Assembly (NCBI GenBank): GCA_965219095.1
Contig: CBDCMT010000001.1
Coordinates: 320,001-384,000, forward strand
Direction of reading: 5' to 3'
Length of the DNA stretch: 64,000 bases
Source of the DNA: Bdellovibrionales bacterium
GTDB taxonomy: Bacteria > Bdellovibrionota > Bdellovibrionia > Bdellovibrionales > UBA1609
The position numbers and the translations under genes are program-made. Under the pieces are notes generated by a model. The model did no database searches, was not told the DNA's origin, and saw nothing but the letters and a program-made list of their open reading frames with translations. Position 1 is the stretch's first letter. Every line of letters starts with the position of its first letter. Below are positions 1 to 64,000 of the stretch, in pieces.

Positions 1-68
1 GGAAGCGAGGACCTTTAGAGTATGATGATTTATTTTTCTTAAGACGTTTGATAAATTACACCTCTTTA

Positions 69-1598
69 TTATTTTACAGGTAAAGTATCTTTAAAACTCT
101 CATCTTTAGGATAAAGTCCTGTATCCTTAGTTTTCATGGCAGGAAAAAAAAGAATATCTCTAATACTGGAACTGTTTGTAAGAATCATAACAAGCCTTTC
201 AATCCCTAATCCTACTCCTCCTGTAGGAGGTAGCCCCATCTCTAAGGCATGTAAGAAATCTTCATCTAAGGTCGTCTTTTTCCCTCTTCCTTCTACAGAG
301 GTCCATTTCTTCTGCTTTTGCATTTTTTCTCTTTGTTCTAAAGGATCATTGAGTTCTGTGTAGGAATTTCCCAGTTCCATACCTGCAACAATAGGTTCAA
401 ACCTTTCTACTAAAGAGTGATCTTTTCTGTGAACTTTTGTAAGAGGAGAAACCTCTACAGGAAAATCATAAATAAAAGTAGGGTTCCAAATATTTTGTTC
501 AGCACAAAGCTCAAAAGCTTCAACGATCATTTCGCCCTTCAAAGAAAAATCCTCTTTATCACTTCCTAAACTTTGAAGCTTCTTAGATAAAGAAGCTTCA
601 TCCATAGAATCTACACAAAAATCTCCATACTTTCTAATAGCCTCCTTAAGACTCATCCTCGTCCATGGGATTGTAAAGTCAATTTCACGATCTTGGTAGG
701 GAAATTTTAAAGACCCTTTAATTTTTTGAATCACAGAAGCACAAAGCTCCTCAAACCTTTTCATTTGATCCTGATAATCAGTATAGGCTTCATAATACTC
801 AAGCATAGTGAACTCGGGATTATGCGTACGATCCATTCCTTCATTTCTAAAATTAACCCCAAGTTCATAAACTTTATCCAACCCTCCTACAACAAGACGT
901 TTTAAATAAAGTTCCGGACTAATTTTTAAAAAAAGATTCATATTAAGAGCTTTATGATAGGTTTGAAAAGGTTCTGCACTAGCCCCCCCATAAAGAGGTT
1001 GTAAGGCAGGGGTTTGAACTTCTAAAAAATCCTCTTTATCAAGGTAGGCTCTTATTTCTTTTATGATATAAGAACGCATCTGAAACACTTTTTTTACATC
1101 AGGATTCATAATTAGATCTAAATGCCTCTGACGGTAACGTACTTCGGTATCTATAATGCCATGAAACTTTTCAGGTAAAGTTTCTATACTTTTACAAAGA
1201 ATTATAAAGTCTTCACAATAAACACTCAGTTCTCCCTTTCTGGTTCTAAACACAAACCCTTCAACACCCACAATATCTCCTATATCAAGATATTTAAAAA
1301 AGTCTTGTGCTTTTTGAGATAGATCTTTAGGAACAATGTAAGCTTGAATTTGCCCTTCCCGATCCTGAATATGAAAAAAAGAAGCCTTTCCCATTTTTCT
1401 CAATGTCATAAGGCGTCCCGCTAAAATAACTTTTTTTTCTTTAATAGACTCTCCAGAAAGTAGTTTTTTATGTTCTTCGTTTAACACTTTAGAAGTCGTA
1501 TTAGGTTTATAATTATGTGCAAAGGGATTAAGACCTAAGCTTTTAAGCTTTTTTAATTTTTTTATTTTTTCAGCTTTTAAAACATTCTCTTCGGACAT
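69..1598 (-). CDS. lysS: Lysyl-tRNA synthetase (class II)
   Basis: GRLM..RKMGKASF anticodon-binding domain, YRQRHLDL, FRNEG..HNPEFTMLE and GLPPTGGVGLGIERL motifs. Confidence 0.98.
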   Translation of the reverse strand: MSEENVLKAEKIKKLKKLKSLGLNPFAHNYKPNTTSKVLNEEHKKLLSGESIKEKKVILAGRLMTLRKMGKASFFHIQDREGQIQAYIVPKDLSQKAQDFFKYLDIGDIVGVEGFVFRTRKGELSVYCEDFIILCKSIETLPEKFHGIIDTEVRYRQRHLDLIMNPDVKKVFQMRSYIIKEIRAYLDKEDFLEVQTPALQPLYGGASAEPFQTYHKALNMNLFLKISPELYLKRLVVGGLDKVYELGVNFRNEGMDRTHNPEFTMLEYYEAYTDYQDQMKRFEELCASVIQKIKGSLKFPYQDREIDFTIPWTRMSLKEAIRKYGDFCVDSMDEASLSKKLQSLGSDKEDFSLKGEMIVEAFELCAEQNIWNPTFIYDFPVEVSPLTKVHRKDHSLVERFEPIVAGMELGNSYTELNDPLEQREKMQKQKKWTSVEGRGKKTTLDEDFLHALEMGLPPTGGVGLGIERLVMILTNSSSIRDILFFPAMKTKDTGLYPKDESFKDTLPVK

Positions 1599-2555
1599 CT
1601 AAGCTCCTGTATAAATAGACATAATTTTTTGAATCAATTCAACAGCTTCAGACTCTTCTCTTTGAAACACATTACGTCCCATGATACTACCAAAAGCCCC
1701 TCCTCTTGCCAATTGCCTAACCTCTTCTAAAATCTCCTCATCACCACGTATAACACCTCCGCTAAAGATCACAATCCTACGTCCACTAAAACAAGAGTCT
1801 ACAACATAACGAACTCTGTCACTTAAAGAGTCCATAGGAATGTTTTGAGATAAAAAAACTTTTTTTGATTCTGGATGCTCTAAGGATGCATTCGGTGGTT
1901 TCACTTTGATGATGTGAGCTCCTAATTGAGCTGCAATATGAGCTGCATAAGAAACAACATCCAAAGCTGTTTCTCCTTGAGAACTTAAATCTCCTCCCCG
2001 AGGGTAGGACCAAATGACAACCAAAAGCCCTTTATTTTTGGCTTCTTCAGCTAAGAGAGCCAATTCCTCATACATTTGCTTTCTTTCTAAACTTCCTGGA
2101 TAAATAGTAAAACCTATACCTATACACCCTAAACTCAAAGCCCTTTGAACAGAACTGGTTATCGCAGGAATAGGGCTTCTTTGATCCTTGAAAAGACTAT
2201 CAGAGTTGTTGAGCTTTAAAATCAGAGGCACCTCTCCAGGAAAATCTCTACCCGAAGCTTCTAAAAAACCTAAAGGTGCTGCATAAGCACTCACCTTAGC
2301 TCTCACAGCTAAACGGAAATGGTAATGAGGATTATAACTCTTAGGATTCAAAGAGAAACTCCTTACAGGACCATGCTCAAAGCCCTGGTCCACAGGTAAA
2401 ATCAGAAGTCTTCCTGTTCCCCCTAATGAACCCTGGTTTAAAAGAAGGGCTAAGTTTCTTAAAACTCCAATGTTCTCAGAACCATACCAGCTTAAAATTT
2501 CACGTACTCTTGGTGCCATAGCTCCTAACTTATCATTAAGGAAACTACAAGTCAA
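1599..2555 (-). CDS. fbaB: Class I fructose-bisphosphate aldolase (DhnA/FbaB family)
   Basis: ILPVDQGFEHGP, WSYPRG, AAQLGAHIIKVK and GSIMGRN motifs; true start may be the ATG at 2519. Confidence 0.92.
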   Translation of the reverse strand: MTCSFLNDKLGAMAPRVREILSWYGSENIGVLRNLALLLNQGSLGGTGRLLILPVDQGFEHGPVRSFSLNPKSYNPHYHFRLAVRAKVSAYAAPLGFLEASGRDFPGEVPLILKLNNSDSLFKDQRSPIPAITSSVQRALSLGCIGIGFTIYPGSLERKQMYEELALLAEEAKNKGLLVVIWSYPRGGDLSSQGETALDVVSYAAHIAAQLGAHIIKVKPPNASLEHPESKKVFLSQNIPMDSLSDRVRYVVDSCFSGRRIVIFSGGVIRGDEEILEEVRQLARGGAFGSIMGRNVFQREESEAVELIQKIMSIYTGA

Positions 2556-2708
2556 AATACCTCAAAACTTCATATGCAAACTAAACCCTCTTCACACACC
2601 ACTCTTCTTACGAAAAATCATCCCCTTTCTGATTTCTTCGCTTTTACTTATGGCTTTCTTCTGACTCTCTTTTTTTGAAATTTAAAAGGGCCTGACTTCG
2701 AGTTCTTA

Positions 2709-2752
2709 TACCATTTCCAAAAATTAATTCGACATTCTTTTAATGCATAGCC
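2709..2752 (+). mobile_element. Isolated left end of IS630 lineage A
   Basis: TA-taccatttccaaaaattaattcgacatt matches the left end at 7855 and the inverted copy ending at 61149. Confidence 0.8.
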
Positions 2753-2755
2753 TCC

Positions 2756-3127
2756 GAGGATGTCCGTAATCCCGTTAGAGTTTCAGAAGGGACTTTTTCA
2801 TAATTAAGCTATCTCCATTTGTTTTTCAAGGGTTATTTTATTTATTTCTTCTATAAATAGAGGGATTTGTTTATGTCCCCTGATAGTGCGAAATTTTTTC
2901 TCGACATGTAACAAGGAAGCTGCGACCCATAAGGAGATTTGTCGAGGATTTTTTTTCCAATTCTTCACTCTTCCTGTTTGTTGACGAACGATAGAGAAGG
3001 CACTTTCTATTGGGTTCGTAGAGCTTAAAGTCTTTCGTAAAAGAGGAGGAGTTTTTAAACGAAGGACTGTCAATGTTTCTAAATGGGCTTCTTTAAGACT
3101 TTCTGAAGCTTCAGAGCTTATTTTTTT
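2756..3127 (-). mobile_element. IS256-family 3' fragment truncated by ISL3
   Basis: STNPIESAFS motif; near-identical to the copy starting at 60273; terminal gaggatgtccgtaatcc. Confidence 0.85.
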
Positions 3128-4645
3128 GGCTCCTCCCGGGAATCTGTGGGTGAAAAGTAGTAGAAATCCCCCAAAAAGGCTCATATTAATCAAAGCAAGA
3201 GTAAGACATTCTATCTTGTATTTTTGAGTTCTTTGAGGCCTTACTGGCCTCTATCACCTCCGGTGATTGAACTCAAAAACATTCATTTTATTTGCTTTTA
3301 TTTGCTGTGTTACATTAAAATTTTAAAAAAGAAGCACCTACTTCCCAGATGCCTTAAAATGTTATTCAAAAAAAAAAAAAAGGAGGGAAGAGATGCTTTT
3401 GAAGACTATACTAAATGATTGTTTAAGATGGAAGTCTTTTGTGTACGAAGACATTTATTTTTCAAAAGATAGAAAGTCAATTAATGTTCCTATTAAGGCT
3501 CGTAAAAATGGCCAAGCTTTTTGTAGTGTTTGTAAGAAGCCCTGTTCAGTGTATGACAGCAGTAAATCATCACGGGACTTTGAATCCCTTCCTATTTTAA
3601 GTTACAGGGTGTTTTTTGTTTATTTTGTAAGAAGAGTTAATTGTCCTTGCTGTGGGGTAAAAGTTGAGTATTTACCTTGGGCCGATGGTAAGAAGAGTTT
3701 AACGATCTTTTACATGAAGTACTTAGCAGACTGGTGTCGTCACCTGTCTTGGAAAGAGGTTTCTTGTAAGTTTCATGTCAGTTGGAATCAGGTCTATGCT
3801 TCGGTAGAATGGGTCGTAGAATATGGTTTAAAACAAAGGGTTTTAAAGGGGATATATGCTATAGGAGTCGACGAGATACAATGGAAAAAGAACCATCAGT
3901 ATCTCACCTTAGTCTATGAAATAAGCAAAGAAAGTGTTCGTTTGCTATGGATAGGAGAAAAAAAACAGAAAAGAGTTTTAGAAAATTCTTTGATTTACTA
4001 GGAGAGAAGTCAAAAGAGATACGGTTTGTGTGCTCTGACATGTGGAAGCCTTATTTAAAAGTCATAAAGGAGAGGGCAAGTCAAGCTTTGAATATATTAG
4101 ATCGGTTTCATATCGTAGCAAGACTCAATAAGGCTTTAGACGAAGTGAGAGCTTCAGAACACAAAAAAATGAAAGAAGATGGGTATGAACCCCTTTTAAC
4201 AAAAGCTAGATGGCCCTTGTTAAAAAATGCAGAAAATTTAAAATCTTATGAAAAAGTAAAATTAAGGCATTTAATACAGTACAATTTAAAAAGTATCCGC
4301 TGTTATTTTTTAAAAGAAGACTTCCGACAGTTATGGACCTATGTTTCACCAACTTGGTCTGGTAAATTTATAGACAGTTGGACGAGACGAGTCATGCTTT
4401 CAAAAATTGAACCTATGAAAAGAGAAGCAAAAACCATACGAAGACATAAGCTACTTATTCTTAATTACTTCAAGGCTAAAAAAACCTTCTCCTCAGGGAT
4501 TGTAGAGGGTTTAAACAACAAAGTAAAACTCACTATGAGAAAATCTTACGGCTTTAGAACCTCTAAAGCTATAAAAATCGCCTTATATCATAACCTTGGA
4601 AAACTGCCAGAACCTCCGGGAACCCACAGATTCTTTTGAGGAGGC
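3128..4645 (+). mobile_element. ISL3-family IS
   Basis: Ends ggctcctcccgggaatctgtggg / cccacagattcttttgaggaggc flank a zinc-finger + DDE transposase. Confidence 0.9.
3393..4639 (+). pseudogene. ISL3 transposase, split at an A8 run near 3958-3965
   Basis: ORFs 3393-4001 (CxxC, IGVDE) and 3947-4639 (CSDMW, DRFH, VEGLNNKVK..R..YGFR). Confidence 0.85.
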
Positions 4646-4650
4646 ATTTT

Positions 4651-4688
4651 GCCTCCTCAAAAGAATCTGTGGGTTCCCGGGAGGAGCC
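4651..4688 (-). mobile_element. 38-bp ISL3-derived mini element
   Basis: gcctcctcaaaagaatctgtgggttcccgggaggagcc is both ISL3 ends fused; identical at 50081-50118. Confidence 0.85.
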
Positions 4689-4849
4689 TTTAGTTTTAAA
4701 TCATGAATTCCAAAGATTTAAAACCTTAGATTATAGTAAATTTCAGGAATAGAGGATGTGCTATTCGTCGAAATGAATTTTTTATAAATATCATTTTTAT
4801 TAAGCTATCTATCCTCACCTCATAAAGTCATTATTTGTATTGTTACTTA

Positions 4850-6570
4850 CCTAAATTTGAGACAATTTTTACTCACTAGGATTTAAGAAAGTATGGAAGT
4901 GCGATTTCTCAAAATTCCTAAATTTATGGAATTCAGTATTTTTTCTTGCTTCTTATTTAAAGTAACAGTTTTCATCAACCTTACTTTTTTCTTTTTATCA
5001 GAAAAATAAACATTATACATTGTTTCCAGCTCCTCAATGGCTTTTTGTGGAGATATTCCAACATTTTTATGATTTAATCTCATTTTTAAAATTGATAATA
5101 AAAGATAGGATAAATAACATATGAACACATGGGCTTTAACTTTTTTGTTTAGCCAAAATCTGATAGGTTGTATATTCGAGATACCTTTCAATACTTTAAA
5201 AGCTTGTTCTATAACATCCTTGTCAAAATAAATCCTTACCATTTCCTTTTCTGAAATGGATTTCTTTGTGCAGAAAAGACAAAAAAATCCATCCAACTCT
5301 TCCTCTCTTTTTAAAAGCTCTGTCCTGATTCTGCCAGTGGCTGTTAAATATCTTTCAAAACGTTCATTTATCTTTTTCCCTTTTTTTCTTAATTCTTGAG
5401 CCTCAAGAAAGCCCAATCTTCTTGATTCTGTTTCCTCTAATTTTTTCGATGCATTATAACAAATTACCAATTTTCCACTAATTGAAGCTAATTTATAAGC
5501 AACTCCTCCCACATAAAAACTACTCTTATTGACTCGGACTATGCTTGATATGTTGTCCAGGAATTTTTTATTTGAAAACTTTCTTATAATAGCCTTTTCT
5601 TTCTCTCGAATGGGCAAGCCACATAAGGTATTTAAGCCTATTTCTCTAGAGGACATCAGATTTTTTTTAGAAACTACACCCCGATCATAAACAAACAGTT
5701 GAGGACGAATTTGACTTTTTCGTAAATACTCTAGAACGCATGAAAGAGTTCTTGCGTCATGAATATTTCCATCAAATGTTTTGTGAAATACAGGAACTCC
5801 TTCATTTTGTGTTGTCACCAAAGCTATTTGAATAAGATCATTTTGTCTTTGACCATCCTTACTTCTTCCTTGTTTTCCCATTGAGCAGGCCTTTCCATGA
5901 AAATAAGTGTTTGTAGTGTCATAAACTAGACCTTTGGTATCTAATTTATATGTTCTCTTGACCTTATTAAAGATGGTTTTCTGATAAGCTTCTATTTTCT
6001 CATCGTTAATACTGTCCATTGCAGAAACCAATCGACTTTCTGTCAAAGAATCTAAGTTTAGAAGCAAATTTAAATCAGTTCTTTCATACCATTTTGGCAT
6101 ATTCCGTAAGCTTTTATAATTTATACAGTGAGCGTAAGTCATGCTTAGTATTTCGTTGGAGTATTCCCCCTAAAATTTCTGGAAGATTTATTTTTTTTGC
6201 AATGCTGTGAAAGGCAAGCAAGGGACCATAGATTTTTACACCATCCATTTGAATATCTTTTGATGAAAGAGAAATGACAGCCTCTTTATTAACTTCTTTT
6301 CCAATATGACGGATGTATTTCTGAACAACTTTACCTTTAACCCATCGATTTTCTACTTCTGCAAGATAAACGACACTACCCTTTTTGTATCTTCTAATAA
6401 AGCTCATGAACACCTCCTAGTGAGTATAATACTCACTATAAACCTAAGAAAAGTCAAGGCTTATTTTTCTTTGGATTGAAAATTCCTGTATTTCCCCTAT
6501 AGAAATGGAGTTTCTTTGAGGTGACCTAAAATGGAAAATCCTAGTGAGTAAAATTTATCTCGAATTTAGG
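4850..6570 (-). mobile_element. IS1634-family IS with frameshifted transposase (ORFs 6114-6413 and 4883-6142)
   Basis: IRs cctaaatttgagacaatttttactcactagg / cctagtgagtaaaatttatctcgaatttagg; YDTTNTYF, YDRG and IEQAFK motifs; extra G in a G5 run near 6166; no TSD. Confidence 0.88.
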
Positions 6571-6658
6571 CAGTTACAATATCTTTTGATTTGCCTGTCA
6601 TCCTTGCAATGGCCATGTTACTTTGTGCCCAATCTACGGCTATATAGTGATCATACAT
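6571..6658 (-). pseudogene. N-terminal fragment of an IS110-family (DEDD) recombinase
   Basis: Manual translation MYDHYIAVDWAQSNMAIARMTGKSKDIVT with a GAGGAGG RBS; cut by the IS1634 end. Confidence 0.6.
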
Positions 6659-6871
6659 TTTATTTTCCTCCTTTGTTGGTTTATTTATAAATAAAGTCTT
6701 GAAATCCTATTTTACATCTTTTTTTTGCTTTTTCCTTTTTTTCGAGTAAGCCTTCACAAAAATACAGGCTTAATCGAAAAAAAGGGAAAACACCCTTTGA
6801 GGCCTTAAAAACCAGGACAGCTAAAGGGTTTAGAATTTGTCTCGAAAATCACCTCCTTCTGCAAGTACTTT

Positions 6872-7010
6872 AGGGTCACTATCATGGCTTAAACCAGTGA
6901 CCTGTCTTTTTGATTTACCGTCGAATTAATTTCTGTAATTGGTATTATCGGTAAATCATCTATGAACAAAGAAAAAGCAGGTCACTAGTTTAAGCCATGA
7001 TAGTGACTCT
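6872..7010. mobile_element. MITE-like element with 33-bp terminal inverted repeats
   Basis: agggtcactatcatggcttaaaccagtgacctg / caggtcactagtttaagccatgatagtgactct (2 mismatches); carries an IS630-A right end at 6920-6945. Confidence 0.7.
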
Positions 7011-7137
7011 TTTTGTGTGATTTCTAACTACTTTTTACTTACAGATTCTTTTGAGAGGTAAAAAAGAAAATATTTTAGTCTAAAGCCTAAGTCTAAAGGT
7101 TGAAAAAATTTTTTGATAGACTTAGACTTATTAAGAA

Positions 7138-7767
7138 ATGAAATTTAGTGAAAAAATTAACAATTCTATCTTTAGTGAAAAAGAAATTCTTATAAAACAA
7201 AAAATGAAGACCTGGGAAACTATTACTAACATTGAACAAGCTAATTCATATGAAATTCTTTCTTCCTTAAGAAAAAACTTGGGCTTTATAGAAGAGGTCT
7301 CTATAGGGTTTAAAAACACTATTTTACGTAACATATTATCCCATTATCGTAATTTTAAATTCCAGGTTTTTGATGAAGATTGCAAGCCTTTTCTTTGGTT
7401 TGAAAGGAAGTCACTCCACCCTTTTTCTCCTACTATGGTTTATGGAAAAAACAACCGTCGTTTAGGATCTGTGAAAAAACGATTCTCTCTTTTTTACAAG
7501 AAATACGTTATATGTGATAACTCTGGAAGAGTTTTTAGTACTATTCAATCTCCTTTCTGGAAGTTATGGAGTTTTCCTATTTTAGATCTTCATGGCAGGC
7601 CTAGAGGAAAGATCCAGAAACAATGGGGAGGAATTGTGAAAGAAGCTGCAACCAATGTTGATCAGTTTAAAATAGAATTTCCCGAGGATTCCTCCTTTGA
7701 ACAAAAGTCACTTTTTCTAGTAGCCTCCATAGTTATTGACTTCAATCATTTTGAAGCAAGAAACTGA
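7138..7767 (+). CDS. Scramblase / LURP-one-related protein
   Basis: EQANSYEI, G.VKKRFS...KKY, GKIQKQWGG..KE......DQF.IEFP pattern. Confidence 0.75.
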   Translation: MKFSEKINNSIFSEKEILIKQKMKTWETITNIEQANSYEILSSLRKNLGFIEEVSIGFKNTILRNILSHYRNFKFQVFDEDCKPFLWFERKSLHPFSPTMVYGKNNRRLGSVKKRFSLFYKKYVICDNSGRVFSTIQSPFWKLWSFPILDLHGRPRGKIQKQWGGIVKEAATNVDQFKIEFPEDSSFEQKSLFLVASIVIDFNHFEARN

Positions 7768-8475
7768 AGAAAAATTTTCTTGTCATTTGAGTTTAGTTTT
7801 TCAAAAGAAGTTTGGTAAGAGAGTAGTTTTGTAACTTAAAATTCCGATAAAATATACCATTTCCAAAAATTAATTCGACATTGTTTTAATGCATTGCGTC
7901 CTGGCTTTTTGATAAAACTCTGTTAAATTTTTAGAGTCATGTCGAAAAAAGATTTAGTTACACAGATTCAAGGGTATGATTTTCTTTCTACTTACAAAGT
8001 AGAAAGAAGTGCCAACATCAAGACAAAATTATTGGCTTTGCAGCATATGCAAGAAGGAAAATCGATTCAAGAAACAGCAGGTATAGTTTTCTATCATCGT
8101 CACAGTATCAAATCCTGGTTACAGTCTTTTTTTGTAGACTTTGATTACGAGGGATTGATAGATCGAGAAGGCAGAGGACGCAAGCCTCGTTTGCCAGTGA
8201 CAGAAGAAGAGAGGTTCAAAATCAAGTTAGATGAAATTCAAGACAAAAGAGAGGGAGGAAGCATAGGAGCAAAGGAAATACAGAAACTTTTAGCAGATGA
8301 ATTTGACTGTTGCTATTCTCTTTCTGGGGTTTATGTTTCTTTAGACCGCCTTAATATTGTATGGATCAGTGGTCGTTCTCTTCATCCTAAAAGTTCACAA
8401 GAAGCTATGAAACAGTTTAAGGAACATTTTCCAGAAGAGGTGGAGAAAATAAAGGAAAAGATTCAGACTAATAAA

Positions 8476-10174
8476 CCTAAATTCGTGACCAAAAATGTAC
8501 ACTACAAAGCTATAATTTCCCATTTTCCATAAAAATCTCAGTTTTCATAGGGGAATTTTCGATTTTTAGATAAAATCACAAAAAATAACTTGCCTTGCAT
8601 TTTCCTTTGTAGTGTAATATATTACACTATAGGAGGGAGAAATATGAGCTTTATCAGAAGAATAAAAAGAGGAAAGGTAACATATCTTGCAGAAGTAGAG
8701 AACAAAAGGGTTGATGGAAAAGTTATCCAAAAGCATATTCGGTACATCGGGAAGAAAGAGAATGGTGAAACTGTAATTTCAATGAGTTCATCTGATCTTG
8801 AAATAGAAAAGGTCAAGGTTTATGGTCCTTTGCTTGTTTTAGATAAAATAGCTAGGGAAATAGATTTGCAAAAATCTCTTGGCCAATACTCCAATGAAAT
8901 ATTAAGCATGGTCTATGCTCACTGTTTAGATTACAAAAGCCTTAGAAAAATGCCAAAATGGTATGAGAGAACAGATTTAAACACTTTGCTAAATTTAGAG
9001 GATCTAACCGAAAGTCGTTTGCTTTCTGCTCTAGATTCTTTAGAGAGTGATCCAGAAAATTTACAGAAGAAAATATTTCAAGGTGTTCAGAAAAGGTACA
9101 ATCTTGAGCTAAAAGGGTTGGTGTACGATGTTACCAATACATACCTTTATGGTAGCAAATGTCAGCTTGGAAAATTAGGAAAGAGTAAGGATGGGAAACG
9201 TGGAAATCCTTTGATTCAAATTGGTTTGGTGACAACTCAAAAAGAAGGAATACCAGTGTTTCATAAAACTTTTAGTGGAAACATACACGATAGCAGGACT
9301 CTACTAAGTTTATCCGATGGATTTGCAAACTATGGACTAAGTGGAGGAATGTTTGTTTACGACAGAGGCATTTTCTCAGAGAGAAACCTCAATGAAATCA
9401 ATGAATTGGGCTGGAATACGCTTTGTGGGATTGCTCTCAGAAAAAAAGAGAAGGATTTGATTAGAAAAATGATAAGGCTAGACTCTATTGTTGATGTATC
9501 CCATCGCATCAGGTTATCAAGTGGTACCTTGTATGCTCAGAGCATTAATCACAATGTTGGAAAAATCAAAGGACGTTTAGTTGTTTGTTACAATCAAAGG
9601 AGAGCTTTAGATATAAGAGAATCTCGTTTGGACGAAATTGCAAACGCACAAATTCTTTTGTCTAAAAATAAAAATATAAAACCAGGTTTGGAAAAATACC
9701 TTACTCCAACAGGAAGATTAAGGAGAGATCGGTTGAATTTAGAATCTGAGTTTGATGGTTACTCTTGTATATTTTCTACAAAAAAGATCTCTACAAAAGA
9801 TATTGTTAATTTGTACTATAAGAAAGAGATAATTGAAAAATCTTTTAGGACCTTAAAGGGAATAACAAATTTGAGACCAATTCGTCATTGGCTTTACAAC
9901 AGAGTTCAATCACATGTCTTTATATGCTATTTATCTTGTCTGATACTTTCAATTCTAAAAATGAAGCTTGAAAAGATGCAGATGTCTCCAGAGGAAGCTC
10001 TTGAAGAACTCGGTAGCATGTATAATGTCTATCTTTATGACCGAAAAAATAAAACTAGACTTATCAAAACAGTAGCTTTGAATAAAGTTCAAGAAAAAAT
10101 ACTAAGATCTATTGGAAAAAGTCTTGTCAAAAAAACGTCCGTCTGTAGTGTACATTTTTGAGCACGAACTCAGG
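8476..10174 (+). mobile_element. IS1634-family IS
   Basis: IRs cctaaattcgtgaccaaaaatgtacactaca / tgtagtgtacatttttgagcacgaactcagg; 7-bp TSD taataaa. Confidence 0.92.
8644..10161 (+). CDS. IS1634 transposase (intact)
   Basis: MSFIRRIKRG start after a GGAGG RBS; YDVTNTYL, YDRG and IEKSFR motifs. Confidence 0.9.
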   Translation: MSFIRRIKRGKVTYLAEVENKRVDGKVIQKHIRYIGKKENGETVISMSSSDLEIEKVKVYGPLLVLDKIAREIDLQKSLGQYSNEILSMVYAHCLDYKSLRKMPKWYERTDLNTLLNLEDLTESRLLSALDSLESDPENLQKKIFQGVQKRYNLELKGLVYDVTNTYLYGSKCQLGKLGKSKDGKRGNPLIQIGLVTTQKEGIPVFHKTFSGNIHDSRTLLSLSDGFANYGLSGGMFVYDRGIFSERNLNEINELGWNTLCGIALRKKEKDLIRKMIRLDSIVDVSHRIRLSSGTLYAQSINHNVGKIKGRLVVCYNQRRALDIRESRLDEIANAQILLSKNKNIKPGLEKYLTPTGRLRRDRLNLESEFDGYSCIFSTKKISTKDIVNLYYKKEIIEKSFRTLKGITNLRPIRHWLYNRVQSHVFICYLSCLILSILKMKLEKMQMSPEEALEELGSMYNVYLYDRKNKTRLIKTVALNKVQEKILRSIGKSLVKKTSVCSVHF

Positions 10175-11156
10175 TAATAAAATAGAGATTTGGTGGCAGG
10201 ATGAATGCAGAATAAGCTCAGCAAGGTTCTTTGAGTAGGATTTGGGCAAGAAAAGGCACACGGCCTAGAGTTGTGAGGCAAAGACAATTTTTATCCACTT
10301 ATATTTTTGGAGCAGTTTGTCCGGATAGAGATAAAGGCTGTGCTTGGATTTTACCGGAATGTAATTCAGGAATGATGCAAATTCACTTAGATGAGATATC
10401 TAAAAATATTCAAGAAAACTATCATGGAATTGTTTTAATGGACAGAGCCAGTTGGCATACCACAGAGACTTTGATAGTTCCTAAGAATTTATCCCTGATG
10501 CCTTTACCTCCTTATAGTCCAGAATTAAATCCCATGGAACAAGTCTGGCAACAATTACGAAGGATCAAATTATCGAATGCATGTTTTAAAAACTATGACC
10601 ATATACTGAATACTTGTTGTGAGGCCTGGAATACTTTTTGCGATCAGGAGGGCAGGATTAAAAAATTATGCACTCGATCTTGGACAAAACAACAAGATGA
10701 ATCAAGCTTGTAAATTAATTTGAACCTATAAATTAAATTGTGTAACTGATTTTTGTCATTTTAAATTTTAACCTCACTTTTTTACACTTATTTTAACCCA
10801 TCAATCGATTTACACAACAAATAGATATACCTGAAATAAACTTATCTTATGAAAACTTAAACTCACCTTAAAAGAAGTTTTTTTAAAACCTCCTAACTGA
10901 AACTTTTCCTTAAGTCAATTTTAAAATTTTAAATTTGAACATGAAAATATCGAATTAATTTCTGTAATTGGTATAACATAACCCATTTAGGCTGTTTTAT
11001 TTTTAAACAGAAAGCTGTGAGAGGATAAATCAAGCTCTCTGTGCTTTAGATTGGAGATGAAAGGTTTGGCATAAATTTTGCTACGTAATGTAAAAACTAA
11101 AGAAGAAAAAAAACAAAAACTGAGTCTTAAAGAGCTCAAAACAATAGGAGGATAAA

Positions 11157-11639
11157 ATGAAACAAATAATAAAACAAATAACTTGGTTGGGAGTATGCTC
11201 TTTATTTTCTATAACTTCTTTTGCAGATATAGAAGATGACAAACAAGTTAAATCGAGTAAAGAAATTCTTTCTGGCACAGGATTTCAAGATGATGAAATT
11301 GACAGTATAGAAAAGGCTTGTAAAAGGCTTACAACAAATAAGTCTCTTCAAGAATACTGTGTTAGCAGTGGTAAAACTATTGAGGTTATAGTAGCCTGTG
11401 GTGGTGAAAGTGAAAGGCAAAAGACTTTAGCTGTGATAAAAACTTGCTTAGACTCTAATCACAGCCCTGAAGTTATACTTACATGTTATGAATCTGGCGG
11501 TAACTCTATTAAACCAAAAGTAACTTGCCTAGAGAATGAAAACATGACAACAAAACAAGCAAACTTTTGTGGTGAGAAGTATAGGAATCTTGTTGACCCA
11601 AGAACGATTTGCTTAGAAAACCAAAATTTTGAAATTTAG
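11157..11639 (+). CDS. Secreted Cys-rich hypothetical protein
   Basis: GGAGG RBS, signal peptide ending SFA-D, periodic cysteines. Confidence 0.7.
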   Translation: MKQIIKQITWLGVCSLFSITSFADIEDDKQVKSSKEILSGTGFQDDEIDSIEKACKRLTTNKSLQEYCVSSGKTIEVIVACGGESERQKTLAVIKTCLDSNHSPEVILTCYESGGNSIKPKVTCLENENMTTKQANFCGEKYRNLVDPRTICLENQNFEI

Positions 11640-11650
11640 AGACTTACTTA

Positions 11651-11682
11651 TAGACTCCCCTGTTTAAACACGGGAGAGTCTA
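11651..11682. terminator. Hairpin between convergent genes
   Basis: tagactcccctgtttaaacacgggagagtcta inverted repeat. Confidence 0.55.
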
Positions 11683-11739
11683 CGAAGTTAAGATTTTTGA
11701 GCCTGAAATTGTGTAGAGCCTGTAAATCAGTTACACAAT

Positions 11740-13206
11740 TTAGTTTACAGGATCACTCATCATTTTGTTTCGAGCTTCATTTAAAATTTCAATTAATAAA
11801 TCAAGATGTTTTTCTTGTGTGATAAAGTTAGGAATGCCAGCACGAAGGACTTTACAGGACTTCAGCTTAGTTGTTGTAATCCAAGCTTTTCCAGTATTTG
11901 TAACGTAACGACATAGTTTTTCTATATCAAAATTGCAAACTGGATCTTTAAAACATATAACAGGAAGAGATGTTTGGTTTACAATTTCCCATGAGTTTTC
12001 TTTGAGCTTTTTTTTCAGTTTATATCCCATGTTTATTTGATGATGAAGAATTTCTTGATATCCTTTTTCTCCATGACAGAGTAGGGTCATAAACAGTTTA
12101 AGCCCAATGAATCGACGAGACCACTGCATGGATTGGCGGTAAGGTTCACTATCCTGATTGACATGAGTTTCTTTGGGCATATAGTGAATGTCATTTACTT
12201 CAAAAGTCTGCATCAAAGTCAAAGGATGCTGGGTTAAAAAGATACCAGATCCCATAGGAATAGAAAGCCATTTATGAGGATCAAAAGTTATAGAGTCAGA
12301 TTTCTCTATCCCTTTATATTCTTTATAAAACTCTTCTAACAGACAAAGAGCACCCCCCCATGCAGCATCAATATGAAGCCACATATTGTATTCTTTAGCA
12401 ATATCACCTAAAGTCTCTAAGGGGTCTATGATTCCAGCACTGGTAGAACCCATAGTTGCCGTTAGAAATAAAGGTAGTTTATTTGATTTAAGATCTTTTT
12501 GAATTTGTTTTCTTAATTCATTACAGTCAAACTTTAAATCATAAGTGACTGGAAGTTCCCTAACGGATTCCGTTCCAAGTCCACAAAGACGAGCTGCTCT
12601 AGAAATGGATCCATGAGTTTCCTTTGTTGTGTATATCAAAGGAAATCGATCTAAATTTTGTAAACCACTGTTTCTAAATTGAGGAACTTTTTTAACCAAG
12701 GCACAAAGAAGTGCACTATGGTTGGCTTCTGTTCCCCCACTAGTAAAAATACCCTTTATCTTTGAATGAGGGTATCCAAATTTTCTTCCAAAATACTTTA
12801 ACAAATGATCTTCTATGGCAATACAAAACCGACCGCTAGCACTTGATGCTAGTTGAGGATTAAAAGCCGCAACCAAGGTTTCGGCAACAATACCCATTGT
12901 AGACGGATGAGGATTAAATACACCGTGATAGGAGGGATGAGGTATGTGAAGTTGGTGTTTTGTAAGGTTATCAGCCACCCAATTTAAAACTTCAATAGGA
13001 TCAAGTGGTTCTGAAAAATCAAATTCTTTTATACTTTCTCTTACTTGCTTGAGAGAGAAGTTTTGAGAAACTGGATAAGACTCTATTTCCAAAAGGTATT
13101 TTTCCAACCTACTGTATAATTCTTTCCACAAACGTTGACGATCTTTAGAAGAAAGTAACAGCCCAAATCCGTCGTCAATAATTATATCAAAATCTTTTTT
13201 TTTCAT
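11740..13206 (-). CDS. Group II PLP-dependent decarboxylase (aromatic amino acid / glutamate decarboxylase family)
   Basis: TSGGTEAN, HIDAAWGG and SITFDPHKWL (PLP lysine) motifs. Confidence 0.9.
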   Translation of the reverse strand: MKKKDFDIIIDDGFGLLLSSKDRQRLWKELYSRLEKYLLEIESYPVSQNFSLKQVRESIKEFDFSEPLDPIEVLNWVADNLTKHQLHIPHPSYHGVFNPHPSTMGIVAETLVAAFNPQLASSASGRFCIAIEDHLLKYFGRKFGYPHSKIKGIFTSGGTEANHSALLCALVKKVPQFRNSGLQNLDRFPLIYTTKETHGSISRAARLCGLGTESVRELPVTYDLKFDCNELRKQIQKDLKSNKLPLFLTATMGSTSAGIIDPLETLGDIAKEYNMWLHIDAAWGGALCLLEEFYKEYKGIEKSDSITFDPHKWLSIPMGSGIFLTQHPLTLMQTFEVNDIHYMPKETHVNQDSEPYRQSMQWSRRFIGLKLFMTLLCHGEKGYQEILHHQINMGYKLKKKLKENSWEIVNQTSLPVICFKDPVCNFDIEKLCRYVTNTGKAWITTTKLKSCKVLRAGIPNFITQEKHLDLLIEILNEARNKMMSDPVN

Positions 13207-13431
13207 TCATACCTAACTGCAATTCACTCATACATTAAAATTTCATTACTGCTTTCCATTTCTCGTATTTTAGCATAATCTGCATAAAGTTTTTCTTTGT
13301 TTTCATGAACGAGTACAACAAAACCTGGGATAGTAAAATAATTAATAGTTTTGGGTATTTTCATGTCTGGAGCTTTAATCTACCTTAAAAAGAAAAAAAT
13401 TTCAAGGTTTCTTAACATGGATCACTAGCTA

Positions 13432-13628
13432 CCTAAATTCCCGACAAAAAATATACACTAGGATTTAAGTTCTGCTCAGAATCTGGAAAATTTCTTATTC
13501 CCCCTTGTAAAAAGTAGGATTTTATAGAATTTTTAGAGATAAATACTCTTGCCTATGCTTAATCATGATGTATAATATATACAGCAGGATTGTTAGGAGG
13601 ATATACGATGAGTTTCATTAGAAGAATA
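13432..13628 (+). mobile_element. IS1634 left-end remnant
   Basis: cctaaattcccgacaaaaaatatacactaggattt end plus RBS and an MSFIRRI start at 13608, then truncated. Confidence 0.65.
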
Positions 13629-13893
13629 CCCATGCAACCCCCCCTTGAAGTTAAAAAAACTGCTTCATAAAAGAAAAGGAGGCCATAGACAGAAAATGTT
13701 ATATCTTTAAAAGATAAAAAAGAGTTTTTACAGGGTTCAAATCCTATGTAGCTACAGGTCAAAAAATCGTTTTCAAAGAGCTTTAAAAAGCTACTTCAAA
13801 GCCTGAAATTTAGCTGTTTTATACATTTTTTTTAAAAAGATTGAGGATTTCATGGATAAAAATACGTAACTGTTCACTTAAATTCTAGTGATT

Positions 13894-15387
13894 TTAATGT
13901 TTAGAGAGGTATTCAGTAGCTATGTCAACGAAGGATAGATTCTGTTTTTTGGCCGTTCGAGCGACACTCATCATAACCTCTTGGTTATGTGCTCCCTGTT
14001 CTGAGCGATTGCAATAAGAGATTTTTCTCATAAGTACAGCAGGCCTAATTTCCCTCTCTCCATAATTGTTAGTGGGGTCTACTCCAGACTTAATGAAAGT
14101 ATAAATTTCATCTCGATATTTGACCAAACGTTTACAAAGCCTTTGTAAGTCATGGCTTCTGTATTTTTTTGATACCCATTTTCCTGTATCATGCATAAGC
14201 AGTTTGTATTTTCGATCGATATTCTCTTTACTTTCATATTCATTTTGCAACCTTTTTCCCCTATTGAAAAAAAGTTTGGCTCTCTTAGAAAACTGAGCAA
14301 TTTCTTTGCTTTTAGGATGTTTTTCTTTTAGCCCATGAAGCTCCCTTAAAAGATGGGGCCAACATTTTTGCTTTTGACAGTCAATCTTGTTATAGGCAGC
14401 ATAAAAATCTGAAACTAAAACTCCACGAAAAACTTCTCCAAGAACATTTTTAACCACATCTTGCGAACGAGTTTGATCAATCTTATAAAATGACACATCA
14501 TCATTTGAAAAACTCCAGAGCCAATGACTGTTCCCATTCACTCTCCATCCTGTCTCATCAGCATGCAAATGCCCCTGCTCCGATAATACGGACTTGATAT
14601 CCTCGTAAGCCCCCTCAAACTTCCTTGCCGTACGACTTATAATCTCTGACAAAACACCACGACTGATTTCCATACCATATTGATCAGACAAAAGATTTTT
14701 TATTTTACCAAAACTTAAACCCAACTCATATTTCCAATAACACACTTGAGCATGAAACTTAAGACCATAAAGACTCGCTCCCAACTTATCATTCACAGAA
14801 ACCTCCTTGTTACAACAACTGCACCAACTCCAGCCTACAATGTGTTTCGTGGTGATGACTTGACTTACAGGTGGTAAATCCACCTGATAGTGAACATGCC
14901 ACTTATGAGAGGGAGGAAGATCAGAGTCACATTTACTACAAACCAGTGGAGTCCAAGTGGTCTCCTGATCCGCTTCCTCAGGCCTTTTTCTTCGATGAAC
15001 TTTATGACCCTTTTTAGGACCCTTCTTTTTTCCTTTTTTAAGGCTTCCATCTGGATTTTTATTCTTGTTCTTTTTGGCCCACTTAGGAAGCTTGCGTATT
15101 GATTGAAGCTCCTCTTTTAGCTTCTCATTTTCTTTTTTAAAATGTTCATTATCTTTTTTTAAACGCTTGCTCTCTTTTTCTAAACGCTCACACCCTTCTT
15201 CTAAACGCTCACGCTCTTCTTCTAAATGCTTGTAATCTTCTTCTAAACATTTTATTTCTTTTTGTGCTTTCTTAAGCTCTATGGATTGACGACAAATTGT
15301 GTTTCTAAGAAGCTTTATCTGATTCTTCGCTCTTGAAAGAGCCTTGTGATTGTCGTTTTTAGGCTTTTCATTTTTGCTCATATTCAT
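13894..15387 (-). CDS. IS66 TnpC transposase
   Basis: Coiled coil, zinc finger, HADETGW, LVSDFY, QKCWPHLLR and PTNNYGEREIR motifs. Confidence 0.92.
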   Translation of the reverse strand: MNMSKNEKPKNDNHKALSRAKNQIKLLRNTICRQSIELKKAQKEIKCLEEDYKHLEEERERLEEGCERLEKESKRLKKDNEHFKKENEKLKEELQSIRKLPKWAKKNKNKNPDGSLKKGKKKGPKKGHKVHRRKRPEEADQETTWTPLVCSKCDSDLPPSHKWHVHYQVDLPPVSQVITTKHIVGWSWCSCCNKEVSVNDKLGASLYGLKFHAQVCYWKYELGLSFGKIKNLLSDQYGMEISRGVLSEIISRTARKFEGAYEDIKSVLSEQGHLHADETGWRVNGNSHWLWSFSNDDVSFYKIDQTRSQDVVKNVLGEVFRGVLVSDFYAAYNKIDCQKQKCWPHLLRELHGLKEKHPKSKEIAQFSKRAKLFFNRGKRLQNEYESKENIDRKYKLLMHDTGKWVSKKYRSHDLQRLCKRLVKYRDEIYTFIKSGVDPTNNYGEREIRPAVLMRKISYCNRSEQGAHNQEVMMSVARTAKKQNLSFVDIATEYLSKH

Positions 15388-15390
15388 ATA

Positions 15391-16528
15391 TAGTGCTTCC
15401 GCTTAGGTTTTCCGTTTTTTTTTGAGTTGAGGTCTAGTTTTTATTCTAAGGCCTTGATAAAAAGTCATTTATTTTTAAAAATAGTTTCATATGTCAGGGT
15501 TTCTATCAAAAAAAGAGCGAAAAGATTTACTCTATGAACTATCTCTAGAGAAAAATCTTAAATACGCAAAAAGGATTATGACAATTCTCCATTTAGATAA
15601 AGGTAAGTTGTGTAAAGATATTTCCCGTTTTCTTTTCATTGATGAGGGCACGATAAGAGCCTGTAGAGATCGTTATAACAAAGGTGGGATAGAGTGCTTA
15701 ATCAACGACAATTACAACCCTAAAAGGTCCTTTTTAACTAAGAAAGAGGAGAAAATGCTTTTAAAGGAGTTAGAAAAAAGAATTTTTCCGTCATCACAGT
15801 CTGTTATTCAGTTCATTGAGGAGAATTTTGGTGTTACGTACTCAACAAGTGGTGCGATTGATCTTCTCCATCGCCTTGGTTTTTCTTATAAAAAAGCCAC
15901 AGCGATACCGGGTAAGGCAAAGAGAGGAGAGCAGAAAAAGTTTGTGCGTAAATACAAGAGAATTAAGAAGAAAGACGGTCCTGTTTACTTTGCTGATTCC
16001 ACACATCCTGAGTGGGGCCCTACGATTTCATATGGTTGGATAAGAGAGGGTAAGAAGTTTGAAGTGAAGACCAATTCAGGCTGGAGAAAAAGAGTGAATG
16101 TTTGTGGAGCTATTGAGATCAATAGTTTGAAGACGGTAGTCAGGAGTTATAAGACAGTTAATGAAGTTTTTCTATGTGATATGCTCTATCATATTCATTA
16201 AGAAGCATCCCGATGAAAAAGAGATTCATCTTATCTTAGATGGGGCCGGATACAATAGATCGAAGTCTGTCAAGAAGTTAGCGAAAGAGTTGAATATAAA
16301 ACTTGTTTATCTTCCTCCGTACTCACCGAATTTAAATCCTATAGAAAGGCTTTGGAAGTTTATGAAAAAAGAGGTCACGGCGAATCGATATTATGAAAAC
16401 TATGACGATTTCAAGGGAAGTTTAAGTCAATTTTTTAGAGGAATACGAAAACACAGGCCTAAATTAGAAACTTTGATAACTGATAACTTCTCCATCTTAG
16501 AAACCTGAAAACCTAAACGGAAGTACTA
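15391..16528 (+). mobile_element. IS630 lineage B (split transposase ORFs 15491-16201 and 16161-16508)
   Basis: TA-flanked IRs tagtgcttccgcttaggtttt / aaaacctaaacggaagtacta; YLPPYSPNLNPIERLW. Confidence 0.9.
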
Positions 16529-16644
16529 TATAGTCCTTTCCGTTTAAGTTTTTAGAATCTAAAGGAAGAATTATCATATGAAACTATTTTTTAAAACAAA
16601 TGACGATTTATCAATACTTTTGAATAAAAACTAGACCCTAACTC

Positions 16645-18206
16645 GTCGAACGTGAAAAATGCACAAACAGCTAAAAACACTTGTTTTTTTGTAATTTTTG
16701 CATAAAAATAATTGCAAGGAAGTGGAAAAACAGATAAAAAACCTTGCAAAACAGAAAGGAAAAAAGATGAGGCCAAAAGACATGTTCAGCACACAAAAGA
16801 GAAGCCCTCTTAATTTTAGAGTAAACGACATTGTTCATAAGAAGCATCCGCTTGTCATTTTAGCTAATAAAATAGACTGGGATCGTTTTGATAAAGATTT
16901 TGGTTCGAAGTATGATGAAAAAAAAGGTCGTCCAGGTCTTTCAACTCGTTTAATGGTGGGACTTCAGTGCTTGAAATACATTTATAATTTAAGTGACGAG
17001 AAGACAATAGAAATGTTCAAAGAGAGTCCTCAATGGCAGTATTTTTGTGGTCAGCCTTTTTATTCTTATGAAGATCCCTGTGATAGAAGTTCATTGACTA
17101 ACTGGAGAAAGAGGATGGGGGCTGAGAAGATAGAAGTTCTCTTAGAGGAAACCATTGATTTAGCTTTGAGAGAGGATTTTGTAAAAAAAAAAGAGTTTGA
17201 GAATGTAGTTGTTGATACAACTGTTCAAGAGAAAGCAATAGCTTTTCCTACAGACAGCCGTCTTTATTACAAAGCTTTAAAGACTTTAGTTCACAGGGCT
17301 AAAAAAGAGGGTTTAGTTTTACGTCAAAGCTATAAAAGAAAGGCCAAGGAGTGTTTGTTTAAGAATGCTCGTTATGCTCATACAAGAAAAATACGTTTAG
17401 CAAGAAAACAGCAAAGAAAGCTTCATACTTATCTAGGTCGTGTGATAAGAGATGTTACAAGAAAAGGAGGTCCTAAGTTCTTGGAAGAGAATACATCTTT
17501 AAAAAGATGTTTATCTTTATGTGTAAGAATTTATAACCAAAAAAGAGGGGATAAGAACAAGGTGTATAGTGTTCATGCTCCTGAGGTTTATTGCATAGGG
17601 AAGGGCAAAGCCCATAAAAAATATGAATTTGGCAATAAGGTGAGTGTGGCAACTTCATCAAAAAATTGCTGGGTTTTAGGGGTAAAGTCATTTGAAAAAA
17701 ATGTATCAGATGTTCACAGTTTAAAGCCAGCCTTATCTCAAGTTGAATCCTTAACAAAGGTTAAGGCAAAAAATTTGTATGTAGATAAAGGTTATCGTGG
17801 CAAAGAGCATCATCCTTCGGGAGTTAATGTTCATATTGGGGGAATGAGTAAAACATTAAGTCCCTACAAAAGAAAACTTCACAGAAGAAGAAGTTCAGTT
17901 GAGGCAATCATTGGTCATATGAAAATAGATTCTCGTATGGGAAGGAACTTTTTATTAGGATCACAAGGGGATGCTATTAATAGTCTTTTATCAGGAGTTT
18001 CTCAAAATTTTAGAAAGTTAATGCTAGAGGTGCGTCTTTTTTCGTTTTTTTCACTGAAATGGCTTAAAAGGCCTGTACGCCTTCTTGAAAACTACTGTTT
18101 TGTTTAAGTTATGAAAAAATATTTAACCCTCTATAGTAGAAAGTAACAGGAATAAAGATCATACAGCATAAAAATCCTAGGCTTTTGTCAATTTTTCACG
18201 TTCGAC
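16645..18206 (+). mobile_element. IS5-family IS
   Basis: IRs gtcgaacgtgaaaaat / atttttcacgttcgac; 6-bp TSD taactc confirmed by the empty site near 57466. Confidence 0.92.
16698..18107 (+). CDS. IS5 transposase (start probably ATG 16768)
   Basis: VDTTVQEK, KAHKKYEFG, VDKGYRG and RRSSVEAIIGHMK motifs. Confidence 0.9.
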   Translation: MHKNNCKEVEKQIKNLAKQKGKKMRPKDMFSTQKRSPLNFRVNDIVHKKHPLVILANKIDWDRFDKDFGSKYDEKKGRPGLSTRLMVGLQCLKYIYNLSDEKTIEMFKESPQWQYFCGQPFYSYEDPCDRSSLTNWRKRMGAEKIEVLLEETIDLALREDFVKKKEFENVVVDTTVQEKAIAFPTDSRLYYKALKTLVHRAKKEGLVLRQSYKRKAKECLFKNARYAHTRKIRLARKQQRKLHTYLGRVIRDVTRKGGPKFLEENTSLKRCLSLCVRIYNQKRGDKNKVYSVHAPEVYCIGKGKAHKKYEFGNKVSVATSSKNCWVLGVKSFEKNVSDVHSLKPALSQVESLTKVKAKNLYVDKGYRGKEHHPSGVNVHIGGMSKTLSPYKRKLHRRRSSVEAIIGHMKIDSRMGRNFLLGSQGDAINSLLSGVSQNFRKLMLEVRLFSFFSLKWLKRPVRLLENYCFV

Positions 18207-18376
18207 TAACTCAAAAAATCTGAAAATCTAAACGAAAAACATCATATAACATTATAGGCATAGGAGCTTTTAGTGAAATTTCAACAATTTACTAGAATTT
18301 TTCTGAACAGTTACAAAAATTTAGCCTCCTTAATAACACCAAGAGAACCCTTTCCTAGAAGGGCTGTGTTAAAAAA

Positions 18377-18940
18377 TTAAGAATTCTTTTTGTTCCAAAC
18401 TCTTGAGAGAATCTCTTTTTTTTTTGAATCCTTGTAATAGTTTCTATAATGTAAGGGATTTTTTTGAAAAAAGTTTTGATGATGTTCTTCAGAAATATAG
18501 AAAGTTGAGGCCTTTAAAATTTTTGTTGCGATTTCTTTATCTATAAAAAGATCTGAATTTTGAAGATTGTCTTTAAATTCTATAGCGATCTCTTTTTGTA
18601 ATTCATCATGATAAAAGATAGCTGTTTTATATTGATTTCCTCGATCAAAGAACTGCCCTTTAAAATCTGTAGGATCAATTTGAAGCCAAAAAAAATCCAA
18701 GAGTTCTTTATAAGAAATGATCTTTTTATTAAATTTTAACTGTATAACTTCAAGGTGTTTTGTCATTCCAGAACAGACTTGTTCATAAGTTGCTGTTTTT
18801 TTAGCACCCCCCATATAGCCTGAATGAACATCTTGGACTCCCTTTTGTTGACGAAAGGCTTCTTCTAAACACCAAAAGCACCCTCCTGCAAAAGTAGCAA
18901 GTTTAATTGATGGATTGCCTCCTTTACTCATAGTTTGCAT
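18377..18940 (-). CDS. msrA: Peptide-methionine (S)-S-oxide reductase
   Basis: FAGGCFWC, GYMGG and EEHHQNF motifs. Confidence 0.95.
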   Translation of the reverse strand: MQTMSKGGNPSIKLATFAGGCFWCLEEAFRQQKGVQDVHSGYMGGAKKTATYEQVCSGMTKHLEVIQLKFNKKIISYKELLDFFWLQIDPTDFKGQFFDRGNQYKTAIFYHDELQKEIAIEFKDNLQNSDLFIDKEIATKILKASTFYISEEHHQNFFQKNPLHYRNYYKDSKKKEILSRVWNKKNS

Positions 18941-18995
18941 TTTATGATTTTTTTCCTATCTTTTAAAGAATTTATTTTGTCTATTTTGACATAAT

Positions 18996-19024
18996 TTGAC
19001 ATAAAACACTTCTACAATTAAGAT
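18996..19024 (+). promoter_or_regulatory. Sigma70 promoter for tRNA-Met
   Basis: TTGACA - 17 bp - TAAGAT. Confidence 0.65.
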
Positions 19025-19036
19025 AGCATATGTATA

Positions 19037-19106
19037 TAGTGAATACGCTTAAATTTTCCGGTCGATTCTCTAGAGAAAAAACCTGAAAACCTAAACAGAA
19101 GCACTA
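19037..19106. mobile_element. 70-bp IS630-B MITE
   Basis: TA-flanked; IS630-B-like ends; inverted near-copy at 57506-57575. Confidence 0.85.
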
Positions 19107-19116
19107 TATAGATAAT

Positions 19117-19193
19117 GGCGGGGTAGCTCAGTTGGTTAGAGCACTAGAATCATAATCTAGGTGTCGTGGGTTCAATTCCCTCTCTCGCCACCA
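19117..19193 (+). tRNA. tRNA-Met(CAT), elongator-type; ICE integration site
   Basis: 77-nt cloverleaf: GGCGGGG/TCTCGCC acceptor, CTAGA-ATCATAA-TCTAG anticodon arm, TTCAATT T-loop, encoded CCA. Confidence 0.93.
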
Positions 19194-20970
19194 ACCGTGA
19201 TAACGGACGAACCCAGGAACGATTAAGTTCCCTTTCTTTATTTTCTTGAAAAATAGAGTTTTTCTGCTTTGAATCAAGATGAAAATTCTGTGTTGGTGCT
19301 AACCCATAGCACTCCACATAAATTCCTTCACGAGCTACTACCACTTTCCGTAGAATGTTTTTTAAGACTTCTCTTTGTTGACGTGGAGGGAGATTAGGGA
19401 ATTTTTTATTAAAAGCTCTTAGCAGAGAAAAGGCACTTCTTAGATCAATAATATTACTTGAAATCATTTTTCTTTCTTGAACGAGGCTTCCTATCTCTTC
19501 TTCTAAAACCTCTTTTTCACTTTCCAGCTCTTCTAGCTTCTTCATAAGAATTTTAGTGGATTTAGCTTTAGGAGCTTCTGAAATCGCTGAAATGATTCCT
19601 TCTATTTTACTTCTTATAGCCTTGTGCTTTTCTTTTACTGACTGTATCAACCCATCTTTATAGCTTGAGTTTTTAAATTTGCCTTCATTATTTTCGTAGA
19701 TAAGAGACTTAAGAAGCTTCTGATCCTCTTTCAATCGCTTCAACCCAGCTAGCACTGCTTCTTCTAGCTGAGGGGCGGAAATGCTTTCTAAGATACACCG
19801 TTGAGTGTGTCTGTCTCCTTGATTGAGCATTTTTCTTTTGTGGCTGTAATAGTAGTATTTTCCGCCTCGTCCTTTTCCTGATTTTCCTACAAACTTCTCC
19901 CCACATTCTTTGCAGTAAACAAAACCTTTAAGCCTATAATTATGAACATATTTTCTGGTTTCTTTTTTATTGTTCTCAAGCATGGATTGAACATCATAAA
20001 AAAGCTCTTCTGAAATAAGAGCCTGCCACTGAGCTTGAAATACCTGATAACGGTCTTCTTCTTTGAGTGTTTCTTGATCGAGGTGGCGGTTTTCTTTATT
20101 AAGCTCTCTTTTTCCGATATAAACAAGATTAGTGAGTGTTCTTTGTAAAGAGCCTATGGTGAATCTATGACCTCCATAAATTTTTCCTGTCTTAGTGGTA
20201 TATTCTTTTGTCTTATAGCCATTTTGATTGAGGTATTTACAAGTTTTAGCCAATGTTCCAAGCTCAAAGTATTTGTTGAAGATAAGTTGTACAATGCCTT
20301 TTTCTTTTTCATTGATCACGAGATGGCATTTTTTTGAAGGGTGGGATTCGTAACCTAAAACAGGAACACCTCCATTAGCTAGACCTCTTTCTGCTCTTGA
20401 TCTACTTCCATTTTTAATTCTCTGAACAATGTTCTTTCTTTCAAATTGAGCAAAGTTAATAATGCTTAAAACCATCATCTCACCTGCTGGAGTGGAGGTG
20501 TCAAAACTTTCTTTAAGGGAAATAAGTTTCACATTATGACTTTGAGTAAATTCCCAAAACTGACAAAAGTCCTTTACATTCCTATTGAGCCTTGAAAGCT
20601 CTGTCACTATGATCGCATTGATATAGCCTGAAGTAATATCGGCACACATTTTTTTAAAAGCAGGACGGTTCATGTTACCACCTGAATAATCTTTATCTGT
20701 ATACCACTCCACAATCTCCCCCCAATTTTTTTCTTGAGAGTTTTTGAGTTGGACAAAGTTTTTGATTTGTTGAGGGTGAGAGACAAGAGAGCCTTCCTCT
20801 CTTATTTCATCTGAGGGAGAAAGTCTTATGTAAGCTCCTATTTTATAGCTTAAGTTTTTCTTCGAGTTTTTGATCAAATTTTGAGAGACTTTTCCTTGAG
20901 CTATCTCCCTCCATGACAAAGAGAATTTGTCTTGTAAGCCTTTTGATTCTTTTTTCATTTTCCTCCTCAC
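19150..20970 (-). CDS. Large serine recombinase (integrated-form allele)
   Basis: AYIRLS catalytic motif, D..YSG...NRP, LSRLNR, recombinase domain, CKECG zinc ribbon, coiled coil; last 12 aa read antisense through the tRNA. Confidence 0.95.
   Translation of the reverse strand: MRRKMKKESKGLQDKFSLSWREIAQGKVSQNLIKNSKKNLSYKIGAYIRLSPSDEIREEGSLVSHPQQIKNFVQLKNSQEKNWGEIVEWYTDKDYSGGNMNRPAFKKMCADITSGYINAIIVTELSRLNRNVKDFCQFWEFTQSHNVKLISLKESFDTSTPAGEMMVLSIINFAQFERKNIVQRIKNGSRSRAERGLANGGVPVLGYESHPSKKCHLVINEKEKGIVQLIFNKYFELGTLAKTCKYLNQNGYKTKEYTTKTGKIYGGHRFTIGSLQRTLTNLVYIGKRELNKENRHLDQETLKEEDRYQVFQAQWQALISEELFYDVQSMLENNKKETRKYVHNYRLKGFVYCKECGEKFVGKSGKGRGGKYYYYSHKRKMLNQGDRHTQRCILESISAPQLEEAVLAGLKRLKEDQKLLKSLIYENNEGKFKNSSYKDGLIQSVKEKHKAIRSKIEGIISAISEAPKAKSTKILMKKLEELESEKEVLEEEIGSLVQERKMISSNIIDLRSAFSLLRAFNKKFPNLPPRQQREVLKNILRKVVVAREGIYVECYGLAPTQNFHLDSKQKNSIFQENKERELNRSWVRPLSRLVAREGIEPTTPRL
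19188..19969. repeat. 782-bp direct repeat, copy 1
   Basis: Identical by eye to 49299-50080 (offset 30111). Confidence 0.95.
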
Positions 20971-21067
20971 TGAGTTGGTAAATTGTCCATTTTATATTGT
21001 TTAGCATAGAGTCTCTCATGGAGCGAGATTTTTTTCTCTGCTTCATACAACAACTCCTTTCAAGCAT
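20843..21067 (-). CDS. Small hypothetical protein overlapping the recombinase start
   Basis: ORF with an AAGGAG RBS before the ATG at 21046. Confidence 0.4.
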   Translation of the reverse strand: MLERSCCMKQRKKSRSMRDSMLNNIKWTIYQLSEEENEKRIKRLTRQILFVMEGDSSRKSLSKFDQKLEEKLKL

Positions 21068-21124
21068 AACAAGCTTTTTTATTGTTTTCTAGGTTTGACG
21101 TGGTGAGTATAGAAGTAGGGTTTT

Positions 21125-21406
21125 TTAGTTAAAAAGGGCCTTTATATCGGAAAGTCTAGGGCTTTTATTAGTACTCTCTAGCTCCTTGATAAGAGATTTG
21201 GCATAGGCCACAGGGTTTTGAGTTTCTTTTTTAATTTTGTTGATATTTTTTTTAAAGTGGTGTTTTTCATAGCTTTCAATAATAAAAGAAGTGAGATCTT
21301 GTTTTTTAACTTTAGTGGCAGTCTCTTTGTTGAGAGCTTCTAGCATAGACGCTAAAGATTTGTTAGCTTGATTTGAAATAGCAATTTTAGAAAGTTTTTC
21401 TTTCAT
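21125..21406 (-). CDS. Hypothetical protein
   Basis: ORF with AAGGAG RBS. Confidence 0.65.
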   Translation of the reverse strand: MKEKLSKIAISNQANKSLASMLEALNKETATKVKKQDLTSFIIESYEKHHFKKNINKIKKETQNPVAYAKSLIKELESTNKSPRLSDIKALFN

Positions 21407-21428
21407 AAATTTTTTCTCCTTTTATTTA

Positions 21429-21460
21429 AAAGGAAAAGTGGCCTAGGCCACTTTTCCTTT
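21429..21460 (-). terminator. Perfect 32-bp palindrome over the stop codon of ORF 21443-21907
   Basis: aaaggaaaagtggcctaggccacttttccttt. Confidence 0.6.
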
Positions 21461-21907
21461 GTATTTTTCTATAAATTCTAGAATGTCGTGCTTTGAGTAG
21501 TAGTTTACTTCATCGAAGGTTATGAGTTCTTCATCAGAAACTAAACTGTCTATATATTCATCTTTAGCTAAGTTCCAAGAGATTTCATCAAGCTGTTTAA
21601 TGGCAACTGCTGTATCCACCGTGAGCCAGACGATTTTTGTATCTTTTAAGTAGCACTCATCAATCATAGTCTCAAATGCTTCCTCTGTATTGACCGGATC
21701 AAGAGCTTCTTTTAAAAGTTGTTCATAGACCCATTCGGTTCCGTACTCAACTCCAAAGCCTTCAAGCTCACGCATGAGATCATCTGTTTTGCAAGCTTTG
21801 CAAACTCCTGTTAGTACTTTTATGTAACAGCCATAACAAAATGGCGTTGTTTCGAAAAATGCGATTTGTTCTAGTTTTTCTGTGATTTGTTTTTTTGTTA
21901 GCTCCAT
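21443..21907 (-). CDS. Acidic hypothetical protein with two CxxC motifs
   Basis: AAGGAGG RBS; CYGC...CKAC; D/E-rich. Confidence 0.75.
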   Translation of the reverse strand: MELTKKQITEKLEQIAFFETTPFCYGCYIKVLTGVCKACKTDDLMRELEGFGVEYGTEWVYEQLLKEALDPVNTEEAFETMIDECYLKDTKIVWLTVDTAVAIKQLDEISWNLAKDEYIDSLVSDEELITFDEVNYYSKHDILEFIEKYKGKVA

Positions 21908-22140
21908 ATTTGTCCTCCTTTGTTTATATGGTTTTTATTGTCAGGAGCTTAGAAGAGGCCGAAGTGAGTGCTTTTCAAGAAAAAAATTGGGGGAAACCTT
22001 TAGGGGGAACCGATTTTTTTCTTTAAAAGCAGAACGAGCGTAGGCCTAAGCTCATGACAAAAATAAAAACCATCATAAAAAACAAAGGAGATTAGGAGCT
22101 AACAATAAATCATAGAGAAACTATAAATTGCTTTTGAAAC
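21849..22140. repeat. ~290-nt imperfect fold-back
   Basis: Nested complementary arms, e.g. ttgttagctcc/ggagctaacaa, ctcctttgttt/aaacaaaggag, atggtttttatt/aataaaaaccat. Confidence 0.85.
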
Positions 22141-22187
22141 AGCTTTTTATTGTCTAGGTGAAAAAAGTACTAACAGGAGTTTTTAGC

Positions 22188-22523
22188 TTAAGAAAGAAGA
22201 ACTCTAGCTTGTGACTTTGCAGTATTCTGAGGGGTTGTCTGGGTGTCATCACTTTTTGAGCGATTGTTTCTCCATTGTAGAGGTTGAAGGTTTGAGAGTT
22301 CATCTCCGCCACCTTTTGCGACTGGATGAATATGATCGATTTCCCAGCCGTATTCTGATGAAGTGTTGCCGTATTCGTGAAAATGAATAATGGCTCCACA
22401 TCTGTCTTTTCGGACTTTATCAGGGTCTTCCAAAAAAGTAGCTTCTGCCATCTGCCAAACTTGAAGCTCTTCTTCTTTTGAAAAGTCTTTTCCGTATTGA
22501 TTGGTACTTGGTTTTCTACTCAT
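22188..22523 (-). CDS. HNH endonuclease
   Basis: GWEIDHIHPVAKGGGDELSNLQPLQWRNNRSK. Confidence 0.88.
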   Translation of the reverse strand: MSRKPSTNQYGKDFSKEEELQVWQMAEATFLEDPDKVRKDRCGAIIHFHEYGNTSSEYGWEIDHIHPVAKGGGDELSNLQPLQWRNNRSKSDDTQTTPQNTAKSQARVLLS

Positions 22524-22547
22524 CAGCCTTTTCTTGTAATTAAAGTT

Positions 22548-22754
22548 TTATTTTTTTCTTCTATTATAAGGACTTTGATTAGTCGGTTTTAAACTTAAAT
22601 TATTTTTTTGAGCCTGTGTGTATATTGCAGATTCTGTTCTTCCTAATTTAAATCCAATGACCCTAGTTGGAGTATTTTCTTTAATTAAACGTTTAAGCTG
22701 TTTAGTGTCGCTTGGCTTCCATGGCTTTCCGCTATTTCTTGTGCTTTTTGACAT
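22548..22754 (-). CDS. Small basic helix-turn-helix-like protein
   Basis: AAGGAG RBS; W...D...LK.L........IG.KLGRTESAI pattern. Confidence 0.7.
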   Translation of the reverse strand: MSKSTRNSGKPWKPSDTKQLKRLIKENTPTRVIGFKLGRTESAIYTQAQKNNLSLKPTNQSPYNRRKK

Positions 22755-22902
22755 AATTTACTCTCCTTGCTTTTGCGATTCTTCTTCTTAATTCAAGAAT
22801 GCCTTTTTTTAAACTCTCATCGATTTTCCCATGATTCATATAAGTCTCCTAAAAATCCATACCTTATCTTCACATCTTCGGTACATACCCCCCCATCCTA
22901 CC

Positions 22903-22999
22903 ACACCCCCTGCCTTCAAGCTAGCCGTGACCCCGTTCGCCTGACAGTATGGAGGGGGAGCGGGGTCACGGGTAGTTGTCCGAAGAAGGCAGGGGGTGT
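22903..22999. other. GC-rich nested inverted repeat; oriT or single-strand origin candidate
   Basis: 15-bp perfect arms 22903-22917/22985-22999 and 11-bp arms 22925-22935/22961-22971, just downstream of the relaxase. Confidence 0.6.
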
Positions 23000-23094
23000 A
23001 TATAGAAAAATATCTTTTAGATATCAATAGGTTGCAAGAAGAGAAGAAATTAAGCTTCGATTTTTAAAATAAAAGTTCACTTTCATTTCCACTT

Positions 23095-23904
23095 TTACTT
23101 TGTTTCTCCTCTTGCCTCTTCTTTTTTCTCTAAATTTCGTATGCAAAATTCCACAGCATCATTCACAAAGAGACAATTAAGCTCCTTTTTTAGGAACTCA
23201 TCAATTAAAGCAAAGTAGATTTTGTTCAATCTTTTTTCTCCTTTTAAAAGAAAACTCTTTCTCTTTAAAACTTTAATCCTCTCTAAAAGCTTCTCTCTCA
23301 TTGCCTCATCATCCACAATATAAAATATCGTATCCCAAGAAGGAGTAAGAAGATGTTTTAAGAAAATATTCTCATACCTCTTCTTTGATTTTAAACTTAA
23401 CTCAAGCTCTAATGCAATTAACTGAGGCCTGTTATTGAGCCTTAAAGTAAAGAGTCCATCAGGAATTTTGTCTTTATTTTTATATTTATTTTTAATAGGT
23501 GAGTTCTTTAAAAGCTTTCCTGCTATCTGGTATTCTGGAATAAAATTCTTGATCAGTGGACTTTTTAAAAGAATGTTTTTAACCTTGTGAACTAAAAGAT
23601 CATGATTGTAAGTGCCTGTGTAGCTGTCCTTTTTAAAGACATAAGGAAGAACATGATAACCCTTTACTCTTAGAAGATTTTGCCCTTTTAAAGTAATAGT
23701 GTATCCTGATGAAGTGTTTTCAGGTCCATTTAACTTCTCTATAAGTCCTCCCTTTATAAGATCTGAAAACCTCCTATAATGAGAGCCTGTATTCTTTTTT
23801 GAGTTCCAAAACAAAGAAAAAAGTTCATCCGCTGTAGCAAAATTTTGTGTTGAAATATAATAGAGGAGCTTAAAATCTCGTTCTCTTAATTTAAGAAAAA
23901 TCAT
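23095..23904 (-). CDS. Replication-relaxation (Replic_Relax-like) protein, probable relaxase
   Basis: N-terminal winged helix (LRERD..LL), HDL.V, IPDG and IALELELSLKS..RY PD-(D/E)xK-like motifs; follows the coupling protein. Confidence 0.72.
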   Translation of the reverse strand: MIFLKLRERDFKLLYYISTQNFATADELFSLFWNSKKNTGSHYRRFSDLIKGGLIEKLNGPENTSSGYTITLKGQNLLRVKGYHVLPYVFKKDSYTGTYNHDLLVHKVKNILLKSPLIKNFIPEYQIAGKLLKNSPIKNKYKNKDKIPDGLFTLRLNNRPQLIALELELSLKSKKRYENIFLKHLLTPSWDTIFYIVDDEAMREKLLERIKVLKRKSFLLKGEKRLNKIYFALIDEFLKKELNCLFVNDAVEFCIRNLEKKEEARGETK

Positions 23905-25462
23905 CTCTTTTCCTCCTTTTATTTGCTCTTTTGTCTATTTCATGGTTTTCCTCTTTTAGGCTCTTTCTTTCTACTTTTTGCTTCTTCTCAATAACTTTAA
24001 GTCTCCTTTTTCTTAAGTTTTTTAAATAAGGAAAGGAGAGATTAAAATGGGATACACCTTCTTTTTCTGGCACACAAATAACCCCATGACCTACTGGAAT
24101 CTTTTTAAAAATATTGGGATGAAAAATATACTCCTCAACCTTTCTAATAGAGCCTCTTCCTGTTTTTGTTTGCTCTAGAAGCTTTCTATCTGTCTGCTCT
24201 GTTATTTTAAAAGAGCTCTCTGTCCCAAAGGATTTAGCGAAATAATCGCAAGTTTTGGGATCATTGAGCCTCATTACGACTTTCAAGTTGGTATTGGTTA
24301 AAACCACATCACTAAAAGAAGAACTTACCTTTTCTAGGTCTCCAATAGATTGGTGAGAGAAGATAAGGGCAATGTTAGCAGACCTAGACTTGTTCAAAAG
24401 GCTTCCAAAGCCAGAATAGATATAATCCTGAAAATCATCAAGATAGACACTAAAAAGCCCATATTGCTTTTTAGCTAAATGCCTCTTTGAAATAGCACTT
24501 TGAAGATTTTGAAGCACCAATTTTCCTGTGGCACTTCCTAGAAAGGGATAAAGCATAGTGGGGAGCTGAAAATAAAGAATTTCTCTTTTTTCTAAGGCTC
24601 TTCTGATTGAAATATTGTTTCTTTCTTCATCAAAAAGACCATGACACTCTCCAAAGACAAAATGAGAAATCTGAGACTCTAATCCACTTATTCTCTCTTC
24701 TCTTTCTTTCTGAGGAAGTGCTAACAAGCCACTAAGTGAGCTTTTTACCTTTGAATCTTGAGAGGCATTCACTGCAATAGCTAACTTATCCATATCTGTT
24801 AAAAGAAGATGTACCTTTTTAAAAGTCGGCACACTTTTTTCCTTAACTAATGTAACAAGGCTTAAAAAGATCTTATACTGAACGTTTCTGTAATACTCGT
24901 TTTCAAATTGGAAGCTAGAAAACACTCTTTCTGCAACTTCAAGAGAGGAAGTACCTTTTAAAGGATTAAAGCTATAAGAATTTTTAATGTTAGCTAGAGA
25001 AAAGAGCTTAAAATCTTTTTTTCTTCCGTGATGGACGACATAGCTATAGAGTTTATCTAAAAAACTGTTATCACTTTTGCCATCAATAATAAGAACTCCT
25101 CTTTTATTTTTAATATCTTGAACTATCCAGGGCAAAATTACACTTTCTGTTTTTCCTGAGCCTGTGGTGCCAATAACCTGAGCATGAGTTGTTCTCTGTT
25201 TTTCATCTATAAAAATGAGCTTTCCTTTATCAAGACCTAAAAGAAAAGTTTTGTTTTTTTCGCACTTTTTATTAACTTTATACTGATAAATAAAGAGGAA
25301 GATAACAAAAAGAAGACTTAAAAAACAAGCAAAAACTCCATACCATTTTAATCTTTCATACCAATAAAGAACAAATGGAGATATTTTATAAACAAAGGCA
25401 CAAAATCCTATAAGAATAATAAAGGAAAGTTCGTTTCCCTGAAGTTGTTTTTTATTTTCCAT
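23891..25462 (-). CDS. Type IV coupling protein (TraD/VirD4-like)
   Basis: Two N-terminal TM helices, GTTGSGKT, IIDGK, YLDDF, SRSA and HQS motifs. Confidence 0.9.
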   Translation of the reverse strand: MENKKQLQGNELSFIILIGFCAFVYKISPFVLYWYERLKWYGVFACFLSLLFVIFLFIYQYKVNKKCEKNKTFLLGLDKGKLIFIDEKQRTTHAQVIGTTGSGKTESVILPWIVQDIKNKRGVLIIDGKSDNSFLDKLYSYVVHHGRKKDFKLFSLANIKNSYSFNPLKGTSSLEVAERVFSSFQFENEYYRNVQYKIFLSLVTLVKEKSVPTFKKVHLLLTDMDKLAIAVNASQDSKVKSSLSGLLALPQKEREERISGLESQISHFVFGECHGLFDEERNNISIRRALEKREILYFQLPTMLYPFLGSATGKLVLQNLQSAISKRHLAKKQYGLFSVYLDDFQDYIYSGFGSLLNKSRSANIALIFSHQSIGDLEKVSSSFSDVVLTNTNLKVVMRLNDPKTCDYFAKSFGTESSFKITEQTDRKLLEQTKTGRGSIRKVEEYIFHPNIFKKIPVGHGVICVPEKEGVSHFNLSFPYLKNLRKRRLKVIEKKQKVERKSLKEENHEIDKRANKRRKRDDFS

Positions 25463-25471
25463 AAAAATTTT

Positions 25472-26335
25472 CTAATTTTGAAAGTAAACTAAAAACTTTG
25501 TTTTATCAGGGATGATTATTTTTGCACTTGGGTTTTCATTGCTCCTAGCTTTATCTTGAGCAAAGTCTAAGAAAGAAAGAGACAGTCCGTTTAAGATAGC
25601 ATTTTTTAGACCACCAAGCTCTAAGATGTCTCCTGACTTAGTGATGGTTTTTTCCTTTAAGCCTTGAGAAACACCTCCAATAAAGTTTGAGCCAAAGCGA
25701 GAGCTATATTTTTTTAACTCTCCTGAGTTGTACTCTCCCTTAACTCCAAAGGTGCCATCAGGCATAAAGGCCACCCCCTGAATGGAGACCCTTTTTTTAT
25801 CTATTAAAAGTGTGTGAAAGTTAATATGAAGCCTTTTTGAACTCTTATCCACCTTTGCTTTTCCTAAAAGCAAAGCTCCCTCTTTAAGATGAAAATCTAA
25901 GGCATAGTCTTTAGGTAAATTTTTAGAGGCCATAACTTTTGCTCTTAAGGGAGCTTCTTTTTGAGAGGTGAGAATAACTTTTCCTAGAAGTTCTACAGCT
26001 TGCTTTGAGCCAATAAGGGCATCTTTATTAAAACCCTGTCTTTTAGTTTCTCTTTGAGGAGGCGAAATTTTTATATCATCATACTCAGGCTCTTTATAGA
26101 CTTTTTTGTAGTGAATTCTAGTGTTGTGTCCATGAACTTCTAGAGGATAGGATGATTGCTCTTCTTGTAAATTTTTCTCCTTACTTTCAAAAATACTTTC
26201 TAAAGTAAGAATTAGAATAAGAAAAGAAATAAAAAGAATGAAAATATTTTTTCCTCTAATCTGCCTTTTCTTACTGTAATGATTTTTAGGGCTTAGAAAA
26301 AAATCATCTAAGCCCTTTTTCTTTTTTAAAAACAT
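25472..26335 (-). CDS. VirB10/TrbI-like conjugation protein
   Basis: TM helix plus GALLLG...RL.I.F...DG..GV.G beta domain; operon context. Confidence 0.65.
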   Translation of the reverse strand: MFLKKKKGLDDFFLSPKNHYSKKRQIRGKNIFILFISFLILILTLESIFESKEKNLQEEQSSYPLEVHGHNTRIHYKKVYKEPEYDDIKISPPQRETKRQGFNKDALIGSKQAVELLGKVILTSQKEAPLRAKVMASKNLPKDYALDFHLKEGALLLGKAKVDKSSKRLHINFHTLLIDKKRVSIQGVAFMPDGTFGVKGEYNSGELKKYSSRFGSNFIGGVSQGLKEKTITKSGDILELGGLKNAILNGLSLSFLDFAQDKARSNENPSAKIIIPDKTKFLVYFQN

Positions 26336-26508
26336 AAAACTCCTTTTAAAAAAAATGTTAGATTTTTTAAAATCATATTGTAAATTACTGGGTTTCTTTT
26401 TAAAAACTTGTAGAATTTTTAAAAATTTAATTTTTTTTGCCTTAAAAGACTTAAAACTCAGCCTTCTTGCTTTTTAGAAAAATCTCTGTAAATTTAAGTT
26501 ACTCAGTC

Positions 26509-28995
26509 TTAATCGGGTTTAGAAGCTGTGCCCCTTAAAATGGGTTTCCAAGCTTTTTTAAATTGACTTGCTAGCTTTTGAGCTTTTGCAATTTGCGAAG
26601 GAGTCATGTTATTTTTTAGTATAGATAATGCTTTTCTTACAGCTACTTCTAATTTACCATGCGCTTGAACTTTTGATAAAATAAGCCATTTATAAGCCTT
26701 GATGTAATCCTGTAAAACTCCCTCTCCTAAAACATACATCACACCAAGATTAAACTGAGCTTTTGCATCTCCTTGTTTTGCTGCCTTCTTATACCAATAA
26801 ACTGCTTTTTTGTAGTCTTGTAAAACGCCCTTTCCCTTAACATACATCACACCAAGATTAAACTGAGCTTTTGCATGTCCTTGTTTTGCGCTACTTTCAT
26901 ACCAATAAAAGGCTTTTTTGTAATCTTGTGAAACGCCTTTTCCCTTATAATACATCACACCAAGATTAAACTGAGCGCCTGCACCTTCTTGTTTTGCTGA
27001 CTTTTTCCACCAATAAACTGCTTTTTTGTAATCCTGTAAAACTCCCCTTCCCTTATCATACATCACACCAAGATTATACTGAGCTTGTGCATACCCTTGT
27101 TTTGCTGACTTTTTCCACCAATAAACTGCTTTTTTGTAGTCCTGTAAAACTCCCTCTCCCTTATAATACATCACACCAAGATTATTCTGAGCTTCTGCAA
27201 ATCCTTGTTTTGCGCTACTTTCATACCAATAAACTGCTTTTTTATCGTCCTGTAAAACTCCCTGTCCCTCATCATACATCACACCAAGATTATTCTGAGC
27301 TTCTGCAAATCCTTGTTTTGCGCTACTTTCATACCAATAAACTGCTTTTTTATCGTCCTGTAAAACTCCCTCTCCCTTATAATACATCACACCAAGATTA
27401 TTCTGAGCTTCTGCAAATCCTTGTTTTGCGCTACTTTCATACCAATAAACTGCTTTTTTATCGTCCTGTAAAACTCCCTGTCCCTCATCATACATCACAC
27501 CAAGATTATTCTGAGCTTCTGCAAATCCTTGTTTTGCGCTACTTTCATACCAATAAACTGCTTTTTTATCGTCCTGTAAAACTCCCTGTCCCTTATCATA
27601 CATCACACCAAGATTATACTGAGCTTCTGCAAATCCTTGTTTTGCGCTACTTTCATACCAATAAAAGGCTTTTTTGTAATCTTGTAAAACGCCTTTTCCC
27701 TTATAATACATCACACCAAGATTATACTGAGCTTCTGCAAATCCTTGTTTTGCGCTACTTTCCAACCAATAAAAGGCTTTTTTGTAATCTTGTAAAACGC
27801 CTTTTCCCTTATAATACATCACACCAAGATTATTCTGAGCTTGTGTAAGTCCTTGTTTTGCGCTACTTTCCAACCAATAAAAGGCTTTTTTGTAGTCTTG
27901 TGAAACGCCTCTTCCCTTATCATACATCACACCAAGATTATACTGAGCTTGTGTAAGTCCTTGTTTTGCGCTACTTTCATACCAATAAACTGCTTTTTTG
28001 TAATCCTGTGAAACGCCTCTTCCCTTATCATACATCCCACCAAGATTATACTGAGCTTCTGCATGTCCTTGTTTTGCGCTACTTTCATACCAATAAACTG
28101 CTTTTTTGTAATCCTGTAAAACTCCCTGTCCCTTAGCATACATCACACCAAGATTAGACTGAGCTTGTGCATACCCTTGTTTTGCTGACTTTTTCCACCA
28201 ATAAACTGCTTTTTTGTAGTCCTGTAAAACTCCCTCTCCCTTATAATACATCCAACCAAGATTAAACATATCTTTTGGAGTTTTTTCCTTTTTTTCCTCG
28301 TACAATGAAAACTCTCTTTTAAAGTCCTTTTCTGTTTTTTTAAGCTTCTTTTCTAAATCTAAACGAGAAAGTTTGATAAGCTGTTTTTTATTTCTAGAAA
28401 TAAGTTCTTTCAGTAATTTTATAGAAACAGCAAAATTTAAATTTTGGGATTTTTCATGCTCACCTATCACAACTCCAATCACTTTAAATTTTTTAGAAAA
28501 AACAGGAGAACCACTGCTTCCTTTCGAAATTGAAGCTGTTATTTGAAGTAAATTTTGTTTTCTTTTTGCAGATACAATTCCCTTAGAAAGGCTTCCTACA
28601 AATCCTTGTGGAGAGCCTATAACAAAAATATCATCTCCCATTTTAACATTATTGTAATTTCCTATTTTTAAAGGCGTGTATATTTTTTTAACTGTCTTAA
28701 TGATTGCAAGATCGTTCTCGGAATCATAAGCAACAACAATACCAGACCCTTTCTTCCCCTCTTGAGTAACAAAAAAGATAACACCTTTATCCGCCTCTTT
28801 GACAACATGGTAATTTGTAACAAGGAGACTTCTTTCTATAAAAAAACCACTACCCATACCATGGGCATGAATAATTGTTGCTGTTGATTTAGCAACTGTT
28901 TCAAAGTTTGATGTATAGGCTTTAGACACAAAAAAAGTACAAAATATAAAAAGAGAGTATAGTATGACTTTTTTGGTTTTAAGATGTGTTCTCAT
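26509..28995 (-). CDS. Secreted trypsin-like serine protease with 15 Sel1 repeats
   Basis: Signal peptide; TNYHV, DLA and GSSGSP triad; 36-aa AQxNLGVMY repeats. Confidence 0.92.
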   Translation of the reverse strand: MRTHLKTKKVILYSLFIFCTFFVSKAYTSNFETVAKSTATIIHAHGMGSGFFIERSLLVTNYHVVKEADKGVIFFVTQEGKKGSGIVVAYDSENDLAIIKTVKKIYTPLKIGNYNNVKMGDDIFVIGSPQGFVGSLSKGIVSAKRKQNLLQITASISKGSSGSPVFSKKFKVIGVVIGEHEKSQNLNFAVSIKLLKELISRNKKQLIKLSRLDLEKKLKKTEKDFKREFSLYEEKKEKTPKDMFNLGWMYYKGEGVLQDYKKAVYWWKKSAKQGYAQAQSNLGVMYAKGQGVLQDYKKAVYWYESSAKQGHAEAQYNLGGMYDKGRGVSQDYKKAVYWYESSAKQGLTQAQYNLGVMYDKGRGVSQDYKKAFYWLESSAKQGLTQAQNNLGVMYYKGKGVLQDYKKAFYWLESSAKQGFAEAQYNLGVMYYKGKGVLQDYKKAFYWYESSAKQGFAEAQYNLGVMYDKGQGVLQDDKKAVYWYESSAKQGFAEAQNNLGVMYDEGQGVLQDDKKAVYWYESSAKQGFAEAQNNLGVMYYKGEGVLQDDKKAVYWYESSAKQGFAEAQNNLGVMYDEGQGVLQDDKKAVYWYESSAKQGFAEAQNNLGVMYYKGEGVLQDYKKAVYWWKKSAKQGYAQAQYNLGVMYDKGRGVLQDYKKAVYWWKKSAKQEGAGAQFNLGVMYYKGKGVSQDYKKAFYWYESSAKQGHAKAQFNLGVMYVKGKGVLQDYKKAVYWYKKAAKQGDAKAQFNLGVMYVLGEGVLQDYIKAYKWLILSKVQAHGKLEVAVRKALSILKNNMTPSQIAKAQKLASQFKKAWKPILRGTASKPD
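26700..28270 (-). repeat. 108-bp tandem repeat x15 (Sel1 coding)
   Basis: caagatt recurs every 108 bp from 26745 to 28257. Confidence 0.95.
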
Positions 28996-29144
28996 ACCTT
29001 GCTCTATCGGAAATTATATAAGAAAAAGTAACCAGACTTAAGTTCAGATATGCTTCTAAATTGTGTAAGAAAACTATAGAATATTTTCTAGCCTGTAAAG
29101 GGCAGTTTAAAGATAAGCTTATAATTAAAAATAAGATTACATTT

Positions 29145-29750
29145 TTAGTGAGTTAAGCTAGAGATGAGAGTTTCATGAGTGATGTAAATACCTTCTGGAT
29201 TTTCAAGAGTTCTGTCTCCAAAGGTATATTTTAGTTTAAATGTCATAGGTTGAGTGGCACGAAGACCTTCTACAATGAGAATCCTATCTCCTGTAACCTG
29301 AACTTCTTTTTTCTTAAAATCAATCTTGATTTCTGATAGATAAAACTTTTGAGTGATCTTTTTGGACTTAGCAGTTTTTATATTTTCCTTGTTTGCTTTA
29401 AAAAATTTAGCTTTAAACTGATGGGCTATAAGCTGAGTTGATTTTTTAAGATTTATTTCTATAGTTTTGTCATTCCAGTTGTGGCGTAACTTGATAAAGC
29501 GAGTGATGGTGTTTGTGATTTCTTTTTTGATTAAGTTTTCAGGGATTGATTTTGAAGCATTTATCTTATTTGTTTTATTGTTAATGGAGATTAGATAGGG
29601 TTTTTTGCTAGAAAGTATAGTAAGGGAAATAATCAGAGCCATATTGGTAGCTACAAAAAAGGCTAACAAGCCTTTTAGGATTGAGTTTTGAGCTTGTTCG
29701 TCTGCCCAAATCTCAAAGTATTTACGAGGCATGAAGTTTTTCATATGCAA
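29145..29750 (-). CDS. VirB8/TraK-like conjugation protein
   Basis: Single TM helix; C-terminal RTLENPEGIYI motif. Confidence 0.72.
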   Translation of the reverse strand: MHMKNFMPRKYFEIWADEQAQNSILKGLLAFFVATNMALIISLTILSSKKPYLISINNKTNKINASKSIPENLIKKEITNTITRFIKLRHNWNDKTIEINLKKSTQLIAHQFKAKFFKANKENIKTAKSKKITQKFYLSEIKIDFKKKEVQVTGDRILIVEGLRATQPMTFKLKYTFGDRTLENPEGIYITHETLISSLTH

Positions 29751-29792
29751 CTCCTTTTTATTTTGGTTTTTAAAATTATTTTACAGAGTTTT

Positions 29793-32483
29793 TTATTGGT
29801 ATTTAGTAAAAGATTCTATAAGGTTTTGGAAGTTACTAGGTCGATATTTTTTGAAGCTTTCTTCATCAACAAAAATAAAGCTCCATTTAGTGGAAAATCC
29901 CTGATTGTTTATGTCTTTGCACCATTGTTTGAGGCGGCTTAATTTCAATGGATCATTTAAGTCTTCTCTCCCTTTAGTTTCTATGACAAATGCTTCTTTA
30001 TCAGTTCTTTTGACTAAAAAATCGGGATAATAGTTCCTTATACTGTCCTCATTATCAACATAATCAAGTTTAAAGTTTAGGGCAAAGTAGAGCTTTGTAT
30101 AAGAAATTATGTCGTCACAACTTTCTAAAAAGGCTGCAAATTCATTTTCAAGCTTATTATCTCCTGCAATCTTATTAAAAATACTTTTTTTAGGGATAAT
30201 GCACTCCTTTTCTTTGCTTATGAAGGGACGAGTTTTAATTAGCTCAATATGATGGCCACTCAATTCAGCAGTCTCTTTTTCCTTTACAGTTAAGGAATTT
30301 ATCTCTTTCTTAAATGTCTCAATAATTGTCTTTGTGACATTAATTTCTGATAGGTTTAAAACTGTCTTTCTTTCTTCTAAATCTACAGGATTTTCAAAGA
30401 GCTGTTCCCTCACAAACTCTTTAACCTTTCCATAAATAATATGATAGCCACTTACAAGCCTCAGTTCTTTCATGATAGTATTTGCAAAAAAACCTAAAGC
30501 ACTGCTGGCATCAATTTCACTGCCATCTAAAATAGTTGTATGGGAATAAGGTTCTTCATTTTCTTTTTTGACCATGTATTTAAAATGTATTTCTCTTGTT
30601 TCAGAATCTTCTAGTTTCTTTAACTTACATTTAGTAAATTTAAATTTACTAGGTGCGAGAAGAGAAAGGTCTTTATGATCCCTAAAAGTTCTTGGTGTTA
30701 AAACTGGTATATTGATATCTAGTTTTAGCAGATCTTTATTGGGGTTTTGTTCATCAACTTCAATAATAATGGGGCACTTTGGCTCAGTTTTATCTCCCAT
30801 TTCCTCTATTTTAAGCTTTACTCCCTCCTTTTCAACACTCTCTACAAACTCCATGAATGCAGGGGTTCCGATTACACTTACTTTTTCCTCAGCATCAGGG
30901 TTTTCTCTATACATTAACCTTAAACCTCGTCCCAAAGCTTGTTCTGGCAAGATATTGCTTTTTGAACTATACGCTCTCAAACCTACAATGGTAGTAACAT
31001 TTTTAACATCCCACCCCTCTTTTAAAACTAAAACAGAAACAATAGCCTTATAAGGGCTTTCAAGACTATCAATTTTATTGGCCTGTTCTCTTAACTTATC
31101 GAGTTCCTCTTTTTTCTTCCCACTTTGAGCCTCTGAAATTTCTCCATTGTTTTTAGTATGAATTGCCAAAACAGCACCCTTTAAATAGGAATAGGTATTT
31201 TCAAGGTAGGAAGCTACATCATCACAATTTCTAGTATCATCTGTCATGATAAAAAGTATGGATTTTTTATTAAGCTTTATATTTTCATCATAAGCTTTTT
31301 TCCATTCAATAACCCCAAGGTTTATAAAATCAGCGTACTTTTCTACATACTTTGAAGTTTTCTTTTCTTTAAGTTTTTTTCTACTCTCTTTATCAGGAAG
31401 AACTGGATGTTTTACTATGTTTTGAGCAATAGCTTCAACTAAGGGATAGTCTGCAATTGTTTGTATAAAAATTGAACCATTATTATGCTTTGGAGTTGCT
31501 GTTACATCAATTTGCATGGATAAAAATTTATCTTTTTGGACGAGCCTATTATGAATGTCCTCAATAGATTTAAACCAAGCCTTTTTAGGATCATGAATAT
31601 GATGAGCTTCATCATTAATAACAACAAGTTCATCAATGTCTCTAACAATATCACCTAAATCTACTGTTGAATCTGTGGTTTTTGCAACTGGTTTACCTCC
31701 TAAAAAATATGCAGTAGTGTCCTCGTCATCAAAAGAAGCAGGGATGTTATCACTAGAGTAAACCCTATGAATGTTTGTTAAAAAAACATTGCCATATTCT
31801 TTAACATTTCTAATCTCATCTTGAATATGAAGGGTTGGTTGAAAATCATTTTGCCAATTTCTTCCATTGTGTCCATTTCTAGGAAGAATAGGATCATTAT
31901 AAAAAATTTTAAACCCATCAAAGTCTGATCTCAATCTATCTAACACAATTATATTAGGAGCGATTAAAAGAAAGTTTCTTGCAAGTTCTGAGTGTTCTTC
32001 GTAGGTTTTATGAAAATATGACCAAGCTAAAAGTAAGCTTATGACCTTAGTTTTGCCTGAGCCTGTTGCCATTTTTATAACAAATCGCCTCCAATTTTCT
32101 TCAAACCATTGAGAGGAAATGTTTGCATTAGAAAATTGCAATAAATCTTCATGGCCTTTAACTTGAGCTACATCATAGAGGTAAATTATAGTTTCCACCG
32201 CTTCTCTTTGAGCAAAGTAATAGCGAAAGTATGAAAGCATTCCTCCATTCTCTAGAATATGTTCTTCTTCAAACCACCAGTTTAAAAGAGTTTTGCTAGT
32301 CTCGCTTGCACCTTCATATTTATTCCCTCTCCATTGATACACTTTTTTTCTTAAAGTATGAACAAAGGGAGCCAAGAGTTTTTTATAAACACTTTCTTTT
32401 ATAAGTTGCTCAGAAGGTAACCAACGAATATCTGGTTTTAAAATAGCATGAGGGGATGTAGGAAAATTAGATTGTAATGCCAT
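29793..32483 (-). CDS. res: Type III restriction endonuclease subunit
   Basis: MATGSGKT, DEAHH, EGWDV, QALGRGLR and YYPDF...IETKG motifs. Confidence 0.92.
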   Translation of the reverse strand: MALQSNFPTSPHAILKPDIRWLPSEQLIKESVYKKLLAPFVHTLRKKVYQWRGNKYEGASETSKTLLNWWFEEEHILENGGMLSYFRYYFAQREAVETIIYLYDVAQVKGHEDLLQFSNANISSQWFEENWRRFVIKMATGSGKTKVISLLLAWSYFHKTYEEHSELARNFLLIAPNIIVLDRLRSDFDGFKIFYNDPILPRNGHNGRNWQNDFQPTLHIQDEIRNVKEYGNVFLTNIHRVYSSDNIPASFDDEDTTAYFLGGKPVAKTTDSTVDLGDIVRDIDELVVINDEAHHIHDPKKAWFKSIEDIHNRLVQKDKFLSMQIDVTATPKHNNGSIFIQTIADYPLVEAIAQNIVKHPVLPDKESRKKLKEKKTSKYVEKYADFINLGVIEWKKAYDENIKLNKKSILFIMTDDTRNCDDVASYLENTYSYLKGAVLAIHTKNNGEISEAQSGKKKEELDKLREQANKIDSLESPYKAIVSVLVLKEGWDVKNVTTIVGLRAYSSKSNILPEQALGRGLRLMYRENPDAEEKVSVIGTPAFMEFVESVEKEGVKLKIEEMGDKTEPKCPIIIEVDEQNPNKDLLKLDINIPVLTPRTFRDHKDLSLLAPSKFKFTKCKLKKLEDSETREIHFKYMVKKENEEPYSHTTILDGSEIDASSALGFFANTIMKELRLVSGYHIIYGKVKEFVREQLFENPVDLEERKTVLNLSEINVTKTIIETFKKEINSLTVKEKETAELSGHHIELIKTRPFISKEKECIIPKKSIFNKIAGDNKLENEFAAFLESCDDIISYTKLYFALNFKLDYVDNEDSIRNYYPDFLVKRTDKEAFVIETKGREDLNDPLKLSRLKQWCKDINNQGFSTKWSFIFVDEESFKKYRPSNFQNLIESFTKYQ

Positions 32484-34621
32484 TACTTTATCTTAACCTC
32501 TTCAATTTTTATGGTGTCATTTCCAAAAATATCAATAACTTTTACTGCAATTTTTACCACAGATTTATTGATTTCATGAAATGGAGATTTTAGCTCTAAT
32601 TTTCTGTCCTTTCTAGTTCTAAAGGCTTGCCATTCATTTTCAAAGATATAATCTCCTGACCATTGCTCTTCAATATCTCCAGTATCAGGGTTTGTTACTC
32701 TTATGATTTCTTTTTTGCTTTCAAAATCAAAATCTATACTCCAATAATCAATCCAATCACTCCATTTTTTAGTTAATACATCTTGCTTTGATTTTCCCTC
32801 TTTATCTGTAGAAATTTTAATAATTTTTCCACCACTTAAAATAACCTTTGAACTGTTCTTCTTCATACTTTGAATAGTTTGTTCTATAGAGTCTTGAGAG
32901 TAATAGACAGAAAAGTCTTTAAGCTCTACAGCCACTTTGCCTTTTTTATAATGAAATTTTACCTCAATGTAAGAGATATCATGAAATGATACTTGATTCT
33001 TCTCAACTGCCCTTTTATCAAAAACTTCTTTTGGTATATATTTTATAGCTAGATCAATTCCTCTTTTTTTCGCTTCATCTAAAAGCATAGGAAAAAGACC
33101 CATCTCAAATTCAAAGCCTAAAATATCAGCCTTTGTGATTTTATTTTTAATACACTCACTGATAACTTCATCAACAAATAAGCGATTAACTGGTAATGTT
33201 ACGGGGCCAATAGCAATAACTCGTCCTTGCTTTTTTCCATGAAATATAGGGCTTTGAGACATAGCTTCTGCCCCATAAGCTTTTAAAATAAGAGATACAT
33301 AATCTTTTTCTTTTTGTTTTAATTTGTTGTCTTGAGTTCTTCCATCAAAATCACTATTAACTCCAATATAGTGCTGCCTTTCATATTTACCAAGATTTAA
33401 GATTTCAAAAGCTCGGTAATCTTTATTTTCTTTTTTTAACTCCCTTTGAATGGAGATCATTCTTTTTCGAGTAGTGTGGATAGAGAATTTTCCAAGATCA
33501 GTTCCGATCCACTTACGTCCTAGTTTTTCTGCAACTGCACAAGTTGTACCTGAGCCACAGAAGAAGTCTGCTATAAGATCATCTTCATTAGAAGAAGCTT
33601 TGATAATACGTTTGAGAAGTGATTCAGGTTTTTGGGTTGGATAACCTGTCTCTTCCTTGGCTCTATGGGATAGGTGCATAGAATATGTTTGCTTTATATC
33701 ACTCCAAACCGTTGATAATGGTACGCCGTGAGACTTATCTAAATACTGCTTTTGTACTAAACCATTTGCTCTTTTTCTTGTTCGGTATCTTCTGCCATTT
33801 TCATCTACATAACAAAATCTTTCGTCAATATATTTTTTTGAATATGGCAAATATATCTTATTCTCTATTCTATTTCTATAATTTTTAGCAAAATGAAGAA
33901 TATACTCATGAACTTTGACAATTTTTGTTCCAGAAGCACGTCCACCAGATGGTGTACCATATGACCATATAGTTTCTGACACTAAATTTTCTTTCCCAAA
34001 AATTTCTTGAAGAGCGATTCTCATATAATGATTAACTTGGATACCAATATGGACATAAATAGTTCCATCGTCAGATAATAGATCTTTCATCAAACAAAGC
34101 CGTTCATAAATCATTGCAATAAAAGAATCAGTTCCTTTTTTCCAAGTATCTCTATAAGCAAGCTCCTCTAAAACATTTGGTTTTTTTGTAAAAGTATCTT
34201 CACCAATGTCAACTTTCATTGAAAAATCAGCTCCCACATCAAAAGGAGGATCAATGTAGATGAGTTTTATTCCACCTTGAGCTTCAATTTCATCTCTTAA
34301 GTGACCATTTTTTAAAGAAGATAAGATGAGTTTGTTATCTCCCCAAATAAGCTTATTCGTCCAACCCTTAAGTTGACGACCAGTTTCAAGATCAAAAAAA
34401 CTCCTCTGTAAACTCTTATCTTGTTCAAAACGAGGTTCATCTACATGTTCAATAGTCTGAAAGGGAAGAACCACATTGCAAACTTGGTTAGTTTTTCCGT
34501 TCCAAACAAGCTCAACCTCTCTTTTGTCTTCAAACAGTAAAAATCGGTAATGGTCTGGCAGAGGTTTTCCAGCTTCTAAAATCTTGGTTAGGTCTCTTAT
34601 TTCATTTTCTGAAAGCTTTAT
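32483..34621 (-). CDS. mod: Type III DNA methyltransferase subunit (5' start anomalous)
   Basis: IYIDPPF, YPTQKPE and DFFCGSGTT motifs; frame stays open 49 codons upstream of GTG 34474 to an ATA at 34621. Confidence 0.88.
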   Translation of the reverse strand: MKLSENEIRDLTKILEAGKPLPDHYRFLLFEDKREVELVWNGKTNQVCNVVLPFQTIEHVDEPRFEQDKSLQRSFFDLETGRQLKGWTNKLIWGDNKLILSSLKNGHLRDEIEAQGGIKLIYIDPPFDVGADFSMKVDIGEDTFTKKPNVLEELAYRDTWKKGTDSFIAMIYERLCLMKDLLSDDGTIYVHIGIQVNHYMRIALQEIFGKENLVSETIWSYGTPSGGRASGTKIVKVHEYILHFAKNYRNRIENKIYLPYSKKYIDERFCYVDENGRRYRTRKRANGLVQKQYLDKSHGVPLSTVWSDIKQTYSMHLSHRAKEETGYPTQKPESLLKRIIKASSNEDDLIADFFCGSGTTCAVAEKLGRKWIGTDLGKFSIHTTRKRMISIQRELKKENKDYRAFEILNLGKYERQHYIGVNSDFDGRTQDNKLKQKEKDYVSLILKAYGAEAMSQSPIFHGKKQGRVIAIGPVTLPVNRLFVDEVISECIKNKITKADILGFEFEMGLFPMLLDEAKKRGIDLAIKYIPKEVFDKRAVEKNQVSFHDISYIEVKFHYKKGKVAVELKDFSVYYSQDSIEQTIQSMKKNSSKVILSGGKIIKISTDKEGKSKQDVLTKKWSDWIDYWSIDFDFESKKEIIRVTNPDTGDIEEQWSGDYIFENEWQAFRTRKDRKLELKSPFHEINKSVVKIAVKVIDIFGNDTIKIEEVKIK

Positions 34622-34653
34622 GACTCATCGCTCCTTTGCTGCTTTTCTCTAAA

Positions 34654-34679
34654 GTAACTAGTTATTTATAACTAGTTAC
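34654..34679. promoter_or_regulatory. Double-palindrome operator candidate
   Basis: gtaactagttat-tt-ataactagttac between divergent mod and XRE genes. Confidence 0.7.
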
Positions 34680-34711
34680 ATATTGAAAGACAATGAATAC
34701 TTTCTATTTTC

Positions 34712-34984
34712 ATGGGAAGGAATAGTCGAAAAGATATAGATATTAAAGATCGTGAGCTAAAGAGACTAATTGAGACATTTTGTACTAATGTTATTGAAAA
34801 GCGTCAAAGTAGTAGCCTCACCCAACAACAATTCGCAAATAAAGCGGGTCTCTCTGTAAACACCATTGCAGAAATTGAGCAAAAAAGAATAGAAAACCTA
34901 AGGCTAAGTACTATTACCGCAATAGGAAAAGCCTTAGGAATAAAACCTCTAAAACTTCTTGAAAAAAATAAAGATTCACTTTGA
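34712..34984 (+). CDS. XRE-family HTH regulator
   Basis: LTQQQFANKAGLSVNTIAEIEQ. Confidence 0.9.
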   Translation: MGRNSRKDIDIKDRELKRLIETFCTNVIEKRQSSSLTQQQFANKAGLSVNTIAEIEQKRIENLRLSTITAIGKALGIKPLKLLEKNKDSL

Positions 34985-35773
34985 AAATCTTTTGCCTAAT
35001 TTTGATAGATTCATAAGTTTTGCTTTAGTTGATACCATAGTCATAGCTACTATAGGTGTGAGAGAGCTTGTAAAAGACGTAAAACCAATTCCTACAATAC
35101 TTCTTACAACAAGAGGTGTTGTCACCATACAAAGAGCAATCACAAAATTCATGATAATTAGAGTCAAATAATTACCTTCTATATTTAAAGTTATTCCCCA
35201 AGGCATAGCTTTGAGAATCAAACTCAGCACTGCCCATACTACCTTCCAACTTGCAATTTCTGCCATACTCCTAAAGAGGTTTATAGTCATTTTAGAAGAA
35301 AAGACATGAAAAAGCAGAATTACAGGAGATAGTATGGTTAAAAAAGACCAGCTAAAGTGATAAATAGCCACCATGATAAACCTTGCAAAATAAAGAATGA
35401 GATAGGAGAGATAGGTCAACATTGCTAGAAAAAGATCACCAAAAATCAAAAGACTTTTAAAACTTGGTTTTTGATAGCTCTCTATCTTTTCTCCTGCCAT
35501 CTTCATGATGTTTTCAATACCACTCATATCATCAATTTTATTGGAAAGCCCATTTGTTATTTCTAGAATGGCTCCTGTAATTTCAGGAAAACCTATAAGA
35601 AGAAGAGTCCCTATAAAAATTCTTTTTACTTTGTCTAAAAAATCTCCGCTTCCTTGAAACCAAGTGAGGGTTATCGCCACAAGAAAAAACAGAGGCAGAA
35701 GAAGAAAGTAAACAGATCTGAGTTCAAAATAAAGCTCCTGTGCCATAGGAGCTAGACTGCTAAAATTATCCAT
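34976..35773 (-). CDS. VirB6/TrbL-like polytopic membrane protein
   Basis: About 6 TM helices; LSPV motif; follows the VirB5-like gene. Confidence 0.68.
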   Translation of the reverse strand: MDNFSSLAPMAQELYFELRSVYFLLLPLFFLVAITLTWFQGSGDFLDKVKRIFIGTLLLIGFPEITGAILEITNGLSNKIDDMSGIENIMKMAGEKIESYQKPSFKSLLIFGDLFLAMLTYLSYLILYFARFIMVAIYHFSWSFLTILSPVILLFHVFSSKMTINLFRSMAEIASWKVVWAVLSLILKAMPWGITLNIEGNYLTLIIMNFVIALCMVTTPLVVRSIVGIGFTSFTSSLTPIVAMTMVSTKAKLMNLSKLGKRFSK

Positions 35774-35807
35774 TCCTCACCTCTCTTTTTAATTTTTTAA
35801 AGAATTT

Positions 35808-36479
35808 CTAAAAAGAGGCTAAATTATAGTTTGGTTTTAAATTTTTAAAAGCCTGACCTAGTTCTGAATACTGAACTTGAAATTGTCTGGAGTAACGTTT
35901 TTGATTTTTATTTGTAAGCGCTAACTTTTGAGCCTCAATTTTTAAAAGAGAGGCATTGGTTCTTAGGAGTTGGTTTACAGCATGAATGAGAACTGCTTGA
36001 CCTTGAAGCAAAGTCTTCATAGCTCCTGCTTGAGATGCTCGATGGGCATAGTGTTTCATTCTCGTTGCTTCATGATCGACTTGACTTGCGTATTTAAAAA
36101 CCTCGTTATGAAACTGAAAACTTTCAGCCACTGTAAGATCAGTTTTTTTTTGAAGATTTGCTTCACTGGTTTTGGGAATACGACCGTAAATATTTTTAAC
36201 TGCATGGACTGTTTCATTGAGATTTCTCAATTTAGAGAAAGTTCCTGCCTTGAGAGTACGATTAGCTATATCTTTTACATACATGGCCTCATGGATGCCT
36301 CTGTTTGTTTCTTTTAAGAGTTGCAGGGTTTTTTTGTTGACTCCTGTGATTTGTCTTAACTGTTCAAGTTGATAGATAGATTGTTGCAAGATTTTTGAGA
36401 GGTAGATGAGGTCTCCGCCCCAAAAACTGAAAGCATTAAAAGAATAGCACATTAAAAAAAAGAAAATTATTTTTTTCAT
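35808..36479 (-). CDS. VirB5/TrbJ-like secreted protein
   Basis: Signal peptide; Q/L-rich helical; between VirB4 and VirB6-like genes. Confidence 0.6.
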   Translation of the reverse strand: MKKIIFFFLMCYSFNAFSFWGGDLIYLSKILQQSIYQLEQLRQITGVNKKTLQLLKETNRGIHEAMYVKDIANRTLKAGTFSKLRNLNETVHAVKNIYGRIPKTSEANLQKKTDLTVAESFQFHNEVFKYASQVDHEATRMKHYAHRASQAGAMKTLLQGQAVLIHAVNQLLRTNASLLKIEAQKLALTNKNQKRYSRQFQVQYSELGQAFKNLKPNYNLASF

Positions 36480-36513
36480 TTTTTCCTCCTTATCAATTTA
36501 AACTTGTTTTTCT

Positions 36514-38991
36514 TTATAGGAGATGTTGTAGTAGTTTCACATTATCTTTGTGATCACTTGTAGCCACCCAATACTCTTTCTCTGTAGGATAAATTCTTAT
36601 TATTGCTTTATCTTCGCTTGACACTATAAAAGCTTCTGAGAACTCTCCTTTTTTGCTTTTTAGGTTTGAGATGAGAGAAACCTCTCTTTCGTTGAGTTTT
36701 AAAATATCCTTTAGAGACTTGGTATCTCCTTTTTGCTGAAGAATAAATTTAGTAGCTGTATTTCCTAAAATAGCCGAGCCTATAGGATGTTGAACAATTT
36801 CCTCTATTCCTTGAGTGATGAAAGTTATGCCTGAGCCAGTTTTTCTCAATGTCCTTACGCAATACTCCATAAAGTGAGAACTAGATTTTCCTTTTAGTAG
36901 CTCCCAACACTCATCCATTAAAATTCGCTTTTTCTTAGAAAGAATATCTGGATCACTTGATTCAACTCTTCCTAAGATAAAATCGGTGATGATTAAAATC
37001 ATAACAGCCTGCAAGTCAGGAAAACTAGATAGACCTTTTAAATCAAACACTACAAAGTCATTTTCTAAATCAAAACTAGCCTTCGTATCAAGAAGTCTTC
37101 CGTAAGGGGTATCTCCCGTCCAAGGATAGAGTATTCTAGAAAATCTTATTAAAATATCGTCATTTGAATTTTTCAAAAGATTTCTATAGTCAGTTAAACG
37201 AGGATTTTTTATCTCTTTATAAAGCTTATCGATCTTCTCTTCTAAAAGTGCTTTTTCCAGTTTAGGAAGTTTTTCTCCTTCTTCATCAGTCAATAAGGTT
37301 TCAAATAAGGCCAACAAAAATTTAATCTTTCCTGAACTCGGATATGTTTCTCCTTTTGGTAATGCAAACGGATTAAACGATAGTGCATCAACTGAAGTTC
37401 TATTTGTAGGTGGTGTGACATCAACATATTGACCTCCAATAAGTCGGCAGAGTTTTCTATAGCTTCTGCCAATATCAATAATAAAATTCATACTGTTTTC
37501 TTTCATAGCTTGAAGTAAAATGAGGTTGTTTAAAAAACTTTTCCCTGATCCACTTGAGCCTGTGACAAGAGCATTATAATTAGGGAGCTTTGAATCAAAA
37601 GGATCATATTTCACCAGAGCTTTTTGTCTGTTTCTAAAAAGACAGACTGGTTTTTGATCTTTTCCTTGATAGCTTTCATAGACAGGAAGAAAATCTGCTA
37701 GATTATCAGCTTTTATTTTTTTAGGTCTTGCCATTAAAAGATTTCCAAAAGGAATGACGGTTTTAAAAGTTTTAAAAGCTCCTACTGTTTCTTCTAAGCC
37801 CTCACTTCCATTAAGCTCTCTAAAAGCATGAAGCAAGACTCTTGCTTTCAAATTAAGAGACTCTTTACTTTTAGACTTTATTTTTATAGCTAATTGAAAA
37901 AAGAAAATCTTTTGACCTGTTTCAATCACATCTCTTAGAAGCTCTTCTGTGGATTGAGCTTGAGATTCACTTTCTAAGTCATTAACTCTTCCATTCTGAG
38001 AAAGACTCATGGAGTGAGCCATTCGCCGTTTCATTTGAAGAAGGGAGATTTCTTTTGATTGATTGGGGGTTTTGATATGTAAGAAGAGAGAGAAATTTTC
38101 TGGCAATTCAATCAACTTTGAAATAAGAGTGCTGTAAGTGTATTCAGGCAAGGTTTTAAGGGTTAGAATTCTATGATAGTATTCATCATAGAATATGTCC
38201 TTTTGTTGCAAAATCATATCAGAGAATAACAGTTCATTTCTAGGAGTTATTTCAGAAAGCTCTGGCATAATTGAAAGCTCTTTTTCAGTAAAAACTTGAT
38301 TTTTATGGTTCTTATTTTCTTGAGGTAAAGGTATATTCTGAGATCGTTCAGGATTAAAAAATTCATAGATGAGCTTTCTCATATCATTTCTTTTAAGTTT
38401 TTTAACTTTTATGCCTGTAGTCTCCAAAGAATTAGAAAGAGAAGCTGTAAGCCCCCTAAGTTCCTTTAGCCTTTTTTTATGCTCTCTTCTTGTTACACTT
38501 TGAAAGTGTCTAGAGGTTTTAAAAAAATCAAAAATAGATTTTGCTTTAGAACTCCCATCATAAGGTCTTTTGTAGATGAAAAGATAAATATCTTTTTTGA
38601 AGATATTTTCTTTTTTTATTTCAGATTCAAGCATTTTAATTCTGTCATCTGATATTTCGTTGATCTTTTTATTTTTAGATCTTAACTCTCTATGATTTTT
38701 TAGAATCCCATGAAAATCCGAGTGGCTCTTTATAAAAAACCCAATTTCTGTATTGTCATTAAGACCGTTCAAAAAAGAGCGAAGTTTTAGTGCTATGGAG
38801 TTTAGCTCATTATCATCTAAAGTCTCAATAGAAAGCCCTTGAAGATTTAATCCTTGAACAAGAGTTGCATCTGATAAGGCCAGAGATTCATCAAAAAAAT
38901 CCCAAAAAGGGGTTTCATGGCTTAAAGGGTATTCTTTTTGAAATTCTCTAAAGTTTTTTAGAGGTGTTGGTTTGTTTGTATTCATAAGCAT
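36514..38991 (-). CDS. virB4: VirB4/TraC-like ATPase
   Basis: GSSGSGKS, IIDIG.SY, LMDECW, RKTG and ITQ motifs. Confidence 0.92.
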   Translation of the reverse strand: MLMNTNKPTPLKNFREFQKEYPLSHETPFWDFFDESLALSDATLVQGLNLQGLSIETLDDNELNSIALKLRSFLNGLNDNTEIGFFIKSHSDFHGILKNHRELRSKNKKINEISDDRIKMLESEIKKENIFKKDIYLFIYKRPYDGSSKAKSIFDFFKTSRHFQSVTRREHKKRLKELRGLTASLSNSLETTGIKVKKLKRNDMRKLIYEFFNPERSQNIPLPQENKNHKNQVFTEKELSIMPELSEITPRNELLFSDMILQQKDIFYDEYYHRILTLKTLPEYTYSTLISKLIELPENFSLFLHIKTPNQSKEISLLQMKRRMAHSMSLSQNGRVNDLESESQAQSTEELLRDVIETGQKIFFFQLAIKIKSKSKESLNLKARVLLHAFRELNGSEGLEETVGAFKTFKTVIPFGNLLMARPKKIKADNLADFLPVYESYQGKDQKPVCLFRNRQKALVKYDPFDSKLPNYNALVTGSSGSGKSFLNNLILLQAMKENSMNFIIDIGRSYRKLCRLIGGQYVDVTPPTNRTSVDALSFNPFALPKGETYPSSGKIKFLLALFETLLTDEEGEKLPKLEKALLEEKIDKLYKEIKNPRLTDYRNLLKNSNDDILIRFSRILYPWTGDTPYGRLLDTKASFDLENDFVVFDLKGLSSFPDLQAVMILIITDFILGRVESSDPDILSKKKRILMDECWELLKGKSSSHFMEYCVRTLRKTGSGITFITQGIEEIVQHPIGSAILGNTATKFILQQKGDTKSLKDILKLNEREVSLISNLKSKKGEFSEAFIVSSEDKAIIRIYPTEKEYWVATSDHKDNVKLLQHLL

Positions 38992-39340
38992 TCCTCTTAA
39001 AGTAGAGTTGGTATTTTATATCAGGGAGGTTTGCAGAGAAAGTGCTTGGATTGACAAGGCTTGATAATTTATCAGAAAGATAGTTGTCTGGTTTTCCTTT
39101 TTTAGCAAAATAGAGAATTATGGCCAAAACTAATGTTCCTAGCCATACGAGAGGAATTTTTAGAGTTGTTTGTCCAAAGAGTAGGTTGCTGATTGAGAGA
39201 TAAAGGAAAATTAAAAGTAAGTCTATGAGTTCAAAACCGAGGAGTTTTAGTTTGTTTTCGAGTTGGCGTGGGGTTTTTGAGGTAAATAATGACACAAAGC
39301 ACCTCCCGTCCTTTGATTTAAACTTATAAAATATTACCAT
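38948..39340 (-). CDS. VirB3-like membrane protein (true start probably near 39295)
   Basis: Two TM helices, K.LGFEL and GKPDNYL motifs; directly upstream of VirB4. Confidence 0.62.
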   Translation of the reverse strand: MVIFYKFKSKDGRCFVSLFTSKTPRQLENKLKLLGFELIDLLLIFLYLSISNLLFGQTTLKIPLVWLGTLVLAIILYFAKKGKPDNYLSDKLSSLVNPSTFSANLPDIKYQLYFKRNAYEYKQTNTSKKL

Positions 39341-40383
39341 TGTTTAGCATGAAAGATCAGAATAAAAAAGCTATAGAAGAGCAGAATAGAAAGCTTATGA
39401 AGCCCTTTAAAAGTAGTAGTCTCATAATAAACACTTTAGAAAATAGTGGATTAACAAAAGCTTTAAAGGCTATGGAAGAGCAGAATAGAGAGCTTATGAA
39501 GCTCTTTAAAAATAATAGTAGTCTCACAATAAACACCTTAAAAAATAGTGGATTAACAAAAGCTTTAAAAGCTATAGAAGAGCAGAATAGAGAGCTTATG
39601 AAGCCCTTTAAAAATAATAGTAGTCTCACAATAAACACCTTAAAAAATAGTGGATTAACAAAAGCTTTAAAAGCTATAGAAGAGCAGAATAGAGAGCTTA
39701 TGAAGCCCTTTAAAAATAGAAGCCTAATAAATACCTTAACAAAGGTAGGCTTGGAAATTCAAGAACTAGAGAAACGAAAGAAAATACCCCCCTCTATAGA
39801 AAGAGATAATCACTTGTACGGTAAGTTTCTAACTTTCCATAAGACCTTAGGTGAAAAAGTCGATTACCTAAAAGCCTTAGGAAAATTTTTAGATAAAGAA
39901 ATATTAACAAAAATTTTAGAAATTTGGAAAACAGATACTCTCTTTAGAGAAAGGGCTGAGATATTTTTAGATGCTTTTCTAAACCATTCAGAAAAAAGAT
40001 ATACTGTTTCAATTCCTGCACTATTGCCACATATAGAATTTCTTTGCTTATCTTTAATTAATAAAGAGAACAAAAGATTTAACAAAGAAATAAAGGAGAT
40101 ATTTTATAAAACATTTAGCAAGTGTTCTCCTTCGGAAAGCCTACCTTTTTCTAAGTATAAATTCTTTTGTCAAAATCATAAGGAGCTTTTTTCATGCGAA
40201 GATAAAACACAACCAGATTTCTTGAATAGACATAAGGTTTTACATGGAAAGGATATTAAGTATTATAAGAAGTCGGATAACTCTTTAGTATGTATTATAA
40301 TTCTAGATATACTTTTCTATATGAGAAAAGAGCTAAAAGAGGAATTTTGTTCTGCATTAGAATCAATGAACAATGAAAACTAA
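39340..40383 (+). CDS. Repeat-containing protein with a HEPN-like C-terminus
   Basis: About 3.5 x 35-aa repeats; NRHKVLHG (Rx4H). Confidence 0.6.
   Translation: MFSMKDQNKKAIEEQNRKLMKPFKSSSLIINTLENSGLTKALKAMEEQNRELMKLFKNNSSLTINTLKNSGLTKALKAIEEQNRELMKPFKNNSSLTINTLKNSGLTKALKAIEEQNRELMKPFKNRSLINTLTKVGLEIQELEKRKKIPPSIERDNHLYGKFLTFHKTLGEKVDYLKALGKFLDKEILTKILEIWKTDTLFRERAEIFLDAFLNHSEKRYTVSIPALLPHIEFLCLSLINKENKRFNKEIKEIFYKTFSKCSPSESLPFSKYKFFCQNHKELFSCEDKTQPDFLNRHKVLHGKDIKYYKKSDNSLVCIIILDILFYMRKELKEEFCSALESMNNEN
39365..39742 (+). repeat. 102-105-bp tandem repeat (~3.5 units)
   Basis: gaagagcagaatag recurs at 39376, 39475-39478, 39577-39583 and 39678-39688 region. Confidence 0.85.
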
Positions 40384-40525
40384 TAAAGTCAACAATATTT
40401 TGAACTCCAAATCCATAGCTGAGCTTACTAAATCTTAGATGATATGTTGTTTAGCGTTGAGGTTTCTTGTAATAAAAGAAGGTGGGTAGTTTAAGAGAAT
40501 GACTTTGTAATCTATCAATACTCCT

Positions 40526-42773
40526 CTATAGTAATTTACTAAATATTGAATCTAAATATTTATCAGAAACTTCAAATGTTTTTTTTGATGACGGATAATA
40601 TTCATCACTTTCGCAAAAAGAAACCTCTTCTTCCCTTTCTCTGGCTAATTTCTCTAATTCTCCACTAAAATCACTAAGATAACCATAAGTACTTTCTAGA
40701 TCTTCAAGCTCTCCAGAAACCTCTCTTATCTCTTCAGCACTATAATGACACCCACTATATTCTTCACACATGTCTTTAAGATAGCTTAAAACCTCATTCT
40801 CTACATTTTCTTTAGTATTTGAGTCAATTAAGCTAGAGAACATATCAAGGAATTCTTTTATAGAAATATAATCTTTCGCCTCATTAATGTTTGAACAGAT
40901 TGCTTCTTCAGCCGATTTTATTATAGGTTTTTTTATATCAAAATAAAGAAAAGGGTTTTTTTCAAATGCACTAAAGCACAGAAGAACTTCTTGTACAGAA
41001 ATAGGAGAACTATGCATAGGGTTTTGAAGATGTTTTTTAAAGTTATTTAATAGCCCTTTAAAAAAGGCATCATTTTTTTTTTATAAACCCCTTTGAAAGA
41101 TCGAGTTTAAATATAGAAGAAAATATACTTTCAAAGTTTAAGCCATTTCTGCTATTAAGACCAGTAATTTCTAAAATTTTTTCTTGTACACCTGTATCTG
41201 TAAGGATCTTTTCAAAAACCTTATTGCCGGAGGAAAGCAAAAAAAATCTTTCTACCTGCGACGGATAAATAGAAAAACATATTGAGTCACGCATTAAATT
41301 TAAATTTTCTTTAAAATGATTTTCCATAAAATCATTTACAGAAGGATTGGTAAATCGTATTTCATTTTTTCCCTTTTCATAAGATATAAAAGATCTCTCT
41401 GATTCTCTCAATGCTTTCTTAAAGTCATCATAAGAATGTCGATCGTTATCACTGTTTTCAACCATTTTGTTCCGTAAGTAGTTATAGGCTTCTTCTAGCT
41501 TCTCAACAGAAATTCCCCCTCTAAACGAAGCAATAGATAATATTAAGTGTTGAGAGAAGGGACTTAGTTTCTTAAATGCATATTCCCAAATACTTTTTGG
41601 ATTATCTAAGTTAGAAATAAAGTGCTCACTATAATTTTCAGAAGTAATGCCTTGTAAATCTAGATGACTTTTTTCTGTCATTGTTTCTATAAGCCTTGGG
41701 TTGAAATTTTTATGACGAACGACCTTTAGATAGGTTTTCCGTTTAACAAAGTTTTCAATATGAACTTTGTCTATATCAGAGTGAAGTAAGTGATTATAAA
41801 GGATATGCGCCTTATCACAGTCACTATACTTATCTAACTTTAAGATATACTTATTTATATCTAGTGAGCTTTGAGAAAATCTCTCTGAAAAGCTGTATGC
41901 CTGTTGCAAAACATACTCCCTAGTTGTTAATATCATTTTGTGAGTTTTATTATTTCTAGATACCTCATGAAAAAATTTTAAAATTGTAGAGTCTTCATTT
42001 TTCTCTAAATGATTTTCAAGAAAAGTCATTCCTAAAAAATCATCATAATAGAATATGGTTTGTCTCCTAGAGTTTAAAAACCTATAACCTTCCTGAATAT
42101 TGCTGGAAATTTTAAAAAAATTATACCCTCTTCCGATATAATAAAGACATAACATTTCAGCTAGCGTAGTTTTGCCCACTCCTGGTTCTCCTGAAATAAT
42201 GCAAAAATTTTTATCATCTAAAAACTTTCTAGTGTCTTCAAAAGATCTATTATTTACGTAAACTTTTAATTTTTCTTTTAACTGTTTTTCCTGTATTTGT
42301 GACTCAGCAACAACCCCTCTATTTAGAATTTTTTCTAAAATGCTTGTGCTTCCTATCCATAATTTAAAGTGAGACTTCTCTATTTCTGGATATTTTCTTA
42401 GCATTGTATTAACATCTTCATTACCATAGACAGTAGAATTTTCTACGCATTGTCTTAAAATTATTAAAAGATCTTCTTTCTGACGTGGACTAAGCTTACA
42501 TGATGTCGCTAGAGTATAATGAGAAAGTTTTAATTCTTTAATTTTAGTTATCTCTTTTGTTTTAATCTGAGATTTTAATGAATGGAAGTTACTATAATGC
42601 TTGCATTAAATAATATGTTGCTCTCCACTTTTCTCATAAAATCTTGCATCAATTCCTTGATCTTTTCCTAATTTAAAACTTTCTATATGAGGAATATCAA
42701 GGTGCTTTTGCAATAAATCGACCATTAAGGATTCAAAGTCTAAAGGAGATAAGTTATCAAAAGTGTAGCTCAT
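40526..42773 (-). pseudogene. Mrr-like nuclease + STAND (nSTAND3-like) NTPase defence gene, disrupted
   Basis: MSYTFDNLSPLDFE..GKDQGID..II*CKHY (TAA at 42606-42608); GEPGVGKTT, YDDFLG, ILTTRE and NPRLI motifs; frameshift in the T10 run 41073-41082. Confidence 0.8.
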
Positions 42774-42811
42774 GGTTTTTTCTTTTAAGATTAGGACGTT
42801 TATGGCAAAAA

Positions 42812-43114
42812 TTAATACACCGTAAAACTAATAAAATCAATTATACTTTGAGCTCCAAAACCAATGGCTGAACCCACTAAAGCATAGATAATATGTTGTT
42901 TTGCGTTAGGGTTTCCTGTAATGAAGCTAAAAGTCGCTACCACAAGTCCTATGACAGAAACAACAGGCAAAATCACCCCTGTAAGCCTTGATTTTATCCC
43001 TATGAGAGAAGACTCAAGGCTTGCTATGGCTTGTTCTTCAAAAAGCCACAGAAAAACTCCTGTTAGCAAAATAAGCTCTAAAAATCCAGCTATCCTTTTT
43101 ACTCTATTTACCAT
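42812..43114 (-). CDS. VirB2/TrbC-like pilin
   Basis: Leader ending AIA-S followed by two hydrophobic helices. Confidence 0.75.
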   Translation of the reverse strand: MVNRVKRIAGFLELILLTGVFLWLFEEQAIASLESSLIGIKSRLTGVILPVVSVIGLVVATFSFITGNPNAKQHIIYALVGSAIGFGAQSIIDFISFTVY

Positions 43115-43556
43115 CCTTTTCCTCCTTAGCTCTCAATTCTTGAGCGTTTTTCTCCTCTATAGGTTCAAGTTTCATGTAAATGTCGTTTGCTCCAAAAAAA
43201 TCCCAGCTTAACTGCATAAACCCTTTATTTTCTCCCATAAGGATTTTTCCCTCTCCTACACTGCTCCAGTAATATTTTTTATCAGGAGTTGGAGAAGGTT
43301 CCCGTGTGAGAATCACGTACTCATACTTGTGAGGATTTCTATTTTCAGGAAGAAGATAAAACTTAGAGCCTAAGAGAGTTTTAATGAATACATGATAGGT
43401 TTTAGCTCCTTCAAAAATACGAGCCTGCCCTAGAGTTCTTTTCTTTCTTATTTTTCCATAACTGTCTGTCACCCCTTTAAAGATTTCAAAAGATTTACAT
43501 TCTGGTTTTATATTGAGTCTTTCTTCAAGATTGATGATATTTTCCTGTATTGTCAT
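43104..43556 (-). CDS. Hypothetical protein
   Basis: ORF with AAGGAG RBS in the tra operon. Confidence 0.65.
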   Translation of the reverse strand: MTIQENIINLEERLNIKPECKSFEIFKGVTDSYGKIRKKRTLGQARIFEGAKTYHVFIKTLLGSKFYLLPENRNPHKYEYVILTREPSPTPDKKYYWSSVGEGKILMGENKGFMQLSWDFFGANDIYMKLEPIEEKNAQELRAKEEKDGK

Positions 43557-43839
43557 AAAAATATACTCCTTTCGTGGTTAATATCTTTTTCTTTTGTGTA
43601 TGGACTTCTGATAGATTCTTTCTTAATTTGCTAAGGGCTTGAGTGATAAGTTTATCTGTCCTAGGCCATGACATATGGAGAGTTTTTCCTATTTCAAACG
43701 TATCCATTTCTTTCCAAAACTTGCAGTAAATTGCTATCCTCTCTTTTCTTTCTAAGAAACAAAGCTCTTTTTTAAGTTCTTCAAATACTGTTTCTGAAAA
43801 AAGCATACACCTCACCCTATAAAGCACTGGGATAAGCAT
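43525..43839 (-). CDS. Sigma70 region-4-like HTH protein
   Basis: L..KER.AI...FW.....EIG..L.........ALSKLR. Confidence 0.62.
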   Translation of the reverse strand: MLIPVLYRVRCMLFSETVFEELKKELCFLERKERIAIYCKFWKEMDTFEIGKTLHMSWPRTDKLITQALSKLRKNLSEVHTQKKKILTTKGVYFYDNTGKYHQS

Positions 43840-44108
43840 AGACTTAGACCTTGATAAAGAAATGAAACTAATCTCAGAAAAATCACTAGAAGAACTAAAG
43901 AGAGGGTAATAATCCTTTAGGGCTTCTTTGTAACTTCAAGGTCTGTATTCCATAGGCTTTGGCAGACCACTTTTTGAAGCCCCTAAGATTTTTTACCCCT
44001 CTACTTATGGGAGGCGACCTACAAAAATCGCTCTTTTTCGGCATTTTTTACGCATGTCGTCTTTTGCAAGTTACTGAAAAGATAGGGGAAAAAATTTTTC
44101 ATTTTTTT

Positions 44109-44663
44109 TCAACACCTGCACTTTTTTTCGCCATTTTGAGGTTTTTGAGCAAAATAGCTTTCGATCTTTTTTAAAGCCCTTTTTCTTAAATTGTGGACAT
44201 TTCCCAAGCCTATCCCAAGGGTTTCGGCTGTCTCTTTACGAGTTCTGTTATGCCAAAACAGGTATCGTATGACTTGCCTTTCTCTTGTGGTTAGAAGTTT
44301 CATAGCAGGCCGTATTTTATCCTTAAGCCCCCTTGTGCTTTCTTCTTGAGAGCTGACATTTTCAAAAATAGACTCCGTCATTTTTGCACAAGCCTTTTGG
44401 TATCTTTTAAAGCCTATTTGGGTTTCTTTGAGAGGAATCTCTATGTTCTCTACTAAGTAATTTTCCCATTCCTCTGGACTCCAATTCCTAGAGAGTCTTC
44501 TTAGTTCTTTTTCTGACATGATTTTGTTTATCATGTGATCTTGTATTTTTTTCATCTTTACCTCCTGAAAGTTTTCTTTTTTCTCATAGAGAAAGACCTT
44601 GTTTTTTAATAGTGCTTTAGTTTTTAGACGAAGTTTGAAATCAATGGCAAGAAAAAAAAGCAA
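44109..44663 (-). CDS. Sigma70 region-4 HTH protein, probable tra activator (start probably 44555)
   Basis: LTTRERQVI..LF......ETA..LGI....V.....RALKKI; GGAGG RBS. Confidence 0.75.
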   Translation of the reverse strand: MLFFLAIDFKLRLKTKALLKNKVFLYEKKENFQEVKMKKIQDHMINKIMSEKELRRLSRNWSPEEWENYLVENIEIPLKETQIGFKRYQKACAKMTESIFENVSSQEESTRGLKDKIRPAMKLLTTRERQVIRYLFWHNRTRKETAETLGIGLGNVHNLRKRALKKIESYFAQKPQNGEKKCRC

Positions 44664-44677
44664 GTGATTTTAAATAC

Positions 44678-44803
44678 TTTTCAACTCTGAAAAGAATTCT
44701 CCTTTTTCTTTTCAGAACTGAAAACTATTTTTTATGTCGTTAAGAAAAGTTTCCAGATTAGGATAAAATCTTCAATAAAGTTTCCAGTTCTGGAAACTTT
44801 ATT
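44678..44803. promoter_or_regulatory. Array of four related palindromic operators
   Basis: ttttcaactctgaaaa, ttttcagaactgaaaa, aaagtttccag.., aataaagtttccag-tt-ctggaaactttatt. Confidence 0.65.
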
Positions 44804-44870
44804 TTCTAAATAAATGGACTTCATCTTTTCTTTGTGCTAGACCTAATCTCCTTAAAGTAAGGAGACGAAC

Positions 44871-45701
44871 ATGGATATAGTTTCAATTTATAAAAACAAA
44901 GAAAAAAGACAAGAGTCTTTTTCTCATGAGGAAAAACAAGCTCAAATTATCTCTGAATTGAAAGAGCTTCTCAAAAACTATCTTGCAAAAAATCCCAACA
45001 TCACAGCTAATGCCTTTTGTCTAAAAAACAACCTTTCTTCTTCTACAGTGAATAACCTTTTAACAGGCGTTACAAAGAAATATGTTTCTTCTGAGGTGGC
45101 TCGTAAGATTGTTTGTGGAGTCAATAGAGGAGAAACTATAGGGTACATTCTTCGTAACACTGAGGGAGTCTTAGGAGAATTCTTAAGAAGAAAATACGCA
45201 TCTTTAGTCAATGTAGAGATTGAAGGTACTTATCCTGAAAATATAGAAAGAACCCTTAATACACGCAATGCAAGACTTGTTATGATGCTGGCTCATAACA
45301 AGAGAGGCACAACAAGAAAAGAAATTTCTGAGAATCTAGATAAGTTTGCTCTAGATTCTTTAGAAAAAATGCTTTCCGAAGGTGTTCTCCATGAAGATGA
45401 AAAGGGCATCATTACAGGGAAATCTCCACATATTTATCTTAATAATGAAATCACAAAAGAGCTTATTCAAGAGGTGAATTATTTTCTGAAGCCTTGTGAA
45501 GAAAATGATAGTCAAGTCAAAATTTTATGGGGGAGACTTTCAGATAAAAAAAGAAAAAAGCAAAAAGAGATTTTACTTGAAGCTATTGAAAAAATAAGGG
45601 AGCTTTATAAAGAAGAGGATTTAGATGGAGAACCTACATTTGTCACAATAACAGCAGATACCTTATCACAACCAAAAAACAACAAAGGAAAATTAAAATG
45701 A
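44871..45701 (+). CDS. HTH regulator, TIGR02147-like architecture; probable ICE repressor
   Basis: N-terminal HTH (LSSSTVNNLLTG), central winged helix; divergent from the tra operon. Confidence 0.55.
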   Translation: MDIVSIYKNKEKRQESFSHEEKQAQIISELKELLKNYLAKNPNITANAFCLKNNLSSSTVNNLLTGVTKKYVSSEVARKIVCGVNRGETIGYILRNTEGVLGEFLRRKYASLVNVEIEGTYPENIERTLNTRNARLVMMLAHNKRGTTRKEISENLDKFALDSLEKMLSEGVLHEDEKGIITGKSPHIYLNNEITKELIQEVNYFLKPCEENDSQVKILWGRLSDKKRKKQKEILLEAIEKIRELYKEEDLDGEPTFVTITADTLSQPKNNKGKLK

Positions 45702-46237
45702 AAAAAATATTATTTGTAACATTAACTCTTATCTTCACTCAAGTTGCTTTAGGTTTTGTAAATAATGAGCTAAATGAAAATCCAGAAATTAAAATCCATG
45801 AAGGTTCAGAAATAGAAAGTCATTGCTTTCCTTCAACTGATAAAGAAAACCCTTGTGAAAACCCCATTATTCTAGGTGGAGAAGGTGGTACAAACCCTCC
45901 TAAAAGTAAAGATAAGAGAGATAAAGGTGACTATGGAATTTATTTCCTTTCTGATGGCTCTGAGGATTATGGCTTTGAGGGTGATAGTGAGCTTGTGGTC
46001 ATTCATTTAAAGCATGAGATAACAAGACTTGTCAGGGAAAATGAGGGTATTTTTGACGTGAGCTTTTTATTAAGTGAGCTTGGCAAGAAATATCCTCACT
46101 TCAATCTTACAGAAAAAAATATTTTAGAAATTTATGAGCAAGATAGCTATAGTTTATTTAGTTTTGACTTCTCTAAGCCTTTTAATCTAGTATCAGGTGG
46201 CAGAAATGATGTTAGTGGCGGGGAAGGTGGAAATTAG
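45698..46237 (+). CDS. Secreted acidic hypothetical protein
   Basis: Signal peptide; GGEGG motif twice. Confidence 0.62.
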   Translation: MKKILFVTLTLIFTQVALGFVNNELNENPEIKIHEGSEIESHCFPSTDKENPCENPIILGGEGGTNPPKSKDKRDKGDYGIYFLSDGSEDYGFEGDSELVVIHLKHEITRLVRENEGIFDVSFLLSELGKKYPHFNLTEKNILEIYEQDSYSLFSFDFSKPFNLVSGGRNDVSGGEGGN

Positions 46238-46270
46238 AAACTTTAAACATTTATATTTTTAAAATTATTC

Positions 46271-48595
46271 TTGAAAGAGGGCGATTTATTGATAAAAAAA
46301 ATTATTAACATAAAAAATCTTGGTATATTTAAAGATTATAATTCACCCAGTTCTTTACCTGAATTTAAGAGATATAACCTTATTTACGGTTGGAATGCAT
46401 CTGGAAAAACTACGTTATCAAAACTGTTTGAATCTCTAGAAACTGGGGCGAACAAGGATTTTCCAGATTTAAAATATAAAATAAAAGTTTCTAACTCTCC
46501 AAGTAAAGAGATAAAAGAGAGCATTGCTTATCCAAAAAAAATAAAAATCTTTAATAAGGAGTATATTGCAAAAAATGTTCAAATTGAGGAAGGTCGAGCA
46601 AAGGCCATAGTTTTTCTTGGGGAAGATAATAAGAAATTATCTGAAGAAATAAAAACAGATGAAGAGAGCCTTACGAAACTTAAAAAGGAACTAGAAGAAT
46701 TACAAAAAAATGAAAAAAAAACAGAAAAAGCAAAAGGGGAAATATTTACTTCAGTAGCACGTACTATAGGAGAAGCCATAGGCGGAAATGCCAGGAGGGA
46801 TTATAAAAAGAATAATGCAGAAGAAGGGTTTGATACATTTTTTAACAACAAGGGGGTAACTGATGAGATTTTAGATGATGATCAAATAGAAGTTTTTTCA
46901 GATACTTGCAAGCAAGACATTCAAGATAAACTAGATGAAATCTTAACACCTTCTTTTCATATAAATGGAGCTACTAAATCTCTTTCTGAAGCTGTAAATA
47001 CGCTTTTAGACAAAGGCACAAAGCTGTGTCTTCAAAAAATCAATGTAGTAGCTATTGAAAGACTGAAAAAGAACTCCGATATTTCAGGATGGGTTGAAAA
47101 AGGACTTTCTTTGTATAAAAAACATAACTCAGAAAATTGTGAATTTTGTGCTCAAGAAATAACAAAAGAGAGATTAAGTGATCTTGAATCTTATTTTAAT
47201 GAGGCCAGTAATAAAGCAAAAAAAGAAATTAACTCCATTTTAGAAAAATTTAGAGAAATTTGTAATGGTATAAAAAATATAAATCCACCAGATAAAGCAC
47301 GACTTTATAAAGAATTTCAAAACCTCTATCAAGAAAGTGTGCAAGCACTTGAACAAAAGAGAGAAAATACCTTAGAAGAAATTAAAGACTTAGAAAAAGT
47401 TTTAAATAATAAAAAGGAGCGAGTGAGCAAAGAAATCGAACTAGAAAACAACGTATCAATATCCGATCTTTTATCTGAAATTGAACCTGTTAATAATTTC
47501 ATTGAACAACATAATGAAAAAACAATAAACTTTGGGGCAAAAAAAATAGAGGCTGAAGACAAGATAAAAAAACATCATTTGGCAAATATTTATAATAATG
47601 TGAAAGAAAAAAATAATGAGCTACAAAGTTTTCAAAACGAAATAAAAAAAATCAATGATGGGAGTAATGAAAGCCCTGGGGCAGCTTTCCTTGAAAAGAA
47701 AATTGAAGCTAACAAATCTAAAATATCTTCAGTTCATAAGAGCTGCAAAGAAATAAATGAAAAACTAAAAGCTTTTTTGGGAAGAGATGAAATTTCTTTT
47801 GAAGTAGGTGAGGGCGACGAATTTTTTTCTCTCAAACGAAGAGGTGAAGATGCAAAATATCTCTGTGAAGGGGAGAAAACAGCAGTGGCTCTGGTGTATT
47901 TTTTAGTTAGCCTAAAAGAAAAAGGAATTGAACTTTCTAACACCATTATTTTTATTGATGATCCAATTTCTAGCTTAGACTCCAATTCAATATCACAAGC
48001 CTTTGCGTTTATAAAAAGAGAGATAGATTCATCATATCAAGTTTTTATTTCTACTCACAATTATAACTTCTTTAAAAAAGTAAAGGGATGGCTGGATGAT
48101 AAAAGAAACAAAGGGTGTAAAGAAAATGAAAAAGCAGAATTTTTTATGGTAAAAAACTTAGTAAGGGATGACAATAGAGAGGCTATAATATGTCCTTTGG
48201 ATGATCTAATAAAAAAATATAATTCAGAATACCAATACCTATTTAGCGTGATCAAGAAAGCAGTAGACAATGAAAGTCTAGATGATGCTAAAGAGTGGTA
48301 CCCTCTTCCTAATATGGCAAGGAAATTTTTAGAAATCTTTCTTGCATTTAAAATTCCTTCAGAAAATGTTTTTAGCTCTCAATTAAGTATGTTTTTTAAA
48401 AAAACAGGCTTTAACGACGCTAGTAAAAGAAATAAAATTGAGAGTTTCCTAAATGAAAAATCACACTTTTTTCCAAATGGAATTGAAGGTTTTGATTTAG
48501 ATAATCTATCCGAGTGTAAAGGAGTTTTACAAGATATACTCCTTTTGGTTGAAAATACAGACAAAGAGCATTATGAAGAACTTAAGAAAATATAA
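46271..48595 (+). CDS. AAA_13 / RloC-like ABC ATPase with zinc hook
   Basis: GWNASGKTT, CEFC hook in a coiled coil, LCEGEK, IDDPISSLD, STHN; C-terminal NMARKFLE and NEKSH. Confidence 0.82.
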   Translation: MKEGDLLIKKIINIKNLGIFKDYNSPSSLPEFKRYNLIYGWNASGKTTLSKLFESLETGANKDFPDLKYKIKVSNSPSKEIKESIAYPKKIKIFNKEYIAKNVQIEEGRAKAIVFLGEDNKKLSEEIKTDEESLTKLKKELEELQKNEKKTEKAKGEIFTSVARTIGEAIGGNARRDYKKNNAEEGFDTFFNNKGVTDEILDDDQIEVFSDTCKQDIQDKLDEILTPSFHINGATKSLSEAVNTLLDKGTKLCLQKINVVAIERLKKNSDISGWVEKGLSLYKKHNSENCEFCAQEITKERLSDLESYFNEASNKAKKEINSILEKFREICNGIKNINPPDKARLYKEFQNLYQESVQALEQKRENTLEEIKDLEKVLNNKKERVSKEIELENNVSISDLLSEIEPVNNFIEQHNEKTINFGAKKIEAEDKIKKHHLANIYNNVKEKNNELQSFQNEIKKINDGSNESPGAAFLEKKIEANKSKISSVHKSCKEINEKLKAFLGRDEISFEVGEGDEFFSLKRRGEDAKYLCEGEKTAVALVYFLVSLKEKGIELSNTIIFIDDPISSLDSNSISQAFAFIKREIDSSYQVFISTHNYNFFKKVKGWLDDKRNKGCKENEKAEFFMVKNLVRDDNREAIICPLDDLIKKYNSEYQYLFSVIKKAVDNESLDDAKEWYPLPNMARKFLEIFLAFKIPSENVFSSQLSMFFKKTGFNDASKRNKIESFLNEKSHFFPNGIEGFDLDNLSECKGVLQDILLLVENTDKEHYEELKKI

Positions 48596-48622
48596 TAAAA
48601 GACTCCCTTTACAATAAATTTT

Positions 48623-48808
48623 TTATTTACAAACGCTCCTATCAAATACAGCAGGACAACCCCAATCCATATCAATAACCTTCATAGTCTCGATCTGCAA
48701 ATGTAGGATCATCTTCATAGGAATTTCAGGCTTCCCCACTAAAGAACAAATCAAAAAGAAGCTCACAATGGCTCCAACTATCCTTGGAATAGAAAATATC
48801 GAAAACAT
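48623..48808 (-). CDS. Small membrane hypothetical protein
   Basis: GGAGG RBS; hydrophobic N-terminus. Confidence 0.5.
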   Translation of the reverse strand: MFSIFSIPRIVGAIVSFFLICSLVGKPEIPMKMILHLQIETMKVIDMDWGCPAVFDRSVCK

Positions 48809-48828
48809 AGCTTTCCCTCCTTGTTAAA

Positions 48829-49299
48829 TTATAATTTATCTTTCCATCGTTTAAATATTCTTTTCACAGTAGTGTGATGCCAAGAGATAACTCCTCTGCG
48901 ATTTTTAAATCCTTTATTTTGAAGCTCTGAGATAATGGCTGTTAAGGAAAGTCCTTTCTTTTTTAAATGAACCACAAGACGACAAACTTTTAACTCCGAC
49001 TGATTCACTAAAAGCTCGCTGTTTTTTCCTCGTCTGAAACCATAAGGGACACGAGGTAAACGGTAATTTTTAGGATTTCTCAACTTTTCCAAAGATCTCT
49101 TAGTAGATATGCCAGAGCGCAACAAAAGTTTTCTGATTTGATGGTTTGAAACATCCAACTGTTTAGCAATCTGGCTTATAGACAGACTCTTTTTTTCATA
49201 AAGTTCCTTAAAAACCTTAGAATCTATGGCTTGTATTTTTGGGAAAAACTCAATAAAATAAACATAATAGAGCAGGTTGTTCTGTTGTCGTGGTCTATC
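48829..49299 (-). CDS. 156-aa HTH + recombinase-domain module fused to the recombinase across attP
   Basis: LSISQIAKQLDVS HTH; VPYGFR....N..E......GLSLTAI...L...G...RRG..W....V.RI; contains no Met. Confidence 0.8.
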   Translation of the reverse strand, partial: DRPRQQNNLLYYVYFIEFFPKIQAIDSKVFKELYEKKSLSISQIAKQLDVSNHQIRKLLLRSGISTKRSLEKLRNPKNYRLPRVPYGFRRGKNSELLVNQSELKVCRLVVHLKKKGLSLTAIISELQNKGFKNRRGVISWHHTTVKRIFKRWKDKL

Positions 49300-49324
49300 C
49301 ACCAACCGTGATAACGGACGAACC
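49275..49324. other. attP-type junction
   Basis: 50-bp imperfect palindrome (14/20 complementary outer pairs) centred on CC 49299-49300, where identity to the tRNA junction begins. Confidence 0.8.
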
Positions 49325-50080
49325 CAGGAACGATTAAGTTCCCTTTCTTTATTTTCTTGAAAAATAGAGTTTTTCTGCTTTGAATCAAGATGAAAATTCT
49401 GTGTTGGTGCTAACCCATAGCACTCCACATAAATTCCTTCACGAGCTACTACCACTTTCCGTAGAATGTTTTTTAAGACTTCTCTTTGTTGACGTGGAGG
49501 GAGATTAGGGAATTTTTTATTAAAAGCTCTTAGCAGAGAAAAGGCACTTCTTAGATCAATAATATTACTTGAAATCATTTTTCTTTCTTGAACGAGGCTT
49601 CCTATCTCTTCTTCTAAAACCTCTTTTTCACTTTCCAGCTCTTCTAGCTTCTTCATAAGAATTTTAGTGGATTTAGCTTTAGGAGCTTCTGAAATCGCTG
49701 AAATGATTCCTTCTATTTTACTTCTTATAGCCTTGTGCTTTTCTTTTACTGACTGTATCAACCCATCTTTATAGCTTGAGTTTTTAAATTTGCCTTCATT
49801 ATTTTCGTAGATAAGAGACTTAAGAAGCTTCTGATCCTCTTTCAATCGCTTCAACCCAGCTAGCACTGCTTCTTCTAGCTGAGGGGCGGAAATGCTTTCT
49901 AAGATACACCGTTGAGTGTGTCTGTCTCCTTGATTGAGCATTTTTCTTTTGTGGCTGTAATAGTAGTATTTTCCGCCTCGTCCTTTTCCTGATTTTCCTA
50001 CAAACTTCTCCCCACATTCTTTGCAGTAAACAAAACCTTTAAGCCTATAATTATGAACATATTTTCTGGTTTCTTTTTTA
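49299..50080. repeat. 782-bp direct repeat, copy 2 (start of a truncated tandem ICE copy)
   Basis: Matches 19188-19969. Confidence 0.95.
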
Positions 50081-50118
50081 GCCTCCTCAAAAGAATCTGT
50101 GGGTTCCCGGGAGGAGCC
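50081..50118 (-). mobile_element. 38-bp ISL3-derived mini element
   Basis: Identical to 4651-4688. Confidence 0.85.
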
Positions 50119-50175
50119 AACTTTCTCTTTAATGAACATTGTTCTTTGCTTTCTTTTTTCATAACTTTGTTTGTT

Positions 50176-50754
50176 CTAAAAGATATGATTACCAAGAAGA
50201 TCATGGTATTTTCTTCTTAACATTTTCTTCTTTTTAAAGATCCATTTTACAACATTTGTATTTTTGTTATCAGCCCCCGGCTCTTCAATTTCTTCAAGAA
50301 CTTCAAATATAAATTCACTATGGTGTATATCTTGAAAAGAGTAGCTTTTAAGCTCTAAAACAAAGAAAGGAGTTGATATTATGCATTTTCCATCTTCATT
50401 TCTAAAAAAACCTTTCCATTCTTCTTTTTCTTGCTTTTTATTATTAGATTCGATAGAGAAAAGATAAGGTTTTGTGAAAGGTCTAAAGATGAGTTCTTCT
50501 TCATTAGCGTGAACTAAAATCTCATATGAAGGTTTTTGTTCAAATGATTCCTTTAATTTTCCGTTTTCTATAACTTCTTGCCCCACTGTAAGGCTATAAA
50601 CACCGGGAAAAATACCAAGGGATTTATTGCAATTGAATTCTTCAAATTTAGAGACTATAAGTTCCGTAATTTTTACTCCCCTTGCCTTTGAAATGTAGGA
50701 AAATCCTGTAAACAGCAAAATAACTATCATCATATAAAATTTCTTACTTTTCAT
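50176..50754 (-). CDS. Secreted hypothetical protein
   Basis: Signal peptide; RBS. Confidence 0.6.
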   Translation of the reverse strand: MKSKKFYMMIVILLFTGFSYISKARGVKITELIVSKFEEFNCNKSLGIFPGVYSLTVGQEVIENGKLKESFEQKPSYEILVHANEEELIFRPFTKPYLFSIESNNKKQEKEEWKGFFRNEDGKCIISTPFFVLELKSYSFQDIHHSEFIFEVLEEIEEPGADNKNTNVVKWIFKKKKMLRRKYHDLLGNHIF

Positions 50755-50996
50755 TTTAAACCTCTCCTCAGTATTTTGATTATTAAATTGAAAATTGCTC
50801 CTAAAAAAATTCTTTTAATCTATTCACTTCAACCCTAAAACAAGATTAATGGTATACCATAATTGGTCTCAATATGCAAGCAGTCTGGAAAGGCTTAAAA
50901 GAAAAAACTCTAATTAAAAAGGATTACAGGAGGGTTTTAAAATAATTTAAAAAACATCCTTTTACAAGAGATTTACTTTGAAAAATTTTCATTCTA

Positions 50997-52134
50997 TAGT
51001 GCTTCCGTTTAGGTTTTCAGTTTCCTAAGATAGAGAAGTTATCAGTTATCAAAGTTTCTAATTTAGGCCTTTGTTTTCGTATTCCTCTAAAAAATTGACT
51101 TAAACTTCCCTTGAAATCGTCATAGTTTTCATAATATCGATTCGCCGTGACCTCTTTTTTCATAAACTTCCAAAGCCTTTCTATAGGATTTAAATTCGGT
51201 GAGTACGGAGGAAGATAAACAAGTTTTATATTCAACTCTTTCGCTAACTTCTTGACAGACTTCGATCTATTGTATCCGGCCCCATCTAAGATAAGATGAA
51301 TCTCTTTTTCATCGGAATACTTCTTAATGAATATGATAGAGCATATCACATAGAAAAACTTCGTTAACTGTCTTATAACTCCTGACTACCGTCTTCAAAC
51401 TATTGATCTCAATAGCTCCACAAACATTCACTCTTTTTCTCCAGCCTGAATTGGTCTTCACTTCAAACTTCTTACCCTCTCTTATCCAACCATATGAAAT
51501 CGTAGGGCCCCACTCAGGATGTGTGGAATCAGCAAAGTAAACAAGATCACCCTTCTTCTTAATTCTCTTGTATTTACGCACAAACTTTTTCTGCTCTTCT
51601 CTCTTTGCCTTACCCGGTATCGCTGTGGCTTTTTTATAAGAAAAACCAAGGCGATGGAGAAGATCAATTACACCACTTGTTGAGTACGTAACACCAAAAT
51701 TCTCCTCAATGAACTGAATAACGGTCTGTGATGATGGAAAAATTCTTTTCTCTAATTCCTTTAAAAGCACTTTCTCCTCTTTCTTAGTTAAAAAGGACCT
51801 TTTAGGGTTGTAATTGTCGTTGATTAAGCACTCTATCCCACCTTTGTTATAACGATCTCTACAGGCTCTTATCGTGCCCTCATCAATGAAAAGAAAGCAG
51901 GCAATATCTTTCACACAACTTACCTTTATCTAAATGGAGAATTGTCATAATCCTTTTTGCGTATTTAAGATTTTTCTCTAGAGATAGTTCATAGAGTAAA
52001 TCTTTTCGCTCTTTTTTTGATAGAAACCCTGATATATGAAACTATTTTTAAAAATAAATGACTTTTTATCAAGGCCTTAGAATAAAAACTAGACCTCAAC
52101 TCAAAAAAAACGGAAAACCTAAGCGGAAGCACTA
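50997..52134 (-). mobile_element. IS630 lineage B, second copy (frameshifted)
   Basis: Inverted near-copy of 15391-16528; TA flanks. Confidence 0.9.
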
Positions 52135-54164
52135 TATATCAATTCCAAAAAATAATTCGATATTTTTCAATAAATCAAAAAGCAAATAAACTTCCTTCTA
52201 TCTAATGTTCTATATGATGGCTTAAACCGATGACCTCTCTTGCTTTAGGAGGAGTACTTTTTTCTTGAAAGAGACTTAGTTTGCTGTAACCTAATTAAAA
52301 GGTAACTGTTCACTTAAATTCTAGTAATTTTAATGTTTAGAGAGGTATTCAGTAGCCATGTCAACGAAGGATAGATTCTGTTTTTTGGCCGTTCGAGCGA
52401 CACTCATCATAACCTCTTGGTTATGTGCTCCCTGTTCTGAGCGATTGCAATAAGAGATTTTTCTCATAAGTACAGCAGGCCTAATTTCCCTCTCTCCATA
52501 ATTGTTAGTGGGGTCTACTCCAGTCTTAATGAAAGTATAAATTTCATCTCGATATTTGACCAAACGTTTACAAAGCCTTTGTAAGTCATGGCTTCTGTAT
52601 TTTTTTGATACCCATTTTCCTGTATCATGCATAAGCAGTTTGTATTTTCGATCGATATTCTCTTTACTTTCATATTCATTTTGCAACCTTTTTCCCCTCT
52701 TGAAAAAAAGTTTGGCTCTCTTAGAAAACTGAGCAATTTCTTTGCTTCTAGGATGTTTTTCTTTTAGCCCATGAAGCTCCCTTAAAAGATGGGGCCAACA
52801 TTTTTGCTTTTGACAGTCAATCTTGTTATAGACAGCATAAAAATCTGAAACTAAAACTCCACGAAAAACTTCTCCAAGAACATTTTTAACCACATCTTGC
52901 GAACGAGTTTGACCTAAAATCCCGTTAAGTTATAACTAGGATTTTGACAAAATCTTATAAGTGCTTAAAAATACGGTGATTTTTTTAATTTTTTTCTTGC
53001 AATCTCTTTTTCCATGGTTATAATTATAACTATGAGTTACAGAGTCGAGCAAAAAATTAAAGGAAAAATTTACGTTTATGAAGTCAAGAGCTTTTGGGAT
53101 AAATCCAAGCAACAAGCAAGACAAAAAAGAACTTATCTTGGACGCAAGGATGAAAAAACAGGCAAAATTGTTTTAACTTCTAAAAACTCTATTGTTCCTA
53201 AAGGTTCCTATAAATTTGGCAGTTTTTTTCTACTTAAAAATCTATCTGATCAAATTAATTTAACAAAAGTTCTAAAAAAAGTTTTTCCATACGATTACAA
53301 AAAATACCTTTCTGTTGTATTTTACAAAGTGATCCAAGCTGATCCTTACTATTTATACACGCTATGGGAAGAGGAAACCTATACTTTTTCCAATATTGGG
53401 CTTGATTCCCAGAGAATAAGTGAGATGCTCTTGGATATTGGAAAAAATGAAAAGCAAATTGAAGTGTTTTTTAGCAATTGGATTAATGAGCAGGACAATA
53501 AATATTCAGTTATGTTTGATATTTCATCCATTTCTTCTTATTTTAAAAATAACGAACTAGTTGAACGTGGCTATAACCGTGACAAGGAGAATCTCGGTCA
53601 AACAAATTTAGGGATTATCAGTAGACGTGGGAAAAACTCTATTCAACTACCTTTAGCTTATAGAATATATCCTGGAAGTATATCGGATGTAGTAACTTTA
53701 AAAAACATAATTAAACTGATTAAGTACTATAAACTTAATGTTAATTATTTTGTTATGGATAGAGGTTTTTATAGTAAGGAAAATATACGAGAAATGAATA
53801 ACAAAGAGCTAAAATTCCTCCTACCACTGGTCTTTACAACACGAAAAGCAAAACAATTAGTTTATGATTTTGATGAAGAAATCAGCAAACCTATTTGCTC
53901 TTTTTTATACAATGAAAATGTTTACTCTCATGTAAGGACTAAGGTAGAAATAAATGGAGTTATATGTGTAGCACATATTTTTTTAGATAAAGAAAGAAGA
54001 GCAAGGGAGGAGAGTTTGTTGATAAGAAAAATGTCATATTTGGAATCAATTTTTTCAGAGAAGGGTTTTAAAGATGAAATAAGTGCCGAAGAATATATTA
54101 AAGAAACAATGAAGTCAAAGAGAAGATTCTTTAAAGTAAAGAAGAGAAACAAAAGGGTTACTAT

Positions 54165-56089
54165 CCTGAAATCTGTTAATTTTGGTACTAGGTTTTTATT
54201 CGGCCCTCGTAATGCGTCGCATTAGTCAGAGGGGATTTTACAACTTAAAGCTGTGTGGGATTTCCCGAGTCACATTAAAAGCTTTATAAAGGCTCTTTTG
54301 CTTACCGGACAACTCTCCTAATCTTGTTTGTCCTGTGGCCAATTTATAGAACTTTAATTTATCTAAAATTTTATAGACCTCTGTTTTTGAAAATTTCTTG
54401 TACAGATTCTTTTCTTTCATCACATTGTTTATGTGAGAGATTAAAATTAAAGCTATAAAGTTAATAAATAAACTTCCTCTCATGGTTTGTAGCGAATGAG
54501 TCCTCGCTCGCTTTTCATTTATATCATGCTTGAAAGACAAAAAAATCTTTTCAATGCTATCTTTGTTTCTATACAAATCTAAGATCTCATCTTTTGAAAG
54601 CTTTTGATCGCAATCGGTAAGTAAAATCAACACACCCATTTTTCGCATCTGCTTTTTAATATAATCCAAATCTTTCGAAATAAAAAAACCTCCCTTTTTC
54701 TTGACAACTGTAAAGCGCTTCTTGGCACTCTTTAAGGTTTCTGCTATGCACTCATCGCACTCTTTCTTTGTCCTAAATTTCTTCTTAGAAAATCTTCGCT
54801 CAAAACAATCCAACTTCAATAGCATTTCATTTTTTTTAGACACCCTTCTCTTTTCATCCAAATATATATGAGCCATACAACGAGTCTTTCCAATTTTAAT
54901 TTCTCGTTTGCAGTAAGAATAAACTTGACCACGGAATACAAACGAAGAGGGAATTGAATCAAGCTCCTTACTCACAGATCCCAATAAAGCATGGGATAGA
55001 CTCGTACTAAAGCTCATAGGGACGATATACGATGAAGCCTCCCTGTTTAAATCTTTTATGTTTTCTTGGCTGTAAAACCCTTTATCTAAAACAAAACACT
55101 TCAAATCTAAATCGTATTCCTTGGCTAACTGTAACACGCTCCTTAATGACACAACATCAGTAATACTGCCCGGATACAATCGATAACCCAAAGGAAGGCT
55201 TGAACTTCCTTTGCCTAAACCTTCCTTGCTCTGACTTAAAACTCCTAAATTGACTTGATCCAAAGACTCACCATCTCGATTATAACCCCTTTCTAAAAAC
55301 TCATTCTCAACACCATAAGAAGATATAGATGTAATATCAAACATAAAAACTCTGGAGCTTTCTCTGTGTACACCAATCCACTCCATAAAAAATCTCTCCA
55401 CTCTCTGCTCGTCTAAACCTATAGATAAAAGAAAATTACTTATGTCCGGTGAATTAAGACAATTCTTGGAAGAAACAAAGGATTCTTGACACCAATACGG
55501 ATAAAGATAATAAGCTTCCCCCCTAATCACTTTAAAAAAAGACAAATAAAGAACCTTCTCATATTCTTTCGGAAAAACTTTCTTTAACACCTTCACTAAA
55601 TTTAATTGCTTGCTGATCTCTCGCAAAAGATGCACCCCCCCAACACCTACAGAACCTATAGGATGTTTGTTCAACTTGGCTTCAAGCTTCCCCGTAGATT
55701 GATTCTTCTTGCCCAAATAAACTCTTCTCTGACGAGATTGTTTTTTTTCTTTGTCCCAGTAACTGCTTATCTCATACACATAGATGCTTCCATTTCTTTT
55801 CTCTTCATACCTATAAGACATAGTTCAAATTGAACTATGTTTTAGGGGCTTTGTCAACTCCCTGTTGATGGCTCAAAACTCTTAACGACAGGATCAAATT
55901 TCAATCCAAAAACAGAGCCTATGAAAAACATAGCTTTAAAAAGACCTATAAAAATAGTGTGTTATAAGTTCTCCAGAAAAACTCAATGAGACTAAATTAA
56001 CTCGTTCTTATGATTTATCAGGAGTATTCTGTTGAAAAAAAACAGGCTCTTAGTCCTGAAACCTAGTACCAAAATTAACAGATTTCAGG
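54165..56089 (-). mobile_element. IS1634-like IS nested in the previous element
   Basis: 28-bp IRs cctgaaatctgttaattttggtactagg; TSD tactat. Confidence 0.92.
54238..55821 (-). CDS. IS1634-like transposase (intact)
   Basis: FDITSISSY, GYNRDG, LDKGFYS and YRNKDSIEK motifs. Confidence 0.9.
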   Translation of the reverse strand: MSYRYEEKRNGSIYVYEISSYWDKEKKQSRQRRVYLGKKNQSTGKLEAKLNKHPIGSVGVGGVHLLREISKQLNLVKVLKKVFPKEYEKVLYLSFFKVIRGEAYYLYPYWCQESFVSSKNCLNSPDISNFLLSIGLDEQRVERFFMEWIGVHRESSRVFMFDITSISSYGVENEFLERGYNRDGESLDQVNLGVLSQSKEGLGKGSSSLPLGYRLYPGSITDVVSLRSVLQLAKEYDLDLKCFVLDKGFYSQENIKDLNREASSYIVPMSFSTSLSHALLGSVSKELDSIPSSFVFRGQVYSYCKREIKIGKTRCMAHIYLDEKRRVSKKNEMLLKLDCFERRFSKKKFRTKKECDECIAETLKSAKKRFTVVKKKGGFFISKDLDYIKKQMRKMGVLILLTDCDQKLSKDEILDLYRNKDSIEKIFLSFKHDINEKRARTHSLQTMRGSLFINFIALILISHINNVMKEKNLYKKFSKTEVYKILDKLKFYKLATGQTRLGELSGKQKSLYKAFNVTREIPHSFKL

Positions 56090-57357
56090 TACTATAGAAA
56101 GAGATGAAGTTTTCCTCAAAGAGGCAGTTATGCAAATGGGAAAGTTTATTTTTATTACAAATGAAAGGGGTTTAGATCGGAAGGATGTGTTATCGCTTTA
56201 TCGTAGTAGAGATGGGATAGAAAGATTATTTAGATCTTTTAAGCACGATATTCTTGAAAAAAGGAGTAGGGTAAAATCATCCACTTCAATGAAGGGAAGT
56301 GTTTTTATAAACTTTTTAGCTTTGATTTTAATTTCTCATATTGATAAGATTATGAATCAGGAAAAGTTGTACAAAAAAGTTACTAAAAAGGAGTTATTTA
56401 GAACACTTGATCAACTTAAAGTTTACCATCTTGCAAATGATAAGATCATTTTAGCCGAAGTATCAAAACGTCAAAAAGAAATTTTTTCGGCGTTTAAATT
56501 GTTGAAAAAGCTCAAACCTAGTTATAACTCAACGGGATTTTAGGGTTTGATCAATCTTATAAAATGACACATCATCATTTGAAAAACTCCAGAGCCAATG
56601 ACTGTTCCCATTCACTCTCCATCCTGTCTCATCAGCATGCAAATGCCCCTGCTCCGATAATACGGACTTGATATCCTCGTAAGCCCCCTCAAACTTCCTT
56701 GCCGTACGACTTATAATCTCTGACAAAACACCACGACTGATTTCCATACCATATTGATCAGACAAAAGATTTTTTATTTTACCAAAACTTAAACCCAACT
56801 CATATTTCCAATAACACACTTGAGCATGAAACTTAAGACCATAAAGACTCGCTCCCAACTTATCATTCACAGAAACCTCCTTGTTACAACAACTGCACCA
56901 ACTCCAGCCTACAATGTGTTTCGTGGTGATGACTTGACTTACAGGTGGTAAATCCACCTGATAGTGAACATGCCACTTATGAGAGGGAGGAAGATCAGAG
57001 TCACATTTACTACAAACCAGTGGAGTCCAAGTGGTCTCCTGATCCGCTTCCTCAGGCCTTTTTCTTCGATGAACTTTATGACCCTTTTTAGGACCCTTCT
57101 TTTTTCCTTTTTTAAGGCTTCCATCTGGATTTTTATTCTTGTTCTTTTTGGCCCACTTAGGAAGCTTGCGTATTGATTGAAGCTCCTCTTTTAGCTTCTC
57201 ATTTTCTTTTTTAAAATGTTCATTATCTTTTTTTAAACGCTTGCGCTCTTCTTCTAAATGCTTGTAATCTTCTTCTAAATGCTCATGCTCTTCTTCTAAA
57301 TGCTTGTAATCTTTTTCTAAACATTTTATTTCTTTTTGTGCTTTCTTAAGCACTATA

Positions 57358-57503
57358 TAGTCCTTTCCGTTTAAGTTTTTAGAATCTAAAGGAAGAATTA
57401 TCATATGAAACTATTTTTTAAAACAAATGACGATTTATCAATACTTTTGAATAAAAACTAGACCCTAACTCAAAAAATCTGAAAATCTAAACGAAAAACA
57501 TCA
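57358..57503 (-). mobile_element. ~146-bp IS630-B deletion derivative
   Basis: Empty-site version of 16531-18244. Confidence 0.7.
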
Positions 57504-57505
57504 TA

Positions 57506-57575
57506 TAGTGCTTCCGTTTAGGTTTTCATGTTTTTTCTCTAAAGAATCGACCGGAAAATCTAAGCGTATTCACTA
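57506..57575. mobile_element. 70-bp IS630-B MITE
   Basis: Absent at the equivalent site near 18245; TA duplication. Confidence 0.88.
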
Positions 57576-57917
57576 TATAACATTATAGGCATAGGAGCTT
57601 TTAGTGAAATTTCAACAATTTACTAGAATTTTTCTGAACAGTTACGTTAAAAGACTTAATAGGAGAGTCAATAGGGGTGGCTTTATTTTTAGTTATTTAG
57701 AAAAAGATCTTAAGGAGCTAGGCCCTTTTGAAGCTAGGGATAAGAAAACTCAAACAGTCATTTTGAATGCAAACAACAAAAAAAGATCCAGTAACCTCTT
57801 AGTGAGGCAAGTCGAGGGTCGAGAATGTTTTTTTTTGATACATTCTGTGTTTTTTTACTTGAATCTCAGTTATAATAAAATTAACAAAATTAAAAACCTT
57901 AAACATAGGAATTTTTC

Positions 57918-58253
57918 ATGAAATACATAAAATATAGTTTGTTATTTATTTTTATATTAGCTTGTGATGAAGTGTTTTCTTGCTCTGGATTATTAAGGAC
58001 AAAAGACCATATTTCTCATTCATGTGATTCTTCTTCAGAATCTTGTTCTTTACAGGATCAGTCCTCCAACAAACTTGCTGGTTATTTTAATTCTCGCATG
58101 AGAATGATTCAAAGAGCAAAAGACCGAGGTATTGCTTCTGAAAACTACAAAAAATGTGTGGATTCTAATCCTGAAAACCTTTCCCTTGATGAACTTGTAA
58201 AACAGTGTAAAAGACAAATGGCTGAAGATGTAAAACTTCGCCCTAAAAACTAA
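57918..58253 (+). CDS. Secreted or lipoprotein hypothetical protein
   Basis: Hydrophobic leader with ILAC. Confidence 0.6.
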   Translation: MKYIKYSLLFIFILACDEVFSCSGLLRTKDHISHSCDSSSESCSLQDQSSNKLAGYFNSRMRMIQRAKDRGIASENYKKCVDSNPENLSLDELVKQCKRQMAEDVKLRPKN

Positions 58254-58271
58254 GGTTTTTAAATTGGGTTC

Positions 58272-59252
58272 TTATAATAAGCCTTGTTTCTTACTCCATT
58301 CAAGAGAGTCTTGAAGAGCTTTTCTGGAAGATTGGGGCAAAAAACTTAATTCTTTTTTGGCTTTAGAATGATCAAAAAAGTGGTAAAGAGTTGAGATTGT
58401 AGCCACCTCTTTGTTCATAAGACCTATGCTTCCCATCAGTTTTAAAATGGGTTTAGGTAAATACAAACGAGGCGGAGAAACCGATGAAAGAGAAGCTATC
58501 GTTTTAAAAAGTTCTTTAATGGTAAGGTTGTCTCCTGATAAAATATAACGTTCCCCTTTGACTCCTTTTTCAAAAGCTTTTAAGGTTGCTTGAATGACAT
58601 CTTTAATATGTACAATACTCACTCCTCCTGGTGTATAAAACAAAAAACGTCCTTGTGCCACTTTAAGTTGTATCCTACGGCTTTGTTTTGTGGAATCGCG
58701 AGGGCCATAAATTGTGGAAGGATTTAAAATGACTGCATTTAGGCCGGAGTTTCTCACTAAATCTTCAGCTTTTTTCTTTGTATCAAAATAGCCTAGAGAT
58801 AGGTGGCCTATGTTATAGGAAGAGTTTTCGTTTAAAATGTCAGAAGGATGAAATCCTGCTCCTATGGCTGCTACAGAACTGAAATGGACAAAGCGCTCAA
58901 GGTTTGTGGTTTTTTTCACAGCTTCTATAAGGTTATAAGTGCCTTCTACATTAACTTTTTCCATAAGTTCAGTTTGTCCATAACCTACAAGGCCTCCTAG
59001 ATGAAAAACCACTTTTTGTCCTATAAGAGCTTTTTCTAAGCTTTTAGGATCATTAAGATCACCTAAAACGAGCTTTACTTTTAAGTGCTTCACAAGGTTT
59101 AAATTACTTGTTTTTCTGTAAAGTAAAGAAACTTCAAACCCTTTTTTTACGAGAAACTCTGTAAGCCAAGATCCAACAAAACCTGTTCCACCTGTAATAA
59201 AAGCCTTCATAAATATCTTATACAAGATGTTTAATTTTTCGACAAGTGACAA
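58272..59252 (-). CDS. NAD-dependent epimerase/dehydratase (extended SDR)
   Basis: ITGGTGFVG and YFDTK motifs. Confidence 0.9.
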   Translation of the reverse strand: MSLVEKLNILYKIFMKAFITGGTGFVGSWLTEFLVKKGFEVSLLYRKTSNLNLVKHLKVKLVLGDLNDPKSLEKALIGQKVVFHLGGLVGYGQTELMEKVNVEGTYNLIEAVKKTTNLERFVHFSSVAAIGAGFHPSDILNENSSYNIGHLSLGYFDTKKKAEDLVRNSGLNAVILNPSTIYGPRDSTKQSRRIQLKVAQGRFLFYTPGGVSIVHIKDVIQATLKAFEKGVKGERYILSGDNLTIKELFKTIASLSSVSPPRLYLPKPILKLMGSIGLMNKEVATISTLYHFFDHSKAKKELSFLPQSSRKALQDSLEWSKKQGLL

Positions 59253-59359
59253 TTTTTATCTGCCCTTTTTTGTCATAATCCTTGTGAGAAAGGATTTTTA
59301 GGGCCTAAAAGTTGGCATGTTTCTTGAATGTCTCTTATTTTAGAAGGAAGAATTAAATT

Positions 59360-59926
59360 ATGAAGTACAGATTTTTTTCTATTATAATATGGTTTTTTTG
59401 GGGAGGATTAGGATTGTTTATGGTTAATTGTTCCAATCACCAAAGAGAAAATATCTATGCCACATCTCCTGATGGCTTTTATTGTGAGTACAATGGAAAT
59501 CGTTATTCGAAGACACAATCTGGCATTCATTACGATAGGTTTTGTGAAAGATTTGATCATCCTGTAGAAAGGAACAAATGCTATGCAGACAGAATGAATA
59601 TTAATTATTATCGTTCTTTTCATAACTGTAATTATACCAATGATCTTTTGCGAAGATATCCAAATCACCTTTATCCTTATTCTAGAAATGTAAAGTGCAG
59701 AGAAAAGCACTTCTTAGGAGGTATTGGGGTGGCTAGATTTTGTATTAATACTGGTTTTAGAGCACATTTAAGCACCCATGCACCAGGAAGTAATAGAGGA
59801 GCAAGGTGTAGTCTTGATAGATACCATCAGCCTGACTGCCATTGTGTACCCCTTTACCATGTTGATCCTCTAGCTCCTGTTCTTGATGTCAACCATTTCT
59901 CACAAGTTCAAGGCATTTGCCTTTAG
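59360..59926 (+). CDS. Cys-rich putative lipoprotein
   Basis: Leader ending MVNC; many cysteines. Confidence 0.6.
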   Translation: MKYRFFSIIIWFFWGGLGLFMVNCSNHQRENIYATSPDGFYCEYNGNRYSKTQSGIHYDRFCERFDHPVERNKCYADRMNINYYRSFHNCNYTNDLLRRYPNHLYPYSRNVKCREKHFLGGIGVARFCINTGFRAHLSTHAPGSNRGARCSLDRYHQPDCHCVPLYHVDPLAPVLDVNHFSQVQGICL

Positions 59927-60159
59927 TCCTGCTTCTCAATTAAGACATATTTTGTTTTGATTCAAAGTATTTAAAGATTCTATGAGCTTTAAAGAATTCT
60001 TATAAATGGCTCGTGAACTTTTGTAAGTTCTTAGAATCATTAAAAAATTTAAAAGGAAATAATAAAATTAACAACTTAGCCGTCACTGTCTATCTTAAAA
60101 TTTCCTGAAAGTTCTCTAAGGTTCCTTCATTTTTTACTCTGAACTCAATCTAAACAAAC

Positions 60160-60207
60160 GCCTCCTCAAAAGAACCTTCGGGAACCCACAGATTCTTTTG
60201 AGGAGGC
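60160..60207. mobile_element. 48-bp palindromic ISL3 end remnant
   Basis: Two right ends fused: gcctcctcaaaagaa + ccttcgggaacccacagattcttttgaggaggc. Confidence 0.75.
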
Positions 60208-60272
60208 AAAATTTTTAAAACTATAATAGTTTTTGCTATGTTTTTTCAAGGTACAGCTTTTACTCAAAATTC

Positions 60273-60920
60273 GAGGATGTCCGTAATCCCGTTAGGGTTT
60301 CAGAAGGGACTTTTTCATAATTAAGCTATCTCCATTTGTTTTTCAAGGGTTATTTTATTTATTTCTTCTATAAATAGAGGGATTTGTTTATGTCCCCTGA
60401 TAGTGCGAAATTTTTTCTCGACATGTAACAAGGAAGCTGCGACCCATAAGGAGATTTGTCGAGGATTTTTTTTCCAATTCTTCACTCTTCCTGTTTGTTG
60501 ACGAACGATAGAGAAGGCACTTTCTATTGGGTTCGTAGAGCTTAAAGTCTTTCGTAAAAGAGGAGGAGTTTTTAAACGAAGGACTGTCAATGTTTCTAAA
60601 TGGGCTTCTTTAAGACTTTCTGAAGCTTCAGAGCTTATTTTTTTAAGCCACTTCAGAAGACTATCATGTTCTTTTTTAGCACTTTCATAATCTTCCAATC
60701 CATGAAGTTTTTTCCAACGTCTTTTAAACTCTAAGTGCTTTTCTTTGGGAAGATAGGAGAGGATATTCCTCTCCTTATGATGAATGCATCTTTGAACCAA
60801 AGAGTTCTGTCCAAAAACATCATTGATGGATTTGCGAAGAGCTTTGCTTCCGTCAGTCACAAACAGTTTTTTGCTATCTTGTGGAAGACCACGTTCTATA
60901 AGATTTTGCAAGAGGTGAAC
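60273..60920 (-). mobile_element. IS256-family 3' fragment
   Basis: VTDG, QRCIHHKERN and STNPIES motifs. Confidence 0.88.
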
Positions 60921-60925
60921 TTCCC

Positions 60926-61149
60926 CCTGTTTCTTGAATCGATTTTCCGTCTTGCATATGCTGCAAAGCTTGGAGTTTTATCTTGATATTGGGATTTCTT
61001 TCCACTTTGTAAGTAGCCAGAAAATCATACCCTTGAATCTGTGTAACTAAATCTTTTTTCGACATGACTCTAAAAATTTAACAGAGTTTTATCAGAAAGC
61101 CATGATGCAATGCGTTAAAAGAATGTCGAATTAATTTTTGGAAATGGTA
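60926..61149 (-). mobile_element. IS630-A left-end fragment
   Basis: MSKKDLVTQIQGYDF start and IR as at 7855-8075. Confidence 0.85.
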
Positions 61150-61414
61150 TTATTACTCGATTTGCAAAACCTCTCAGAAAGAGATTTAATAACTGATGAA
61201 GTGTAGAGACCTCTCATCCCACCTCCATCTAAAGAGAGAACTCTGTAAGGCTTTAGACATTCATTGCCTTTTCTCTCATTATTCATCATGCTGCTTCCTC
61301 CTACTATAGGCTATATTTCTCTAGAAAAGCCATAAATTTTTCTTGAAATATCAATCTTTTTGTCATAACATAAATTATAGTATAAATAGGCTGTAAAGTC
61401 AAGGAAAAACTAAT

Positions 61415-63211
61415 ATGCAAGGTAAGTTATTAGAAATACGAAAGAAACTAGGTCTTAGCCAAGAAGAGTTAGCATTTAGGTTGGGGGTCTCTTTCGCCAC
61501 TGTCAACCGCTGGGAGAATAAAAAAACTGCCATTAGAAAATCTGCCAAAGAAAAAATAGAAGAGCTATACAGAGAAGTATCTCATATAGATGAAAATGTG
61601 GAAACAGAGATGAGCACAAAAAGAACAAAAAGGGGGGTCCATAAAAGCTCAATTCTAAGCAATAAATCTATGGAGCAAATGCTCTGGAATGCCGCCTGCT
61701 CTATTAGGGGAGAAAAAGATGCTCCTAAATTCAAAGACTATATTTTGCCTCTACTCTTTATAAAACGCCTGTCTGATGTTTTTGATGATGAAGTAAAGAA
61801 AATTACTGAAGAATTTGGAGATAAAAAAACGGCTTTAAAAATGATTAAAATAGATAGGTCTCTTGTTCGCTTCTATATTCCAAACGAAGCACATTGGTCA
61901 GTAATTAGCGGAAAAGAATCTTTTAAATGGCCAAAGGACAAGCAACCTCACAGCTTAGGAGAGCAGCTCACTCTCACCATGCGATCCATTGTAAAAGCTA
62001 ACCCCAAACACAACCTTAGTGGGGTGATTGATCTTGTGGATTACAATGCTACCCAACAAGGGGAAAGAGAAATTAGTGATGCTGCCTTAAGAGGTATTAT
62101 AGAGGCTTTTTCCGATTCGATGTATCGTCTGGGCTTGCAAGACGTAGAGCCTGATTTTTTAGGTAGAGCCTATGAATTCTTGCTTAGAAAATTTGCTGAA
62201 GAAAGTGGGCAGACAGCAGGGGAGTTTTTCACTCCCCGTGAAGTAGGCTTTATTATGGCCAAAATACTCCGTCCTAAAGGTGGAGAAACAGCCTATGACT
62301 ATGCTTGTGGCTCTTTTGGTCTCTTAGTAAAATTGCAGATTGTTCTTAAAGACTCTAACCCTTTAAATAGGCTTCCTCTGAAACTTTATGGGCAAGAGTT
62401 AAATAAAGATAATTTTGCATTAGGTTCTATGAATAAAATCCTTCATGACAGTGATGGAGAAATTCAAAGAGGAGACTCTATGGTAAACCCTAAGTTTAGG
62501 GAAAAAGATGGGAGTCTTAAAACTTTTGACATAGTAATAGCTAATCCCATGTGGAATCAGCCCTTTGAAACATCGATTTATGAAAATGATCCTTTTGAGA
62601 GATTTGAAAATCATGGTGGCTTTACTTCAGGAAAAGGAGACTGGGCTTGGCTTCAAAATACCGTAGCCTCTCTTAACTCCAAAGGAAGAGCGGCTGTTGT
62701 TTTAGATACTGGTGCTGTAACTCAAGGAAGCGGCTCAAAACATGATGATAAAGAAAAAATGATTAGAAAATGGTTTGTAGAAAAAGATTTAATAGAAGGA
62801 GTTCTTTTATTTCCTGAAAACCTTTTTTACAACACTTCAGCGTCTGGAATTATTGTTTTCTTAACCAAAAATAAGCCAAAAAATAAAAAAGATAAAATCA
62901 CTTTATTAAATGCTAGTAAAGAGTTTTACAAGGGAAGACCAAAGAATCATATCTCAGAAGAGAGTATTGAGAGAATAGCTAAAGCTTTTATAAAAGGAGA
63001 AGATGAGGAAAAGTTTGTAAAAGTTATTACAAAAAAAGAAGCTGAAAAAAACGATTACAATCTCTCTCCCTCGCGTTTCATCAGCTTAGCTGATGCTGAA
63101 ACTTATAGAGAAATTCCAGAGGTGCTAGATGAGCTTAAGGCATTAAGATCAAAATCTAAAAAAATAGATAAAGAGTTAAGCGAAATAATGTCCAAAATAG
63201 ATTTAAAATAA
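61415..63211 (+). CDS. hsdM: Type I RM methyltransferase with an N-terminal XRE HTH
   Basis: LSQEELA HTH; LW.AA...RG, GEFFTP, DYACGS and ANPMW motifs. Confidence 0.92.
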   Translation: MQGKLLEIRKKLGLSQEELAFRLGVSFATVNRWENKKTAIRKSAKEKIEELYREVSHIDENVETEMSTKRTKRGVHKSSILSNKSMEQMLWNAACSIRGEKDAPKFKDYILPLLFIKRLSDVFDDEVKKITEEFGDKKTALKMIKIDRSLVRFYIPNEAHWSVISGKESFKWPKDKQPHSLGEQLTLTMRSIVKANPKHNLSGVIDLVDYNATQQGEREISDAALRGIIEAFSDSMYRLGLQDVEPDFLGRAYEFLLRKFAEESGQTAGEFFTPREVGFIMAKILRPKGGETAYDYACGSFGLLVKLQIVLKDSNPLNRLPLKLYGQELNKDNFALGSMNKILHDSDGEIQRGDSMVNPKFREKDGSLKTFDIVIANPMWNQPFETSIYENDPFERFENHGGFTSGKGDWAWLQNTVASLNSKGRAAVVLDTGAVTQGSGSKHDDKEKMIRKWFVEKDLIEGVLLFPENLFYNTSASGIIVFLTKNKPKNKKDKITLLNASKEFYKGRPKNHISEESIERIAKAFIKGEDEEKFVKVITKKEAEKNDYNLSPSRFISLADAETYREIPEVLDELKALRSKSKKIDKELSEIMSKIDLK

Positions 63212-63232
63212 CTTTTTATAGAGGGTGTTTAT

Positions 63233-64000
63233 ATGAAGAAAAACTTGGAAGCAAAAAATAAAACCGTTCTGTTTCAAAGCCATAAGATCAGAAGGGCTTG
63301 GCATAATAATGAGTGGTATTACTCTGTGGTGGATATTGTAGAGGTTTTGACAGATAGCACTAATCCAACAGATTATTTAAGAAAAATTCGCAAGAGAGAT
63401 ATTGAACTAAAGGGCTACCTTGGGACAAATTGTCCCAAGGTAGAAATGATGACTGATAGTGGTAAGAAAAGGAAGATTCTAGCCGGAAATGCTAAAGATG
63501 TCCTCCGTCTTATCCAATCCATCCCCAGTAAAAAAGCCGAGCCATTTAAATTGTGGCTGGCCCAAGTAGGAAAAGAAAGACTAGATGAGATAGAAAACCC
63601 TGAACTAGCTCAGGAAAGAATGAAATCTCTTTATGAAAAAAAGGGCTATCCTAAAGACTGGATTGATAAGCGTCTAAGGGGCATTGCCATTCGTCAAAAC
63701 CTTACAGATGAATGGAAAGAGCGGGGAATTACCTCTGACAAAGGCTACTCTATTTTAACCGCCGAAATATCCAAAGCTACTTTTGGAATGACCCCAAACA
63801 CATACAAAAGCTTTAAAGGGATACCTAAAACTTCAAAAGCCAATCTCAGGGATAATATGAACGATCTAGAGTTAATTTTTACTATGCTTGGTGAAAAAGT
63901 CACAACTGAAATTTCTAAAAAAGAAAAGCCAAAGGATATGCCTGAAAATAAAAAAGTAGCACGCCGAGGTGGCTCTGTCGCTGGAAAGGCAAGAAAAGAA
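63233..64000 (+). CDS. BRO-N domain protein (runs off the window)
   Basis: Manual translation: IRRAWHNNEWYYSVVDIV...IQSIPSKKAEPFKLWLA...NLRDNM. Confidence 0.85.
   Translation, partial: MKKNLEAKNKTVLFQSHKIRRAWHNNEWYYSVVDIVEVLTDSTNPTDYLRKIRKRDIELKGYLGTNCPKVEMMTDSGKKRKILAGNAKDVLRLIQSIPSKKAEPFKLWLAQVGKERLDEIENPELAQERMKSLYEKKGYPKDWIDKRLRGIAIRQNLTDEWKERGITSDKGYSILTAEISKATFGMTPNTYKSFKGIPKTSKANLRDNMNDLELIFTMLGEKVTTEISKKEKPKDMPENKKVARRGGSVAGKARKE

Follow-up and report, generated by a model that had tools for sequence, protein, structure and literature searches.

An attachment site within the integrase's own reading frame is already known, both from the overlap of DsiB and from tyrosine integrases. 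In the ssrA-specific islands of Dehalococcoides, the 3' end of the dsiB gene, which encodes a CcrB-like serine recombinase, invariably overlaps attL; the portion of that report drawn on here proposes that full function of DsiB perhaps requires the circle or a neighbouring island that supplies the 3' fragment, and judges the overlapped part unlikely to be functional (McMurdie et al., 2011; PMC3146451). Integrases of the Mx8 and SSV types extend across attP (Islander paper, PMC4383910), and the section cited here on the "suicidal" integrases of the SSV family describes attP within the integrase ORF and a gene that is split on integration (PMC7253208). Mx8 and SSV enzymes are tyrosine recombinases, unrelated in chemistry and fold to the serine recombinase of the present locus. 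In Mx8, IntP/IntX was reportedly described by Tojo in 1996 as having attP inside the integrase ORF, integration altering the gene. Mycobacteriophages with integration-dependent immunity carry attP inside the repressor gene, and the product depends on the integration state; there the split gene is a repressor, whereas here it is the recombinase.

Canonical large serine integrases have attP outside the gene and usually target protein-coding genes. They run one way unless a separate directionality factor (RDF) is supplied, and because of this one-way behavior they are prized as genome-engineering tools. To our knowledge, none has an extra HTH-plus-RD module after the zinc ribbon. Targeting of tRNA genes has been credited to tyrosine integrases (PMC4383910; PMC5704250); according to the Islander paper of 2014, no serine integrase was known with a tRNA gene as its target (PMC4383910), and a 2017 review described serine-recombinase IMEs as inserting within genes (PMC5704250).

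The enzyme reported here works like the integrases with attP in their own ORF, and among these only DsiB shares its enzyme class. With canonical large serine recombinases (LSRs), such as those of LI/A118, SPbeta (SprA), Bxb1, and phiC31, it has in common the domain order, a ~50-bp imperfect palindromic site, and a central dinucleotide. Like Mx8 IntP/IntX and the SSV type it has an ORF that spans the crossover; set against both, its tail is a 156-aa two-domain DNA-binding module. Compared by description, DsiB is similar in being a large serine recombinase at an island edge, with tandem islands and CcrB affinity, and differs in targeting tmRNA, not tRNAs; in the portion of the paper used for this comparison, no conserved detached tail or domains are described (McMurdie et al., 2011; PMC3146451). 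Our literature search, which mostly covered journals outside subscription, returned no description of a serine integrase with a detachable HTH-plus-RD tail.

The element beside tRNA-Met and its split recombinase gene

The window is the whole stretch of 64,000 nt that was analysed (C2:320001-384000), from a Bdellovibrionales genome of 3.11 Mb in two contigs (C1 and C2), with 34% G+C and many IS copies. Its features are listed in Table 1. Pfam searches on 28 ORFs of the element identified a TraG/TrwB-type coupling protein of a type IV secretion system (T4SS), TrbI, VirB8/TraE, VirB4/TraC, and TrbC pilin, together with a cargo of a DNA methylase with ResIII helicase, nSTAND3, AAA_13, and a sigma-70 region-4 protein. 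At E<=1e-4 none of the 28 ORFs matched a relaxase family, and 13 had no Pfam match; no recognisable RDF candidate was found beside the recombinase by Pfam/NCBIfam annotation of the element genes. The T4SS genes and the coupling protein sit between the att sites, and the tail lies at the far end of the element, as the original prediction had placed it. We consider it quite probable that this 30-kb unit is an integrative conjugative element (ICE) with a CcrB-like large serine recombinase targeting tRNA CCA ends, with attP inside its own ORF and with a 606-aa form when integrated and a 750-aa form on the circle.

Recombinase A has the domain order Resolvase (PF00239, E 3.3e-30), Recombinase domain (PF07508, E 3.7e-19), and zinc beta-ribbon (PF13408, Zn_ribbon_recom, E 1.2e-10), with weak coiled-coil-type Pfam matches at residues 444-527. 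An alignment of 15 family members has no variation at catalytic R49 and S51 or at R127 and R130, and the closest NCBIfam match is CcrB, at a score under its cut-off. The ORF and tRNA calls agree with the original prediction that this protein of 606 aa ends in LSRLV-AREGIEPTTPRL before its stop codon, the final 12 aa being an antisense reading through tRNA-Met. Likewise, translation of the 436-aa chimeric ORF gave the predicted continuation at 49299: an identical LSRLV followed by DRPRQQ and onward, 156 aa to the stop and no Met, so that the joined frame amounts to 594 + 156 = 750 aa. The layout of this ORF is ~20 aa of foreign IS-repeat flank, Zn ribbon and putative coiled-coil region (together recombinase residues ~334-594), and tail.

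The attP-type site falls at codons 594/595 of the recombinase ORF, GG closing codon 594 and opening codon 595. Identity between the tRNA junction and 49299 spans TGGTGG, the antisense of the CC-A-CCA end of the tRNA; at the attL-type site the predicted central dinucleotide is 19188-19189, and identity with the far junction ends at 19188. A dyad scan over +/-150 nt placed the top symmetry exactly at the junction, with 15/24 arm matches against a background mean of 6.7 (sd 2.3). The same scan gave 14/24 at the junction of a paralogous element of this genome, E3, and left that of another, E2, outside the top rank; around the attP-type site, the search for accessory repeats returned short AT-rich matches only. 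From junction identity and the dyad centred on codons 594-595, the predicted location of attP inside the recombinase gene was upheld, and it is well supported that the crossover site lies inside the ORF, so that integration splits the gene. Integrated and free forms of the element are accordingly read, from their sequences, as encoding different predicted recombinase C-termini.

One assignment had to be revised. The junction at 49299 had been taken for attR; since the tail there adjoins a second, 5'-truncated recombinase copy, the truncated 782-nt duplicate, as an uncut attP should, it is of attP type. This second copy ends at 50080, precisely where a 38-nt IS/MITE terminal repeat starts. A 320-nt query from 50081 gave 215 blastn-short matches in the genome, the best 24 non-self ones all on the first 30-40 nt. 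Elsewhere in the window, IS/MITE terminal repeats lie back to back at ~4614-4688.

Contigs from two studies bridge 49299, one of 7343 nt (run X1) reaching 50080 and one of 6573 nt (run X4) extending 488 nt into the recombinase. An assembly artefact is thereby ruled out and the junction is real, on whichever molecule it is carried. Run X4 had zero cover at 49852-49965 and right of 50194. Word depth of the 782-nt repeat was higher in runs X2 and X3, as contig data that are no measure of copy number.

Neither attR nor the chromosomal B' flank of tRNA-Met was found within the 64-kb window, so the local copy could not excise by attL x attR as it sits. Remnants of tRNA plus recombinase occur elsewhere in the genome (C2:1881407-1881815 and C2:2200093-2200341), and the tandem junction may have originated by dimer integration, by a second integration, or by homologous integration into an older remnant of this kind. 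The local copy is in tandem and truncated by an IS, and it has probably been immobilised.

Table 1. Features of the element and its junctions (positions within the 64-kb window)
Feature	Positions	Strand	Evidence
tRNA-Met (CAT), intact	19117-19193	+	ARAGORN
Large serine recombinase A, integrated isoform, 606 aa	19150-20970	-	ORF and Pfam
attL-type site: recombinase 3' arm joined to tRNA acceptor/T-arm	19164-19213		30,111-nt offset from attP-type site
tRNA-Met 3' end CCACCA, core common to the tRNA and the element's attP	19188-19193	+	Junction alignments
Copy 1 of 782-nt direct repeat (3' part of recombinase gene)	19188-19969		100% identical to 49299-50080
Conjugative element, one unit, 30,111 bp	19188-49298		Repeat spacing; Pfam on 28 ORFs
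156-aa tail (HTH + RD-like subdomain) and stop codon, without Met	48829-49299	-	ORF, Pfam, AlphaFold2 model, Foldseek
Chimeric ORF, 436 aa	48829-50139	-	ORF list and Pfam
attP-type site, 50-bp imperfect palindrome centred on GG 49299-49300	49275-49324		Dyad scan
Copy 2 of 782-nt repeat: 5'-truncated second recombinase copy, ~aa 334-594	49299-50080		Sequence identity
IS/MITE terminal repeat, 38 nt, truncating the second recombinase copy	50081-50118		blastn-short

Domains, relatives, and selection of the tail

Pfam assigned two domains to the tail: HTH_23, whose score of 24.6 bits is exactly its cut-off, and PF07508 (Recombinase), whose 25.0 bits exceed a cut-off of 21.1 and whose match takes in profile positions 3-50 of 102, the first half of that domain. 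The AlphaFold2 model, built with 28 homologues, had a mean pLDDT of 87.8 and consists of a three-helix HTH followed by a beta-hairpin-plus-helices unit. In Foldseek searches the top PDB matches were serine-integrase/DNA complexes (9dxh_A, E 6.2e-4; 4kis_D; 9iu8_A; 6dnw_A), and the second half of the tail superposed on a serine-integrase recombinase domain (6dnw_A, 67 columns, rmsd 1.7). Paired-domain and Tc3 structures, which are bipartite HTH DNA binders, were also among the matches. The predicted HTH and second recombinase-type domain were thus recovered by Pfam, the AlphaFold2 model, and Foldseek, and, judged by its modelled fold, the tail resembles a module for DNA binding (HTH plus RD-like) and no known RDF. 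Prediction of a complex between recombinase residues 205-594 and the tail scored 0.22 against a mark of 0.32.

An exhaustive profile-free search returned 477 representatives of the tail at E<=1e-3 and 79 at E<=1e-10, and within the same order the tail was present in 91/201 genomes (E<=1e-10). Representatives of up to 300 aa made up 122/150 among the matches listed, most of them ~150-170 aa and many starting MV[DE] or MD. In alignment A3, comprising 27 database homologues and the window tail, 12 of the homologues start with MV and 6 with MD, which places their starts at a TTG or GTG within the att core. Named relatives, eight loci from a single-protein search, were Bdellovibrionota MAGs. No tail relatives were found in viral contigs with a 7-row alignment query, nor in plasmid and phage collections by tblastn; this absence counts against the proposal, because the intact free form would be expected there. 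A word-index protein search with the 436-aa ORF, an insensitive method, gave six matches, recombinases of 501-610 aa, none with a contiguous tail.

The tail had dN/dS values of 0.048-0.193 in nine measurable pairs, four further pairs being saturated. These ratios, a check proposed with the original prediction, indicate that the tail evolves under purifying selection. Across 15 attR-type loci no conserved start codon for the tail was found: in 3/15 there is no ATG, GTG, or TTG between the upstream stop and the HTH, and elsewhere its position varies, within host flank. At several of these loci a GC-rich hairpin with an A-run lies just upstream of the core, corresponding to the tRNA terminator in antisense. 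The GTG or TTG at the junction, considered beforehand as a possible conserved start of the tail's own, turned out to be just the antisense of the tRNA CCA end, used by gene callers in many homologues.

The same architecture in paralogous elements and in other genomes

In the host genome the E3 recombinase (C2:751159-752847) reads into tRNA-Pro; its 3' end recurs over 346 nt at C2:719256-719601 with 97.7% identity, and from there an in-frame tail follows. The E2 recombinase (C1:150851-152533) reads into a different tRNA-Met gene, and the repeat of its 3' end (~515 nt, 96-97% identical) is interrupted by an IS and followed by an in-frame tail ending at C1:129421; the truncated E2 copy abuts an IS. 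Relative to the TGG of the CCA end, the codon phase is xTG Gxx in the window element and xxT GGx in E2 and E3, and recombinase and tail phases agree at 3/3 junctions in this genome. Further recombinase copies or fragments adjoin tRNA-Met, tRNA-Ile, tRNA-Ser, and two tRNA-Leu genes, and three different tRNAs adjoin near-identical recombinase ends of the E2 type. The att arms end in a GAAC(C) motif, which the tRNA T-loop also supplies.

Beyond this genome, 6/7 recombinase loci fetched from four Bdellovibrionota genomes (G041-G044) read into an antisense tRNA (Pro, Arg, Val, Leu, Arg, and Met), and the seventh is a fused 784-aa frame. We then compared frames on reconstructed attP sites, using located recombinase/tail pairs on one contig and one strand, with the expected geometry and both junctions retrievable. 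The recombinase phase at attL equalled the tail phase at attR in 8/8 pairs, among them kin, so that the eight are not independent: G044:C153 (Val), G044:C81 (Arg), G105 (Met), G187 (Asp), G197 (Asn), G183a (Pro), G183b (Gln), and G205 (Pro). These pairs use two different phases, the tail frame is open from the core onward, and the shared core of the pairs measures 6-11 nt (4-10 nt as taken for the identity between attP and attB). Half of the recombinases (G105, G183a, G183b, and G205) contain internal stops, which means that these elements are decaying; for them, the phase was read from the last open segment entering the tRNA. Left out were G044:C130, with a broken recombinase and an attP-type far junction; a further G205 tail, which lies beside a recombinase fragment; and G086 and G101, in which the tail is not next to the recombinase. 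By this comparison, a check proposed with the original prediction, homologous elements keep the tail ORF in the frame of the recombinase. Chance in-frame continuity was ruled out by the eight pairs plus the three paralogues.

Naturally fused genes also exist. Among the matches listed from the order's genomes, 6/150 tail rows lay in open frames of at least 300 aa, four of which were inspected: a full-length fused frame of 747 aa (G201:C57), one of 650 aa cut by the contig end (G121:C126), and two of truncated recombinase plus tail (G051:C285, 397 aa; G112:C9, 327 aa). The fused full-length frame of 784 aa (G167:C46, the same as G041:C46) has another recombinase copy ~23 kb away on its contig and strand, a layout consistent with a tandem array. 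Database proteins with the tail fused behind recombinase sequence are P0148 (702 aa) and P0032 (286 aa), and in fused junctions a stop between recombinase and tail was never present. These fused genes are in line with the part of the original prediction in which excision assembles a long isoform; the local copy as it sits, with no attR in the window, could not be excised by attL x attR. Conversely, three complete genomes (G209, G156, and G185) carry a tail ORF and no resolvase-domain gene. Their junctions are clean attR-type in G209 and G156 and a decayed attP type in G185, and the tails are either relics or a hint of stand-alone function. Taken at the level of sequence, the split-gene architecture is systematic and not an accident.

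A candidate switch and its alternatives

On the free circle attP would be intact inside the ORF and the element would encode a 750-aa enzyme composed of the catalytic domain, the recombinase domain, the zinc ribbon with its putative coiled coil, and the 156-aa tail. Integration leaves the 606-aa frame, its last 12 residues antisense tRNA, and moves the start-less tail to the element's other end; a tail at a true attR would lack a promoter and start of its own and hence be silent. The short isoform is expected to behave as an LSR of canonical length. Once the element has excised or been transferred, the long form would be driven by the promoter that lies upstream of the recombinase, and we infer that this is when the long isoform acts. 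In the window, the far junction is an intact attP-type site, probably because a second element lay in tandem or because a remnant was targeted by homologous integration; the second copy was later truncated by the IS, and the local copy could give a circle with the 750-aa gene only via homologous recombination between the 782-nt repeats.

Directionality, target capture, and autoregulation are candidate roles in which the tail may take part. Of the two halves of attB, the tRNA acceptor/T-arm is conserved between hosts and the host flank varies; on this ground the role that we favour for the tail, though with low confidence, is the addition of DNA contacts that would promote attP x attB. A stronger version is possible, though we hold it only tentatively: the tail would be a state-dependent specificity and directionality module, such that only the 750-aa isoform captures a tRNA attB and integrates, and the tail-less form only excises and no longer re-attacks tRNA genes.

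A somewhat less likely reading is that the tail is a built-in directionality factor touching its own coiled coil and zinc ribbon, so that the two isoforms would favour opposite reactions without an RDF. The failure to recognise an RDF candidate next to the recombinase fits this reading, and so do two precedents, each cited here from part of its text: C-terminal-domain motifs control the directionality of phiC31 integrase (PMC2475636), and direction is switched in synthetic enzymes made by fusing an integrase to its RDF (Olorunniji et al., 2017; PMC5737554). As far as the cited portion describes them, these engineered fusions resemble the window enzyme in that a C-terminal appendage alters LSR behavior, and differ in being synthetic with a constant RDF appendage, whereas the window tail is gained and lost with the integration state (PMC5737554). 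Against a built-in factor, the tail resembles a DNA-binding module and not the known RDFs, and an RDF-like tail on the circle isoform would favour excision just when integration is needed.

It is improbable that the tail is instead an independent regulator gene of ~156 aa at the element edge, translated from the core TTG or GTG, with the continuity of frame incidental. Such a gene would account for the commonness of tail proteins of ~150-170 aa, many of whose homologues start at the core and could be translated alone, and for the retention of the tail in G209, G156, and G185, among which dN/dS is 0.09-0.16. The divergence between these relic tails may, however, predate the loss of the recombinase. 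Moreover, the target itself imposes this "start", which is the tRNA CCA end read in antisense, and the "start" is missing where the core is read in the other codon phase (E2, E3, G044:C153, G183a, and G205). No ribosome-binding site is conserved for the tail, as the DNA upstream is host flank, often with a terminator hairpin, and neither the agreement of recombinase and tail phases in all eight pairs nor the lack of separating stops in fused junctions is expected of an independent gene. That the 436-aa ORF is debris of a rearranged recombinase and the split a neutral by-product of the position of attP, with no isoform switch and a dispensable tail, is very improbable: the genome is full of IS copies and rearrangements, and the second copy here is truncated and possibly silent, but conservation of the tail extends across an order (dN/dS 0.05-0.19) and the architecture is systematic.

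We return to the reading of the tail as a module whose presence depends on the state of the element. If it is true, a clade of tRNA-targeting serine-integrase ICEs would be one-way without a classical RDF. The family targets the CCA end of many tRNA genes, and the clade is widespread; an enzyme that would gain or lose a DNA-binding module of ~150 residues with each excision or integration would provide a self-contained coupling of its form to the state of the element. For genome annotation, the ~156-aa "HTH proteins" starting MV[DE]RP are best read as detached 3' halves of integrases and as precise marks of element ends.

Conservation of the tail ORF

The tail, which is the HTH-containing 3' part of the recombinase frame at the far end of the integrated element, was found as an intact ORF in three complete genomes of the same order (G209, G156, and G185), with dN/dS among them of 0.09-0.16; a resolvase-domain gene was searched for in these genomes and none was found, despite the intact ORF. 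In four homologous loci in MAGs (L021, L022, L023 and L025), the first ~22 nt of the ORF after the core (i.e., the short stretch common to both junctions) were identical, as would be expected if these ~22 nt doubled as the recombinase-binding arm of attP. The tail proteins of these loci were 72% identical for L023/L025 and 55-57% identical in each of three cross-pairs for which identity was scored.

Cargo and repeats

The element also carries a trypsin-like protease ORF, within which 15 tandem units of 108 nt encode Sel1 repeats, and genes whose domains look like defence functions, comprising a DNA methylase with ResIII helicase/TnsA-like nuclease, an nSTAND3 NTPase, and an AAA_13 ATPase. Another element ORF, without a match in the Pfam search, contains 3-4 repeats of ~102 nt. 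Genome-wide, a 38-nt terminal repeat was abundant (215 matches to a 320-nt query containing it), and its copies sometimes lie back to back in inverted orientation, as pairs. For other IS fragments, 150-240 matches were obtained.

Positions of features in the window and in other loci (G000, source genome, contigs C1 and C2)
Feature	Position	Strand	Remark
38-nt terminal repeat	window 50081-50118 and ~4614-4688
Trypsin-like protease ORF, 828 aa	window 26509-28995	minus	carried by element
Sel1-encoding tandem units	window 26600-28411
Cargo genes	window 29793-34474, 41070-42404, 46271-48595		Pfam
ORF with ~102-nt repeats	window 39340-40383	plus	repeats at 39366-39730
Intact tail ORF	G209:C1:2969047-2969490
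Intact tail ORF	G156:C1:3044308-3044745
Intact tail ORF	G185:C1:524659-525096
Convergent recombinase pair	G000 C2:1837908-1841300
Occupied tRNA (CAT)	G000 C1:152605-152681
Occupied tRNA (CAT)	G000 C2:339117-339193		window 19117-19193
Occupied tRNA (CAT)	G000 C2:1881380-1881456
Junctions of recombinase 3' ends	G000 C1:152611, C2:1881450, C2:189919		96-97% identical

tRNA target choice

In the source genome, two convergent recombinase genes have their 3' ends abutting in inverted orientation, with no tRNA where they meet, and this pair is possibly the product of inversion between att sites. Elsewhere in this genome, a serine-recombinase element or its remnant occupies every tRNA gene that has the anticodon CAT, three in number. 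Recombinase 3' ends with 96-97% identity to one another adjoin two tRNA-Met genes and a tRNA-Ile (GAT) gene, three different tRNAs in all, with identity ending after TGGT, which suggests that target choice is relaxed and centred on the CCA end.
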